Below are positions 1 to 64,000 of a DNA stretch of 64,000 nt, one piece after another. A model generated the notes under the pieces. The model did not search any database. It was given only the letters and a program-made list of their open reading frames with translations, and was not told where the DNA came from. The translations under genes were made by a program, and so were the position numbers. Source of the DNA: a virus (taxonomy: Duplodnaviria > Heunggongvirae > Uroviricota > Caudoviricetes); IMG/VR virus record IMGVR_UViG_3300010882_000009, one strand, 5' to 3'. Positions within the stretch are counted from its first letter, which is position 1, and every line of letters starts with the position of its first letter.

Positions 1-86
1 TATTTTACATGGGGCAATAGTATAACATGCGAAGTATGTAATAATTAATTATTTGTTAATATAAATTTTGAAGGAGAATAAAATAT

Positions 87-449
87 ATGAAACAAGAAAG
101 TAGAGAAAATATAAATCATCGCGCAAGGATATTCAAGGATAAGGCAATTATTCCTATGATAGAAGATGAACTTAAAATTCTTGTCCAAGTAATTCTTGGA
201 GATAAAAGAACGCTTGAAATAGAATATTATAAAGATATTAATTATCACGATGGAAAAGAAAGATTATTTGATCAATATCCATCATGTAAAAATTGGAAGA
301 AGGAATATTGTAAAAGCAAGCCAACAAAATATAGAGGCAGAATAAAAGAGTTAGGATATGTATTCTTTGGAGATAGTCATATTGAAATTTATTGCGATAT
401 TATAAAGTTGTTTATTGGACGAAAAGTTATTATTCCATTAAGCTATTAG
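87..449 (+). CDS. hypothetical phage protein
   Basis: AAGGAG RBS upstream; co-oriented in the + strand array; no motif recognised. Confidence 0.7.
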   Translation: MKQESRENINHRARIFKDKAIIPMIEDELKILVQVILGDKRTLEIEYYKDINYHDGKERLFDQYPSCKNWKKEYCKSKPTKYRGRIKELGYVFFGDSHIEIYCDIIKLFIGRKVIIPLSY

Positions 450-501
450 AATGAGTATTTAGCTGGTTACCAAGCAAATTAAAATATTAGGAGAATTTGT
501 T

Positions 502-701
502 ATGAAAGAATTTGCTAAAAATGCAAAGAGTGTGATCATGTATATACTTATGAATTTATAGATATTGAGACTACTATGAATACTCCAAGCGAATATGTTG
601 AATATATTATATGTAAAGGATGTGGAAAAGTTTTAAATATAGATGATAATGACTATATTGGAGATAAAATAATTTTAAGTGCAACTAATAACAAAAAGTA
701 A
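502..701 (+). pseudogene. frameshifted small CxxC...CxxC protein
   Basis: AGGAG RBS, ATG 502 gives MKEFAK; adding one A to the A5 run (517-521) continues into CKEC...CKGC to TAA 701. Confidence 0.55.
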
Positions 702-716
702 AAAGGAGATAGAAAT

Positions 717-914
717 ATGCAAAGCGAGTTTGATAAACTAATATCGAAATACCAAATAGAATATATACAGGCAAGCGCACAGGCAGCAAAGTATCTTAAT
801 GATAATAAGTTTGATAAAGCAATTTCAAAAACAATCGAGGCAAAAATAGCATTTGAAAAATATAATCATTGTTATTTGTTAAAAGGCTACGGTTTTATTA
901 ATTATGAAACTTGA
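717..914 (+). CDS. hypothetical protein
   Basis: AAGGAG RBS; 65 aa. Confidence 0.6.
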   Translation: MQSEFDKLISKYQIEYIQASAQAAKYLNDNKFDKAISKTIEAKIAFEKYNHCYLLKGYGFINYET

Positions 915-1004
915 TAAATAAAATTATACCTATATTGAAGAAGCATAGGATGTAATAGGAAATAGAAATAACATTTAATAATATTAATTAGAAAGGAATT
1001 ATTT

Positions 1005-1313
1005 ATGAGTAAATTAATATGGGAAGACATATCGACTTATAGCAAAGGCACACAAATAGAAGATATGGTTCCACACACATACAAGGCAGAGATTAACGGA
1101 TTCGAAATTATAATCCATAGGCATATTCATTATGATCCTACTTCATGGTTGTTATCTGCGCATAGCTTTGGATTAATATGTTATGAGTTAGGCAAAGGAA
1201 CCAATTTTACTTTTGAAGAAGCCGTAAAAATAGCATTAGTAAAACTATCAAAAAAACTTGCAAAATATATGCATGTATATAACTATATTGTTGAGCAAAT
1301 AGTCAAAGATTAA
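1005..1313 (+). CDS. hypothetical protein
   Basis: AAAGGA RBS; 102 aa. Confidence 0.7.
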   Translation: MSKLIWEDISTYSKGTQIEDMVPHTYKAEINGFEIIIHRHIHYDPTSWLLSAHSFGLICYELGKGTNFTFEEAVKIALVKLSKKLAKYMHVYNYIVEQIVKD

Positions 1314-1401
1314 TTACAAATATTCACACAGTTTTAAGATTTAACTTTTAATCAAATATTCATTCTATTCAAATATTAAATAATAAGGAGATTAAATTAA
1401 A

Positions 1402-2715
1402 ATGGCTTATTGCGCATATATAACAAGAATAAAAAACTTAAGAAGACATACAAATGCTGATAAACTCCTGATTGGAGAGTGTTTTGGAAACAACGTTATA
1501 GTAAGTACAAATATATCAGAAGATGAATTAGGAATTTATTTCCCAATAGATGGTAAACTATGCAATGAGTATTGCGCGGCAAATAATCTTCTACGTAATA
1601 AAGATGCAGATGGAAATCAAATAGGTGGATTTCTTGATCCTGAAAAGCGAAATATTAAAGCTATAAAACTAAGAGGTGAAATGAGCGATGGTTTATTTAT
1701 GCCATTGATTTCACTTAATAAATTTACAGATGTTTCTATACTTAATGAAGGAGATTCTATAACTATATTAAATGGACTTTTAATTTGTGAAAAGTATATT
1801 CCTATGGGCAAACATCGTAGACAAAGTGTGGGGAAAAATAAAGAGAAATCTAAAAAAATATATGATAAAACAAGTTTTCCCTTATTTATGGAACATTATG
1901 ATACATCACAGCTTGTATATAATAAAAACGCTTTTAAAGAAGGAGATCAGTGTGAAATTACTTTAAAGATGCATGGAACCTCACAACGCACATCTTATAC
2001 ATTAAAAGAGACAAGAAAATATTTGCCATATTGGTTAGTTAAAATATTTAAAGCGTTAAGATTGTTACCTAAAATTAAAAAATCATGGGAATATGTATGC
2101 GGAACAAGAAGAGTTGTGCTAAAAGACTTAAATGGTGGCTACTATGGAAGTAATGCTTTTCGACAACGGCATCATGACAGATTTGTTGGCAAACTTCAAA
2201 AAGGTGAAACTGTTTATTATGAGGTTGTTGGATATGTTTCCCCCAACACTCCTATAATGGCAGATTGCTCGAATAAAAAAGTTAATGATAAAGAATTCAT
2301 TAAACAATATGGTGACAAGACACGTTTTTCATATGGTTGTGATGACGGTGAGAGCCAAACCTATGTATATAGAATGACAATTACAAATGAGGATGGCTAT
2401 GTAGTTGAGTATCCATATGGATTAGTGAAGCTTCGTTGCGAACAAATGGGGGTTAGGTATTGTCCTACATATGAACGTTTTACTTATACAACATTTGAAG
2501 ATCTTATGGAGCATGCAAATAAATATTGTGATGGGTTCGATCCAATTGGTAAAACACATATAAAAGAAGGCATAGTTGTTAGAATTGAAAACAGAGAAAG
2601 ATTTACAGCATTTAAGCATAAAAACTGGCACTTCAAAGTTATTGAGGGAATTATTAAAGACTCAGCTACATCACCTGATATTGAAGAAGCACAAGAAATA
2701 ATAGATTATAATTAA
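1402..2715 (+). CDS. RNA ligase (Rnl2/DRB0094-like) with N-terminal tRNA-binding OB-like domain
   Basis: Motif I KMHGTS, EVVG, KEGIVVR, AFKHK; N-terminal HTNADKL and KLRGEMSDG. Confidence 0.8.
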   Translation: MAYCAYITRIKNLRRHTNADKLLIGECFGNNVIVSTNISEDELGIYFPIDGKLCNEYCAANNLLRNKDADGNQIGGFLDPEKRNIKAIKLRGEMSDGLFMPLISLNKFTDVSILNEGDSITILNGLLICEKYIPMGKHRRQSVGKNKEKSKKIYDKTSFPLFMEHYDTSQLVYNKNAFKEGDQCEITLKMHGTSQRTSYTLKETRKYLPYWLVKIFKALRLLPKIKKSWEYVCGTRRVVLKDLNGGYYGSNAFRQRHHDRFVGKLQKGETVYYEVVGYVSPNTPIMADCSNKKVNDKEFIKQYGDKTRFSYGCDDGESQTYVYRMTITNEDGYVVEYPYGLVKLRCEQMGVRYCPTYERFTYTTFEDLMEHANKYCDGFDPIGKTHIKEGIVVRIENRERFTAFKHKNWHFKVIEGIIKDSATSPDIEEAQEIIDYN

Positions 2716-2730
2716 AAGGGCGTTATCATA

Positions 2731-3393
2731 ATGAATGATGGAACAATATTAACTCCATTATATAATATTGGAGATGTTTTAATAATAAGAAAAGATTTCA
2801 CTTATGAGATTGATGGTGGAACAAAACATTGTGTCCCACCAATGGGGAAATTCAAAGGAAAAATTGTAACAATTAGCAGAGTAATAAAAAAGATGAATCG
2901 TATAGTGTATGAGATAAAAGAAGATGGTGGGACACTTTTATGGCCTGAATATTTATTTGAAAGAAAAGATGCGAAAAAGAAAAAAGTATTCTTAGGCGGT
3001 ACATGTAATAATAGCACTTGGAGAGATTTACTAATAAGCATGTTAAAAATAGGCTATTTTAACCCTGTTGTTGATGATTGGACTCCAGAGTGTATGGTAG
3101 AAGAATGCAAACAGCGTGAAGAGTGCGACTATTGCTTATATGTGATCACTCCAAAAATGCATGGTGTATTTTCAATTGCTGAAGTAGTAGATGACAGCAA
3201 TAAGCGACCAGAAAAAACATTGTTTTGTTTTTTAGAAGAAGATGATGGACTTACGTTTGATAATGATGAAATTAAGTCTCTTAGGGCTGTTGCAATAATG
3301 GTTATAGAGAATGGCGGCAAAGTATTTCAGAACCTTGACTCTATTGCTATCTGGTTAAATAATAGAGTCTACAAGTCATACAAGTCTGAATAG
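2731..3393 (+). CDS. fusion protein with C-terminal nucleoside 2-deoxyribosyltransferase-like domain
   Basis: KVFLGGTCNNSTWRD, YFNPVVDDW, YVITPKMHGVFSIAEVVD. Confidence 0.65.
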   Translation: MNDGTILTPLYNIGDVLIIRKDFTYEIDGGTKHCVPPMGKFKGKIVTISRVIKKMNRIVYEIKEDGGTLLWPEYLFERKDAKKKKVFLGGTCNNSTWRDLLISMLKIGYFNPVVDDWTPECMVEECKQREECDYCLYVITPKMHGVFSIAEVVDDSNKRPEKTLFCFLEEDDGLTFDNDEIKSLRAVAIMVIENGGKVFQNLDSIAIWLNNRVYKSYKSE

Positions 3394-3408
3394 AACAGGC
3401 ATTCTATT
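3389..3408. repeat. dispersed 7-6-7 palindrome, copy 1
   Basis: AATAGAA-CAGGCA-TTCTATT overlapping the TAG stop of 2731..3393. Confidence 0.75.
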
Positions 3409-3429
3409 AAAATAAAAGAGGTGATATGA

Positions 3430-3867
3430 TTGTTTAATAAGGATTTGTATTTACAATTATGTGAAGAATATGGTGTTCAAGATGCAGATACACTAGAAGG
3501 CGGTATAATTGTTGACGGTAAAGAAATTACGACGGAAGAATTTAAAGACATTATTTCACCATCGCTGGACTGGCGAACTATGTTTGCGGGGTTAGAAAGT
3601 AGATTTGATATGCTTGGAGCAGTAAAGTTAAACACAGAAATAGAACAACTATATAGATATAGTAATTGGGTTAATATATTAGCAGATTTTGATTGTAAAG
3701 ATTATATTATTATTGAAGCATGGGAAACAATACATCATAGCGATGATAGTAAAATTATAGCATTAATATATGATTCAGGAGAAGTAGTCTATAAAGACAA
3801 TAAAGCAAAGACAGATAAATATGCACAGTATGTTATCAATAATGTATTGAATGGGTTAACCGATTAA
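3430..3867 (+). CDS. hypothetical protein
   Basis: GAGGTG RBS, TTG start. Confidence 0.7.
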   Translation: MFNKDLYLQLCEEYGVQDADTLEGGIIVDGKEITTEEFKDIISPSLDWRTMFAGLESRFDMLGAVKLNTEIEQLYRYSNWVNILADFDCKDYIIIEAWETIHHSDDSKIIALIYDSGEVVYKDNKAKTDKYAQYVINNVLNGLTD

Positions 3868-3900
3868 TAGAAAGAGAAAATAATTTGGAGGAAATTATAT

Positions 3901-4059
3901 ATGAATAGTCAACAAAATAAAGAAGGAAGTTGGGAACCAGCGATTCCTCTCCCATATTACTATAAACTATTACCATTTATTTTTAAAAAACTAACTAGGT
4001 GGCGAGATGAGTATAACCGGCCTGCTCATTTTATAGGCTTTGAATGGATGCAAAAATAA
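3901..4059 (+). CDS. small hypothetical protein (52 aa, not in ORF track)
   Basis: GGAGG RBS; MNSQQNKEGSWEPAIPLPY... Confidence 0.55.
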   Translation: MNSQQNKEGSWEPAIPLPYYYKLLPFIFKKLTRWRDEYNRPAHFIGFEWMQK

Positions 4060-4196
4060 TTTTCTAATATTATTATGATATATATAATAAATAATCTTAA
4101 TAGAAGAACCAATGATAAATTTTTAGCAAAAATCATTCCGCAACTCAAATATTTAGTTTTTAATAAAATTCAAGAGACAATTTGGAGGGTTTATAA

Positions 4197-4640
4197 ATGA
4201 TTATCAATTTATATAAGCAACATAAGGCACGTAAGCAATTTATCAACGACTGTTTAGCCAACTTCAAAATTGAGTTCGAGCGCGAATACTATTGCAAAGA
4301 ATATAGGTGCGACTTCAATAAGAACGAAAAACTCTATTGCAATCACTTCGGTATTCACTATTATGACGATGGGAATATCGTATATGAAAATCGTGTTACA
4401 TATAATTTCGATAAGGAATATAACAAAAGAAATCCATCGCTAAAATTCTCAGTAAAGAATGCACGAGGCATGCAAGATAAGGTAGTAGACACAATTATGG
4501 CATACTTGAAAAACGTTGTCGAGAAGAACAATCCAGAATACGAGTTCTTCATCCAGTGGACGCTTATTGATGCAAGGACTGATTATGAGGTATTGTGTTG
4601 TCACAGAGGAATGACACCGAAGTCAAAAATATACTGTTAG
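4197..4640 (+). CDS. hypothetical protein
   Basis: GGAGG RBS; 147 aa. Confidence 0.7.
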   Translation: MIINLYKQHKARKQFINDCLANFKIEFEREYYCKEYRCDFNKNEKLYCNHFGIHYYDDGNIVYENRVTYNFDKEYNKRNPSLKFSVKNARGMQDKVVDTIMAYLKNVVEKNNPEYEFFIQWTLIDARTDYEVLCCHRGMTPKSKIYC

Positions 4641-4789
4641 CATCAATGGATGGGTGGATTGTAAAATTTGCAACATGTATTGTATCTAAATACAATGAAA
4701 ATTGCGTCGAATATATTTTAGAGAAATAAATAAGACTATATAGCTAGTAAAGAAAAAGCAAATATAGGATGTAATCAAGGAGTTGAAAA

Positions 4790-5200
4790 ATGTGCATATT
4801 AGTTAACAAGGAAATAGCTATAATAGGTTTATTTAGTGCTATTACAGATACAGTAATAAAATATAATAGTGAATGTAATTCAACACAGTATAGATTAGAA
4901 AATATTTATATCACGCCAGCGGATATTATTGAATATACATATTTGCTATCATATGCTGATTGTGGCCCGATTATTAGGAATTTTAACAGTGATTCGCTCA
5001 TTTCATTATTTGAAAACGAAAAATCATTATTCAAAAAACACCCAAGTATATATGGTTCTTATGCGTTATGTACAGATAAAATGTATTATACAACGGCACA
5101 TGAATATTATAAAGAAGAATTATTAGCGTTGCTTTTTAAGATGCTTTCTCCATCAATAAATTATCCGAGAAAATTTTTGGAATATATGAATATTTTATAA
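4790..5200 (+). CDS. hypothetical protein
   Basis: AAGGAG RBS; 136 aa. Confidence 0.65.
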   Translation: MCILVNKEIAIIGLFSAITDTVIKYNSECNSTQYRLENIYITPADIIEYTYLLSYADCGPIIRNFNSDSLISLFENEKSLFKKHPSIYGSYALCTDKMYYTTAHEYYKEELLALLFKMLSPSINYPRKFLEYMNIL

Positions 5201-5226
5201 ATATTTAATATTATTGGAGTGTTTAA

Positions 5227-5727
5227 ATGCATATAAAAGAATTAATAAAAATGATAAAAGATAATGGAGAACCAATTGCAGTTCAGTTTACAGATAAAAT
5301 AGATGATGGAGAAAATTATCAAAATGAAAAGATGAAAGCATATCTTACTTCTATATCATATGTTGGTGCTGGCTGCTATAGATTAGATTTTAGCATGAAT
5401 GAGTTTTTAGAATTTAATAAGACTGTTGCTAAATCAGACTTTTATGACGACAATCATAACCCATGTTTAACATGGTTTGATAAATGCTACCCTGAAAATG
5501 GGAAAGTATCTACATATATTGATGAGGATTATGATATAGATATATTTACTATTATAAATGAAAAATCAAAAGTGCTTTTAAATTATTACAGTGCAATTAC
5601 ATATGAATGTTTTAAATTTTTTGATACAGAATACGATGCGAAAGCCTTTTGTGAAAAATTTAAAGAAACTGTTTTTGTAATAAATGCATATAAAGTTTTT
5701 GATAAACATGAAATAAAATTGTTATAA
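5227..5727 (+). CDS. hypothetical protein, paralog of 42673..43233
   Basis: Shares MKAYLTSI...CYRLDFSMNEFLEFNKTVAK...NPCLTWF...YDIDIF with the 42.7 kb copy. Confidence 0.8.
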   Translation: MHIKELIKMIKDNGEPIAVQFTDKIDDGENYQNEKMKAYLTSISYVGAGCYRLDFSMNEFLEFNKTVAKSDFYDDNHNPCLTWFDKCYPENGKVSTYIDEDYDIDIFTIINEKSKVLLNYYSAITYECFKFFDTEYDAKAFCEKFKETVFVINAYKVFDKHEIKLL

Positions 5728-5794
5728 ATATAGGTGATTAAATTGGCTCAATTGTTATAAGAAAGTATAAAAGATAATAAAGGCTGTGATATAA

Positions 5795-7195
5795 TTGGAA
5801 ATCAATCTTCCAATAGATGTTCGAAATATAATGTGCGAACTTAATAATAATGGATTTGAAGCGTATATTGTAGGCGGATGTGTTAGAGATTCGTTATTGG
5901 GAGTAGTGCCTAAAGACTGGGATATAGCCACAAACGCAATGCCTAATGAAATAAAAGAAATTTTTAGTTCATATTACTTAATACCAACTGGTGAGAAGTA
6001 TGGAACAATGACTGTGTTATTAAATAAAGTATCATATGAAATAACCACTTATCGTGCTGATGGGTCATATGGAGATGGAAGGAGACCAAATGCAGTAAAT
6101 TTTTCAAATACTATTAAAGATGATTTATGCCGCCGGGATTTTTCTATTAATGCTATGGCATATAATGATGAATATGGGATTATTGATTTATTTGGCGGAC
6201 AATCTGATTTAAAAAATAAAATAATAAAGACTGTTGGGAACGCAGAGAACAGGTTTAATGAAAATGCATTACGTATAATGAGAGCAATTAGATTTGCTAC
6301 TACTTTAGATTTTGATATTTCAAAAGAAGTCATTAATGCGATTTTTGAGTGTGGTGATAATCTTAAAAATATCTCAATGGAACGTAAAAATGCAGAGATA
6401 GTAAAAATATTATGTGCTATAAATAAGTTAGACAAAGATACTTATCATTATCCTAAACTTCGCGGTATGATTGAGTATATAATTAAACGTATTATACCGG
6501 AGTTTATAGGGCTTGCTCAAATAACACATAATAACATATGGCATTATACGGATGTATTTACTCATACTATGGATATGATATTTTTTGGCTATACAGACGA
6601 TATTGAGTTGATAATGACAATACTCCTACATGATATAGGGAAACTTAAAGCGCGTGTGTTTGATGATAAGCGGTTAACTAATCACTACTATGGACATGAA
6701 ATATATTCTGTTAAAATGGCACAAGAGATTATGCATCGGATGCGATTTGACAACAAAACAATTGAAATAGTTTTAAAACTTGTTGAAGCACATGATTTTG
6801 TGCTGCAGCCAACACGCAATGTGGCAAAGAAGTTGTTGAATAAGTTAGGACATGATTTATGCATAAAATTGTTCGCATTCCAGCTAATTGATAAAAAGGC
6901 ACATAGGTGGGGATCTGGCGAATATGATAAATGGGTTTGTAAGGTTTCTGAGATTAAAACAATATGGCATGACATATTATTTAACAACGAAGCTTTCACA
7001 ATACGAGATTTAGCTATTAATGGATATGACCTTATCAACATTGGATTTGTACAAGGAAAGATACTGGGAGAGATATTAAATAATTGCTTAGAATATGTAA
7101 TTGATAATCCAGACAAAAATAACAAAGAGAGTTTAATTGCATTTGTTGTATACAAATATAATCTTGTGATGGAGAATAATGATGGAGTTTTTTAA
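5795..7195 (+). CDS. cca: CCA-adding tRNA nucleotidyltransferase (class II) with HD domain
   Basis: VGGCVRD, DWDIAT, EITTYR, RRDFSINAMA, LRIMRAIRF; HD motif LLHDIGK. Confidence 0.92.
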   Translation: MEINLPIDVRNIMCELNNNGFEAYIVGGCVRDSLLGVVPKDWDIATNAMPNEIKEIFSSYYLIPTGEKYGTMTVLLNKVSYEITTYRADGSYGDGRRPNAVNFSNTIKDDLCRRDFSINAMAYNDEYGIIDLFGGQSDLKNKIIKTVGNAENRFNENALRIMRAIRFATTLDFDISKEVINAIFECGDNLKNISMERKNAEIVKILCAINKLDKDTYHYPKLRGMIEYIIKRIIPEFIGLAQITHNNIWHYTDVFTHTMDMIFFGYTDDIELIMTILLHDIGKLKARVFDDKRLTNHYYGHEIYSVKMAQEIMHRMRFDNKTIEIVLKLVEAHDFVLQPTRNVAKKLLNKLGHDLCIKLFAFQLIDKKAHRWGSGEYDKWVCKVSEIKTIWHDILFNNEAFTIRDLAINGYDLINIGFVQGKILGEILNNCLEYVIDNPDKNNKESLIAFVVYKYNLVMENNDGVF

Positions 7196-7490
7196 GATTG
7201 TTTTAGTAATAGCATTTATTATTGTACTATCTACAAATTGGTGTGATAAATCCGATGATTATGATGAAAACGCAATGCAAATTGCTATAGTTACAAGAAT
7301 TGATATTGATAACAAGTATAAGCCAATAGCATTTATAGCTGATATAGATGGAAATAGAATAGTTGTTAATGTAATATACCAAGCAGTTGTAAGTCCACGT
7401 ATTGTAGAAATTGGAGATTATATACTTGTTATGCAATATAACAATTATAGTGATAACTATAAATTTATTAATATAGTACAGAAGGAGTGA
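7179..7490 (+). CDS. hypothetical protein with hydrophobic N-terminus
   Basis: N-terminal IVLVIAFIIVL. Confidence 0.6.
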   Translation: MMEFFKIVLVIAFIIVLSTNWCDKSDDYDENAMQIAIVTRIDIDNKYKPIAFIADIDGNRIVVNVIYQAVVSPRIVEIGDYILVMQYNNYSDNYKFINIVQKE

Positions 7491-7496
7491 ACGAAT

Positions 7497-8168
7497 ATGG
7501 TTTTAGTTTGTACACAATGCTATGAAATATATAGCGGGTCATTAATTGATAAATTGAATCCATATGGAAAGAACGGAAAAGATGATGGCCGATATTGGTG
7601 TCCTAAAACAAGCTGTATTGGGGTTGTTGTGGCAGTTGATGAAATGTATGCACCTATTATAATTGAGTTAAACAAAAAAGGGTACAATACAACAAATTGT
7701 TGTTCAGGGCATTCGTATGATAGCTGTCCTAGTGCATATATAAGTTTCGATAGATATATTAAATTTGACAGTCTTCCAGATGGGTGGAGCGCAGGGAAAG
7801 ATGATTTTTGGGAAGAGAAGCATACACGAATAGGTAAAGATTTTTGCCAAGGTTATTACATAGATAATGTGTACAATAGTGTTCCTCAGATGCAAATACA
7901 TAAAGCAATATTAACAGATGTAATTAACGTATTAGCATGGGTAGAAGAATTACCTCCGCTAACAGAAAACTATAAGCAAGTCATTATTAAAAAACGCACT
8001 GAAAAAGTCTTTTCGGATGAGGAAATTGTAGTGTTTAATAAACTAATTTTACAACATGTTACAGCATTTGGTGAGGATTTAAAGAATAACAATTTTACTC
8101 CTTATTCTTTAAGTGTTGATTGTTGTATTAACGGAACAAGTTATTGTGCTTCCGCCTATGATGTATGA
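7497..8168 (+). CDS. Cys-rich hypothetical protein
   Basis: CTQC, CPKTSC, LNKKGYNTTNCCSGH; AAGGAG RBS. Confidence 0.7.
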   Translation: MVLVCTQCYEIYSGSLIDKLNPYGKNGKDDGRYWCPKTSCIGVVVAVDEMYAPIIIELNKKGYNTTNCCSGHSYDSCPSAYISFDRYIKFDSLPDGWSAGKDDFWEEKHTRIGKDFCQGYYIDNVYNSVPQMQIHKAILTDVINVLAWVEELPPLTENYKQVIIKKRTEKVFSDEEIVVFNKLILQHVTAFGEDLKNNNFTPYSLSVDCCINGTSYCASAYDV

Positions 8169-8273
8169 TGACAATGCTGCTAGAAGTGGAAACTAGCTAT
8201 TTAGTGTTTATGTAATACAATTAAAAAATACGTTGCAATCAAAAAACTACATATTAGATTGGAGGTGTGTAGT

Positions 8274-8627
8274 ATGGAATATTATATTAAATACAAATCT
8301 GAATTAATACAGTCAATTAAATATAATGGCGAATACATGCTTTTTATAGAATTCAAATGGAGAACAATCAATCAATCTTATACAATATTTTCTAATGATG
8401 ATAGAACGCATTCTATTTGTATATGGTATGATAGCCTTGAAGATGCTTTGAGCAAAATACAGGAGCTTGATATGGAAAAAATTGTTTACAATGAATTAAA
8501 AAATAAGTTTATAAATGATAAAAATATGTCAATAAGAAATGATAAAAACAAATCAATTCTAAATAATATAAATAAATACTTAAATAAAAAGTGGAAAGAA
8601 ATTAATGTAGATATTGATGTTAATTAA
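8274..8627 (+). CDS. hypothetical protein
   Basis: GGAGGT RBS before ATG 8274. Confidence 0.65.
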   Translation: MEYYIKYKSELIQSIKYNGEYMLFIEFKWRTINQSYTIFSNDDRTHSICIWYDSLEDALSKIQELDMEKIVYNELKNKFINDKNMSIRNDKNKSILNNINKYLNKKWKEINVDIDVN

Positions 8628-8656
8628 GATTGATATAAAGAATAGATGCTTTTTAA

Positions 8657-8703
8657 AACCAACGTAGAGAAATCCCATCCCCTTAAGGGGATGGGTAGTT
8701 CAC
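8657..8703 (+). mobile_element. minimal IS200/IS605-derived single-hairpin element (left end fused to right end)
   Basis: TTTAA then GAGAAATCCCATCCCC-TTAA-GGGGATGGG-TAGTTCAC; both termini match the element at 21547-21695. Confidence 0.65.
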
Positions 8704-8717
8704 GAAGGAGCGAAATT

Positions 8718-8921
8718 ATGAATGCTCAATTAAAAAATAATGAAATGTTTAATAACTACCCTGATTGTCTTAATGTGTTACAGCTTCAACAAATGCTATT
8801 AATCGGACGTAATAAAGCATATGAATTACTTAAAACCGGGCAAATAAAGCACAAGCGAATAGGCAAGACATATATTATACCTAAGATTTGTGTACTCGCC
8901 TATTTGTTGGAAAATCTGTGA
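8718..8921 (+). CDS. xis: excisionase-like HTH protein
   Basis: YPDCLNV..LQQML.IGRNKAYELLKTGQIKHKRIGKTYIIPK; AAGGAG RBS; directly upstream of integrase. Confidence 0.8.
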   Translation: MNAQLKNNEMFNNYPDCLNVLQLQQMLLIGRNKAYELLKTGQIKHKRIGKTYIIPKICVLAYLLENL

Positions 8922-9003
8922 TTTTATTTACAATTGGCCTGTTAATGATATAATTATTACTACAATTAACGGGCTTTCTTCGTCAAAATAAGGAGGGTTT
9001 AGA

Positions 9004-10146
9004 GTGACGACTGGAAGCTTGCAAAAAAAGAACAATAAGTATTATGCTGTTATATGTTTTAACAGCGGTGGGAAACAAACCCAGAAATGGATTAGCACAG
9101 GTTATACCATTATAGGGAATAAGAAAAAAGCAGATCAATTCCTAAAACAAAAAATTGAAGAATATAGCGATGTTCAGAATGTGCAAGATACTAGGATTCT
9201 ATTCTGTGATTTTCTTACAGACTGGCTTGAAATGCACCGGGCAAATGTAGAAGCTATAACTTATGCGGGGTATAAGCGATTATTAAAACAAATACATCCG
9301 TATTTTAATCAAAAAGGAATATGTTTACTAGATTTAACAACCAAACATATCCAAGCCTATTGTACTTATAAGTTAAAGTTTGTAAGTCCTAACACTGTTA
9401 TAAAACACCTTACGCTTATAAGGACTGCCCTACAATATGCGAAAAAAACACGTGCAATAAAAGAGAATCCTGCTGATTTTGTAGAAAGGCCAAAAAAGCA
9501 GAAATTTATAGGCGATTTCTATAACAAGGATGAAATTGCAACTCTCTTGGGGGTTATTAAATGTTCACCAATCGAAACTCCTTTGATGTTCGCCATATAT
9601 TTTGGTCTGCGACGTTCTGAAATTGTTGGATTAAAGTGGAGTGCAGTAGATTGGGTCAACAGAACATTTTTCATAGGTCATAAGGTAGTCCCTATCAATG
9701 ATGATGGCAAATATAGATTAGAATTTTCCGACACCTTAAAAACAAAATCTAGCTATCGGACAATGCCACTAGATGATACATTTATGGCGTTTTTAACAGA
9801 GCTAAAATCCAAGCAGGAAATCAATAAGGAAATTTTTGGGATGTCATATTGCTATGATTATGATGGGTATATATGTGTAAATGATGTTGGGGAATTAATT
9901 AACCCAAACTATATATCTGTAGCTTTTAGGAAACTGTTGAAAAAAAATAATATGAGACATATCCGGCTACATGATTTGCGGCACTCTTCAGCCTCTTTAC
10001 TTTTAGCGCTTGGTTATAATTTAAAGGATATTCAAGCATGGTTAGGACATGGAGATATAGGAACGACTATGAACCTTTACGCCAAATTAGAGGCATCCGC
10101 TAAAAAAATGATGTTAAATGGTATAACCAACGTTTTGCAAGGCTAG
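9004..10146 (+). CDS. int: tyrosine integrase
   Basis: Catalytic R (GLRRSE), K (LKT), HDLRH, LGH, Y (NLYA); N-terminal arm-binding-like region. Confidence 0.95.
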   Translation: MTTGSLQKKNNKYYAVICFNSGGKQTQKWISTGYTIIGNKKKADQFLKQKIEEYSDVQNVQDTRILFCDFLTDWLEMHRANVEAITYAGYKRLLKQIHPYFNQKGICLLDLTTKHIQAYCTYKLKFVSPNTVIKHLTLIRTALQYAKKTRAIKENPADFVERPKKQKFIGDFYNKDEIATLLGVIKCSPIETPLMFAIYFGLRRSEIVGLKWSAVDWVNRTFFIGHKVVPINDDGKYRLEFSDTLKTKSSYRTMPLDDTFMAFLTELKSKQEINKEIFGMSYCYDYDGYICVNDVGELINPNYISVAFRKLLKKNNMRHIRLHDLRHSSASLLLALGYNLKDIQAWLGHGDIGTTMNLYAKLEASAKKMMLNGITNVLQG

Positions 10147-10224
10147 TAAATGGAATAGAATGGTATTTGCAGTTTATTAGAAAAGTATTAGAAAGCGGTT
10201 TTTTATGTGTAATTACGGGGAATA

Positions 10225-10259
10225 AAAAACCCCGCAAACATGATATCTACGGGGTTTTT
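10225..10259. terminator. intrinsic terminator, likely bidirectional
   Basis: AAAAACCCCG...CGGGGTTTTT between int and the tRNA 3' end. Confidence 0.7.
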
Positions 10260-10265
10260 CATGAA

Positions 10266-10312
10266 CTGAGCTGGAAGGATTTGAACCTTCGAGTGCAGGA
10301 GTCAAAGTCCTG
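10266..10312 (-). tRNA. 3' half of tRNA-Gln(TTG), att core (not a complete tRNA)
   Basis: Minus strand: CAGGA-CTTTGAC-TCCTG anticodon arm, GAAGG-TTCAAAT-CCTTC T arm, CAGCTCA-G acceptor strand; no D arm or 5' acceptor strand upstream. Confidence 0.85.
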
Positions 10313-10602
10313 TAATACATATCTTATTTAAGATTAATCAATCCTTGTTAATCTCTTATAAGACGCTGTATTTCAGGGGTTTTAAGCGCTTTGTAGTCTT
10401 TTAAACTGTAACCGACAAAAATATATTTTCAATACATTTATTAGATAAATATTAGAAGAACAAGTCCGTTAATTGTTTATATCTATAGGAGTTTCCTAAT
10501 AATTAAACAAGCTGCCCGGCATAATAAATGGTTGTGTATTCACTTGATGACATAAAATTATATGTCCTGAATTGAGCATACAAACACATAGAAATAATAT
10601 AC

Positions 10603-10631
10603 TTGACAATATACAATAGATACAGTATAAT
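10603..10631 (+). promoter_or_regulatory. consensus sigmaA promoter upstream of the NAD cluster
   Basis: TTGACA-atatacaatagatacag(17)-TATAAT. Confidence 0.85.
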
Positions 10632-10685
10632 GTTTTTATTGCACATCCTAAAGCAAAAAATATTAGAAAGGAGACATGGAATAAA

Positions 10686-11009
10686 ATGGCATTTATAGTT
10701 TTATATTTATTAATCGGATATATGACATTATTATTTGGGGAGACTATAAAATGGTCAGATTTTGGCAATTTAGATATAATATACTCTAAAGAAGAAAATA
10801 ATGATATTAGTTATGAAGATGATGCCGTTTTTAAACAAGATACATTTTATGTTGTTTTAGTATGGCCTTTATATTTATCATTCTTTTTATCTGCATATTT
10901 AGCATTTGGAATTGTTATGCTAAAATGTTTTTTTAATTATATAAGGATTAGCTACTTGTCATTATACAATAGATATAGTATAACGGGCAAACAAAAATTA
11001 GAAAAATAA
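10686..11009 (+). CDS. small membrane protein
   Basis: Two hydrophobic segments; AAGGAG RBS; first gene after promoter 10603. Confidence 0.6.
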   Translation: MAFIVLYLLIGYMTLLFGETIKWSDFGNLDIIYSKEENNDISYEDDAVFKQDTFYVVLVWPLYLSFFLSAYLAFGIVMLKCFFNYIRISYLSLYNRYSITGKQKLEK

Positions 11010-11053
11010 AAAATATATCATATTAATATATATAAAAAGGAGCAGAATATTTT

Positions 11054-11590
11054 ATGAGTAAGGTTCTTATAGTAGTAGATGTTCAAGAGGATTTTGTAAC
11101 AGGGGCATTAGGGAGCGATCAGGCACAGAAGATTACTCCTAATGTAATAGAAAAAATTAATAATTATCGCTCAAATAAAAATAGCATTATTTTTACACGA
11201 GATACGCACAATGACGATTATATGAATACACAAGAGGGGCAATATCTTCCTGTCCCACATTGTTTGATAGGTACAGGTGGATGGGATATATATGACGGAT
11301 TAGAAGATAAAATGGATATTAAAATCGACAAATCAACATTTGGATACTTGGGATGGAATGATAATGATTGTACTGACAGTCTGCTTATGTCAGCAGATGA
11401 AATTGAAATATGTGGTTTATGCACTGGCATATGCGTAGTATCCAATGCACTTATTCTTAAAGCAATGTATCCAGAAACAAAAATCACCGTAGATGCGTCA
11501 TGCTGTGCATGTGTAAGTGAAGAAAGCCATCTTGCGGCATTAACAGTATTGCGTTGTTGCCAAGTAAATATTATTAACGACGAGCAATAG
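11054..11590 (+). CDS. pncA: nicotinamidase (isochorismatase-family cysteine hydrolase)
   Basis: VVDVQEDF, TRDTH, PHC, DKSTF, GLCTGICV (D-K-C triad and metal ligands); NAD-gene context. Confidence 0.85.
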   Translation: MSKVLIVVDVQEDFVTGALGSDQAQKITPNVIEKINNYRSNKNSIIFTRDTHNDDYMNTQEGQYLPVPHCLIGTGGWDIYDGLEDKMDIKIDKSTFGYLGWNDNDCTDSLLMSADEIEICGLCTGICVVSNALILKAMYPETKITVDASCCACVSEESHLAALTVLRCCQVNIINDEQ

Positions 11591-11624
11591 ATTGCAATAT
11601 TAAGTGATAGGATGTGATAAGTAA

Positions 11625-12431
11625 ATGATAAAAGTGAATGGGGAAGAATATATATACGGGTTCTTCCCCGATGGGACATTACTAATGCGATTTAAGGTAG
11701 ATGAAGATATAAATAATATTCAATATAGGTTGACATGGGATTTCGAAACCCTTACAGAGCAAATCGTTCTTCAAAATTTGGTTTGGCATATAAAAGAAAA
11801 GAATCCAAATGCACGAATCACACTTCATCTTGACTATACACCAAATGCGAGGTTAGATAGAATAGAAAAACCAGATGATATATTTACATTAAAATACTTT
11901 GCAAGAGTTATTAATGAATTAGGATTTGATCGTGTATATATACTTGACCCACATTCCCCAGTAGCACCAGCTATTATAAATAATGTATATATAGATATTA
12001 ATAGATATTTAAAATTTGTGAATATAGTTATTGACAAGACTACTCCTGATTTGCTTTATTACCCGGATTCTGGATGCAAGAAACGACTAGAAAATCTTAT
12101 TAAGCATCCTAATATTTGTGGGTATAAGGATAGGAATTGGGATACTGGAGATATACTTGATACAGAAGTTCTAGGTGCTAAAAAGCATAACTTAACAGGA
12201 AAAACAATTTTAATAACAGATGATATTTGCAGTTATGGTGGAACATTTCTATATGCAGCAAAGAAGCTAAAAAATCTGGGTGTTGGAAAGATATATTTAT
12301 ACATCACACATTGTGAGAATTCAATATTAAATGGTGAACTTATTAATAGCGGATTATTAGAAAAGATATATACAACACGTTCTATATTCACTGAGGAACA
12401 TCCGTTAATTGAGATATTACAAAATAACTAA
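11625..12431 (+). CDS. ribose-phosphate pyrophosphokinase-like protein (candidate ADPR-PP synthase)
   Basis: FPDGT, PNARLDR, LDPHS, YPDSG, PRPP-binding ITDDICSYGGTF. Confidence 0.88.
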   Translation: MIKVNGEEYIYGFFPDGTLLMRFKVDEDINNIQYRLTWDFETLTEQIVLQNLVWHIKEKNPNARITLHLDYTPNARLDRIEKPDDIFTLKYFARVINELGFDRVYILDPHSPVAPAIINNVYIDINRYLKFVNIVIDKTTPDLLYYPDSGCKKRLENLIKHPNICGYKDRNWDTGDILDTEVLGAKKHNLTGKTILITDDICSYGGTFLYAAKKLKNLGVGKIYLYITHCENSILNGELINSGLLEKIYTTRSIFTEEHPLIEILQNN

Positions 12432-12444
12432 AAGGAGTTAATAA

Positions 12445-14025
12445 ATGGGGCTATATGGTATTGTGGACGGATATAAAATTTGCCATCCTTTTTTACAACC
12501 TAAAAGCGTAAGCCATGTATTTACTGGTTGGACAGGAAGATATAACAAGTATCAGCAAGAAGCTAAAAATACAGTTATATGGGGGCAACAAGCAAGAATC
12601 AAACAATATATGATTGATTGGTTTGATAATAATTTCTTTTATAAGGATGTAGATGATTTAGAGAAAAAACATGTAAGAAATGTTTCTATATGTTTTAGCC
12701 CACGATATTCTGATTTTTCTAAATTTAGAAAACTTTATGAGCTTGGCTATCTTCCAATCGAAATATGGGGGTTGCCAGAAGGAACACTTTGCCCAGTTAA
12801 TGTTCCAGACCATTGGATTAGAAATACACATCCTGATTTTGGTTGGCTACCTCAGTATCTTGAAGATTTATGGTCAACGCATAACTGGATGCCTCCAACA
12901 TCTGCTACAACTGGGCATGATAGAAGAACATTACAACAAAAATATGTAGATATAACATGCGAAGATACAAATATAACAAAATATATGATTAGTGATTTTA
13001 GCTTGCGTGGAATGGCTGAAATGGAATCAGCAGCCATGGCATCAAGTGGAGGGCATTTATTATCGTTTGCTAAATCAGCAACAATGGGATCAGCAGATTT
13101 CTTAGAAAAATATTATAACGCAGATATAGAAAAAGACTTAACTAATATGGCTACTCCATCTTTAGAGCATAGCATTGTATGTCAACTTATAGCAGAATTT
13201 GAAAATATGTTACTATCTGGTGGAGAATACAAAGGCATAACATGGGATAAATATAAAAATTCTAAACGTGAAGATGGTAGCCCAGTTGATATTAAGCTAG
13301 TCGCTGAAATGTGTGTTATTAAATACCTTATTACAGATGTACAGCTAGAAGGCGCATTGTCTTATGTATCCGACACATATGACTATTGGGGCGTACTTAC
13401 ATGGATACTACCAAAGTTAATAGATGATATATGTAATAGACAAGGCGCATTAGTAATCCGTGCCGATTCTGGCGATCCAATTAAGATTACATGTGGTGAT
13501 TCACTTGCTGATTTATGGTATGAAAAAATTGGCAGTCTTCGAGTATTAAAGAAAATATTTGGAGTAAGTACAAACAAAAAAGGGTATGATGTTCTTCCTT
13601 CACAAATAAGAATGATTTACGCAGATGCTATAACAAGAGAACGGCAAGAAAAAATTCTTAAACGTTGTGTTGAAATGAAAATATCTGTAGAAAATATATT
13701 TTTTGGGATTGGTTCAGTAAGCTATCAATATGTCACACGGGACACCCGTGGTTATGCAATAAAAGCTACTAGCTGTATTATGGATGGTATAGAAGTTGCT
13801 ATTCAAAAGAATCCAAAAACGGATAGCGCTAAAGCATCACAAAAAGGCTGTTTTGCAGCACATTATGATTCATTGGGCGAGATTACATATACAGATGAAT
13901 TGACATATGAAGAAGCTATTAATTTTGAAGGGAATTTATATGTTAAGAAATTTGTAGATGGCAAACAATATAATATAGATGATTTCGCTACTATTCGCAA
14001 TAGATTATGGAATAGCAAGTTTTGA
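12445..14025 (+). CDS. NAMPT-family phosphoribosyltransferase (candidate nicotinate ADPR-transferase)
   Basis: DGYKICH, DFSLRG, EHS, VSDTYD, RADSGDP, TRDTRGYAIKAT, KNPKTD..KASQKG. Confidence 0.88.
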   Translation: MGLYGIVDGYKICHPFLQPKSVSHVFTGWTGRYNKYQQEAKNTVIWGQQARIKQYMIDWFDNNFFYKDVDDLEKKHVRNVSICFSPRYSDFSKFRKLYELGYLPIEIWGLPEGTLCPVNVPDHWIRNTHPDFGWLPQYLEDLWSTHNWMPPTSATTGHDRRTLQQKYVDITCEDTNITKYMISDFSLRGMAEMESAAMASSGGHLLSFAKSATMGSADFLEKYYNADIEKDLTNMATPSLEHSIVCQLIAEFENMLLSGGEYKGITWDKYKNSKREDGSPVDIKLVAEMCVIKYLITDVQLEGALSYVSDTYDYWGVLTWILPKLIDDICNRQGALVIRADSGDPIKITCGDSLADLWYEKIGSLRVLKKIFGVSTNKKGYDVLPSQIRMIYADAITRERQEKILKRCVEMKISVENIFFGIGSVSYQYVTRDTRGYAIKATSCIMDGIEVAIQKNPKTDSAKASQKGCFAAHYDSLGEITYTDELTYEEAINFEGNLYVKKFVDGKQYNIDDFATIRNRLWNSKF

Positions 14026-14064
14026 TTAGATTTGTATAAATACACTGAAAGGATGTGAAGATTT

Positions 14065-14943
14065 TTGCAAGAAACAATTAAAACATATCGTATAGCACAC
14101 AAAGATAATCAACATGGTATGTGGTATAACGCTGATGGCTCTTATAATGGATTTATTCACACACTTACAGAAGGACGCTGCGCTGATATGCCAATGGGGC
14201 ATGACGACAAATACAGAAAAGACGGGAAACGTTGGTATAGTGGAGCCAAAGATAAGTCGCAGATGAACTTCTGGTTCTCTGTTATGGATGCCTACGAATT
14301 GGAAACCGCAGGATACTATCTATATGAGTATGAGATTAATGAATATTGGAAGGATGATATACAAGTTTATTTTACACAAGAAGGTGTAATAAGCCAGACT
14401 CGTATTCCTATTGATACGATGTTTGACATAAGCTCTATTAAGTATACAGGTGTTCTCAATAATAAAACAGAAGTAACAGAATATTATATTAAAGGATTCT
14501 TTGAGAAATATAGGCCATTAAGCAATTTTGATACAACTAAATTTATAATGGATGGCATAACATTTAAATCAGCAGAGCATGCATTACAATATTACAAAAC
14601 AGATTGTTCAGAATGGAAAGAGAAGATTTTAAATACGCCTACTCCTGCAAAGGCAAAAGAATATGGTCACCAATGCCCAATGAAAGACGAATGGGAAGAT
14701 ACAAAGGTTAAGATTGTTCAAGAGATATTATATAATAAGTTTTCTCAGAATGCACATTTAAGAGCATTCCTACTTAACACTGGCTTTAAATATTTGGAAG
14801 AAACAAACAATTGGGGCGATGATTTTTGGGGAGTTTATAATGGCGCTGGAAAGAATATGATGGGTAAGGCTCTTATGATAGTTAGGACGCGGTTATTAGC
14901 AGAAAGGCTTGTAATGCGGAGAATGGGGGTTGCTAATGTATAA
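14065..14943 (+). CDS. N-terminal unknown domain fused to NADAR (YbiA-like) domain
   Basis: C-terminal LSNF, SAEHALQYYK, KFSQN..L...LL.TG...LEET..WGDDFWG..GKNMMGKALM. Confidence 0.85.
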   Translation: MQETIKTYRIAHKDNQHGMWYNADGSYNGFIHTLTEGRCADMPMGHDDKYRKDGKRWYSGAKDKSQMNFWFSVMDAYELETAGYYLYEYEINEYWKDDIQVYFTQEGVISQTRIPIDTMFDISSIKYTGVLNNKTEVTEYYIKGFFEKYRPLSNFDTTKFIMDGITFKSAEHALQYYKTDCSEWKEKILNTPTPAKAKEYGHQCPMKDEWEDTKVKIVQEILYNKFSQNAHLRAFLLNTGFKYLEETNNWGDDFWGVYNGAGKNMMGKALMIVRTRLLAERLVMRRMGVANV

Positions 14944-15709
14944 ATTTAATGAAGATAAGGTTAAAGACGATTTAGCACAGTGGATTAGAGATTATTTTAA
15001 TAAAAATGGGATGAATAGCAAAGCTGTTATTGGGATATCAGGCGGCAAAGATTCAACAATCGTTACTGGGCTATGTGTTGAAGCTTTAGGCGCTGATAGA
15101 GTATTCGGAGTACTCATGCCACAAGGGTGCCAGTGGGATTTGCATGTTGCTGAATTAGTATGTAAATACTTCGGCATTAAAAATATTACTATCAATATAT
15201 ACGATGCCGTTAATGAAATTTATCGTCAAGTATCTAATAAGCTATTAAGTACTGACGATGATAATTTTCTTAACTCAGTTGTTACAAATAATACCCCGGC
15301 TCGAATCAGAATGACCACGTTATATGCTATTTCTGCTCAAATAAATGGCAGAGTAGCTAATACGTGTAATCTTAGTGAAAATTATCTTGGGTGGAATACA
15401 AAGTATGGTGATGATGCTGGAGATTTTTCTCCGCTGGCAAGCCTAACAAACAATGAAGTTGTGCGTATAGGAATGGCACTTGGTATTGATTATGACTTAA
15501 TATTTAAGAAGCCAGAGGATGGTCTTACTGGCAGAACAGACGAAGAGAATTTTAGATTTACATATTCAGAATTAGACAAATACCTTCGTGGTGGTGAAAT
15601 TAATCCAGATGTAGTTGCTAAAATACAAATAATGCATAATGATGGAATTCACAAGATGACAAAAATGCCATATTTTCCATATAACCCATATAAGCATTGC
15701 GGAGATTAA
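14930..15709 (+). CDS. nadE: NH3-dependent NAD+ synthetase
   Basis: GISGGKDS PP-loop, ARIRM, TCNLSE, TKYGD, DGL...TDEE. Confidence 0.93.
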   Translation: MLMYKFNEDKVKDDLAQWIRDYFNKNGMNSKAVIGISGGKDSTIVTGLCVEALGADRVFGVLMPQGCQWDLHVAELVCKYFGIKNITINIYDAVNEIYRQVSNKLLSTDDDNFLNSVVTNNTPARIRMTTLYAISAQINGRVANTCNLSENYLGWNTKYGDDAGDFSPLASLTNNEVVRIGMALGIDYDLIFKKPEDGLTGRTDEENFRFTYSELDKYLRGGEINPDVVAKIQIMHNDGIHKMTKMPYFPYNPYKHCGD

Positions 15710-15769
15710 TTATGGAGCATAGATGAACATGTTTGCTATAATTTAATAAAAAGTAGGTGGTTTATTTTT

Positions 15770-16222
15770 ATGGGAATGATGAAATATAACGTAAGTGATA
15801 AAGTAGTTAAAATATCTGATTTACAATTATTATTTAATCCATATCATAAAGAATCATATAGGAAAAATTTGATTAGGACTGTCACAGAAGCTAACGAATC
15901 ATATTTTACAACATATACAAACAAAGATAGATGTAATTCAATAATAGAAAACGCTAAATCTTGCGGAATTAATAACTATATGGCATTTCACCAAGAAACA
16001 GGCGATTGTTTAAGTGGGTTTATAAATGATAAGTTGCTTCATTTAGAAAAAGATAGTGATATAATAATGAATATTATGGCAAAAGTTGGTTTGCAGATAT
16101 ATGAAAAAGATATGCAGCATCATTATAATGAAATTAAGTATCATCAATCTATGTTAAAAAGTGTGCAGGATACATATACAGAGGATTTTAGAATTAATAT
16201 GGAATTGCTAGGATATAGATAA
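15770..16222 (+). CDS. hypothetical protein
   Basis: 150 aa co-oriented ORF. Confidence 0.65.
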   Translation: MGMMKYNVSDKVVKISDLQLLFNPYHKESYRKNLIRTVTEANESYFTTYTNKDRCNSIIENAKSCGINNYMAFHQETGDCLSGFINDKLLHLEKDSDIIMNIMAKVGLQIYEKDMQHHYNEIKYHQSMLKSVQDTYTEDFRINMELLGYR

Positions 16223-16228
16223 TTAATA

Positions 16229-16272
16229 TATTACAAAATTGTTGCAAAATTATTACAATTATGTTACAATAT
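16229..16272. promoter_or_regulatory. four tandem 11-bp repeats, OmpR/WalR-type box candidate
   Basis: TATTACAAAAT TGTTGCAAAAT TATTACAATTA TGTTACAATAT. Confidence 0.5.
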
Positions 16273-16331
16273 ATCCTACATAACGCATGATATGTTATAC
16301 AAACTCAGTCATACTGACTGACAAAAATTTA

Positions 16332-16351
16332 AATAGAACACGCATTCTATT
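16332..16351. repeat. 7-6-7 palindrome, copy 2
   Basis: AATAGAA-CACGCA-TTCTATT just upstream of the RBS of 16373. Confidence 0.75.
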
Positions 16352-16372
16352 CAAATTATAGGAGCAAAAATT

Positions 16373-16918
16373 ATGATTATAAGATGGATTGAAAATAAAT
16401 TTAGAGAACTTGCTTTAAAAGACATTTATAGGAGAGATATAAAAGAAACATGCCAGCCAAAAGATAGTTTAGATGAAATAGTTTATGAAACACATTTTGG
16501 GAGTGACAGTATAAATTGTATAGAAGGGAAATACTTGCCTCCATACAATGCAAAAAATATTGATATTAACAGACTTGATATTATTGATTATGTAGAGTTT
16601 AATAACAAAGTGTTGGAGTTAAAAGACGATATGAAAATATATAGCGTATATTATATAGATAATTTATATAAAATTATTATAAATATAAAATTAAAGTATG
16701 GGAAGACTCCAATTGTATTTGTATCTCCTTTGTTTGTACTAAATATAAAAACAAATGGTTTTAGCAATATAAATAAACAGAAAATTGAAGATATAATTAA
16801 ACATGTAAAATATCTTGGATTGGATATTCGTATTGCAGATATAGGATGTAAAAATAACATTGTATTCGCTATGGATGAAAATATATTAGATAGCATGGTT
16901 GCTTTCTTAAATATTTAA
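16373..16918 (+). CDS. hypothetical protein
   Basis: AGGAG RBS; 181 aa. Confidence 0.7.
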   Translation: MIIRWIENKFRELALKDIYRRDIKETCQPKDSLDEIVYETHFGSDSINCIEGKYLPPYNAKNIDINRLDIIDYVEFNNKVLELKDDMKIYSVYYIDNLYKIIINIKLKYGKTPIVFVSPLFVLNIKTNGFSNINKQKIEDIIKHVKYLGLDIRIADIGCKNNIVFAMDENILDSMVAFLNI

Positions 16919-16933
16919 TAGTGGTGGTGTCGG

Positions 16934-17062
16934 ATGAAAATTAAAAGTATTAATCTAATGTTCGCATGGTATGACTTCTGGATTGGGTTCTTCTGGGATA
17001 GAAGCAAAAAAGTGTTGTATTTCTTCCCGATTCCGATGTTTGGGGTTAGGATTGAGTTTTAG
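16934..17062 (+). CDS. small aromatic-rich protein (42 aa, not in ORF track)
   Basis: [42 protein letters not shown]. Confidence 0.55.
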
Positions 17063-17112
17063 GAATATCAATAAATAAACGGTGGCGACTATATACGCAG
17101 GAGGTAGTAGTT

Positions 17113-17514
17113 ATGAAGAAAAATATTATACAGTTTGCAAATGAGTATATAAAAGATGGTTGGAATTGTGACTCATTCTGTGATGAATGCGGTAAAACAA
17201 TAAGACTAACAACTAACAGTGCCGCATCATTAGATGAGCCTAACACAGAAGAGAAAGACTACTGTAAAGATTGTTGTAATAATTTGTTCCCAGAAAAAGT
17301 AAAAGAAGACTTCTATGAATACTTTGCACATATGCAAAATGAAGAAAATAACGGCGGACTTGGTGGAATGGCTTGGGACGATATATGCTGGCAAATACAT
17401 TCCGCTGTCGAGTTTGGAATTACGCAAGAGCAACTAGCTAAAGATTTTCCGTCGCTGCTTGGACATATAGTAAAAAAACCAGATGCGCGGAGGTTATATG
17501 GGGAAAGAAATTAG
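17113..17514 (+). CDS. hypothetical protein with CxxC pairs
   Basis: GGAGGT RBS; CDEC...CKDC. Confidence 0.7.
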   Translation: MKKNIIQFANEYIKDGWNCDSFCDECGKTIRLTTNSAASLDEPNTEEKDYCKDCCNNLFPEKVKEDFYEYFAHMQNEENNGGLGGMAWDDICWQIHSAVEFGITQEQLAKDFPSLLGHIVKKPDARRLYGERN

Positions 17515-17696
17515 AAAGTTTCGTATATGTGTAGATAAGATATGGGTTGGGCGTAGCTTTGGTATATGCTTATCATTCGAAAATCTTGGAGATGCATATC
17601 TTTTTATAAATTTCTGGAAATGGTCTATTTCGATTGGATGGATTGCAAAAGACTAAATGATTTGTAACTAAATATATATAGAAGGAGCAGAATATA

Positions 17697-18167
17697 ATGT
17701 CCTATAAATATAAAATAAGTAAAAGTGATTTAGTATTTAGATCAATTAATAATATAGAGATTGTTTATCCACATTGTAAATCAAGATTTGCATATTTGTC
17801 AGGATTAAAAGGATGCGTATTACAACAAGGAGAATATCATTGGGTTCAAGAACAATATAATAGTAGATTAAGGCTACTATCATTTGATATAATGAAACCA
17901 TTAAATATTAATATTACAAAAGCATTTATTGATGCAGAAGAAAGATTGCAAAACTTTATTAAAGCACCACCAATAGATGATTGTGAAGTAATATTAGATA
18001 TCATGACTGAATGTATTGATGATAAATCATTTCGTGAAGTTAAACTAGTAATTCAAAACGCTATAGTAAAATGGGATAGCATAGCAGAAGATAAATTTAC
18101 AATATCAAACGTATCAATAGAACAAGTTCCTACATTTTTTGAATATAAATTTATTGATTTAGATTAG
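17697..18167 (+). CDS. hypothetical protein
   Basis: AAGGAG RBS; 156 aa. Confidence 0.7.
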   Translation: MSYKYKISKSDLVFRSINNIEIVYPHCKSRFAYLSGLKGCVLQQGEYHWVQEQYNSRLRLLSFDIMKPLNINITKAFIDAEERLQNFIKAPPIDDCEVILDIMTECIDDKSFREVKLVIQNAIVKWDSIAEDKFTISNVSIEQVPTFFEYKFIDLD

Positions 18168-18172
18168 AATTG

Positions 18173-18192
18173 AATAGATTAAGTATTCTATG
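18173..18192. repeat. 7-6-7 palindrome, copy 3
   Basis: AATAGAT-TAAGTA-TTCTATG between stop 18167 and the next RBS. Confidence 0.65.
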
Positions 18193-18219
18193 AAAATATA
18201 AAAGGAGTATAGTATAATT

Positions 18220-18534
18220 ATGGAATATGATAAAAAGTTGTATTTATTATTCAATGATTATAGTATTGGATATATAAAATCAATATGTGACTGTACTAGC
18301 TGTAAAATCCGTGGTGAGGCTGAATTCTTTATTCACACAATAAATGGGAAATATAAAGATTGTGTTAAATTTAATGAAATAAATTCATTCTTTGAAGATG
18401 AGGTTCTGACAGTTGCAGAATCTCTCGAAGAAATAATTATATGGATTAAAGAATTTATTATTAATAAAAAAGATAATGAGATTAAATTTATAAAAGAAAT
18501 AAATATATTATTACATAATAGTTTAATCAAATAA
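18220..18534 (+). CDS. hypothetical protein
   Basis: AAGGAG RBS; ICDCTSC. Confidence 0.65.
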   Translation: MEYDKKLYLLFNDYSIGYIKSICDCTSCKIRGEAEFFIHTINGKYKDCVKFNEINSFFEDEVLTVAESLEEIIIWIKEFIINKKDNEIKFIKEINILLHNSLIK

Positions 18535-18579
18535 ATACTGATATTTTACAATATTAAAATATTGTGAGGCGATAATAAT

Positions 18580-18873
18580 ATGTTTTTAAGTCTAATACCA
18601 AGAAATAATGCTGATGTAATTATGTATAAAATTAAAGCAGCAAAAGCGTTAGAAGATATAAGAAATAACTCCGTTTGCAAACTAACAAAAGTTGTTGGCA
18701 AAGGTGATGAAATGTATATATTAAACACAGATAGATCTACCTATATATATGACATTCTACAAGAACAATGTCAATTAGTATTGGTATCAAATCTAGAGTT
18801 TGAAGAGTCTGATAATATCATACCAAAAGGATATATGTGTAGATATATACCTGTAACTATTGACATTGTATAA
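18580..18873 (+). CDS. hypothetical protein
   Basis: GAGG RBS; 97 aa. Confidence 0.6.
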   Translation: MFLSLIPRNNADVIMYKIKAAKALEDIRNNSVCKLTKVVGKGDEMYILNTDRSTYIYDILQEQCQLVLVSNLEFEESDNIIPKGYMCRYIPVTIDIV

Positions 18874-18908
18874 TGTATGTAAAAATAAAATAAGGGAATG
18901 ATAATAAT

Positions 18909-19544
18909 TTGAGAACAGTAACATTAGAACAAATGCAAAATAATCATCCGCATATGCGTTTAATATATGAAATAACTAGACCACATAAAGCTATAGACTA
19001 TGATTGTCCAATACAAGTTTACTATGAGTCTGAAATATTTAATAAAAATAATGAATCATATTTTTGGGTTGTTAATAATGGTGAATATGTAAGCAACTAC
19101 ATATCTTTTCCATGCAATATAGAAGAATCTGACATTATTAATATTGCTAAAGAATTAATTGAAGAACTGCTTTCAAAAAGTGATTTTACAGATTTAGATG
19201 CAGAACTTAATGGTCATGCTGCATGTGAAGAATTTAAGTATTTATATAAGAGTTGTGATGAATGTCCACTGCTTCGAGCAAACAATAAAAATGAAGATGA
19301 TACTGGTTGTTTTGGAGCTATGTACAGCATTCCAGGGCATCTTAATAGCTGGGACACTAAAGAAAAATGGAATAAGATATATGGTTATCAATCATATAAT
19401 CATAAAAAATATGTTGTAAAAAAAATGATAGGATATATGAATAGGTTTATGCATGATTGTGGTGATTCTAAAGAAATGATTAATGAAGTTTTAGAATATG
19501 GGAAAACACATCGTGCTAACAAACATAAAAATCTGTTCAAATAA
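18909..19544 (+). CDS. hypothetical protein
   Basis: 211 aa, TTG start. Confidence 0.7.
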   Translation: MRTVTLEQMQNNHPHMRLIYEITRPHKAIDYDCPIQVYYESEIFNKNNESYFWVVNNGEYVSNYISFPCNIEESDIINIAKELIEELLSKSDFTDLDAELNGHAACEEFKYLYKSCDECPLLRANNKNEDDTGCFGAMYSIPGHLNSWDTKEKWNKIYGYQSYNHKKYVVKKMIGYMNRFMHDCGDSKEMINEVLEYGKTHRANKHKNLFK

Positions 19545-19639
19545 TATATGAAACTTGTAAATAACAAATTTAATTTTTCTGTCAGATGAACTTATTATAG
19601 TATAAAGTCTAAATAAAAAAGGGTAAAAGGAGAATAAGT

Positions 19640-20020
19640 ATGCATAATTTTATACATAATTTAATTATATTTTTAGTTGTTGGGGTTATTTTATTTGCTT
19701 TTGTTGGGACGCATTTATTAGGGGTTAGATTTGATTATCAAGCAGGAAGCCATAAAATAATTCCTACAGCAGTTGACCAAGATTTTTGGAACAACTATAT
19801 TGTCTACTATCGCACTACCGCTTTTATGAAAGATGAAGAAGAAAAATTCTACTATATACATAGAGACAATAAGGAATTAGCACAACAAGTAAGAGATGTT
19901 ATTTTAGATGGACATGAAATTTTTGTACACTATGATAGATATATTGGAGTTTTTGGAATTCGTTCACCTAAAACTTCTCCAATTGTTAGAATTGATATTA
20001 TAGATATTAAAGAAGAATGA
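19640..20020 (+). CDS. membrane-anchored hypothetical protein
   Basis: N-terminal LIIFLVVGVILFAFV; AAGGAG RBS. Confidence 0.7.
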   Translation: MHNFIHNLIIFLVVGVILFAFVGTHLLGVRFDYQAGSHKIIPTAVDQDFWNNYIVYYRTTAFMKDEEEKFYYIHRDNKELAQQVRDVILDGHEIFVHYDRYIGVFGIRSPKTSPIVRIDIIDIKEE

Positions 20021-20352
20021 CGCTACAAAGCATATATAGAGGTGGAATAATATGAAATTATCAAAGAAATTATTTTGTAGGCATTTAAATTATCCATTAA
20101 AGTTTTTATCAAATATACATGGAGATAATATTAATATATTCAATGGTAAAAGAAGTATATGGCAATGTGAAAATTGTGGAAAAATAATATTTCGTTACTA
20201 TTTGTTTAGGTGTAGAAAAATCTGATAGCAATCATAATCACGGTATCCATACTGATAAATATAGAGTGTTAGCAATATTGCAATTGCTAAATAGTAGCTA
20301 TAAGGATTTATGTAAATAACAAAGTTAATAATATAATAGGGAGAGTTTTATT

Positions 20353-20919
20353 ATGGCAACAAAAAAAGATATTAAATCACTTTTAAAAAGATTAAACTAT
20401 ACAGAAGCTGAAATGGATAACTTTTGGGCTGGATTATATGATATTAATCCAATTGTAAAAAATCTTACGAATTCTGGTAAATCATGGCGAGACCTTAATA
20501 CTAGTGCAATAGAAGATATGACAACAAGAAAGCAAAAAATATTAGATGACTTAGAAACAAAACGTGTTGAAGAAGAACTTCAAAAAGAAAAGCAAAAGGA
20601 AATAAATGATCAGAAAAAATATTATGAAGATAATTTTGAAGCAATTATTATTTCAAAAATAGAGAATAATGAAAAATTATCAGGATATGAATTAAGCAGA
20701 TTAGTATACAATTATGAAATAGAAGTTGAATATGGAGATAATAGCAGATGGAGCCGTAGTGCAATTAGCATTATTCAATTATTAGACAGAATGTTTTCTG
20801 TTGAATGGGAGCAGGGTCTTACTGAAAGCCAAGAAGATGAGTTTTATAATCAACCATATGAAGTTAAGGCGCATGAATATGAAAAAACAATTATAGTAAA
20901 AGAATGGGTTGCTATATAA
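20353..20919 (+). CDS. hypothetical protein
   Basis: 188 aa; GGGAG RBS. Confidence 0.75.
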   Translation: MATKKDIKSLLKRLNYTEAEMDNFWAGLYDINPIVKNLTNSGKSWRDLNTSAIEDMTTRKQKILDDLETKRVEEELQKEKQKEINDQKKYYEDNFEAIIISKIENNEKLSGYELSRLVYNYEIEVEYGDNSRWSRSAISIIQLLDRMFSVEWEQGLTESQEDEFYNQPYEVKAHEYEKTIIVKEWVAI

Positions 20920-20960
20920 TATGATAACATCTGTTACAATATTAGGAGTGAAAGTTAGTT

Positions 20961-21188
20961 ATGAATAGTCAAAAAGTTAACGAGATTATTAATCAGAATA
21001 TCAGAAATAAAAACAGAGCCAATATACAAAGAGAACATGTTAATGCACAAGGATACAGAGTTGACAACAATGGCAATATAGACATTGTGCTTGGAAGATC
21101 TTTTTGCTTTCCTATGGCAGAGACACATTGGGATAAGTTTTTAGTTGATGAAAACAATAACCTAATCAAGTATGATAGTAATTACTAA
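20961..21188 (+). CDS. hypothetical protein
   Basis: AGGAG RBS; 75 aa. Confidence 0.6.
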   Translation: MNSQKVNEIINQNIRNKNRANIQREHVNAQGYRVDNNGNIDIVLGRSFCFPMAETHWDKFLVDENNNLIKYDSNY

Positions 21189-21219
21189 TGTGGCGACATA
21201 ACGCAGAAAGGAATAAATA

Positions 21220-21537
21220 ATGGATTTTACATTTATTACAACAAAAGAATTAAATGATTATTATAACGGAGATATAAATACAGAATTAAATAAATATGGT
21301 GAAAATTTAAGTAATAGACTTCATGTACTATGTGATAAGGTTCAATGTTTTACACGTAATAATATAAAAATAATTTCATCAATGAATACAATAAGTGCAA
21401 TTATTAATGAAATTAAAAATGAAGTCTCTAATATTTATGAAGTCAATATTGATGGAATAATTCATATTTATGGACATAGTGTACATCTTGATAACAGCAT
21501 GGCAGATGGTATTATTAAGGTTATGCCAATAGAGTAA
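21220..21537 (+). CDS. hypothetical protein
   Basis: AAAGGA RBS; 105 aa. Confidence 0.65.
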   Translation: MDFTFITTKELNDYYNGDINTELNKYGENLSNRLHVLCDKVQCFTRNNIKIISSMNTISAIINEIKNEVSNIYEVNIDGIIHIYGHSVHLDNSMADGIIKVMPIE

Positions 21538-21546
21538 GTATTTTAA

Positions 21547-21695
21547 AATAACTAGCGAGAAATCCCATTAGCTTTAGCTGATGGGATGAACACCTAACCG
21601 AGTGGAACGCCGGGGATAGCCGTTGATACTTCGTAGTAAGTAATACGATTGAACGGAAGCCCACAGACTTTATCTTTAGACTGTGGGTAGTTCAC
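21547..21695 (+). mobile_element. ORF-less IS200/IS605 derivative retaining left-end hairpin and TnpB omegaRNA-like right end
   Basis: After TTTAA: hairpin ATCCCATTAGC-TTTA-GCTGATGGGAT; then ACCGAGTGGAACGCCGGGGATAGCC...GAAGCCCACAG...CTGTGGGTAGTTCAC. Confidence 0.75.
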
Positions 21696-21734
21696 TTATA
21701 ATGGCGTGAAATGCGCTAGAAAGAGTGATAAAAT

Positions 21735-22247
21735 ATGGCACAAAAAATTAATATTCAAGAAGTATATGATTATTTTTATTCTGGAATTATAAATGAAACA
21801 AAAGGAATTGAAGGATATGATTTGATGTTTGATAAAGCAAATGCTATGTTTTTAGAATGGATACAATCTCTTGATCTCTACTACTCAGATTCAAACAAAA
21901 GATTATCATATTGCAAATTCAAACAAAATAATAAACAGCTAAGCGAAGTTATTACAAATTTTATATTAATTTATGCAAAGTATAAAGCTAGAGTTGTTGA
22001 TAATACAAATTTATCAATGCTCCCTACCCAATCAGAATGGTTTGTAGTAAAATATATATTCGATGATTTTGATCGTATTTCACTAGGTTTGGTCTCGTTG
22101 AAAGACTCGATATTAAAAATATGGAATTGTATTGCAAAACAATTAGATACTAATAATATAATGTTTAATGCAATTAGTATAAATGAAACAGATGATATTG
22201 AATCAGCGTGGGATTTAGCTATTAATATAAGCAAAGTTTATAATTGA
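21735..22247 (+). CDS. hypothetical protein
   Basis: 170 aa co-oriented ORF. Confidence 0.7.
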   Translation: MAQKINIQEVYDYFYSGIINETKGIEGYDLMFDKANAMFLEWIQSLDLYYSDSNKRLSYCKFKQNNKQLSEVITNFILIYAKYKARVVDNTNLSMLPTQSEWFVVKYIFDDFDRISLGLVSLKDSILKIWNCIAKQLDTNNIMFNAISINETDDIESAWDLAINISKVYN

Positions 22248-22288
22248 TAATTTCAAAAAATGCATATTATACAAGGGGGTAAAATAAT

Positions 22289-22984
22289 ATGAAAGAAGTA
22301 ATGATATTTGATTTCTTCTCGGAAATTATCAAAGCAAATAATGGAGAAGTAAGTCATGAGGAGTTTTTTAAAAATTACATAGAATTTACATCAAAGAATC
22401 AAGCAATAGGATTGTGGGATACAGATTTAGATAAAGTTGAAGATTACAAATCATTATGGTTTATAGCAAATTCAACATGTACTGAAGTATACAAAATGGT
22501 ACCTAATGTATTACAACACTATGAACCGGAAGCTCCATTTGTTTTATTTAGCATTAACATCCGTGCATTTGATGACGATGAAAGAGATGAAACAAACAGA
22601 AATAAAAACGCAAGAAATAAGCGTGATGAACTATTGGATAGATTCTCAGATATGAGTTGTAGGCTAGAATCATTATCTCAAATATGCAACAGCGCAGCTT
22701 CAGAAAAAGAATTAGCATCATGGAATAAACTTGTTGATTTGTTCGATGAACAATTTGTAAAATTAACAGATGATATTATGGAGTACCAATTGGATGATGC
22801 TAAATATCTTAACAAGAATAGCAACAATTATAATATATTAACAAAATCTGATAAAAACATACTTAATAGCATATTATGGAGCAATGTTAATGATATTGTA
22901 TCCGGTAATGTAACATTAGAACAAGGGCTTAAAAATTATAATGATAAAATAGCGCAATACATGGATATATCTTTATCTGTATAA
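22289..22984 (+). CDS. hypothetical protein
   Basis: 231 aa; AAGGGGG RBS. Confidence 0.75.
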   Translation: MKEVMIFDFFSEIIKANNGEVSHEEFFKNYIEFTSKNQAIGLWDTDLDKVEDYKSLWFIANSTCTEVYKMVPNVLQHYEPEAPFVLFSINIRAFDDDERDETNRNKNARNKRDELLDRFSDMSCRLESLSQICNSAASEKELASWNKLVDLFDEQFVKLTDDIMEYQLDDAKYLNKNSNNYNILTKSDKNILNSILWSNVNDIVSGNVTLEQGLKNYNDKIAQYMDISLSV

Positions 22985-22988
22985 TAAT

Positions 22989-23489
22989 ATGTTCATTATA
23001 TATAAAATTTACTATGTATATGGATTAGTCTATATAGGAAGAACAAAACAAAAACTTCAAGATAGACTCCGTGGTCATTTCTTCAAAAAGAAGATGATGA
23101 GAGAAATAGACATTGATGAAGTTGTCGGGATCGAATATGCTGAGTTAGAAACAGAAGCAGATATGAATGTTTATGAGGTTTATCTTATAAACAAATACAA
23201 ACCATACTTAAACAAAGATGATAAAGCACATGATGAATTAACAATAGAAATCCCGGAGCCTGAATTTCATACATATGACTGCCCCCTTATGTATAAATGG
23301 AAACAGCAAATAATAAAAATTGACAATAAAGAATTAGAAAATAGAAATGCTAAAATAGAACATACTTTAAGAGTTTCAGAAGCCCGGCGCAAACATAAGA
23401 ACGGCGAGATTGCATATGATGAGTATTTGATAATCAAGGATGCATCAAATATTAATGGGGTAAATGATTCATTGGATTGTTTAGATTAA
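22989..23489 (+). CDS. GIY-YIG nuclease-domain protein
   Basis: IIYKIY...VYIGRT....DRLRGH, E..LI....P..N. Confidence 0.8.
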   Translation: MFIIYKIYYVYGLVYIGRTKQKLQDRLRGHFFKKKMMREIDIDEVVGIEYAELETEADMNVYEVYLINKYKPYLNKDDKAHDELTIEIPEPEFHTYDCPLMYKWKQQIIKIDNKELENRNAKIEHTLRVSEARRKHKNGEIAYDEYLIIKDASNINGVNDSLDCLD

Positions 23490-23551
23490 TAATAATATTC
23501 CGGCTAATGCCGTTTACATATATTAACAAACAACACCGCATTGCACGACGC

Positions 23552-23580
23552 TTGACAATATACATTTTATATGATAACAT
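23552..23580 (+). promoter_or_regulatory. sigmaA-type promoter for the replication block
   Basis: TTGACA-atatacattttatatga(17)-TAACAT with TG extension. Confidence 0.65.
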
Positions 23581-23734
23581 ATAATTTGCAGAAGGGGTGT
23601 GGTATAAAATCAATCATATTTATATTAAATAGAAATCGTTTATTATATTAGCAACACCAATATTATAGGTAATACTACTTAAAAATAAAACCACTTAAAA
23701 TGAAAATTATAAATTAAAAGGAGAAAATAAATAT

Positions 23735-25009
23735 ATGGCGAAAAAAGAGAGAAATCAACTTAAAAAAGAAAATTGGAGATCACAGTTTACTTTAATCGGG
23801 GAAGCTAAGATTAATGATGAATATACATATACACTTGAAAAGAAATCAGATGGTTCAGATTATATTTATAATAAATTAAATATTGGCGTTGATTGCGGCC
23901 CTACTTGTGGTGTTATTTATGCTGAAATGATGGGTGGATATAATAAAGAAAAACATACTCCAATCAAGGTAAAAGGGAAAAAAGAAGACGGCACAATGGA
24001 TACAAATTTGCAAATCGAAATAGCATGGGCAGATAGAAAAAATGAAAAGATTTTAGAACAAGTACATGATTCTCAATTTATTACTGTTGGTCTAGAAAAA
24101 GATTCTAATGAGAAAACATTCGCAAATAAATTTATATCACCATATGATGCTATATTATATATTAAAGAACATTTAAAAACAGGAATGGTAATTAACGTAA
24201 AAGGCAAAGTAGAATATAGTAGATATAATGATACAACACAAGTAAAGAAAAAAATTAACAGTATCTTCTTATCAAATGCAGATGATATTAGCAAATATGA
24301 TGCTAAAATTACACAAACAGTTCTAATGGATAAGGATAGCCAAGGTAAGCTAGACAAAGATAGAGGAACTATTGGGCTTAATTGCTATGTGTTAGATTAT
24401 ACAAAAATGTGGGGCAATAAAGAAGTAAAAACAATTGTGCCATTAATGAAAAATTTTGAATTCCAAGTAGATATGGAAAGCCAAAATAAAATGGAGTTCA
24501 TCGTCAAAGAAGTATTAACTGTTAAGAAAGATATAACAGAGGTTACATTTGAAGGAAGATTTATAGAAGGCGGCGCTGTTATTAAAATGAAATTTGAAGA
24601 TCTTCCAGAAGCGATCCAGTTATATGTAGAGAACGGATTTTTATCATTAGAAAAAGCACTTGCTGATTGTAGTATTAACACAGGAAAAGAAAGACGTATC
24701 GTGTTCTTTGGCCCAGTATTAAATAAGCCAAGGAACGAAGGCGACATTCCTACAATTATGAGAACAGAACGCAAATACACTGCTGATGATTTAATTCTTG
24801 ATTTTATGACAGAATCAGAGCCGCCTACACAAGACGATGACGATATTCCTTTTGTACCTGATAACAAAGTAGAACAGAATGATACTAATACTACCACTAC
24901 ACCATCTGCTAATGTCTCAACTACAGATGCCAAGGTAAATAAAGATGTTACAAGCGACGATAATACACCAGCTGACGACAATGACTGGATGGCTGAATTG
25001 GGAATCTGA
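23735..25009 (+). CDS. putative single-stranded DNA-binding/recombination protein
   Basis: Acidic low-complexity tail (DDDDIPF...DDNDWMAELGI); sits before the ATPase and helicase; function inferred. Confidence 0.5.
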   Translation: MAKKERNQLKKENWRSQFTLIGEAKINDEYTYTLEKKSDGSDYIYNKLNIGVDCGPTCGVIYAEMMGGYNKEKHTPIKVKGKKEDGTMDTNLQIEIAWADRKNEKILEQVHDSQFITVGLEKDSNEKTFANKFISPYDAILYIKEHLKTGMVINVKGKVEYSRYNDTTQVKKKINSIFLSNADDISKYDAKITQTVLMDKDSQGKLDKDRGTIGLNCYVLDYTKMWGNKEVKTIVPLMKNFEFQVDMESQNKMEFIVKEVLTVKKDITEVTFEGRFIEGGAVIKMKFEDLPEAIQLYVENGFLSLEKALADCSINTGKERRIVFFGPVLNKPRNEGDIPTIMRTERKYTADDLILDFMTESEPPTQDDDDIPFVPDNKVEQNDTNTTTTPSANVSTTDAKVNKDVTSDDNTPADDNDWMAELGI

Positions 25010-25137
25010 AATAATTTTAGCATAGCCTAAAGAAATATCAGTACTATGTGCTGTGTGGCTATGTAATTATTATAATAGTTAAATAGTTAATCAGCACATA
25101 GTCTCTTATATTTTATTATATTAAAAGGAGACTATAT

Positions 25138-26283
25138 ATGGCAAGAAAATTTGGAATTAGAAATGAAGTTAAAATTGATCCATTAAAATACAATATTGCA
25201 CTGCTTGGAGAATCAAAGATAGGAAAAACTACTTTAATTAAAAATGTTGTTGAAAAGCTAGTTGGGACAAATGGTTATATATTCTTAGAAATGTTTCAGG
25301 AAGAAGGCGCTGATGCCATACAAGGAATTGTATATGAAAATGTTCCTGATTGGGATGCTTTCGAAGAGATAACAGAAGATATTTTAGATAATCGCACAAC
25401 AGATTATAAAGATCTAAAAGTTATTATTATTGATACATATGATCAATTTATACAAATTGCGGAAGAAGAAGCCATTCGGCTTTGGAACAGGCATAAACCA
25501 GACAAACAAGCTAAGAGTATAAATGAAGCATGGGATGGATTTCAAAAAGGTCAAGATAAAGCTATTAAATTAATGTTCGATAGACTTTATGAGCTAAAAC
25601 AAATAGGGATCCCATTCATCATGATTGGACACGTTAAGAATAAGAATATTGACGACGTTGTAACAGGTGGATCGTATATGCAATTAACTAGTGACCTTTC
25701 GGCAAAATATTTTAATGCATTAAAAAACAGACTTCACTTTTTGGGATTAGCATGTATTGATAGAGAATTAACAAAAGTAAAAACAGGTAAAAAGAATGTT
25801 GTTACAAAAAAGGAAGCAGAAATTACGAGGGTTGTTGGTGAAACAAGAATAATAAAATTCCGCGATGATAATTTTGCTGTTGATAGTGGTTCAAGATTCG
25901 CAGATATTGAGGCCGAAATACCAATGACAACTGATGCATTTATTAAGGCATTAGAGGATGCGATTAAGGCAGAACATGCTAAAGGTGGCGGGAATTCTAT
26001 AGAAGACACAGCAAAGCAACAAGCTGCAGATGAAGAAGCTAGGATTAATGCTGTAGCCGCCGAACATACAAAAACTAAAGATGCAGAATCCTTAGTATGC
26101 GCAATTGATAATATTGTTACATATGTTAAAGCTAATGCCAGTAAAGAGCATCCAGAAAAAGCTGTAGAACTTTTGTCTAAAGCTAAGGAATTAGGGTTTA
26201 ATAAACTAACTGAAATAGACAATCTTAAAGCCGCAGAAGTAATCTTAGAAATGATTGAAAAACAAAAAGCAGCATCAAGTTAA
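25138..26283 (+). CDS. AAA_24/Sak4-like ATPase
   Basis: Walker A GESKIGKT, Walker B IIIDT, MIGH. Confidence 0.8.
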   Translation: MARKFGIRNEVKIDPLKYNIALLGESKIGKTTLIKNVVEKLVGTNGYIFLEMFQEEGADAIQGIVYENVPDWDAFEEITEDILDNRTTDYKDLKVIIIDTYDQFIQIAEEEAIRLWNRHKPDKQAKSINEAWDGFQKGQDKAIKLMFDRLYELKQIGIPFIMIGHVKNKNIDDVVTGGSYMQLTSDLSAKYFNALKNRLHFLGLACIDRELTKVKTGKKNVVTKKEAEITRVVGETRIIKFRDDNFAVDSGSRFADIEAEIPMTTDAFIKALEDAIKAEHAKGGGNSIEDTAKQQAADEEARINAVAAEHTKTKDAESLVCAIDNIVTYVKANASKEHPEKAVELLSKAKELGFNKLTEIDNLKAAEVILEMIEKQKAASS

Positions 26284-26353
26284 TATACAATATACATATG
26301 ACGGCGCATGTCTTATTAATGCGCCGTCTATCTTCATTAAGGTGGGTTGATTT

Positions 26354-27052
26354 TTGGAAGAAACAATTGAACAAGCAGACCAGATTAATCAGAATCAAGC
26401 AATAACAGAAGCAATTATTGATATAGTAACTGAAGAACCTACAGTCATAGAACAATATATAGTACAAGAAGAACAACCTAAAAAGAAACGCGGAAGGCCA
26501 AAATCTACAACTCCCAAAGAGCCTAAAGTAAATAAGACTAATAAGCCTTCAAAAGAAAAAAAAGAAGTAAAGCATATGTCTAGAGAAGATATTGAGTGGT
26601 GGGATAAGCTGTATGAACATGTTCGTAGTAAAATAATGGGCTATAGCAATGAAGAAGGTAATAAACAGGCTCTACCAAGTTTTATGATTCTTAGATTAAA
26701 AGGATTACTAGAAAATAAATTTATAGTTACACATCAGATAGAAGACGTATCTACATATTCATACAAAACCGTATTATACACATTCAAATTCTGCAACCCG
26801 CAAATTGATTATGCTTTATCAAATATAAAATTTTCAAATGAACAACATAAATTTAATTATATTATGAAAATTGTTGAGCCTAATATTATTGATGTTCATA
26901 TGAGAATGAAAAGAACAGCAGAATTAAAAGAAAGTTTAAATTATGCTGATACATCTCATTTATTTGATAATATGGCATCTAAATTTAATAGCTCTACTCT
27001 AATAGAAAAAAATACAAATGACAGATTAAAAGACTTATATGATTGGATGTGA
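26354..27052 (+). CDS. hypothetical replication-module protein
   Basis: AT-hook-like KKRGRPK; lies between ATPase and helicase. Confidence 0.6.
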   Translation: MEETIEQADQINQNQAITEAIIDIVTEEPTVIEQYIVQEEQPKKKRGRPKSTTPKEPKVNKTNKPSKEKKEVKHMSREDIEWWDKLYEHVRSKIMGYSNEEGNKQALPSFMILRLKGLLENKFIVTHQIEDVSTYSYKTVLYTFKFCNPQIDYALSNIKFSNEQHKFNYIMKIVEPNIIDVHMRMKRTAELKESLNYADTSHLFDNMASKFNSSTLIEKNTNDRLKDLYDWM

Positions 27053-27058
27053 CAATAT

Positions 27059-28606
27059 TTGTCATCATTAGCATTTTCTTTTGAAAACACTATGAGAGAT
27101 AATAAAAATTCCCAAAAAAAGAAAAAAGAACATAGATATAATAAAGAAACAATAAAAAAGATAAATGAATTTAAAAAAGGCGTAGAAGGCAATATTGTAT
27201 CAATAATATATAACTATCCTGAATTCTTATATGAAACAAATTTAGACCGAGATGATTTTACAACTGAATGGAAAGTTTTCTATGGTCTTGCATATAGACT
27301 TATAATTGTAGACAGGAAAAAGCATCTTGATGTTTTAACAATAGATACGGCATTACAAAGTCTACCAACAACAGCTAAATACTTCTATGAAAATGGAGGA
27401 TTCGAATTATTAGAAACAGCAAGAACATATGCAAAAGATACCTTTACTGATAATGTACAAGAAGCATTTGATGGGTATGTATCAGAATTTCACAAGTGGA
27501 ATGCATTAATAAATATCGCCGGGAGTGGTTATCAAATTGATGACCGCCTTGAAAAATATGCGAAAATGCCAGCAGATGAAATAGCTGTTGAACTGCAATC
27601 TATACTAAATGAATCATTTATTAATACAGAAGAAAGACTTAAATTGCACAATGCTTGTTCTGGCATGCGTGAGTTAGTTGATAATCTTGATGCTGGGATG
27701 TCTATAGGGATGCCTCTTGCTAATGCAGATATGCTTACAGAAGAAATTGGCGGTATTTTATTAGATGGGCAAATATATGGGATAGGCGCTGGTACTGGTG
27801 TTGGCAAATCAACAATGGTAATGAATTGGCTTATTCCAACAGTAATAGAGAATAACGGAAAAATAGTTTTCTTCATTAACGAAGAAGATAAAACGAAAGT
27901 TCAAAAGGAAATGCTTATATGGTGTGTTAATAATATTTTTAATGAGCGATTTTCAAAACGAACACTTAGAAATGGGCATTATACACAAGAAAGAAAAGAA
28001 ATATTATATAAAGCAGTTGAATGGTTTGAAGAACTTGTAGAAAACCGTAATATCATAGTAATAGAGCTTCCAAGATATTCAGCAAGATTAGTATCAAAAT
28101 ATATGAAAATATTAAATAAGTCAGAAGGCGTAAGACTGTTTGTATTAGATACATTAAAAGAAAGTTTTGACTCAGACGATCCTAGAATATGTGATAGTAT
28201 GATGCGCGATATGGTTATGCTTTATGATACAATCAAACCAAATGCTCTTAATGTTGCATTAGTAGTAACATTCCAATTAACAAAAGGTGCATGGGAAAAG
28301 AGATTCCTTACTGTTAACAACATAGGTCAAGCAAAGTCAATTGCTGATACTATGAGTTGTATTATAATGATGCGACCACCATATGAAGATGAGTTTGATG
28401 GCGGGAAAAACGTATTGATTTGCGAAAGAATAGAAGGCGAAAATACAAGAATCCCATTTAAAATGGATAAAAACAAAAGATATATGATTACATTTTTAAC
28501 TAAAACAAGATTTGGTGAGAGGGTATATCAGATTGTCTCTGAAAGCAATATGTCAACAAATATATATAAAGATATAGGTATATGCAGAATTTGTCAGGAT
28601 ATTTAA
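27059..28606 (+). CDS. dnaB: replicative DnaB-like helicase
   Basis: Walker A GAGTGVGKST, FFINEE, FVLDTLK, TFQL, KTRFG. Confidence 0.85.
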   Translation: MSSLAFSFENTMRDNKNSQKKKKEHRYNKETIKKINEFKKGVEGNIVSIIYNYPEFLYETNLDRDDFTTEWKVFYGLAYRLIIVDRKKHLDVLTIDTALQSLPTTAKYFYENGGFELLETARTYAKDTFTDNVQEAFDGYVSEFHKWNALINIAGSGYQIDDRLEKYAKMPADEIAVELQSILNESFINTEERLKLHNACSGMRELVDNLDAGMSIGMPLANADMLTEEIGGILLDGQIYGIGAGTGVGKSTMVMNWLIPTVIENNGKIVFFINEEDKTKVQKEMLIWCVNNIFNERFSKRTLRNGHYTQERKEILYKAVEWFEELVENRNIIVIELPRYSARLVSKYMKILNKSEGVRLFVLDTLKESFDSDDPRICDSMMRDMVMLYDTIKPNALNVALVVTFQLTKGAWEKRFLTVNNIGQAKSIADTMSCIIMMRPPYEDEFDGGKNVLICERIEGENTRIPFKMDKNKRYMITFLTKTRFGERVYQIVSESNMSTNIYKDIGICRICQDI

Positions 28607-28623
28607 CATTAAAGCAAAAAATT

Positions 28624-28659
28624 AAATTCCCATTTGGATATATTGCTAGATGGGAATTT
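28624..28659. terminator. stem-loop after helicase
   Basis: AAATTCCCAT...ATGGGAATTT. Confidence 0.5.
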
Positions 28660-28665
28660 CTCAAT

Positions 28666-28694
28666 TTGACTTTATACATTTTATGTGCTATAAT
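28666..28694 (+). promoter_or_regulatory. sigmaA promoter upstream of primase
   Basis: TTGACT-ttatacattttatgtgc(17)-TATAAT. Confidence 0.8.
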
Positions 28695-28723
28695 ATACAA
28701 AATGACTTAAAGGCGGGATATTT

Positions 28724-29899
28724 TTGCAAGCGGCTGAACTTAAACAATATATATATGAATATAAAAAAATAAAGTTTGTTTTGGAACAGCTTGGATGTCG
28801 CAATATTAAATATAATGTAGGATCAAATGGTGATTATTGGAGCTGTACAAATGCAGAGAAAACAGCAGATAATACAGGTGCGGTAAATATATATAATAAT
28901 AGATATTTAAATTGCATAAATTATACACGAAAACTAGTAACAGGTGATGATAAAAAATCTGACTTAATAACTTTAGCTAACTACTATAGAAAAGAATCAT
29001 TTATATCAACAGTAAAATATATACATAATATATTAGGATTAGAATATTCTTATACCCCACAACAAAACAAACAAGAAAAAGTTATTAATACAAGCTTGCT
29101 TGATATGTATACTAGGGCTAATGAAATAAAAAACAAATGTATAACATATAAAAAAGACATTACATATATTGACGAAGAGACAATGTCTATAACACCTCAT
29201 ATTCATGTTAATTATTTCAAAGAAGGTGTTATAAAAAGAACAATAGAGAAATTTGGATTAGGATATAATTATAGAGATAAAAGAACTATTATACCTATGA
29301 GACACTGGGATACAGGAAGGTTATTAGGATACAATATGCGTAGCTCTCAAGAAGGACTTGAAGAGTTAGGGTATAAACATAAAAAATGTATATTTTCTAA
29401 AGGATATGTTAAAAAGAATAATATATATGGACTATGGGAAAATAAAGAAGAAATATTAAAAAGAGGATTTGTTATAGTATTCGAATCTGAAAAGGCTGTT
29501 CATAAAATGGATAGCAGAATGATGGTAGCAAGAGAAATAGATGATGAATCCGGAGAAATTATATATAAACATATACATATAGAAACATGTGTAGCATTAT
29601 CTGGGCATGAAATGTCATATGAGCAGGCAAGAATATTAAGAAGTTTAGGTGTAGAAATAATAATATGTATGGATAACGATGTGTCATTACAAGAAGTTAG
29701 ACATATGTGCGAAAAATTTTGGCTTGGTAGTAGAGTCAGTTATATGTGTGACGAAGCAAATCTTCTACCACCAAAATCAAATATAAGTGATGTAAAAATA
29801 GGATTTGATAAAATGTTTGAGATTATGTTAAATACGCGCAAGGTATATGATGAAAAAGAACGTGCAGTATATCTCCGAGAATTAAATATGAAAGCGTGA
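28724..29899 (+). CDS. DNA primase (TOPRIM)
   Basis: RTIIPM, VFESEK, CMDND; follows helicase. Confidence 0.8.
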   Translation: MQAAELKQYIYEYKKIKFVLEQLGCRNIKYNVGSNGDYWSCTNAEKTADNTGAVNIYNNRYLNCINYTRKLVTGDDKKSDLITLANYYRKESFISTVKYIHNILGLEYSYTPQQNKQEKVINTSLLDMYTRANEIKNKCITYKKDITYIDEETMSITPHIHVNYFKEGVIKRTIEKFGLGYNYRDKRTIIPMRHWDTGRLLGYNMRSSQEGLEELGYKHKKCIFSKGYVKKNNIYGLWENKEEILKRGFVIVFESEKAVHKMDSRMMVAREIDDESGEIIYKHIHIETCVALSGHEMSYEQARILRSLGVEIIICMDNDVSLQEVRHMCEKFWLGSRVSYMCDEANLLPPKSNISDVKIGFDKMFEIMLNTRKVYDEKERAVYLRELNMKA

Positions 29900-29908
29900 G
29901 TAAATTAA

Positions 29909-31090
29909 ATGAGGAAAACAGATGAGCAGCTTAAAGAACTAAAAAAGAAACATTCTATAAAAATTTTATGGTCTTGGTCAAAAATATCTACATTTATAAC
30001 ATCTACATATGAGTATTTTCTACACTATATATTACACAAAGCACCAGACAGAGAAGAGTCTGTATATTCAACTGCTGGATCATGCTGTCACAATATACTT
30101 GAAAGATTCTATGGTGGATTAATCAAGTATGAAAAAATGATAGAAGAATTTGAGTATGAATGGGCTAAATGTGATGTATTCGACTTAAAATTTGACAGAA
30201 GTAATCCAGAAAAAAATGCGTCGATTAAAAAGAAATATGTATATAATTTAGAGCATTTTTTCAAAACTCATAAAGTTATACCATACAAAACATATTTAGA
30301 AAAATTTATATTAATTAAGCTAAGTGCAAAAGTAATACTAATCGGATATATGGACTGTGTATTTAAGTGTGATGAAGGATATGCACATATAATCGACTTC
30401 AAAACATCTACGATATACTCAGGTGCTAAAATCAAAGAAAATTCACAGCAATTAATATTATATGCACTTGGCATGTCGCAAGCTGGGATTCCATTGCAAA
30501 AAATAAAGATAGCTTGGAACTTCCTAAAATATCAAGCTGTAACAATAAAACAGAAAAACGGAGAAAAGAAAATTCGCAATATAGAAAGAATAAAACTGGG
30601 AGAAAGCATTAAAACTAACGCTACTATGTGGCTAAAACATCTTGGATATTCTACTGACGAAATTGATGGATATATTGAATTGCTTATTCAAACAAACAAC
30701 ATTAAAGTGTTGCCAGAAGATATACAAAAATTATATGAATTTGATGACTGTTATGTTTATATAGACTTAAACGAAGAAATTATTGAAGACCTAAAAGCTA
30801 ACTTACTTGGTGTAGTAGATGATATAGAGAATCGTACAGAGCAATACCGCAAAACTAATATTGATAAAATGTTTTGGGATAGCGAAGAAAGCTTAAAGAA
30901 AGAGAGCTATTACTTAGCCAACCTTATGCCTTATAGTGCAAAGATTCATAAACCTTACGGGCAGCACCTAGATAAATATAACGCAGAAAAGAATTTTGGA
31001 TTCACAGTTAGTGGAGTAATTAATGCCAATAATCAAACAAAACAAGAAGAATGTAATAATAATCTAGACTGGTTAGATGACTTAATCTAG
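29909..31090 (+). CDS. PD-(D/E)XK nuclease (RecB/AddB-like)
   Basis: WSWSKI, GYMDCV, IIDFKTS, QLILYA. Confidence 0.85.
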   Translation: MRKTDEQLKELKKKHSIKILWSWSKISTFITSTYEYFLHYILHKAPDREESVYSTAGSCCHNILERFYGGLIKYEKMIEEFEYEWAKCDVFDLKFDRSNPEKNASIKKKYVYNLEHFFKTHKVIPYKTYLEKFILIKLSAKVILIGYMDCVFKCDEGYAHIIDFKTSTIYSGAKIKENSQQLILYALGMSQAGIPLQKIKIAWNFLKYQAVTIKQKNGEKKIRNIERIKLGESIKTNATMWLKHLGYSTDEIDGYIELLIQTNNIKVLPEDIQKLYEFDDCYVYIDLNEEIIEDLKANLLGVVDDIENRTEQYRKTNIDKMFWDSEESLKKESYYLANLMPYSAKIHKPYGQHLDKYNAEKNFGFTVSGVINANNQTKQEECNNNLDWLDDLI

Positions 31091-31102
31091 AATGCAAAGG
31101 AT

Positions 31103-34100
31103 GTGACTAATATTAAAAACTATGTGAAATATCATGTACATACAGATTATAGTAATTGCAACGGATTCTCTGATTCATGTACGTCTTATAAAGAGTATAT
31201 ATCATTAGCAAATAAACACGGAATGAAAGCTATTGCATTTAGTGAACATGGCAATGTTTATGACTGGGTTCTTAAAAAGCAGCTATGCGATAAAACAGGG
31301 ATTAAATACATACATGGAATAGAAACGTATGTTTGTCGTTCATTAACTGATGATACCAGGGGTGGACATATTGGATTATATGCTAGAAATCTTGATGGCG
31401 TAAAGGAGCTTAACCTTATATCGTCTATTGCAACATCAAAGGGGAAAGCAGATGATAAGTCTGATAGGCATATGTATTATAATCCTCGTATATCTTTAGA
31501 TGAACTTATGAACACCAGTGATAATATTATAGTCACATCTGCTTGTCTTGCTTCTCCTATATGGAAATGGAACAATGAAGAAATGTCTGCGGCACGAACA
31601 AAGCTTGTTAAGTGGATGGCTAAAAATAAGCACAGGTGTTTTTTAGAAATACAATATCATGAGCATATAGATCAGATAGAATATAATAAACTATTATATA
31701 AAATATCACAAAAAACTGGAATCCCGCTTATTGCTGGGACTGATACACATTCATCGAGCAAATACAAAGCTGAATGCAGATTGGTTTTGCAACGATCTAA
31801 AAATATTAAATATGCTAAAGAAGATGCTGAAGATGCATTTGACCTAACTTTTAAAACATATGATGAACTTGTTGAAATGTTTAGAAAGCAAAATTCACTA
31901 CCAGAAGAAGTATTTATGAAAGCAATAGAGAATACTAACGTATTTGCAGATATGGTTGAAGACTTTACTCTAGATAGAACTTATAAATACCCTGATACAT
32001 ATGGTGATAATGCAGAATTATTATTTAGAGATACAATTAAAAGAAAATATAATAAAAAGGTTAAAGAAGGCATAATTGATGGCAATAACCCAAAGTATAA
32101 AATAAATATAAAAGAAGAATTTAATGCATTTAAAGCACAGGGAATGGAAAGCTTTATGTTGTTTATGTCTGAGCTTTGTGACTATTGTAATGAAAATGAT
32201 ATTCCTTATGGGCATTGTAGAGGTAGCGTAGGCGGAAGCACAATAGCATATATACTAGATATAATAGACTTAGACCCTGTAATATGGAATACAGTATTCT
32301 CTAGATTCTGCAACGCCGATAGAATTAGTTTAGCTGATATTGACATAGACTATGCACCTAAAGATAGACCAAAAGTATACGCATGGATTCAGAATAAACT
32401 CAGAACACAATGTACTTCATATATAGCACAATTTGGAACTCTTCAAGACCGTGGGACAATTGATGTATTGGGGAATGGGCTTGGATATAAAGATCTTGAT
32501 TTAGTAGCTGAAATAAAAAACAAACATGAATTATTATCTAAAGAATATACTAAAATAATTCAATCAGAAATTAACATGGAAGACCCTGATTGTGATTTGC
32601 CAAAAATAGACTTTGATAATCATGATGCATTTATGAATGTTATTCCAGCAGATTCAGAATCTGCAAAAAAACTAAACAACTTAAAATCCGAGTTTGAATT
32701 ATTAAAAGAAGAAAACAAAGATCTATTCTATTATTTTGATGGTATAAAAGGAACGATAATCTCAAAGGGGCATCACCCGGCGGGGATGATAGGTAGCCCG
32801 ATAACATTATATGATAATATTGGTGTGTTCTTTAGTGATGGGAATGAAGACTTCCCAGTAGCTTCATGCGCAATGAAAGCTGTAGATTCTTTGAACTATG
32901 TTAAATTTGATATTCTAGGATTAAAGACAATTGGAATATTAAAAGATTCTTATAAATATATTGGAACTCACTATAAAAAATCTCATGAAATCAACTGGGA
33001 AGATCAAAAAGTATGGGAAGATATGATTACGTCTCGTATTGGAATATTTCAATTTCAGAAAGAGCATGCACATGACCAATTAAAACAGTTTAAGCCAACT
33101 AAGATAAATGATATGTCAATGGTAAATTCAGCTATTAGACCGTCAGGTAAAAGTTTTAGAGATAAACTTCTTGCAAGAGAATTTAATAAAAATCCTTCAA
33201 AAGAGATCGATGAGCTACTAAAAGATAATTACGGTTGGCTATTATACCAAGAGGATTCAATAAAATTCCTCACAGACATATGTGGATTCACTGGCTCAGA
33301 GGCTGACAACACACGCCGTGGAATTGGTAAAAAATGCAAGGAGACAGTAAAGAATCAGCTGCCTAAGATACTAGATGGATATTGTAAAACTTCTATCCAA
33401 CCACGTGAAATAGCAGAAGTAGAAGCAAAAGCATTCTTAAAAATAATTGATGATAGCGCACGGTATCAATTTGGTTATAATCACAGTACCGGATATTCCA
33501 TGAATGGCTACCATTGTGCTTATCAAAGAACATATCATCCATTAGAATTTATAACAGCTTACCTTAATAACGCTGATAATATGGAAGATATTAAACTAGG
33601 TACACAATTAGCTATTGAACGCGGAATCCAAGTTAAACATATAGAGTTTGGGAAGTCCGGCAGTGAATATACACTTAATAGAACAGATAATACAATATAC
33701 AAAGGTATTGAATCAATAAAATGGTGTAATAGCAAAATAGCAGATGAATTGCTAGAATTATCAAAAAACGAATATACATCATTTATAGACTTGGTTATAG
33801 ATATAAAAAGAAAAACATCTGTTGATGCAAGGCAGCTTAATATATTAACAGGATTAAACTTTTTTAAACAATTCGGAGAGAATCAATATTTGCTTGATAT
33901 GCTTGAATTATATTATTTGTTTTATAGCAACCCAAACGAAACAATAAAGCAAATCAAGTTCTGTCAGATGGAAAACTTCGGTGTGTCAGAATACCATATG
34001 GAAAAATATGCAGGAAAGAAATGTAATACTCTATATAAAGAAATTGATGTACCTGGGCTTATGATGGAATTAAGTAAAACCAAAGTAAACAAACCAATGA

Positions 34101-34522
34101 AGGCTATAGAATATGTTAAATTTGAAATAGAATATCTTGAATATACTACATACATAAATAAAAAAGCACCACTTAATGCATATATTATTGTTGATTATTG
34201 GGAATGGAAAAATGCTTCTACTACACCAAATTTCATAGCGCGTAATTTAAGAACTGGTAATGAAGTTAAAGCCCGTATTAAACAAAGCAGGAAATATAAG
34301 GAAGATCCATTCGGCAGGTATAGTATATTAAATATACCAAAATTTAGTGAGCAAAATAAGAAAAAGAAAATTGGGAAAGAGACTATAATAGCATCTGATG
34401 GGACGGAAAAGGCAATAGATAAATGGGCTGAAACAGACGAAACAGAATTTGTATTAGAAGAATGGGAAGTTCTTATTGAGTATTATGATGAGGATAATAA
34501 ATCCAAGAAAAAGAAAAAATAG
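31103..34522 (+). CDS. dnaE: DNA polymerase III alpha subunit
   Basis: PHP HVHTDYS/SEHG, RGSVGGS, ADIDID, HPAG, KFDILGL, FGYNHS. Confidence 0.95.
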   Translation: MTNIKNYVKYHVHTDYSNCNGFSDSCTSYKEYISLANKHGMKAIAFSEHGNVYDWVLKKQLCDKTGIKYIHGIETYVCRSLTDDTRGGHIGLYARNLDGVKELNLISSIATSKGKADDKSDRHMYYNPRISLDELMNTSDNIIVTSACLASPIWKWNNEEMSAARTKLVKWMAKNKHRCFLEIQYHEHIDQIEYNKLLYKISQKTGIPLIAGTDTHSSSKYKAECRLVLQRSKNIKYAKEDAEDAFDLTFKTYDELVEMFRKQNSLPEEVFMKAIENTNVFADMVEDFTLDRTYKYPDTYGDNAELLFRDTIKRKYNKKVKEGIIDGNNPKYKINIKEEFNAFKAQGMESFMLFMSELCDYCNENDIPYGHCRGSVGGSTIAYILDIIDLDPVIWNTVFSRFCNADRISLADIDIDYAPKDRPKVYAWIQNKLRTQCTSYIAQFGTLQDRGTIDVLGNGLGYKDLDLVAEIKNKHELLSKEYTKIIQSEINMEDPDCDLPKIDFDNHDAFMNVIPADSESAKKLNNLKSEFELLKEENKDLFYYFDGIKGTIISKGHHPAGMIGSPITLYDNIGVFFSDGNEDFPVASCAMKAVDSLNYVKFDILGLKTIGILKDSYKYIGTHYKKSHEINWEDQKVWEDMITSRIGIFQFQKEHAHDQLKQFKPTKINDMSMVNSAIRPSGKSFRDKLLAREFNKNPSKEIDELLKDNYGWLLYQEDSIKFLTDICGFTGSEADNTRRGIGKKCKETVKNQLPKILDGYCKTSIQPREIAEVEAKAFLKIIDDSARYQFGYNHSTGYSMNGYHCAYQRTYHPLEFITAYLNNADNMEDIKLGTQLAIERGIQVKHIEFGKSGSEYTLNRTDNTIYKGIESIKWCNSKIADELLELSKNEYTSFIDLVIDIKRKTSVDARQLNILTGLNFFKQFGENQYLLDMLELYYLFYSNPNETIKQIKFCQMENFGVSEYHMEKYAGKKCNTLYKEIDVPGLMMELSKTKVNKPMKAIEYVKFEIEYLEYTTYINKKAPLNAYIIVDYWEWKNASTTPNFIARNLRTGNEVKARIKQSRKYKEDPFGRYSILNIPKFSEQNKKKKIGKETIIASDGTEKAIDKWAETDETEFVLEEWEVLIEYYDEDNKSKKKKK

Positions 34523-34530
34523 AAAGGGCG

Positions 34531-36927
34531 ATGGTAGCTATCGAAGTCAAATTTAAATGTACTGCTATAAGATGCATATATAGCAGCGATAATTTTAAGA
34601 TTTATTCTGTCGATGTTAATAGACAAGAATATCCTCAAATTAAGTTTACTAAGTATGGTAACGCCACTATCAAAGGGGATATACACGAATTAACAACAGG
34701 AATGACTTATGATGTAGTAGCTGAAGAAGAATACTCTGATCAAAGAGGGTTTGGGTATAATGTAAAAACGATAAAAAATGATAAGCCAATAGCTGAATTA
34801 GATATGGATATATTCTTATCTGAGGTAGCTACCCCTAGACAAGCAACAATTTTACTTACAGTATTCCCGGACATTGTTGATAGAGTTATGAATAATAACT
34901 TAGAAGATGTTTATGATTCAATAGATAGAAAGTATCTAAAAGGTGTAGGTAAAAAGACATTTGAAAAAATAAAAAGCAAAATTATTATGAATTATTGTTT
35001 AATAGAGATGCTTAATGAATTTGGTGGAATATTAAGTTTTACAATGGTTAAGAAATTATATGCAGAATATACGTCAGTACAATCTATTCGTGAAAAAATG
35101 AAAAAAGACCCATACCAATGCCTGACTAAAGTATCAGGTATTGGGTTTAAAACTGCCGACCAATTACTTTTAGATATGGAAGAAGAATCAAGGAATAGAG
35201 TTAATAAAGGTGAAAATGCTATTGTTGAATTTGAAGAAGATTTGCGCTCAAGCGCACAACGATGTTTGGCTTGTATTACATATCTTTTAAAAGAAAATGA
35301 AGCAAATGGGCATACAAAAATGAGCATCGCTACATTAAAAGAGCAATGTGACAAACTAGTTCCGGCATGTTGCCATCATTTTGTATTGGCTATAAAAGAC
35401 AATCCGACATTCTTTTTAGATAAAGAACTAAGAGAAATAGCACGAAAAAAAACACGCGATACAGAAGTTTATATTGCAAATCGCTTATTTGATGGTCTTA
35501 AAGAAGGTAAAGATAATATATGGGAAATAGATATAGAAAAATATCGCCAATGCAAAAATGGAATTATGCTTTCTGATGAACAAGTTAGCTCTATCGTAGA
35601 AATGTGTTGTAATAGTATTATTATATTAAAAGGCAACGCCGGAACCGGGAAATCTCAAACCATAGAAGCTATAATATCATATTTAGACGATAATAATAAA
35701 ACATATAATATATTCGCTCCAACAGGACGAGCAAGTAAAGTTGCCGCTAAATATACTGGAAGAGATGCTAAAACTATTCATCGCGGACTAGGGTTTAGAC
35801 CTCCTAATGAATGGATGTTTAGGTTAGACAACAAACTTATTATAGATGTTTTAATAATTGATGAAAGTTCTATGGCTGATATATTCTTATTTAAAAAAAC
35901 ACTTGATGCAATAGATTTTAAACTTACAAAACTTGTTGTCGTCGGAGACAATGCACAGTTGCCATCTGTTTCTTGTGGGAATTTGCTTCATGATTTAATA
36001 GAAAGTAATGTTATTCCAACAATCACATTAACAAAAGTATTCCGTTATAGTGAAGGAGGATTGATGAAGGTTGCAACAGATATACGTGAATCTAGAAGAT
36101 ATTTACCAGCTCATGTAGATGGTCGTAAAGTGTTCGGAGCAAACAACGATTATATATTTATTCAGTCAGATACACAAAATATATCTAATAAGGTTATAGA
36201 AGTATATAAACAACTACTAAAAAAGGGATATACAGTAGATGATATTATGGTTCTATCAGCACAGAATAAAGGCGAGCAGGGTACGGTTACTTTAAATAAC
36301 AATTTACAAAAGATTGCTAATGTTAATTCACTAATTCCACAACCATATGAATTCAAAATTGGTGATACGCAATTTTTCGAAGGCGATCTTGTAATACAAA
36401 CCAAAAATAACTATAGAGCTAAAAAATATAGTAAGAATAAAATGCTTTTCGATAAATCTTATGACTATGACGATGTATACGAAGAAGATGAAGATGACAA
36501 TGGGGATCATATATTTAGCATTAAAGAAAAAAAACAGCAAGAGTCTGTCGAAGCATTTATAGCCAACGGAGAGATCGGAAAGATAATATCTATTGGGTCA
36601 AATAATGTAGTTATAGATTTCTCTGGAGAAAAAGTTGTATATACACGCATAGAGATGCAGAATGTCCTCTTGGGGTATTCTTTGTCTGTCCATAAGGCAC
36701 AAGGAGGGTCTGCCAGAATAGTAATATATATATCTCCTATATCACATTCATTTTTTATGACATCGAATTTATTGTATGTAGCACTTACAAGAACAGAAGA
36801 AAGATGTATTCATATAGGGGATGCTCCTACTATTAATAATGCTATTAAAAAGAAAGATAATCTAGTAAGAGAAACGTTCTTACGAAGATTATTAGTTGGA
36901 TTAAAGCATAACATTAAAATAGGCTAA
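34531..36927 (+). CDS. recD2: RecD2-like SF1 helicase
   Basis: GIGFKTAD, GNAGTGKS, APTGRA, IIDESSM, VGDNAQLPSV, SVHKAQG, YVALTR. Confidence 0.92.
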   Translation: MVAIEVKFKCTAIRCIYSSDNFKIYSVDVNRQEYPQIKFTKYGNATIKGDIHELTTGMTYDVVAEEEYSDQRGFGYNVKTIKNDKPIAELDMDIFLSEVATPRQATILLTVFPDIVDRVMNNNLEDVYDSIDRKYLKGVGKKTFEKIKSKIIMNYCLIEMLNEFGGILSFTMVKKLYAEYTSVQSIREKMKKDPYQCLTKVSGIGFKTADQLLLDMEEESRNRVNKGENAIVEFEEDLRSSAQRCLACITYLLKENEANGHTKMSIATLKEQCDKLVPACCHHFVLAIKDNPTFFLDKELREIARKKTRDTEVYIANRLFDGLKEGKDNIWEIDIEKYRQCKNGIMLSDEQVSSIVEMCCNSIIILKGNAGTGKSQTIEAIISYLDDNNKTYNIFAPTGRASKVAAKYTGRDAKTIHRGLGFRPPNEWMFRLDNKLIIDVLIIDESSMADIFLFKKTLDAIDFKLTKLVVVGDNAQLPSVSCGNLLHDLIESNVIPTITLTKVFRYSEGGLMKVATDIRESRRYLPAHVDGRKVFGANNDYIFIQSDTQNISNKVIEVYKQLLKKGYTVDDIMVLSAQNKGEQGTVTLNNNLQKIANVNSLIPQPYEFKIGDTQFFEGDLVIQTKNNYRAKKYSKNKMLFDKSYDYDDVYEEDEDDNGDHIFSIKEKKQQESVEAFIANGEIGKIISIGSNNVVIDFSGEKVVYTRIEMQNVLLGYSLSVHKAQGGSARIVIYISPISHSFFMTSNLLYVALTRTEERCIHIGDAPTINNAIKKKDNLVRETFLRRLLVGLKHNIKIG

Positions 36928-36957
36928 CAATAGGATATAGATTAGATTAGACTATAC

Positions 36958-36986
36958 TTGACAATATACAATAGTTATAGTATAAT
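36958..36986 (+). promoter_or_regulatory. consensus sigmaA promoter for ligA
   Basis: TTGACA-atatacaatagttatag(17)-TATAAT. Confidence 0.85.
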
Positions 36987-37011
36987 ATATTAATATTAAA
37001 TATATAAAGGG

Positions 37012-37876
37012 ATGGTTCAATTGCCAAGTGCATTAGATGTTAAAAACTTAGTTGGTAAATTAAATATTTATAGAGATACATATTATAACGATAATGTTTC
37101 TTTAGTATCAGACGCAGAATATGATAAACTTTATGATAAGTTGTTAGAATTGGAAAAAGAAACAGGAATAATAATATCTAATTCGCCTACACAATCTGTT
37201 GGATATATAGTAAAATCAGAATTAGGAAAAGTAATACATGATATTCCTATGCTTAGTCTTGACAAGACTAAAGATATAAATAAAATTTTAAGTTTTATGC
37301 AAGATAAAGATTTAATTGCAAGTCTAAAGTTAGATGGACTTGCAATTAAATTAAAGTATGACAAAGGAAGGCTTATACAAGGCTCTACACGTGGAAATGG
37401 CGAGGAAGGGGAAGATATTACTCATAATGTACATACATTTGTAGGTGTTCCATTAACAATACCATATAATGATTATATAGAAATAACAGGCGAATGCATT
37501 ATCCATTATGATTCTTTCAACAAAATAAATGAAAGTATTATTAATAGTGATGACAAATATAAAACTCCAAGGAATTTAGTTTCCGGTTCAGTTAGACAGC
37601 TTAATAGCGAAATATGTAAGAGTAGGAATGTTTATTTTTATGCATATAATATATCTAAAGATGATGGAGATATAATATATAATAAAACAGAAGAGTTAAA
37701 TAAACTTATTACACTTGGATTTAATTATGTTATGTCTATACCACCATGCAACAGTAATTATATTGAAATTGAATCAATAATTAATGATCTTAAACAATCT
37801 GCTAAAGAGACATCAACTCCTATTGACGGAGTTGTATTTACATATAATGATAAAGCTTATGGAGAGTCACTTGGAG
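37012..37876 (+). CDS. ligA: NAD-dependent DNA ligase, exon 1
   Basis: SDAEYD, PMLSL, KLDG, TRGNGEEGEDIT, IDGVVF; ends ...ESLG at the insertion. Confidence 0.92.
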
Positions 37877-38021
37877 TAACTAACAATTATTAAATATGTA
37901 GTCATATGTGTATAACTATAGTCATACATATACATATATTTTTAATAATTATATCGCTCCGCATGTAGAGTAATCTGCATGTAGTGGTAGATAGTGAAAA
38001 ATATCTGCCCAGCAAAGCAAC

Positions 38022-38297
38022 AATTGCTGGTAAACCCCTAAGGCCAACTAAGCTACAGCATAAGGATGAAATATGCCTAAGTGCGATATGCAGCGAAAGC
38101 AGAAAAAATTAGTTGGATGGCATATGGTTAAATCCTAAGTGCTAGTAAAAAGGGGCGTTCAGCAGCATATACCTGAATAGGGTACTGTTCAACGACTATC
38201 CCTCGCGAGGGGAGTAGGGTGAAGTCACCCGAAACGAGCTTACCTTCTATTAATAGAAGGGTTGATGATATAGTCTGTGCTTATGTGAAAGCATAAG
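38022..38297 (+). ncRNA. group I intron catalytic core
   Basis: P AATTGCTGGTAAA (38022), Q GTTCAGCAGC (38157), R TTCAACGACTA (38188), S ATGATATAGTC (38265); P7 GACTA/TAGTC; P9 CTTATG-TGAAAG-CATAAG. Confidence 0.88.
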
Positions 38298-38317
38298 GAG
38301 TTCATTACTCTTTTCTA

Positions 38318-38346
38318 TTGACATTATTAAAATTATATGTTATTAT
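38318..38346 (+). promoter_or_regulatory. internal promoter for tnpB
   Basis: TTGACA-17-TATTAT inside the intron, about 150 bp upstream of tnpB. Confidence 0.6.
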
Positions 38347-38499
38347 AATAATGTTAGTTGTAATAGAGAGTTTGAGAACCGTATGAGATTAACGACCTCA
38401 TATGAACACGCTAAAAATGTAACGCAATTGTGTATGTTTTTATTTGTTTAAAATCAAACACTCCTTTATAAAATAATTATAAAAGGAGGTGAATACACC

Positions 38500-39726
38500 A
38501 TGATTAAAGGATATAGAATAAGATTATTCCCAACGCAAGACCAAGAAGAGAAACTATGGCAACATGTAAATGCTGCTAGAGCAGTATGGAATTGGGGACT
38601 TAGTTATGAGATGGATTTGTTTAAGAATAACGAAAAGCATTTAAGTGCTTATGCATTAAGAAAAATTCTTACGCAAATTAAGAAAACTGATGAGTATAAT
38701 TGGCTTAATCAAGTTTCATTTCATACATTGTCAAACGTGTTAATTGATTTAGGTGATGCATATAACAGATTCTTTAATATTAAACCAGCTAAGTATTCTA
38801 AAAATAAAATGGTTAAAGCTAAAAGAATTGGGAAAAAGCTAACACCATATGATTTAGAAGGGCATCCTAAATTTAAATCACGTAAAGATAATATAAATAA
38901 GTTTCCAATTAGAGTTGATAGTACATATTTTATTAACTCATATGTTAATATAGAAAAAATAGGTAAGATTAAATACCAAACAAATTATAATCTGCCACAA
39001 GGCAGAGACAGTAAGATAAGCAATCCACGAATAAAACATGAAAATAATAAGTGGATATTATCATTTGGTATTGAGTGTGAGAACCAAACACTAAATCTTA
39101 CAGATAAATCTCTTGGGATTGATTTGGGAATAACATATTTAGCAGTATGCTCTTTCGGAGGAGAAAAAATAGTTTTTCATAATATTAATAAGTCTAAGCG
39201 TATGAGAAATTTAGAAAATAAAAAGAAATATTTGCAGCGCAAAATTTCTCGTAAGTATAGAACTAATGGCAATTATAATAAGACTAATAATATTATCAAA
39301 ACAGAAAAAATCCTTAAAAGAGTACAGTCAAAGTTAACTAATAAACGCAAAGATTACATACATCAAACTACACATAAACCAGTTTCATTATTACCTAAAA
39401 GAGTAGTAATGGAAGACTTAAATGTGAGTGGGATGATGAAGAATAAACACCTATCAAAAGCTATTCAAGAACAATGCTGGTCTGAATTTATGAGACAGAT
39501 TGGATATAAATGTGAGTTTATAGGAAGCGAATATATTCAAGCCAATAGATATTATCCGAGTAGTAAGAAGTGTTCTATTTGTGGCAATATCAAGAAGGAT
39601 TTGAAGCTAAAAGATAGAGTGTATATATGTGAAGTATGCGGATTAGAAATTGATAGAGACTATAATGCTGCTATAAATCTGGAAAGATATGAGTATGATA
39701 GCTATAGCAATAGAAAGTACAAATAG
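38500..39726 (+). CDS. tnpB: RNA-guided endonuclease TnpB
   Basis: YRIRLFPT..Q, RuvC-I GIDLG, RuvC-II MEDL, Zn finger CSIC/CEVC, RuvC-III DRDYNAA; AAGGAGGTG RBS. Confidence 0.95.
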   Translation: MIKGYRIRLFPTQDQEEKLWQHVNAARAVWNWGLSYEMDLFKNNEKHLSAYALRKILTQIKKTDEYNWLNQVSFHTLSNVLIDLGDAYNRFFNIKPAKYSKNKMVKAKRIGKKLTPYDLEGHPKFKSRKDNINKFPIRVDSTYFINSYVNIEKIGKIKYQTNYNLPQGRDSKISNPRIKHENNKWILSFGIECENQTLNLTDKSLGIDLGITYLAVCSFGGEKIVFHNINKSKRMRNLENKKKYLQRKISRKYRTNGNYNKTNNIIKTEKILKRVQSKLTNKRKDYIHQTTHKPVSLLPKRVVMEDLNVSGMMKNKHLSKAIQEQCWSEFMRQIGYKCEFIGSEYIQANRYYPSSKKCSICGNIKKDLKLKDRVYICEVCGLEIDRDYNAAINLERYEYDSYSNRKYK

Positions 39727-39868
39727 AAAGCTATCAGCTTAAGGAACATGGTGTATCCTTGAATACTGTGGAGTGTTAAACAAACTGTAGTAGGGAATTC
39801 CGAGGCAGGACACAGCGAAACAGCGAACAAATAAAAATGTATACATATGTCTACATTTTTAGCACCAG
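39727..39868 (+). ncRNA. putative omegaRNA scaffold / element right end
   Basis: Structured non-coding segment between tnpB stop and the right junction, ending in palindrome AAAAATGTATACATATGTCTACATTTTT then AGCACCAG; 5' boundary uncertain. Confidence 0.6.
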
Positions 39869-40992
39869 TAACATCACATCATCCATTACATTCTATTGCA
39901 TTTAAGTTTGAAGACGAATCTGTTGAAACAATTTTACGAGATATAGAATGGTCAATGGGAAGAACATGTATTACACCAGTTGCAATATTTAATACAGTAG
40001 AAATTGATGGGACTGATATATCACGAGCAAGTTTACATAATGTTAGCATATTCCAAGAATTTGAACTAGGAATTGGAGATACTATTAGCATCTTTAAGGC
40101 TAATCAAATTATTCCTCAAGTGCTAGAAAATAAGACTAAAAGCAATACAGCGACTATCCCAAATATTTGTCCAGTATGTGGTTCAAATACAGCAATACGA
40201 ACATCTAAGCTAACAAAAATATTAGTATGTACATCTAACAAATGCAAAGGAACATTGTTAAGCAGAATTGTTCACTTTGCAAGTAAAAAGGCAATGAATA
40301 TAGATGGATTATCATCTGAGACTATTGAGAAATTTATTGACAATAATATAATTGAATCATTTGCTGACATATATAGAATTGAAGAATATAAAGATAAAAT
40401 AATATGTATAGAAGGTTTTGGTAAGCGTTCATATGAAAAATTAATAAAATCAATTGAAAAAAGCAAAAAAGTAAAATTGCATAAATTTATTATATCTCTT
40501 GGGATACCTAATATTGGCACAAAAGCATCTAAGACTATTAGCAAATACTTTAATGGAGAATGGTTATTATTCGAGCAAGCTATAATAGATGGATTTAATT
40601 TTAGGTGTCTTGATGATTTTGGAGATATTATGCATAAGAATATTTATAAATATTTTCAAAATAAAGATAATATTAAATTATATTCTGAATTACTTGAATT
40701 CATTGAATTTGAAACAAATGATTTAGAACAATCAAATATAATAATCAAAGATAATCCATTTATAGGAAAGAAAGTATTGGCAACAGGAACACTTGAACGT
40801 TATTCAAGAGATGGTATTAAAGCAAGGCTAGAGTCAATAGGGGCTATACCTATTAGTGGTGTATCAAAGAAAACAGATTATGTCATCGCTGGGAGTGCTG
40901 CAGGGCAATTAAAAATCGATAAAGCTAATGAACTGAATATCCCTATATTAACTGAAATGGAATTTCTTAAAATGATTGGTGATATTATATGA
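39869..40992 (+). CDS. ligA: NAD-dependent DNA ligase, exon 2
   Basis: SHHPLHSIAFKF, TPVAIF, RASLHN, CPVC, HhH GFGKRS, BRCT SGVSKKTDY; spliced product about 662 aa. Confidence 0.92.
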
Positions 40993-41462
40993 CGATTGAT
41001 CAATATTATTCATTAGAAAATACACGAACTAATTTATTAAACAAAGACTTTATGACTGAAGCATTAAAAAATATTGGCAGCCATAAAAATAGGACATTAA
41101 TATATGGAATATCTTATTATTATGATAACCCAGTTTACACTCATATATACCTGCATAGTGGGAAGATATTCAAAGTTATAAAAACAGATGATAATAAATT
41201 AATTAGAATGCCAGTAGATAGTGTATATGATATTATATTATTTAGATGCTACTATGAATTATCTGATTATAATTTTTGCAAATATATATTATCTATGTCT
41301 ATGGTAACAAATCTAAATTTTGCAACAATTGAAAATGATAATGTATTATATACAATTAAAACATCTAATAAAAAATATTACGGCGAAATATTAGAATATC
41401 ATAAAACTAGAGCTGGGGATCCTGATTTATTGCCAGAATCTCAAAAGGGATTATACGAATAA
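40989..41462 (+). CDS. hypothetical protein
   Basis: ATGA overlap with the ligA stop. Confidence 0.7.
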   Translation: MTIDQYYSLENTRTNLLNKDFMTEALKNIGSHKNRTLIYGISYYYDNPVYTHIYLHSGKIFKVIKTDDNKLIRMPVDSVYDIILFRCYYELSDYNFCKYILSMSMVTNLNFATIENDNVLYTIKTSNKKYYGEILEYHKTRAGDPDLLPESQKGLYE

Positions 41463-41507
41463 AATATCAAATATAATTTAAATAATTTTAATAGAGGATG
41501 ATATAAA

Positions 41508-42410
41508 ATGAAAGTATTTTATCATAATGATCATGACGGATACTGTGCAGGTGCTATAATAGCAAACTATACTGGCAATTATAATAAGGATGACTATTTT
41601 GAAGTTGATTATATTAACAATACAATTCAAACAAATAAAATAAGTATAGGTGAACAAGTTTATATTGTAGATTACTCATTTAAAGAAAATACAGTACATA
41701 TACTAGATAAAATTGTCAATGAAATGAAGTGTGATGTAATATTTATAGACCATCATGATAGCACTTTAAAATTGCAAGAGCAACCTGAATATACATGGAT
41801 AAAAGATATTAAAGGCATTCGCAGCAAAGATTATTGTGGCGCTATGTTAACATGTATGTATCTATATAACACAAAATATGATGTGCCATATTTCATTGAA
41901 TTGATCGATGATTATGATTGTTGGAAATATAATTTTGGTGATGAAACAACATACTTTAAACTAGGATTAGAAACAATGCCATTTAATGCACTTGATAATA
42001 TTTGGAGATTTTTATTTAAAGAACATATTGAAAATATAGGATTAAATGTTCTTGAAGATGTTATTGAAAAAGGCAAACTAATTAAAACATATATAGATAA
42101 TAATAACAAATATCATAAAGAGAAATATGCATACGAGACTGAAATTGCTGGGTATAAATGCTTGGCAATTAATAGACGTGAAAATGCGTGGATATTTGGA
42201 GAAGATTATAACAACTATCAAACTGTTATGGTTTCTGCATTTAATGGAGAATGTTGGCAGTATACATTATACTCATCTGATAAAACAGTTGATTGTGGTG
42301 CTATAGCTGAGAGCTATGGTGGTGGAGGGCATAGAGGAGCTGCTGGATTCAATTTAAAGGATATGCCATTTATAAAAACTGCAAGCACTACTATAATCAA
42401 AGAAAAGTAA
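41508..42410 (+). CDS. DHH/DHHA1 family phosphoesterase
   Basis: YHNDHDG, IVDYS, IDHH, GGGHRGAAG. Confidence 0.9.
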   Translation: MKVFYHNDHDGYCAGAIIANYTGNYNKDDYFEVDYINNTIQTNKISIGEQVYIVDYSFKENTVHILDKIVNEMKCDVIFIDHHDSTLKLQEQPEYTWIKDIKGIRSKDYCGAMLTCMYLYNTKYDVPYFIELIDDYDCWKYNFGDETTYFKLGLETMPFNALDNIWRFLFKEHIENIGLNVLEDVIEKGKLIKTYIDNNNKYHKEKYAYETEIAGYKCLAINRRENAWIFGEDYNNYQTVMVSAFNGECWQYTLYSSDKTVDCGAIAESYGGGGHRGAAGFNLKDMPFIKTASTTIIKEK

Positions 42411-42457
42411 TTAAATACTTTAAAGATTTGTTAAATAAATATGGGGAATGGTGCTAA

Positions 42458-42676
42458 ATGACAGAAAAAATAAAATGTACTCACTGTGAGAAATATGCTA
42501 ATCGTGAATACTATATAGAAAATTATGGATTATGTGAAGAAGAAATAGAATGTGAATGTGGATATTATTATAAGTTTGCATATGGGAACTATCGTGAACA
42601 AATACCGGGAAAAGAAATGATGTGGTGGGATTGGCAAGATAAAACACGCAAACCATGTATGGAGGAATTTTTGTGA
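42458..42676 (+). CDS. small Cys-rich protein
   Basis: CTHC...CECG. Confidence 0.55.
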   Translation: MTEKIKCTHCEKYANREYYIENYGLCEEEIECECGYYYKFAYGNYREQIPGKEMMWWDWQDKTRKPCMEEFL

Positions 42677-43233
42677 TTTACATAAAAGATTTAATAAAAA
42701 TGTTAGATTAAACCGAGAAGCCTATTTCAGTTCAATTCACAGAAGCATTTGAAGACGGCGGTAATGAGCCAAACGCTATGATGAAAGCATATCTTACATC
42801 TATTACATATTCAAAATCTGATGAATGCTATAGATTAGATTTTAGTATGAATGAATTCTTAGAATTTAATAAAACTGTTGCTAAAGCAAATTTCTACGAT
42901 ACTAACTACAATCCTTGCTTAACATGGTTTGAAGCATGTTACCCTGACAATGGTAAGATTTATACATACTGGGATGAAGGTTATGATATTGATATATTTA
43001 ATATTGTTAAAAATAATCCCTGGACTGAATGTTCTGATGCGTTGCCAAATGGATTGTCAAAAATTATTAATGGAGAAACATATTATAATAATCTGTATGT
43101 GCAAGATAGAACTGAAATGTTCCATATAGCATACTACGATGAAGATTTATGTGTTTGGTTTGAGGTTAATTGTTCACCAATAGCAGATATTGTCCGTTGG
43201 TGTGATTGTTTGCCAGAACCACCAACTATTTAG
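42673..43233 (+). pseudogene. paralog of 5227..5727 with in-frame TAA and a different C-terminal domain
   Basis: GGAGG RBS and GTG 42673: MIYIKDLIKMLD*TEKPISVQFT vs MHIKELIKMIKDNGEPIAVQFT; TAA at 42709-42711. Confidence 0.7.
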
Positions 43234-43391
43234 AAAAATATATAGTTAGTTTGTAGTTCGCAAAAGCATATTATTAACAATGAACAATATGACGTAATAG
43301 TATCTAATAGACATACTGTATTTATATCGTTATGGCACAAATAATCCGTATAGATAATATGATATTATACCGCATAGGCATAAAATATTTG

Positions 43392-43411
43392 AATAGATTT
43401 GGGATTCTATT
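43392..43411. repeat. 7-6-7 palindrome, copy 4
   Basis: AATAGAT-TTGGGA-TTCTATT. Confidence 0.7.
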
Positions 43412-43491
43412 CAAATAGAATGGGTGAAGAGGTTGTGAAATCATATCAAAACAAATTAAAAATAAATAAATATTGATTGGATGATTAAATA

Positions 43492-43749
43492 ATGATAAAC
43501 AATATAATGGGACTTCGAATAATAGAAATTCCTTACCAAATAACTAAAACGCAAAAACGCAAACATAAGAAGAAACGTATTAATAAAAAATGGGCAAAAA
43601 TATATGGCTTCGATATTATCAAATCACATATGTTGCCAGATAATTATAGTTGTATTCACACGCAAACAAATACATTATATTGTCATCCTAAAGTGGCTTA
43701 TGCGCTAAAAACAAATATACCAAATATGTATAAAGGGAATGATAATTAA
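43492..43749 (+). CDS. basic phage protein, paralog of 50970..51215
   Basis: RKHKKKRINKKWAKIYG...LYCHP shared. Confidence 0.75.
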   Translation: MINNIMGLRIIEIPYQITKTQKRKHKKKRINKKWAKIYGFDIIKSHMLPDNYSCIHTQTNTLYCHPKVAYALKTNIPNMYKGNDN

Positions 43750-43990
43750 CATGAGCATCGAACAAATAAAAGATATGCTAAAAGAACAAAAAAATACTTT
43801 TTGTATGTTTAAATGTAAATTTGGGAAAAATGGCAAAGCAAAATTAACAGGAGACGCTACAGTTAATAACGAAGTATATTGCATAAAATGTGAAGAAGAT
43901 ATGTGGCTTGATACTTGCGAAATAGAAGTTGAAGCTAATTTTTGCGAACATTGCCCATTAAATAAATTTATAGATTATATTTGTGTGTAA
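43739..43990 (+). CDS. Cys-rich hypothetical protein
   Basis: 83 aa; CIKC, CEHCPL. Confidence 0.55.
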   Translation: MIINMSIEQIKDMLKEQKNTFCMFKCKFGKNGKAKLTGDATVNNEVYCIKCEEDMWLDTCEIEVEANFCEHCPLNKFIDYICV

Positions 43991-44031
43991 TTAGAAAATT
44001 TATAGCCATATGGAATATATTCTATTAATAC

Positions 44032-44060
44032 TTGACATTATACAATAGATTTGCTATACT
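44032..44060 (+). promoter_or_regulatory. sigmaA promoter
   Basis: TTGACA-ttatacaatagatttgc(17)-TATACT. Confidence 0.8.
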
Positions 44061-44382
44061 ATTCACATGCCAAAAAATAAATAATAAAATAATTAATTTA
44101 AGGAGCGATTGTTATTCGGCACTTTGAACCAATTGATTATAAAAATAATAATTCTACAAATACATTAGTATTAGAACTTACACAGGCTGAGGCTGATGTT
44201 CTATTAAGTAGGAACTTACAGCAAATTAACTATCTAGCAAATATAATAAAGGAAGTTGTAGAATATGGAAGCACTGACCAAATTATAAATATATCACAAT
44301 CTATTACATTATTAAATACAATTAATAGCAAATTAATATCACAAGGAGCTAAAGAAGTTTATATTTTCAAGGAGTTGTAAAA

Positions 44383-45021
44383 ATGAAGGTATATGAGAAG
44401 ATGCGCTCTCTTAAAAAAATAGAACGCTGGCGATATATTGAACAACGGTTTTTAAGTTTAGCTAGAGTGCTATGGAAAGAGCTTGAAGACAAACTATCAT
44501 CATTTGCAAAAGCAGATGGTGATAGTATTGATATAGTAAAAGAAGAGCTGGTTGCTATAAATAATTTATTCTTAAACTGGTTTTATTCAAATGTAGAAGC
44601 AGAAGAATGGAAAGATACATTTATATATCCAGATAGTTATGAAGTTAGCAATAAAGGAAGAGTTCGTTCAAAAGATAGAGAGATAATAAATCCATCTACT
44701 AACACAGGAACTCAAAAAAGAAAAGGTAAAATATTAAAACAAACAATTAGTACTAAAGGATATCCACAAGTTGGGCTTAGTGCTAATGGCAAAAGAATAA
44801 CAATTAATGTACATAAATTAGTAGCAGTAGCATTCCTTCCAGACCCAGGCCCTATTCCAGAAGGTGAGAAGTATTGGGAAGTGAACCACAAATTTGGTGA
44901 TAAGTTAAACCCAGATGTAGCTAATCTTGAATGGGAAACTGGCGATGGGAATAGAAAACATGCTGTTGAATATGGATTAAGGGGAAGCAAATATGGTAGA
45001 GATATAGAGTTCGTTGATTAA
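44383..45021 (+). CDS. NUMOD4/HNH homing-endonuclease-like protein
   Basis: EEWKD....YEVSNKGRVRS; VHKLVAVAF, EVNHK.GDK.N....NLEW. Confidence 0.85.
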   Translation: MKVYEKMRSLKKIERWRYIEQRFLSLARVLWKELEDKLSSFAKADGDSIDIVKEELVAINNLFLNWFYSNVEAEEWKDTFIYPDSYEVSNKGRVRSKDREIINPSTNTGTQKRKGKILKQTISTKGYPQVGLSANGKRITINVHKLVAVAFLPDPGPIPEGEKYWEVNHKFGDKLNPDVANLEWETGDGNRKHAVEYGLRGSKYGRDIEFVD

Positions 45022-45647
45022 AGTTTACTGATTAAAACTATTTTAAATTATAGAACTTCATGTACTAAACTTTATTTCTTATGAAATATAAAACAATAGT
45101 GAATATGCCAGTTGTTATGAAGTCGTAAAATAGAAAAACAAACGCCAAGTGCGGCGAATATTGGAGTGTGTAATATGGGTAAAAAATTTAGAGTAGTATT
45201 ACAAGGTAATGATGTTAACATTGTATATGCTGACAAATTAGATTCTCGTGAAGCATTCAAAATTGCAAAAGAATATAATGAAACAGAAGCAGATAAATTT
45301 GATATAGAACATACTGCAACAGTAATGGTTGATACATTTATCCCTCATAACGGACTTTATATCAATAATTAATATAAATAATATGAATATGATAAGGAAT
45401 GATTAATAATATGGAACAACAAATTGATAAATGGTATGAAATATATATTGTAGATGAAACTAATCTTTATACTACAATGACTAGATTTGACGATACTATG
45501 CTATTATTACAAGAATATGGGCATGTAGATACAATTGTTATTAATTTATGTTATACAGGTGGAAGTTTTGAAACTATTTATAATAAAACAAATGGAATTG
45601 TACTTAAAGATATAAAATAAAATAGAAAGGATGGAATTGTAATTAAT

Positions 45648-45947
45648 ATGAATCAAAATATAATTAATAGAAAACAGCATTTGTTAATATGCCTTATGGA
45701 AGAATGTGCAGAAGTACAACAAGCTTGTTCAAAAGCATTAAGATTTGGGATTGATGATAAATTTGAAGATCAGCCTACACCACATGATCAGATTAATCTT
45801 GAATTAAATGACTTGTTTACAATTATTAATATGTTGAAAGAAGAAGATATAGCTACAGATTATGGCAACATATTTGATATTCACGATAAACAAGATAGAG
45901 TTGAGCATTATATGCAGTATGCAATAGATAGAGGATTATTAGAATAG
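45648..45947 (+). CDS. MazG-like nucleotide pyrophosphohydrolase
   Basis: LMEECAEV.QA.SK.LRFG...ELNDL. Confidence 0.65.
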   Translation: MNQNIINRKQHLLICLMEECAEVQQACSKALRFGIDDKFEDQPTPHDQINLELNDLFTIINMLKEEDIATDYGNIFDIHDKQDRVEHYMQYAIDRGLLE

Positions 45948-45960
45948 AAGAAAGGAATGT

Positions 45961-46554
45961 ATGATTATAAGTAGTACAAATAGAAGTAATAAATCAAAAG
46001 AAAAAAGAGCAATAAACAAAGACTACTATGTTACACCAATAGAGCCAATAATTAAGTTTCTAAATGAATTTCAACATATAGAAAATTATACATTTAAAGA
46101 CAAATTAATATTAGACCCATGTGCTGGTGGCGATATAAATAATGATATGAGTTATCCTAAAGCACTTAAACAAATTGGGGCAACAAAAGTAGCAACATTA
46201 GATATAAGACAAGATAGCAAGGCATACATAAAAACAGATTATCTTACATATGATTTGCCATTTAAACCAAATATGATTATCACTAACCCACCATTTAATA
46301 TAGCAATTGATATAATAAAAAAAGCACTTAATGATATAGCAGATGGATGCTGGGTTATAATGTTACAACGGTTAAACTTCTTTGGCACAATAGAAAGGAA
46401 GCCATTTTGGGATGAATTCATGCCACAATACGCATTTGTTCATAATAAAAGAATGAGTTTTATTAAAGGCAGTTCAACTGATTCAATTGAATACGCACAT
46501 TATGTATGGAAGAAAAATGATTATCCAGAATTTTGCAAGTTAAAAGTAATATAA
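45961..46554 (+). CDS. DNA amino-methyltransferase (probably N6-adenine)
   Basis: DYYVTP, LDPCAGG SAM-binding motif, ITNPPF catalytic motif. Confidence 0.85.
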   Translation: MIISSTNRSNKSKEKRAINKDYYVTPIEPIIKFLNEFQHIENYTFKDKLILDPCAGGDINNDMSYPKALKQIGATKVATLDIRQDSKAYIKTDYLTYDLPFKPNMIITNPPFNIAIDIIKKALNDIADGCWVIMLQRLNFFGTIERKPFWDEFMPQYAFVHNKRMSFIKGSSTDSIEYAHYVWKKNDYPEFCKLKVI

Positions 46555-46585
46555 TAATAATTTAATAATTGCGAGGTAATATATA

Positions 46586-47077
46586 ATGATAACTAACGAA
46601 AAATTAATTCCAAAAGATATTAATACATTAACAAAATTTGAGTTAAAAAAAATAGTTAATAGAGAACAACTTAAAGAAATGAGAAAGAAGTTAGGTGTAA
46701 GTAAAAATATATCAAAGGAACAATTAAATCATATTATAGAATCATTAAATCTTGCAAATGGATTTTATGAAAATGCTGAATGGCGATGGTTTGTAGAAGA
46801 TGGAGAACAAGTTAAAATTAATGTTGCCCGTATAAAAAACTCAAAATTATGGGATAATACTGACGAGTCATACAAAGAATTTATACTATCAAATGAAGAT
46901 ACAGTATTTCATGCATTATATGAAGAAAGCTACGACAAAAAAGATTGGGTAACATTAAAAGAAGATACTAAAGATCCAAAGTGGTTATTTTCTCCATATG
47001 ATTTGCTTGTTATTAATCCAGCAACAGATGTGTTTACTGAATTATTCAATGTTAGGATTGATAATGAGAATGAGTAA
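46586..47077 (+). CDS. hypothetical protein
   Basis: GAGGT RBS; 163 aa. Confidence 0.7.
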   Translation: MITNEKLIPKDINTLTKFELKKIVNREQLKEMRKKLGVSKNISKEQLNHIIESLNLANGFYENAEWRWFVEDGEQVKINVARIKNSKLWDNTDESYKEFILSNEDTVFHALYEESYDKKDWVTLKEDTKDPKWLFSPYDLLVINPATDVFTELFNVRIDNENE

Positions 47078-47215
47078 AGAGAATTAGACAATCTAAAAAA
47101 CATGTTAAAATCAGAAATCTCAATTCTTGATATGCTCAATAAAGTTCTTGAAACATCAGAGCCAGTAAATATTGATAGAGATTTGAGCTAAATTTAACAA
47201 TAGAAAGGAAATAAA

Positions 47216-48403
47216 ATGCAGAACACTATATTTATACCAACAAAATTAAATATAGGTTTTAAAGAAAGAAATGATACATATACAGGCCGTTTAGCATATA
47301 TAGTATATACTGACCAATCAGGTAAGCTTAGACAAGAAGCATCATGGAATAATTGGATAGACAAAAAAATAGAACCAGAAGAATATGAGAATACTCCATT
47401 GTCTGGATTTGTATTAAATAAAAAAGTTGGAGATTATAGTTATAGTTGGTGGGAACATAGAAAGGCAAAGGTAAGAGTATATGACCCACGCAACTTTGAA
47501 TTTGAGATTAGTATTGAAAACCTTCTACATATACTTGAAAATACAAACTCAATTAAGGGGAAAGGTCTTGAAGGTGATTTTGTATATGGTTGGGCTGGTA
47601 AGGAATTAGTTTTACTTCCAGTAGATTCTCCAGATTATAAAAAGATAAAAGAATATAATTATATAGTACATAATAATGAATATATAAAAGCCAAAGATTT
47701 AATATTAGGTGCTACATATGCTATGAAAGATAACAAAAATCTTATTTATATTGGAAGATATGATTCTCAATGGCATGTTGATGAAAAAATTGAGAAATAT
47801 TATTGGTTTGCAGAAGAGTCTATTGATAAAAAATATGATTCAAATAAATGTAGTAATGGATTATATTATAGATTCTATTATTGGAAGTCAATTAGCAAAA
47901 AGTTTATATCAATAATTTCAAATGAATGTAACTCTGCATATCCACATATATACACTCTACTAGAACATACAAATGGATTCTCACCATATGACCCAAGTAT
48001 GGATAAATATATTCCATATAGTTTTGAAGAATTTAAAGAAAATATAGGCGATATATTTTATGCAAAATCAAATGATATAAATTGTACAAATTATTATGAA
48101 TATAAGGTTAATAAATATGGCAAGTATTTTTATTACGAATATATTCATATAGATAATAAATATTATGTTACAATTAATCGTTGCTATTATAATAATTATA
48201 ATAATATTAATGTACAAAAAGATTATAATAATAGATTTGAATTTTCAAATATAAAAGATGAATTAATTCCATCATATTCATATCCATATTCATATTCACC
48301 AGCAAAATATTTTATACCACTACAAGCTAAAGAGCTATATGAAAAGTTACAACCTTTGAGACTACAAAAATATTTAAAAAATGGAAATATATATAATTAT
48401 TAA
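47216..48403 (+). CDS. hypothetical phage protein
   Basis: 395 aa; AAAGGA RBS; Tyr-rich C-terminal half. Confidence 0.8.
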   Translation: MQNTIFIPTKLNIGFKERNDTYTGRLAYIVYTDQSGKLRQEASWNNWIDKKIEPEEYENTPLSGFVLNKKVGDYSYSWWEHRKAKVRVYDPRNFEFEISIENLLHILENTNSIKGKGLEGDFVYGWAGKELVLLPVDSPDYKKIKEYNYIVHNNEYIKAKDLILGATYAMKDNKNLIYIGRYDSQWHVDEKIEKYYWFAEESIDKKYDSNKCSNGLYYRFYYWKSISKKFISIISNECNSAYPHIYTLLEHTNGFSPYDPSMDKYIPYSFEEFKENIGDIFYAKSNDINCTNYYEYKVNKYGKYFYYEYIHIDNKYYVTINRCYYNNYNNINVQKDYNNRFEFSNIKDELIPSYSYPYSYSPAKYFIPLQAKELYEKLQPLRLQKYLKNGNIYNY

Positions 48404-48417
48404 AGGGGATTTATATT

Positions 48418-48873
48418 ATGTATGATAAAAATGTTAAAAATATAAATAGTAATTCTAATAATGATTCAAGAATTATGGAATTAAAGGAACAAATTATAAA
48501 GAAGAAGAATGAACTTGGGAAAGCACCAAGCTTTTCTCCTATAACAAACTGTATACTTGAATATGATGGGATTAAATATAATTTGCATGCTACTAATAAA
48601 ACAGAATTATTACTACTTACATTAAAATTAAATGCATTAATTATGTCTGCATATAATGTAGGTATGACAGACGAAGATATTGAGTTAATGGTTATAATTA
48701 GTGGATACAGCATAATTTATTGGTTAGCAGATATACAATGTAAGGCAAGTATAATTGAATATGATGAAGAAAAAAAGAAATTATCAAAGATGGAAGCTAA
48801 ACTAGATAAATTACTTACGAATGAAAAACGTACATCACTTGAAATTGACGATATTGCGTCTATGTTAGATTAA
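48418..48873 (+). CDS. hypothetical protein
   Basis: 151 aa; coiled-coil-like C-terminus. Confidence 0.7.
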   Translation: MYDKNVKNINSNSNNDSRIMELKEQIIKKKNELGKAPSFSPITNCILEYDGIKYNLHATNKTELLLLTLKLNALIMSAYNVGMTDEDIELMVIISGYSIIYWLADIQCKASIIEYDEEKKKLSKMEAKLDKLLTNEKRTSLEIDDIASMLD

Positions 48874-48965
48874 TAGTAATAATTAAGAATTAATTAAATA
48901 TAATTGACTGCTGGTTTATATAAATTAATAAATCAGCAATCAATTATATAAGAAAGAGTGATATT

Positions 48966-49392
48966 ATGCTATGTAAATTATGTTCAATAAAACCATATGC
49001 TAAAGGAATAAAGCTAGTTTCATGTGTGTTATAAGAAATTACCAACATCTTATGGCAATAAGTCTAATATATGTTTTAAATGTTCAGATATATTGAATCT
49101 ATGTACAACTTGTGGAAAGCAATATTTTGAAGATAAAGATGATAATTATATTGATGCAAAAAATGAATATAATACTAATATAATAAAAGATAATAAACCA
49201 AGAGACTATTTAGGCAATATTTTATCTTGTGGTGATAATGTTATTGTATGCACACATAATAGATTATTTGACAAAGGTATTATATTAAGCATTACTAATG
49301 AAAGGGCTATAGTAGTAGGTATGCACGGAGAGAAAAATAAACAACAATATGAACGAGGGTATATATTTAAGAAAATATTAAAATTAGTATAA
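48966..49392 (+). pseudogene. Cys-rich protein, probably frameshifted
   Basis: ATG 48966 MLCKLC...VSC stops early; Cys-rich reading continues in the frame of 49024..49392. Confidence 0.45.
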
Positions 49393-49528
49393 TACTTGAC
49401 TTTATTATTTCTCTATGATAATATATAATATATTAACATTATAATATATTAATAAGAAATGGGTTATGTTTTAAAAAGTGTAAGAAATTAAAAATTATGG
49501 TTTCTATTTATTAAAAGTAATTAGGCAG

Positions 49529-50167
49529 GTGATTATAATAGAAGTAATTCAGTTAATAGATAGTGGTGGCTATGTATATAGATATAACAAAGAAAATGGA
49601 TATAAACCAACAAGAGATATAACAAAAGCCACAAAATTTGATGATGGAGAAGCGCAGCAATTTATTAATAATAAAATAAAAAAAACATTAAGATGCAAGT
49701 ATGAAGTATTAAAATATAATATCAAAGAAACAAATAATCATAATGACAAAGATAAATCTATATTATTTGACTTGATAATAGACACTCCATTTAACTCTCT
49801 TGACTTTGACTGGGAAGAGAAATTACGACAAGAAGAGAAATTTAGATATGATATTGAATCCTACCGTTCAAATTTACCTGTTATGTTAAATGAATGTGAA
49901 GGTGCAATATGTGATATAGAACATTATGCACAACTATATAAATACAATGCATCAGAAGGCTATTCGCTATTTAAGCTTTTAGGCGAATATCGTATAAAGA
50001 GAGATAAAATAAAAACAGAAATGAAAATACTTGATATGATCAGTAAAAATGATACTACACATGAGCATTTATATAAATTAAAAGAAAGTAATAAGAATAG
50101 AGAGTATTGTCCACGAGTATTAAAGGATTTATTCAAAGGTAAAACTATGCGTGTTGATATGGCATAA
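49529..50167 (+). CDS. hypothetical protein
   Basis: 212 aa; follows TTGACT-17-TAATAT promoter-like site (49396-49424). Confidence 0.7.
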   Translation: MIIIEVIQLIDSGGYVYRYNKENGYKPTRDITKATKFDDGEAQQFINNKIKKTLRCKYEVLKYNIKETNNHNDKDKSILFDLIIDTPFNSLDFDWEEKLRQEEKFRYDIESYRSNLPVMLNECEGAICDIEHYAQLYKYNASEGYSLFKLLGEYRIKRDKIKTEMKILDMISKNDTTHEHLYKLKESNKNREYCPRVLKDLFKGKTMRVDMA

Positions 50168-50178
50168 AACAGTATTTT

Positions 50179-50198
50179 AATAGAAGAATCATTCTATT
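50179..50198. repeat. 7-6-7 palindrome, copy 5
   Basis: AATAGAA-GAATCA-TTCTATT just after stop 50167. Confidence 0.75.
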
Positions 50199-50535
50199 AA
50201 AATTAAATACTTCAAAAATAAAAATAAACAACAAAAAAAACTGAATGGACTGTGGAAATGGGTAGCAATACTAATATTAATAAAAATAATAAAACCAATA
50301 ATGAATTAATTAAACTAGCAGAAAAATTTGTTAAATATAATAAAAATATATGCATATTAAAAGAGCAAAAAATTATTAATTTCACAGATTATAATGACAA
50401 TATATCTAAAATGAATAAGCTATTCGATGGATTAAATGATAAAAATAAAGAAACTCTTGCTGATTATATTATGCAGATGCAAATTAATAATGCAATGAGT
50501 TTTACAATATAATAGTGGATAGGGGATAGATATAA

Positions 50536-50937
50536 ATGAATAAAAATAAATTAAAATCTGGAATGTTTGTTATAACTAAAAACAAAAATAAATGGATGGT
50601 ATTAGAAAACTATGGTACTAACCATCCTATAACTTTAAACACATGGGTTCTTGTATCTGATTTTGGATTAATAGATTGTAGTATGTATAATTTCGACTTG
50701 ACAAATAAGGCTGATGACAATTTCAACATTATAGAAATATATTGTCCCAAAACAGAATTAGATATAATAACAGATGATTTAAATAGAAAAAAACTTATAT
50801 GGTGTGATAGAACTAAAGACTGTGATGGATGTATTCATGAAAGTAAATATGATGTATCTGAAGCTTTATATGGCTTTGGTTGTCCTTGTTATGGATGCAA
50901 AAGAATAGCTGAAGATAAATATAAAAGTGATATTTAG
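50536..50937 (+). CDS. hypothetical protein
   Basis: 133 aa; C-terminal CDGC...CYGC. Confidence 0.7.
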   Translation: MNKNKLKSGMFVITKNKNKWMVLENYGTNHPITLNTWVLVSDFGLIDCSMYNFDLTNKADDNFNIIEIYCPKTELDIITDDLNRKKLIWCDRTKDCDGCIHESKYDVSEALYGFGCPCYGCKRIAEDKYKSDI

Positions 50938-50969
50938 TATAGATTTGAGGTATTAATATTAACAACAAT

Positions 50970-51252
<283 letters not shown>

Positions 51253-51293
51253 ACTATCAAAATAATGTATATAATAAAATTAGAATAGAAGGT

Positions 51294-51974
51294 GTGTATT
51301 ATATTATGGCAAGTATTTCAAATGTAAATATATATGGTCTGGCAGAAAGTATTTATCGTAGTGGATATCCAATGTTAGAAGTTGCTCCAACTGAAAATGA
51401 GTTTAATGATGCAGTATCAAAGATTCAAATAGCTATTAATTCAGTTACATATATTGATGATGTTACACAAAAACATATCAAAAGAGCTATTAAGCTTGCT
51501 AATATGAAAGGAGGTGGGCATGAACAATTCCTAACTGGAATTACAGTGGCATTTGATATTACACTATCTAATAAGGCATGGGTAGAAGCAGAGCGATATA
51601 AATTTTTAAATTTTGTTTCATCAATGAGTACAATGCACCGTATATCAAAAATGCCAATTGGTTACTGCTGTAATAAATATGTAGAAAATAGTATCATGAG
51701 AACAGTATCTGGACTACAAAAAACATATAATGCAATAGATGGAAATATATATCCAGAAAAGAAAAAAGAAGCGTATTTAAAATTACTTTATAATACTCCA
51801 TCTGGTTTCGAGATAACAGCCGGGATGATTACAAATTATCGTTGTTTGAGAAATATCTTTTCACAGAGAAAAAGTCATCGTCTTATTAATGATTGGGGTG
51901 TTGTGTGTGATTGGATAGAAACTCTGCCTATGGCAAAAGAGTTGATATGCGGAGGAATCGTTAATGAGTCCTAA
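51294..51974 (+). CDS. divergent ThyX-like protein (putative)
   Basis: GHEQFL, ERY..SSMSTMHRI, TNYRCLRNIFSQRKSHRL..W; nucleotide-metabolism context; lacks canonical RHR. Confidence 0.5.
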   Translation: MYYIMASISNVNIYGLAESIYRSGYPMLEVAPTENEFNDAVSKIQIAINSVTYIDDVTQKHIKRAIKLANMKGGGHEQFLTGITVAFDITLSNKAWVEAERYKFLNFVSSMSTMHRISKMPIGYCCNKYVENSIMRTVSGLQKTYNAIDGNIYPEKKKEAYLKLLYNTPSGFEITAGMITNYRCLRNIFSQRKSHRLINDWGVVCDWIETLPMAKELICGGIVNES

Positions 51975-52917
51975 AACAATTGCATGCGATTTCGATGGAA
52001 CATTATGTACAATTGCATTCCCTGAGATTGGAATAATAGAAGAAAAACATCAACGAGTAATAAATTACATAAGAAAAAATAAAGAGCTTGGAGGAGTAAA
52101 TGTACTCTGGACTTGTCGTGAAGATTTGCCAGAAAGAGCATATCTAACAGAGGCTGTAAATTGGTGTAAAGAGCAAAATATTCCTATTGACTATGTAAAT
52201 GAATATTGTCAAGAAGAATTCTTGTCTTATAAGCATTTACTTAGAAAAGTTTCTGCAGATGAGTACATAGATGATAAAGGAATTAATGTCAATGATATTC
52301 AAGATATAAATAATATATCACAAACACAAACAAATAAAAAACCTGCAATAATAACTTTTTCTGGCTCTGCAAGATGCGGAAAGGGTGCTGCATCAAAAAT
52401 TTCAAAGGAAATACTTGCTGCTAATAATAAAAGAGTATTAGAGATAAACTTTGCAGATTATGTAAAATTTATCACTGCTTTATATCAAGACCAGCCTATT
52501 GATAAATCACCAGAAGATTTAGCTAAAGGAATATTTAATAGGACAGATGAAACTAGAACAAAATGGCAAATTATAGGAACAGAGAAAGTACGTGATAGAT
52601 TCCCAGACTTTTGGGTTGATTCAGTTATAAATATTGCTAAGATTTTTAATGATGATTATGACTACATATTAATATCTGATTTGCGTTTTCCAAATGAATA
52701 TACACGCTGCATTGAAGAAAGATACAATATAGTAACAGTACACGTTGAACGACAAGGATTTGATAATGATTTAAGCGAAAAACAAAAGGCTCATCGTAGC
52801 GAAACATCACTTGATGATTTTAATTTTGATATATATTTGAGTGCTAAAAATATTGAAGAACTAGAAAATGAAGTTAAATTAAAAATAGTTCAACGTTTAT
52901 TAAATATAAAAGGATGA
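51964..52917 (+). CDS. HAD-like phosphatase fused to deoxynucleoside monophosphate kinase
   Basis: N-terminal DFDGT/WTCR/YIDD; C-terminal GSARCGK, FAD, SDLRFPNE, H.SE. Confidence 0.8.
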   Translation: MSPKTIACDFDGTLCTIAFPEIGIIEEKHQRVINYIRKNKELGGVNVLWTCREDLPERAYLTEAVNWCKEQNIPIDYVNEYCQEEFLSYKHLLRKVSADEYIDDKGINVNDIQDINNISQTQTNKKPAIITFSGSARCGKGAASKISKEILAANNKRVLEINFADYVKFITALYQDQPIDKSPEDLAKGIFNRTDETRTKWQIIGTEKVRDRFPDFWVDSVINIAKIFNDDYDYILISDLRFPNEYTRCIEERYNIVTVHVERQGFDNDLSEKQKAHRSETSLDDFNFDIYLSAKNIEELENEVKLKIVQRLLNIKG

Positions 52918-52923
52918 TTTAAA

Positions 52924-53206
<283 letters not shown>

Positions 53207-53237
53207 AAATAACTGACATAAGAAAGGAACATTATTT

Positions 53238-55004
53238 ATGATTGATAGCAAAAAGCTTATAGAAGGATACTTAAATAAAACAGATTGGAGGGTAAGTGAA
53301 AATTCTAATGCTCCACCAAGTTTTGGAGGGCTAAATAAATATATTTCCGGGGAAGTATCAAAAGATTATTGGCTTAGAGAAGTTTATCCTAAAAGAATTA
53401 CACAAGCATACTTAAATGGGAAAATTCATATTCATGACCTTAATTCATTATCTGGATATTGCAGTGGATATTCATTAAGCAATATAATTTCAATGGCTGT
53501 ACAAGGATTAGATAATGTACCTACATCTGACCCTGCTAAACACTTTGGTTCAATATTAAACCAAATCGCAAATTTAACAACTATTTATCAAAATGAAATA
53601 GCTGGTGCAGTAGCATATAATTCATTTGATACACTGCTTGCACCATTTGTAAAAGTTGATAATTTATCATATGATGAAGTTAAGCAAGAGATGCAAAACT
53701 TTGTTTTTAGTATAAATTCTAATAGTAGAATGGGTGCAGAACCAGCTTTTACAAATATAACATTTGATTTAACTCCAGATGAAGAAAGATTAAATGAAAA
53801 TGCTATTATATATAATGAATCACAGTCTTTTACATATAAAGAATGCCAAAAAGAAATGGATATGATAAATCTTGCATTCTTTGAAATAATGATACAAGGT
53901 GATGCTAATGGAAAACCATTTGCATATCCAATACCAACATATAATATCCATAATAGGTTTGACTGGGATAATCCTAATAACAACTTGTTATGGGAAATGG
54001 CTGGTAAATATGGGTATCCATATTTTGCAAACTTTGTAAATAGCGAATTAGACATGACCGATATTCGCAGTATGTGCTGTAGGCTTTCTCTTAACTTAGC
54101 AGATTTATCAAAACGTAATGGTGGTTTGTTTGGAAGCGGAGATGCTACAGGTGCAATTGGAGTTGTTACAATCAATCTGCCAAGAATTGCTTATTTAACA
54201 GCAGGAAATAAAAACAGATTCTTCAAAGAATTAAATAAAGTCTTAGTTATTGCAAAAGACTCTCTTGAAATAAAAAGAAATTGGCTAGAAGAAAATATTA
54301 TAAAAACAAATATGACACCAGCATTTACAACATATGTTGGTAATTTCAAAAACTACTTTAGCGTTATTGGGGAAGTAGGCAAAAATGAAATGTGCGAGAA
54401 TTTCTTTGGAGAAGGTATAGACATTCTATCAGAACAAGGAAAAAAATTCGCATTAGAAGTAGGAGAATATATAAGAAATAAACTTGTAAAATTCCAAGAA
54501 GAAACTGGAAATCTTTATTCATATGAAGCCACGCCAGCAGAATCTACATGCTATAGACTTGCAACAAGAGATAAAGAAGAATTTGACGATATAATAGTAT
54601 GTGGGTCAAATGGTGCTTACTATTATACAAATTCATGCCATATTCCAGTTGAAAAAGTAGAAAGTATAAAGCAGTTGTTTGATCACCAAAACGACCTACA
54701 GGTTCAATATACTGGTGGTACAGTTGTACATATATATCTTGATGGTGCTATATCTGGTGATAATGCCAAACATATCATAAAAACTGTTTGCGAAAAGTAT
54801 AAAGTTCCATATGTTGATTTAGCTCCATTAAATAGATATTGTCCACAACATATGCACATAAATGAATTACTAAATTCATGTCCTGAGTGTGGAAGCAAAT
54901 TAGAATTGTACCAAAAAATAACTGGCTATCTTAGGAATGTTAACTTTTTTAATCCTGGTAAAAAATCAGAATTTAAAGATAGGAAGCAGTTAAACATAAA
55001 ATGA
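53238..55004 (+). CDS. nrdD: class III anaerobic ribonucleotide reductase, no ATP cone
   Basis: HIHDL, RSMCCRL, EATPAE, YYTNS, YTGGT, glycyl-radical loop KITGYL. Confidence 0.93.
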   Translation: MIDSKKLIEGYLNKTDWRVSENSNAPPSFGGLNKYISGEVSKDYWLREVYPKRITQAYLNGKIHIHDLNSLSGYCSGYSLSNIISMAVQGLDNVPTSDPAKHFGSILNQIANLTTIYQNEIAGAVAYNSFDTLLAPFVKVDNLSYDEVKQEMQNFVFSINSNSRMGAEPAFTNITFDLTPDEERLNENAIIYNESQSFTYKECQKEMDMINLAFFEIMIQGDANGKPFAYPIPTYNIHNRFDWDNPNNNLLWEMAGKYGYPYFANFVNSELDMTDIRSMCCRLSLNLADLSKRNGGLFGSGDATGAIGVVTINLPRIAYLTAGNKNRFFKELNKVLVIAKDSLEIKRNWLEENIIKTNMTPAFTTYVGNFKNYFSVIGEVGKNEMCENFFGEGIDILSEQGKKFALEVGEYIRNKLVKFQEETGNLYSYEATPAESTCYRLATRDKEEFDDIIVCGSNGAYYYTNSCHIPVEKVESIKQLFDHQNDLQVQYTGGTVVHIYLDGAISGDNAKHIIKTVCEKYKVPYVDLAPLNRYCPQHMHINELLNSCPECGSKLELYQKITGYLRNVNFFNPGKKSEFKDRKQLNIK

Positions 55005-55462
55005 TAATAAAGCAAATTGTAAATGAAGACTTTTATAATTATAAATTCCCATCAATGCTTATTGCATTCCCAAAATGTTCAATGAAATGTGGTATAGGGG
55101 TGTGTCATAACAACACACTCCTATCTGACCCTGATATACATATAGATATTAATGCTTTAGTTGATTTGTATATATTAAATCCAATAACATCAGCTATTGT
55201 ATTTGGAGGGTTAGAGCCATTTGATTCATTTGATGATATGGTATTATTAATAAATGCATTTAGAGAAAAAACAAATGATACTATTATTATATATACTGGA
55301 TACGAAGAATTAGAATTAAGTAATAGAATTTGTACATTAATACAATATGATAATATCATAGTAAAATATGGTAGATATATCCCAAATCAGCTATCTTATT
55401 ATAATGAGTTGCTAGGTGTTAAGCTTTATTCATATAATCAATATGCAGTTAAAATTTCATAA
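55001..55462 (+). CDS. NrdG-like radical SAM protein (atypical Cys spacing)
   Basis: CSMKCGIGVCHN, GGLEP, IYTGY, KYGRY, NQ. Confidence 0.75.
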   Translation: MIIKQIVNEDFYNYKFPSMLIAFPKCSMKCGIGVCHNNTLLSDPDIHIDINALVDLYILNPITSAIVFGGLEPFDSFDDMVLLINAFREKTNDTIIIYTGYEELELSNRICTLIQYDNIIVKYGRYIPNQLSYYNELLGVKLYSYNQYAVKIS

Positions 55463-55482
55463 GAAAGGAAGCAGTTTAATGT

Positions 55483-55686
55483 ATGGAAATAAAAATTCAA
55501 GTTAAACAGAAACCAAATACTGAAGATTTATTACAAAAAGTAATTAATAATGATGGTTACTGTCCATGTTCATTAATAAAAAATAAAACAACTAAATGTA
55601 TATGTGAAAATTTTAGATATATGATATCAAATAGATTGCTTGGAGAATGTGATTGCGGGCTTTATGAAACAATAAAAGTAGAATAA
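55483..55686 (+). CDS. ferredoxin-thioredoxin reductase catalytic-subunit-like protein
   Basis: GYCPC...KCIC...GECDCGLY (canonical CPC/CPC/CHC). Confidence 0.7.
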   Translation: MEIKIQVKQKPNTEDLLQKVINNDGYCPCSLIKNKTTKCICENFRYMISNRLLGECDCGLYETIKVE

Positions 55687-55687
55687 T

Positions 55688-56215
55688 ATGAAAAGTAAAA
55701 TTATGTATAACAATGCATCTAATAATATCTCAATAATGTCTATTATACATGATACTATTGTTGATGGTGTTGGATTTAGAACTGCTGTATATTGTGCTGG
55801 TTGCGGTCATAAGTGCCGCAACTGCCACAATCCTGAAACTTGGAATATTGATAATGGCAAATTAATGACAATACAAGAAGTTTATGATGAAATAATATCT
55901 AATACTTTTACAAATGTGACATTCACAGGTGGCGATCCAATGTATCAGCCGGACGCATTTTATAATCTTGCTTGTATGATTAAGCAAAATTCTAAAAAAA
56001 CAATATGGTGTTATACTGGGTTCGCATATGAAGAAATTATACGATACCATGACGCTAGATATAGCCTTTTAAGTGTAGTTGATGTATTAGTAGATGGAAG
56101 ATATGAAGATAAGCTTAGAAGTTTTAATACTGCGTTTAGAGGCAGTTCTAATCAAAGAATAATTGATGTTCAAAGAAGTTTAGATTCTAATAGTATTATT
56201 TTACTTGATTATTAA
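55688..56215 (+). CDS. nrdG: anaerobic RNR activating enzyme
   Basis: VDGVGFR, CGHKCRNCHNPETW, TGGDP, DVLVDG, FRGSSNQR. Confidence 0.93.
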   Translation: MKSKIMYNNASNNISIMSIIHDTIVDGVGFRTAVYCAGCGHKCRNCHNPETWNIDNGKLMTIQEVYDEIISNTFTNVTFTGGDPMYQPDAFYNLACMIKQNSKKTIWCYTGFAYEEIIRYHDARYSLLSVVDVLVDGRYEDKLRSFNTAFRGSSNQRIIDVQRSLDSNSIILLDY

Positions 56216-56250
56216 ATAATTAATTAATATAAAATAAAAAGGATGATAAT

Positions 56251-56823
56251 ATGAGTGATACAAATAATTTTTTTAGCGATATTTTTAATATGTGCAGTAA
56301 TGGGGATAAATCAGATCAAGAAGAAATAAATTCACAAGATATTATTAAATTTGCAAAAATTAATAATAATGCAATTATCCCAACCAAAAGACTAGAAGAT
56401 GGCTGTTTTGATATATATGCATGTTTTGATGAAGATCAAGTTGTTATAAATCCTAATTCTATTAAACTAATACCAACTGGGATATGTAGCGCATTTTCAT
56501 CAAAATATAGAATTGGACTTCGTGAGCGTGGTAGTAATACAAAATCAAAGCTAATTGTAGTTGCTGGACAAATAGATTCAGGCTTTAGGGGGGAATGGTT
56601 TGTAGCATTATATAATACAACTGTTAATCCAATTATTATATCTAAAAATCATATAGATTATAATCAAACTTCATGTGAATTATATGTTCCATATAGTAAA
56701 GCAATTTGTCAATTTGCTATAGAAGAAGTACCACAAGTCTTAATTAAAGAATTATCTTTTAATGAAGTTCTATCTATTAAGTCTGAGCGTGGAGAAGGCA
56801 TGCTTGGAAGTAGTGGAAAGTAA
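56251..56823 (+). CDS. dut: trimeric dUTPase
   Basis: FDIYA, ERGS, GQIDSGFRGE, AICQ, RGEGMLGSSG. Confidence 0.9.
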   Translation: MSDTNNFFSDIFNMCSNGDKSDQEEINSQDIIKFAKINNNAIIPTKRLEDGCFDIYACFDEDQVVINPNSIKLIPTGICSAFSSKYRIGLRERGSNTKSKLIVVAGQIDSGFRGEWFVALYNTTVNPIIISKNHIDYNQTSCELYVPYSKAICQFAIEEVPQVLIKELSFNEVLSIKSERGEGMLGSSGK

Positions 56824-56825
56824 CA

Positions 56826-56975
56826 ATGCAAAAATTAAAATGTTGTGAATGTTATCATGAATTTTATGAAGATGATTTAAAAAGATATGAGGAGAGGCAT
56901 GACCTATCCTCCCCTCCGTATGAAGTTTGGTATGGTTGTCCATACTGTGGATGTTCATATACATCATTATCATAA
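56826..56975 (+). CDS. small zinc-ribbon protein (49 aa, not in ORF track)
   Basis: MQKLKCCECYHEF...GCPYCG. Confidence 0.65.
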   Translation: MQKLKCCECYHEFYEDDLKRYEERHDLSSPPYEVWYGCPYCGCSYTSLS

Positions 56976-57014
56976 ATAAATTAACAAATAAATTAACAAA
57001 GGAGATTTTATTAT

Positions 57015-57683
57015 ATGATATACTTAAATAGTTTAATGAGGCGTAGGTTAAGCAAATTTCTTTTCTTTCTTGGTATAGTTTTTGTTTTGAATTTTTCACA
57101 CATTATCTACGCCAGCGCATGTAGTCCAAATAACGCAATGGATATACATGTATATGCAGATGAAGCAGTAGTACTAAATTTAAAACAAGATATGCCGCCA
57201 AGTCAAATAATGGCAAACCAACTCTACATAAATAATCCAGATTATGTAGAGCATATTCCAATAATATTACTTGACATTCCTCTGTCGTATGATTTGCAAT
57301 ATTATACAATTATTACTAGCAAACAATATGAAATTCCTCATGAACTAATATTTGCAATTATGATGGTAGAAAGTGAATTTAAAGAAGATGTTATATCAAA
57401 TCGTAATTATGGGCTTATGCAAATAAATATAATTAATCACGAATGGCTTAGAACTGACTATAATATAACTAATATACTTGAACCACAACAAAATATATTA
57501 GCTGGAATAATAATTTATAAACAATACTATGATAACGTTAGTGATATACATATGGCACTAACTTCATATAGATATGGGCCAACAGGTGCAAGAAATAAAT
57601 ACTTTAACAAAGGATTATATACATCAGGATACAGTAGAAATGTTGTTTCAATTATGGAAGAATTTATAAACTTCAAAGAATAA
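57015..57683 (+). CDS. SLT-type lytic transglycosylase with N-terminal hydrophobic anchor
   Basis: AIMMVESEF, YGLMQIN, NI.AG, AL.SY..G. Confidence 0.85.
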   Translation: MIYLNSLMRRRLSKFLFFLGIVFVLNFSHIIYASACSPNNAMDIHVYADEAVVLNLKQDMPPSQIMANQLYINNPDYVEHIPIILLDIPLSYDLQYYTIITSKQYEIPHELIFAIMMVESEFKEDVISNRNYGLMQINIINHEWLRTDYNITNILEPQQNILAGIIIYKQYYDNVSDIHMALTSYRYGPTGARNKYFNKGLYTSGYSRNVVSIMEEFINFKE

Positions 57684-57710
57684 TTAACATAATCCATAGG
57701 GGGATTTAAT

Positions 57711-58016
57711 ATGAAACTTGTAAATGTGAATATAACTGAAACACCTGCTTATTTTACCACTTATAAAATTTCTGTTCCAGATGACATTTCAAATGATAAG
57801 CTTGATAAAATTCTTCGTAAAATCAGAAAAAAGAATTCTATAAATGAAATTAATGAACTATTTGAAAAACATAACATTAAAATACTTAATACTGAAATCC
57901 CATCACATCCTTCCTCCGTCATATCATTTGAATTAAATGATTATGAATTTATTAATAGCGTTACTATCCCAACAATTGAACTTTGTGAAGACAAAGAACA
58001 GGAGTATCTAATATGA
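57711..58016 (+). CDS. hypothetical protein, family member 1 of 3
   Basis: V.ITE...PDD.S..KLDKIL.KI...ELF.KH...SFELNDYE. Confidence 0.75.
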   Translation: MKLVNVNITETPAYFTTYKISVPDDISNDKLDKILRKIRKKNSINEINELFEKHNIKILNTEIPSHPSSVISFELNDYEFINSVTIPTIELCEDKEQEYLI

Positions 58017-58621
58017 ATTTTAATAAATGTGACCATAATAAATATTGTCAATCTGATATATTTGATATACATGAACAAGAAAGAATAGCAATGATTGATG
58101 CTATTGGAAATATGTTGTTAAATGATTTTTGTTTCAAATTTGCACATGTTGTTACAGCAGATTTTCGCGGGAAACATAATGACCAAGAATCAATTATGAT
58201 TAATGTATCAACTGATGGGGTTGCATGGTTCTTTGCTGAAATTTTAATTAAATACGAGGCAGCGTATGGAGAGCAAGTAAAACGTGTTAAGAAAAAAATA
58301 CGAAAAATAATTGATGAAAATTCTAGTAAATTCTTTGATAGATGTTACGATATGACACCTCATGTTAAGCTACTACAATTGGCTATTGAAGAATTTGGGA
58401 TTGAATCAGTTATAATTGAAAACGGGCAACTTATACATATTGATTTTGATTTAGATATTGACAATGTTTTTACAACACTAGTTAGCAATGTGTCTTCTAT
58501 AAATGACTTTTGGTATGACATTGATAGCGGATGCGTTGAAGATCTTGTAACAATATCATTTAGTACCACAAATGGCGATACATTTCAATTATATCAAGAT
58601 GGATCATATGAAAAATATTAA
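58013..58621 (+). CDS. hypothetical protein
   Basis: 202 aa; AGGAG RBS; ATGA overlap. Confidence 0.7.
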   Translation: MNFNKCDHNKYCQSDIFDIHEQERIAMIDAIGNMLLNDFCFKFAHVVTADFRGKHNDQESIMINVSTDGVAWFFAEILIKYEAAYGEQVKRVKKKIRKIIDENSSKFFDRCYDMTPHVKLLQLAIEEFGIESVIIENGQLIHIDFDLDIDNVFTTLVSNVSSINDFWYDIDSGCVEDLVTISFSTTNGDTFQLYQDGSYEKY

Positions 58622-58647
58622 TAATATTACATAAAAGGAGCCGCATA

Positions 58648-58989
58648 ATGCGTATTGATGAATATATATTAAACGATTCTATTTTCGTCATGAGTGAAAA
58701 AACCCGTCGTAAGCATAGCAGGCATACACAGAAATCTAAATTTATGCCATACAAAAAAACTGAAAAATATAATACTGGTGATGTTATTAAGATAACAGTT
58801 GAAAAGAACTTCTTAATCACTAAAGCTGCTACAGAAGAAACAACTATAAGAGAAGAATGTGCGGTAATAGTTTCAGTAAAAACAGACCAATTACAATTAC
58901 GACAATATAAAAATGATGAAATTAGCAAATATACATATTGGGCATTTATTTCAGACATTGAAAATGGTATTCCAGTATTTGTATATTAA
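58648..58989 (+). CDS. hypothetical protein
   Basis: AAGGAG RBS; 113 aa. Confidence 0.7.
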   Translation: MRIDEYILNDSIFVMSEKTRRKHSRHTQKSKFMPYKKTEKYNTGDVIKITVEKNFLITKAATEETTIREECAVIVSVKTDQLQLRQYKNDEISKYTYWAFISDIENGIPVFVY

Positions 58990-59004
58990 AAAAGGAGAAA
59001 TATA

Positions 59005-59541
59005 ATGATTGTTAAATCAGATATTTTAAAAAAAAGAAATGAATTGTTTAATGAAATTGCGGATTGTTTTATCAACATGCTGTATGAATTAATAAATAAA
59101 GATTATGATTTTACTAATTTTAATATTAAATTTGGATATCTTTGGGAAGATAAGATATCGGATAGAAATGAATTTATAGCTAATAAAAAAAACAGGCCAC
59201 GTAAAATCTGTGTACCATGTGAATGGTTTAAAATAGATAATATACAGAATGATATATTTGAATTTATTTTAGATCAAGATGTATTATGCAATATATGTAA
59301 CAAGTGGTATATAAAATTAAAAAATAATATTATGAATGTTATAAAATCAATTAATATTACAAATAATATCAGTGACAGCCTTAGTTATGAAGTTTTTATA
59401 TTTATTGATGATTTAAGGGTAACAGAAATAAAGAATAAAGAAGAAAACAATAATAAATTAGATATGTTTATAAAAATTGGAATCGCTATTGCAGATGAAG
59501 AAAATATTATCTTTGTACATGAGTATTTTAATAATAAATAA
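59005..59541 (+). CDS. hypothetical protein
   Basis: AAGGAG RBS; 178 aa. Confidence 0.7.
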   Translation: MIVKSDILKKRNELFNEIADCFINMLYELINKDYDFTNFNIKFGYLWEDKISDRNEFIANKKNRPRKICVPCEWFKIDNIQNDIFEFILDQDVLCNICNKWYIKLKNNIMNVIKSINITNNISDSLSYEVFIFIDDLRVTEIKNKEENNNKLDMFIKIGIAIADEENIIFVHEYFNNK

Positions 59542-59588
59542 TGTGTGGCAATTATATGCATAAATATTAATTAATAGATATTTTAAAA

Positions 59589-59620
<32 letters not shown>

Positions 59621-59657
59621 ATTAAAAAATACAACATAATAGGAGTGTTATTATAAT

Positions 59658-59984
59658 ATGAAAACAATGAAGGTAAATGTTACAGAATCAAAACATCTTT
59701 TTAAAACACATACAATTATTATACCAGATGATATGTCTGATAAAAAATTAGATAAAGTACTTAAAAAAATTGATAAAAAAGAATCTTTAGTAGAAATTAC
59801 AGAATTATTTAGCAAACATGGTATTAGTCTTTTGTCAACAATTGCAAATAATTTGCCATATGCTGATAAAATAAGTTTTGAGTTAAATGATTATGAAGAA
59901 GTTATGCTAGAAGGCGACTATGAAGAAGAAGATGAAGTGGTAAATTTGGGGCATGCTGTTATTAATTATTCACATAATAATTAA
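59658..59984 (+). CDS. hypothetical protein, family member 2 of 3
   Basis: PDDMSDKKLDKVLKKI...SFELNDYE. Confidence 0.75.
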   Translation: MKTMKVNVTESKHLFKTHTIIIPDDMSDKKLDKVLKKIDKKESLVEITELFSKHGISLLSTIANNLPYADKISFELNDYEEVMLEGDYEEEDEVVNLGHAVINYSHNN

Positions 59985-60027
59985 TATCGTAATAAAATAA
60001 AAAAAATATTAAGGAGTATATATAACT

Positions 60028-60414
60028 ATGAAAACAATTAGTGTAGATATCACAGAAAAGCGTGTATATAATAAGACTCATACACTTGGATTTCCTGATA
60101 CTATGACAGACAAGCAAATAGATAAAATCATTCTCAAAATTGATAAGCTTAAATCACCTGATCAAATTAATGCTCTATTAAATAAATATGGAATACACTA
60201 TATAGAAGATGATAACTTGCAGCAACCTTTTAAATATAAATTTGACGTTTTAAGTTATGATTATTATGATTTTAATTATTTAGCTTTAGATTTAGATAAA
60301 AAAGATGAAGATAAAGAAGATGAATATTCAGATGCAGATACAGATACAGATACAGATAATAATTGTGATGGTATTTGTTGTTCTTGTAATAATTATTTGA
60401 TGTGTACAGATTAA
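60028..60414 (+). CDS. hypothetical protein, family member 3 of 3, acidic/Cys tail
   Basis: PDTMTDKQIDKIILKI; DTDTDTD and CDGICCSC tail. Confidence 0.75.
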   Translation: MKTISVDITEKRVYNKTHTLGFPDTMTDKQIDKIILKIDKLKSPDQINALLNKYGIHYIEDDNLQQPFKYKFDVLSYDYYDFNYLALDLDKKDEDKEDEYSDADTDTDTDNNCDGICCSCNNYLMCTD

Positions 60415-60448
60415 ACTAACTAAAAATATATATTATAAACTAAATAAT

Positions 60449-60483
60449 TAAAAGCCCACTCATACTAGTTGAGTGGGCTTTTA
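60449..60483. terminator. bidirectional intrinsic terminator
   Basis: TAAAAGCCCACTCA-TACTAGT-TGAGTGGGCTTTTA between convergent gene blocks. Confidence 0.9.
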
Positions 60484-60508
60484 TCTTATATAAATTATAT
60501 TATTTATA

Positions 60509-61405
60509 CTACATAATTCCAACTTCTCTTAATAACTCAATCTGTCCAACCTGCACAGAATGTGCATTTAACTGTCCAAGAGTTATTATCATTCTATAAT
60601 GCCTATAAGTTCCAGGATTATCAAGTCTATATACTGTTCTATCAATATCATGTATAACCTGTCTTCCTTTAACAGTATGCAATAATACCCAGCTTTCAGG
60701 AAGTAAATCAGGTTGAAAATGATTACTTCCCACAAATGTAAAGTCTACTGGTATATGCCAAGATATTCTATTATCATAATGTATATCTTTTATACGTAAT
60801 CTATTTGAAATAGCAATTGCATCAACATACTTTGCATTACCTACTCCCAAGTCGATATTAATCCATTCATTATTAGGTACTCCAGGCCAGTGCGTTCTAC
60901 ATGCCCATCCATCATTATATAAAGTTGCTGTCTCAGGTGTAGCCCCATTAAATGAAAACCACGCTTCATATGGATACGCTGGATTTTCAATTAATACAGA
61001 CGATGCATATGTATTAAGTGGGAAAGGAGAGGCATTACTTCTCATCGGTTGATGCACTCTTTCATACACATATAATGGTGGTGTAACTGGAATTGAATTT
61101 ATTGGTATAATAATCTCAGCATCGTCTTTAGAGCTATTTGTCCAAAATCCAAACCCCCCGATTAAAGGGTTTGATTTTACTCCAAATCCAGATACTTCAC
61201 TATTAGTCAACCTTGGTTGGCATCTAGTAATTTGCAAATCATCATAAATACCACTATCAGGGAACATACGATTATTGTATATTTTATTATTATCTTTATA
61301 GTATTGTATTAATGCATTATTAGTATCGTGTCCAAATTTAATTTCATCTACAGTATCAGGTGTTTGCGTATTTAAATTAATTACTTTTTCAATATTAAAA
61401 TTCAT
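60509..61405 (-). CDS. putative virion protein with discoidin (F5/8 type C)-like domain
   Basis: EWINIDLG, P.DF...GSN, YRHYR, QIEL. Confidence 0.6.
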   Translation of the reverse strand: MNFNIEKVINLNTQTPDTVDEIKFGHDTNNALIQYYKDNNKIYNNRMFPDSGIYDDLQITRCQPRLTNSEVSGFGVKSNPLIGGFGFWTNSSKDDAEIIIPINSIPVTPPLYVYERVHQPMRSNASPFPLNTYASSVLIENPAYPYEAWFSFNGATPETATLYNDGWACRTHWPGVPNNEWINIDLGVGNAKYVDAIAISNRLRIKDIHYDNRISWHIPVDFTFVGSNHFQPDLLPESWVLLHTVKGRQVIHDIDRTVYRLDNPGTYRHYRMIITLGQLNAHSVQVGQIELLREVGIM

Positions 61406-61433
61406 AAATTATCATCCTTATATATTACTATTT

Positions 61434-63035
61434 CTATGACTGATTTATAATAAAATCACATGCTAAATCAAATCTTGTATTAGCTGTCTTATATGGATAC
61501 TCAGTATATGCTTTAACAGTTATAACAGCCCCATCTATAGGTATTGAACCAACATTAAACTTTACTGTTGGTCTTACATTCCCAAACATTGCATAACCAC
61601 CTTGTTCTGGCATACCAGCTGGAAGACTGCCTGGATTTAAAAATACTATTCTCCAATAACGAGCAGATATAGGTGAGAATGTTACCTCTTGTATCATATT
61701 TGTTAATGTAGCTGCAGATATCCATGTTTCTTTATCATCAACAGAATACTCCAATGATAAATTGCAATTATTTGTTACTCCCATATTATTCTTAAATGTA
61801 TTTATTGTCTGTGATGTAATAAAGTCATATGGAAGTATTGCACCACTTTCAATATTATATCCATAAGCTACGCCTCTTGTAAAACCAGAAAACATAGCCC
61901 AAACATGACCAATAGCAACACCAAATGTTATTCCACTAATGCCTTCAAAATCAACATATTTTGTATCCCTGCTTTCCCAGGCTTGTTCAAGATTATAATT
62001 TTTCCCACTAAACTCATAATTAGAAGATGGTTGTAAAATTCCATCAACATATATTTCTTCACTTGTAGCCATTACTTCTGGAAATTGAGAATTAAAGTCT
62101 GTATAAAATCCATTCCCATTTCCTAATGTTAATTCTATTTGTCTTGCAGGGAATATAGCTGAATTTGGGAAGTTAATATTCCCAAATGTTTCATATACAA
62201 GAGACTTAATTAATCGCGGAGTTCCAGAAGGCAAATTAAATTGAGATGACAATATAGAATTAGATAATCTAATACTTGTTGAATCCCTATTAATAGTTGC
62301 GCTATCTATACGTATTGTATTTGTATTAGTTCCAATAAACTTGCTAACTTGACTAATACTCAATGGCGTATTACTTCCAGATATATTTGAATTATTGAAC
62401 CCAACTGCTCTAGTCATAATCCATTGCTCTGTACTATTAAGCCACCCTAATTTATCTCCATTAGCTGGTCTAAAGTTTTGTGGGAATTCTATATTAGTCT
62501 CGTCAAATGTTATTACTGCATTAACAGTAGCAACTATTGTTAATAATTCAGAATCATTTTTTACTATTGTAATTGGATTTCCTGAACCATCAGTAATAAG
62601 CGAATGTGTTACAAGCGTTCCGCCACTTCCTGGAGTAAAAGTAGGACTCCAAATTGTATTTAAACAAAGTCCAACTTCTGTTATATTCCCATTTGCTTCA
62701 TTCTCATTTAGTTCAATTGTATATTTTGCAGAAGCAGTTGCTATATTACCACTTCTATTAATTTCCCCAAGTTCTCTAAGCACACCTTTATTACCAATAC
62801 TATTAAATAAAGATGTATTGCTAGATGAAGTTGTTCCTGTTCCATTCCCAAGTTCCATTGCTGCAATAAAATTTGTTCCGCCTATTCTAATCCAATTTAA
62901 AAATGAATCAAGAACTGTATTATAACTTTTATACTCTTTAACTACTCCTGTTTTACTGTTTGTTAGTTTAAACTCAAAACTATTTCTTATACTTACTGCT
63001 GTATTTATGCTTATATTAGACATAAAACCCTCCAA
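61434..63035 (-). CDS. putative tail/baseplate structural protein
   Basis: ENEANGNITEVGL, LVTHSL, ARYWRI; Thr/Ser/Gly/Asn-rich. Confidence 0.6.
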   Translation of the reverse strand: MEGFMSNISINTAVSIRNSFEFKLTNSKTGVVKEYKSYNTVLDSFLNWIRIGGTNFIAAMELGNGTGTTSSSNTSLFNSIGNKGVLRELGEINRSGNIATASAKYTIELNENEANGNITEVGLCLNTIWSPTFTPGSGGTLVTHSLITDGSGNPITIVKNDSELLTIVATVNAVITFDETNIEFPQNFRPANGDKLGWLNSTEQWIMTRAVGFNNSNISGSNTPLSISQVSKFIGTNTNTIRIDSATINRDSTSIRLSNSILSSQFNLPSGTPRLIKSLVYETFGNINFPNSAIFPARQIELTLGNGNGFYTDFNSQFPEVMATSEEIYVDGILQPSSNYEFSGKNYNLEQAWESRDTKYVDFEGISGITFGVAIGHVWAMFSGFTRGVAYGYNIESGAILPYDFITSQTINTFKNNMGVTNNCNLSLEYSVDDKETWISAATLTNMIQEVTFSPISARYWRIVFLNPGSLPAGMPEQGGYAMFGNVRPTVKFNVGSIPIDGAVITVKAYTEYPYKTANTRFDLACDFIINQS

Positions 63036-64000
63036 TTATACAGGCGATATTCCTGTTTGTACAAAATCAAATATTGCAACATTCCCACTTATACTAACAT
63101 CATTCTGTTCTATTGTATTACTATTTTCTATTTGTACCATATCATATAAATTAAATGATATAGCATCTGCAAACATTCCTAAGTTCATACTTTCAATTGT
63201 ATTATCATTAATATTAGATTCTACTTCTGCAAAATCAAATGTAATAATAGAATAAATATTTAATATATTATTTTCAATCTTTTTCAATGCATTCCCAGGC
63301 ATTGTTATTTGATTTGTATGCCATAGTGGACTTCCTGTAATAGTATTATATTGAAGTGTTGTAAATTGTGTCGCTTGAAATGTAATAGAAGCATTTGGTG
63401 ATATTGCTGTAAAAAACTCTATAATTAGTTCGCTACCAGATACATATATATTAGAAATTGGAACATATTTGCCACCTTGTATAACTATTATATCTCTTTC
63501 AGGATTATTTCTATTAATTGTTTGTGAAAATGATATAGGATAATTCCCTTTTATTTTTACAGAATTATTTGATAACCATGAAATACTTTCAATATCAAAT
63601 GTATCATCTGTATCTTTTGTCATTGCAAAATTTGCTCCACCAATAACTTTTGCAGAAATAGATGTAAATCCCGGCTTAATAGCCTGCCCTATTAGTACGC
63701 GCTCAGAAACAAATAGTTTATTACAACCAGTTACAGCAAATCCCATACGATAATCATTTAATCTATGTACATTAATATACGTATTTCCGACTCCTGCTTC
63801 ACTTATAACTTGCTCTGGATACCATATTTCATTACCAGACGCAGTTCCTACTAGCTGTCTATAAGCAACACTACCGTCTGTTTTAACATATGCTATAATT
63901 AACCCCATATCACGTTCAAGATACTCTAAACTATTCCACCCACGGCAAGCTGATAGCTTTACAATGCCACTTGCTAAACTAATGCGTGTTGATATATCAT
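63036..64000 (-). CDS. putative virion structural protein, 5' end beyond the window
   Basis: Frame of 63036..63908 stays open to the window edge. Confidence 0.6.
   Translation of the reverse strand, partial: DISTRISLASGIVKLSACRGWNSLEYLERDMGLIIAYVKTDGSVAYRQLVGTASGNEIWYPEQVISEAGVGNTYINVHRLNDYRMGFAVTGCNKLFVSERVLIGQAIKPGFTSISAKVIGGANFAMTKDTDDTFDIESISWLSNNSVKIKGNYPISFSQTINRNNPERDIIVIQGGKYVPISNIYVSGSELIIEFFTAISPNASITFQATQFTTLQYNTITGSPLWHTNQITMPGNALKKIENNILNIYSIITFDFAEVESNINDNTIESMNLGMFADAISFNLYDMVQIENSNTIEQNDVSISGNVAIFDFVQTGISPV

Follow-up and report, generated by a model that had tools for sequence, protein, structure and literature searches.

A transposase-less IS607 IStron of the AG/CAG type in the DNA ligase gene of a likely clostridial phage, with predicted self-splicing and RNA-guided homing

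The window, by which we mean the entire 64,000-nucleotide stretch of viral DNA analyzed here (IMG/VR record IMGVR_UViG_3300010882_000009), codes for a phage-type replication block made up of a DnaB-like helicase, DnaE, RecD2, the NAD-dependent DNA ligase LigA and NrdD, together with a tail-fibre-like gene. Inspection of ligA reveals two exons separated by an insert that carries group I intron helices followed by a tnpB gene (Table 1). This TnpB is on record on three contigs, the longest of 225 kb, and the nearest named ligase to LigA is that of Clostridium phage c-st (47.7%); for these two reasons the source is likely a large phage of Clostridia. The stretch also occurs in three sequencing runs labelled termite gut metagenome, which may be where it comes from. 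Elsewhere in the window, a run of genes (11054-15709) resembles an NAD salvage set by its N-termini, with members that we take to be nicotinamidase-like, phosphoribosyltransferase-like and NAD synthetase-like; such a set fits an NAD-dependent ligase. A free-standing gene for a NUMOD4 (HNH-type) endonuclease (44383-45021) lies right after a phage promoter, and three short paralogous ORFs (57711-58016, 59658-59984 and 60028-60414) share an N-terminal pattern.

Table 1. Features of the interrupted ligA locus (window coordinates)
Feature	Position	Strand	Remarks
Whole IStron	37877..39868	+	1992 bp; starts TAAC, ends CAG
ligA exon 1	37012..37876	+	Ia and adenylation domain up to motif IV; K106, D108, E157, D272
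ligA exon 2	39869..40992	+	Motif V (K301), OB fold, HhH, BRCT
Promoter-like site of ligA	36958..36986	+	TTGACA-17-TATAAT, 12/12 positions; one of four similar phage promoters in the window
Target site GGAG (TGGAG including position -5)	37873..37876	+	AG, predicted core dinucleotide; TGGAG, predicted (inferred) TAM
AU-rich left-end hairpin in P1 loop	37885..37950	+	Carries left inverted-repeat arm (37896-37912) and in-frame stop (37891-93)
Internal guide sequence GCUCC	37956..37960	+	Pairs with exon GGAG; U.G with intron base +1
Group I core P2-P8 with P7.1 and P7.2 (IA2 features)	37961..38276	+	P7, 38192-38198 with 38271-38276
P9.0 5′ strand (38278-79), P9 (GAAA loop), extended P9.1, P9.2, GAACAC motif	38278..38409	+	Structure and covariation; GAACAC at 38404-09
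Promoter-like site in P9.1 extension	38318..38346	+	TTGACA-17-TATTAT with TG; predicted tnpB/omegaRNA promoter
AU-rich stem, 5′ arm, closing the ORF region	38429..38448	+	Pairs with 39826-39845
tnpB	38500..39726	+	408 aa; RuvC D208/E305/D387 and zinc finger intact; RBS AGGAGG (38484-38489)
omegaRNA scaffold	39727..39868	+	Pseudoknot 39749-39754 with 39862-39867; RAGATH-18 match 39765-39826; terminal G 39868
Right inverted-repeat arm	39840-39856	+	Within the omegaRNA scaffold region

The ligA reading frame opens at 37012 and meets a stop at 37893, shortly inside the insert, and the remainder of the gene follows the insert to 40992. Removal of 37877-39868 yields a 662-aa LigA ORF that reads LG/VTSHHP, with the exon boundary after the first base of the Val codon; the 1992-bp split of ligA described in the initial annotation is therefore exact in its coordinates and restores the frame. 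The rejoined junction is gap-free against all eight viral ligase loci compared, and residues 280-302 are gap-free against 120 of 120 intact database ligases (41-53% identity). LigA retains 119 of the 124 columns that are at least 95% conserved in these 120 relatives, including K106, D108, D272 and K301. Because the 6-bp sequence AGTAAC is repeated at both junctions (37875-80 and 39867-72), seven excision registers lead to an identical LigA product. We chose 37877..39868 as the only one of the seven in which the insert ends in a 3′-terminal G, which is obligatory for a group I intron. The repeat consists of the AG core plus a match between the left end and exon 2, and is absent from other AG elements. 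The exon junction proposed earlier is right; excision at the DNA level would yield the same junction, and the register of the cut cannot be read from it alone.

What we take to be motif IV of LigA (D272) lies on one side of the insert, and motif V (K301) lies on the other together with every C-terminal domain. With the break between these two motifs, exon 1 cannot act as a ligase by itself, and because motif V and the C-terminal domains are cut off from motif IV we infer on sound grounds that ligase production would depend on splicing. A search for empty ligA alleles in related phages, as the initial annotation proposed, found no close one among eight viral loci, 120 database ligases and the viral contigs. 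The eight viral loci with DNA differ from the window in the guide-matching bases, the nearest of the 120 intact ligases are the 41-53% identical relatives named above, and a 19-nt window stretch that fits both filled and empty alleles had 0 matches in viral contigs. Contigs of runs X1-X4 show no joint that skips the element; contigs drop rare variants, so excision cannot be judged from them.

The 5′ 556 nt of the insert give a folding z of -5.95. In blastn, the insert resembles an intron of phage D-1873 that is annotated as group I, as well as many phage introns. The suggested check with a group I covariance model came back negative, the Rfam group I model having no match to the insert at gathering score or at E<=10, so that the group I assignment rests on the similarity to the D-1873 intron and on covariation. 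Relatives were gathered via TnpB alignments (80 viral, 56 metagenome and 24 genome loci) and with a P2 pattern (11 loci), and 15 chosen introns were aligned from P2 to P9.2 with the structure drawn on the window sequence. Across these 15 introns 92.7% of 1400 cells are paired, versus 36-44% in slid controls. Double-sided changes are found in 54 of 94 intron pairs, with 0/500 shuffles as high, a count that is not a probability because the rows are related and the structure was taken from one of them. All six pairs of P7 form in 15 of 15 introns, and P3, which has only four standard pairs in the window, covaries in four of five columns. Each part of the group I core named in the initial annotation (P, Q, R, S, P7 and P9) is present. 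The window intron also has P7.1, P7.2 and P9.0-P9.2, which are IA2 features given for IStrons in the available text of PMC4227781, where a GAACAC-type motif is listed as well. A pattern for the window's exact Q-R spacing retrieved nothing.

Inspection of J5/4 indicates that the window intron is without the usual AA. This A-poor state is common to many relatives, and since these include the TnpA-bearing c-st element (L080) and its close copies, it represents a trait of the lineage and not damage. We also considered the A-poor J5/4 as a mark of a dead ribozyme or as the cause of cutting after G; both ideas were dropped, as many relatives share it and other introns that cut after G keep AA. Five relatives (L011, L094, L095, L097 and L122) tolerate long palindromic or tandem insertions in the loops of P5, P6a and P8.

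At the 5′ splice site, the GGAG that ends exon 1 pairs with CUCC (37957-60), and intron base +1, a U, lies opposite G37956. For comparison, we took the 41 distinct insertion sites at which both element ends were found. In a hand count of these sites, 19 regain an ORF with 60 or more codons to either side when cut after G, a single one (L153) does so when base +1 is retained, and 21 are uninformative. The guide tracks its target from site to site, with CUCC for GGAG, CCUC for GAGG and CCCC for GGGG. The +1 pair is U.G in 26 sites, C.A in five (all of one lineage), U-A in two and unassigned in eight; together with an apparent A at +1 in L080, these exceptions weaken the idea of an invariant wobble at this position. 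At the 3′ end, both P9.0 pairs beside the terminal G form in 41 of 41 sites when end motifs are picked by eye and partner bases are read independently, the end being CGG in 27, CAG in 10, CCG in three and UAG in one. The 5′ strand of the omegaRNA pseudoknot starts with UG in all nine CAG-ended elements and with CG in 49 of 56 rows scored as CGG-ended, one of which (L113) is mis-scored and ends in CAG. That is to say, at the level of base pairing the CAG end is matched by compensatory changes in both P9.0 and the guide-RNA pseudoknot.

The tnpB gene encodes the three RuvC acidic residues reported in the initial annotation (D208, E305 and D387), with four zinc-finger cysteines beside them. Its product departs from two of 90 conserved columns, compared with departures at 0-6 in 12 relatives, and its best solved-structure match is PDB 8IAZ (E 4.5e-45). 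The start of tnpB lies 224 nt beyond S, a distance taken up mostly by P9-P9.2, and since just 91 nt remain past P9.2 there is no room for a tnpA. The tnpA gene is absent from the element and from the 64-kb window, where the best tblastn match of four IS607 TnpAs (E 9e-4, within ligA) was taken as chance, and the insert does lack a transposase as first proposed. The element occurs as a single copy in the window and holds no tnpA fragment; an antisense ribbon-helix-helix gene found in several relatives is also missing. Its persistence without a transposase of its own, also put forward at the outset, is true of the sequence and is the usual state of IStrons, for TnpA is often truncated or missing in the elements of Table 1 in PMC4227781, where its absence is common and not disqualifying. 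The imperfect inverted repeat has exactly the sequence first noted, with 15 of 17 matches (equalled by 2 of 300 shuffles), but it does not lie at the very ends, being subterminal by 19 nt on the left and 12 nt on the right. Each arm also has a local RNA partner.

From the guide layout given in the available parts of PMC11061315 and 10.1101/2023.11.20.567912, the first 16-20 nt of ligA exon 2 are predicted to serve as the TnpB guide. The pseudoknot is required by TnpB in CboIStron, according to the latter preprint (bioRxiv 2023.11.20.567912, in the part available). No TnpB residue cleanly separated AG-ended from GG-ended types, and a single-protein TnpB scan of viral contigs returned nothing. 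A scan with a right-end pattern gave 120 loci that were taken as chance, as tblastn showed no TnpB match among them.

The P9.1 loop of the window intron is extended into a long hairpin that holds TTGACA-17-TATTAT. Promoter-like matches are commonplace in the AT-rich window, with 27 found versus 31.9 expected. In five of the eight closest intron-bearing relatives (L093-L096 and L122), the same loop holds TATAAT at a fixed place, four times with TG; L097 has TATATT there, and L091 and L092 have no such site. Past P9.2, these five relatives have no strong site, unlike many of the more distant elements. A transcript from the P9.1 site could not splice, and its scaffold and guide would stay joined, because P1-P8 would lie upstream of its start. 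The window contains four near-identical sigma-70-type promoters (CTTGACA.TATACA...TAT.AT), at 10603, 23552, 36958 and 44032, and fifth and sixth copies of this phage promoter lie on a neighbouring contig of runs X1 and X2.

These features place the insert among the group B (IS607) IStrons and, within them, in the rarer AG type, with GGAG as its site and CAG as its end. The initial annotation of an IStron of IS605/IS607 type without tnpA inside ligA is supported and can be narrowed to IS607 group B on three grounds: the last base of the 5′ exon is G, the ORF is enclosed by an AU-rich stem, and the right end carries RAGATH-18. Further group B features are an IA2-like group I intron at the 5′ end, identified by helices and covariation, the U.G pair moved to +1, scarless ends without target duplication, an IS part that lies past P9.2 and GAACAC within the AU-rich stem (38429-48 with 39826-45), and an intact TnpB with a right-end omegaRNA whose pseudoknot reaches the last bases. 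An IS607 serine-recombinase TnpA is missing. In place of the group B consensus of a GG target and a CGG end, we find GGAG and CAG, which the available text of PMC4227781 describes for CsISt1 as an exception within the group; splicing after G is demonstrated there for BcISt1. The group A (IS200/IS605) combination of a TTGAT target, an exon ending in U and a TCAG end does not occur, the site being TGGAG and the end CCAG, and a group A example (L302) looks different from the window element.

Other CAG-ended elements (L012, L014, L017-L019, L091, L106, L107, L109, L110, L113, L115, L119 and L133) occupy a GGAG site wherever the left end is present, with the one exception of AGAG in L107, and none has a tnpA inside. 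Near-identical TnpA-less AG elements lie at six or more different GGAG sites in other genomes (L017, L018, L019, L109, L110 and L148), which indicates that the AG type is mobile. An autonomous AG-type element does exist, as a distant IStron (L073, approximately 1373-3823) with an AG core, a full 203-aa IS607 TnpA and different ends sits in a phage dnaE-like gene. A separate IS607 tnpA lies about 350 bp downstream of a TnpA-less AG IStron (L019:4160-4762, also L295) and is a possible source in trans. In a quick 68-row TnpB tree, AG-ended and GG-ended elements are interleaved, with five of the six TnpBs nearest to that of the window from GG-ended elements; the AG label needs five changes, at least three of them forced by strong branches, so ends and nuclease have been exchanged or switched more than once. 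The window TnpB may not match TGGAG, and its TAM is a prediction only.

Free-standing introns of the same lineage (L293, L296, L299 and L301) measure 421-525 nt, have no IS part and occupy GGAG sites in phage genes. Each forms P9.0 pairs of its own, and no cut other than one after G restores the frame. Three of them (L296, L299 and L301) share one site in a tape-measure-like gene of three divergent phage contigs, and the fourth lies in a possible terminase-region gene. These introns may be ancestors or stripped descendants of IStrons. Eight relatives (L012, L017-L019, L106, L109, L110 and L148) carry a 52-53-aa antisense ribbon-helix-helix-like ORF between intron and tnpB, with a shared divergent promoter region; its likely match is the Arc-like ORF of bioRxiv 2023.11.20.567912, as far as the available text goes. 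The intron core of L107 is deleted, such that its left end joins tnpB almost directly. L012 sits 3 nt before an ATG, and because GGAG is also the core of the Shine-Dalgarno sequence, an AG-type element is able to insert into a ribosome-binding site.

Boundaries, restored frame, covarying intron helices, intact tnpB, RAGATH-18 scaffold and lack of tnpA are read directly from the sequence. Our main reading, to which we give a probability of about 80%, is that of a non-autonomous IS607 AG/CAG IStron that likely self-splices from the ligA transcript and likely uses TnpB with an exon-2 guide to cut and enter empty ligA copies. Insertion at GGAG would have involved an IS607 serine recombinase acting in trans or an ancestral copy still equipped with tnpA. 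Transcripts from the ligA promoter would fold P1 (GGAG/CUCC, with U.G at +1), be cut after G and not after U, and join exon 1 to exon 2 after G39868 to encode the 662-aa LigA. The stop 15 nt into the intron would halt ribosomes before the core, as proposed earlier for in-frame IStrons. Transcripts that start in P9.1, being downstream of P1-P8 and unable to splice, would supply TnpB and uncut omegaRNA. The TnpB-omegaRNA complex would then recognise and cut TGGAG with the adjoining start of exon 2 in an allele that lacks the element, either of a co-infecting sister phage or of an excised copy, and repair would copy the element in; for a move to new sites, TnpA would have to come in trans. The yield of ligase may be low, because splicing in CboIStron is repressed when the pseudoknot is intact, and natural levels of splicing range from 2% to highly efficient (bioRxiv 2023.11.20.567912, available text).

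The same locus could instead hold a stranded passenger, in which the intron splices while TnpB either lacks a matching target or has the wrong TAM; the element would then simply be inherited with the phage and would lose tnpB, as the free-standing relatives may have. We consider this unlikely, though with some weight. The single copy without tnpA in the window, the lack of a close empty allele among the sequences searched and the disagreement between end type and TnpB phylogeny are all consistent with a passenger, and CseIStron-1 splices well with no detectable cleavage in the accessible part of PMC13521648. The intact state of TnpB, its ribosome-binding site, the promoter-like site and the compensated pseudoknot argues otherwise, as do the near-identical TnpA-less AG elements at six or more GGAG sites, which point to a mobile type. 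Intact exons would equally be expected if the insertion were recent and had inactivated a dispensable phage ligase, with splicing too weak and the host ligase sufficient. Several phage ligases are dispensable in ligase-proficient hosts. The omegaRNA fold is the preferred fate of CboIStron in the accessible part of PMC13521648. We nevertheless regard a recent inactivation as improbable, as the intron is well formed, its guide sequence fits the site, and three relatives (L296, L299 and L301) persist in tape-measure genes, where precise splicing must work.

It is very improbable that the ligase is made in two pieces, with exon 1 (293 aa, stop 37893) and an ORF from ATG 39847 (381 aa) translated separately and assembling without splicing. 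Both ORFs exist, and the internal promoter-like site could transcribe the second, yet ATG 39847 falls within the right-end repeat and has no Shine-Dalgarno motif immediately ahead of it, and the adenylation domain is broken between motifs IV and V. A conserved ribozyme accounts for the layout directly.

Beyond the predicted splicing and homing at ligA, we tentatively envisage, at somewhat less than even odds, a widespread and little-described AG lineage in which CGG was recoded to CAG together with P9.0, the pseudoknot and the internal guide. The free intron at GGAG would possibly predate the fusion, and in the window branch the tnpB promoter would have shifted into P9.1, giving separate starts and an RNA-guided homing intron in an essential-type phage gene. 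If so, separate starts for splicing-competent and guide-producing RNAs would ease the published conflict between splicing and guide formation. In the available part of PMC13521648 the terminal CGG is termed a three-function "linchpin", and the main text, to the extent available, makes no mention of CAG, P9.0, covariation, wobble or CsISt1. Homing of TnpB-only IStrons is described as awaiting experimental validation in the accessible text of PMC13565253. The literature searched, which covered few subscription papers, contained no phage ligA interrupted by an IStron or group I intron, no compensation of a CAG end in P9.0 and the pseudoknot, no promoter-like site inside stem P9.1 and no free-standing introns of this lineage at GGAG sites in phage genes; AG-type elements may appear in the supplements of bioRxiv 2023.11.20.567912. 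The value of the locus is comparative, as a natural CAG-ended counterpart, with compensatory changes at three RNA pairings, to the CGG-ended element studied so far. It provides a direct test case for the co-evolution of transposon end, splice site and guide RNA, and a clean substrate for asking by what mechanism cutting after G occurs in group B introns and whether homing carries TnpB-only IStrons from phage to phage.

Phage group I introns with homing endonucleases (T4 td, Twort) are self-splicing, lie in DNA-metabolism genes and carry a looped-out nuclease ORF with its own internal promoter. The window element, for which splicing is predicted, has the same layout, but its nuclease is RNA-guided, it has transposon ends, and its 5′ exon ends in G and not U. 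ISFba1 and other IS607 TnpBs associated with RAGATH-18 (PMC11061315, available text) share the RAGATH-18 scaffold, include the best solved-structure match (PDB 8IAZ) and have a TAM ending in GGAG, as is predicted for the window element; it is 5′-AGGAG in 18 of 22 strains. In contrast, their TnpB is distant from that of the window, position -5 is T in the window, and that text describes no intron or IStron. CbISt3/CboIStron and CbISt4, from C. botulinum phages c-st and D-1873, are likewise phage-borne group B elements in which an IA2 intron is followed by tnpB and an omegaRNA at the right end; DNA identity is 73% across the 30% that matches, and the D-1873 element opens on the left with a motif similar to that of the window. 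Scarless protein-free splicing and TnpB cleavage are demonstrated for CboIStron (bioRxiv 2023.11.20.567912, available text). These elements differ in having a GG core, a CGG end, targets TGGG or GAGG and a promoter-like site after P9.2 instead of in P9.1, and CbISt3 has the tnpA that the window element lacks. The available text of PMC4227781 already covers group B, copies with ORF B only, the IStrons of phages c-st and D-1873, and a related free intron with a GG site; TnpA-less and phage IStrons are in this sense published, and the window locus is an ordinary, well-formed IStron. Compared by that description, CsISt1 of Clostridium sporogenes likewise belongs to the IS607 group, contains ORF B only, follows an AG site and terminates in CAG, but it measures 2369 bp and lies on a bacterial genome contig with an uninterrupted flanking ORF, whereas the window element spans 1992 bp within a phage ligA.
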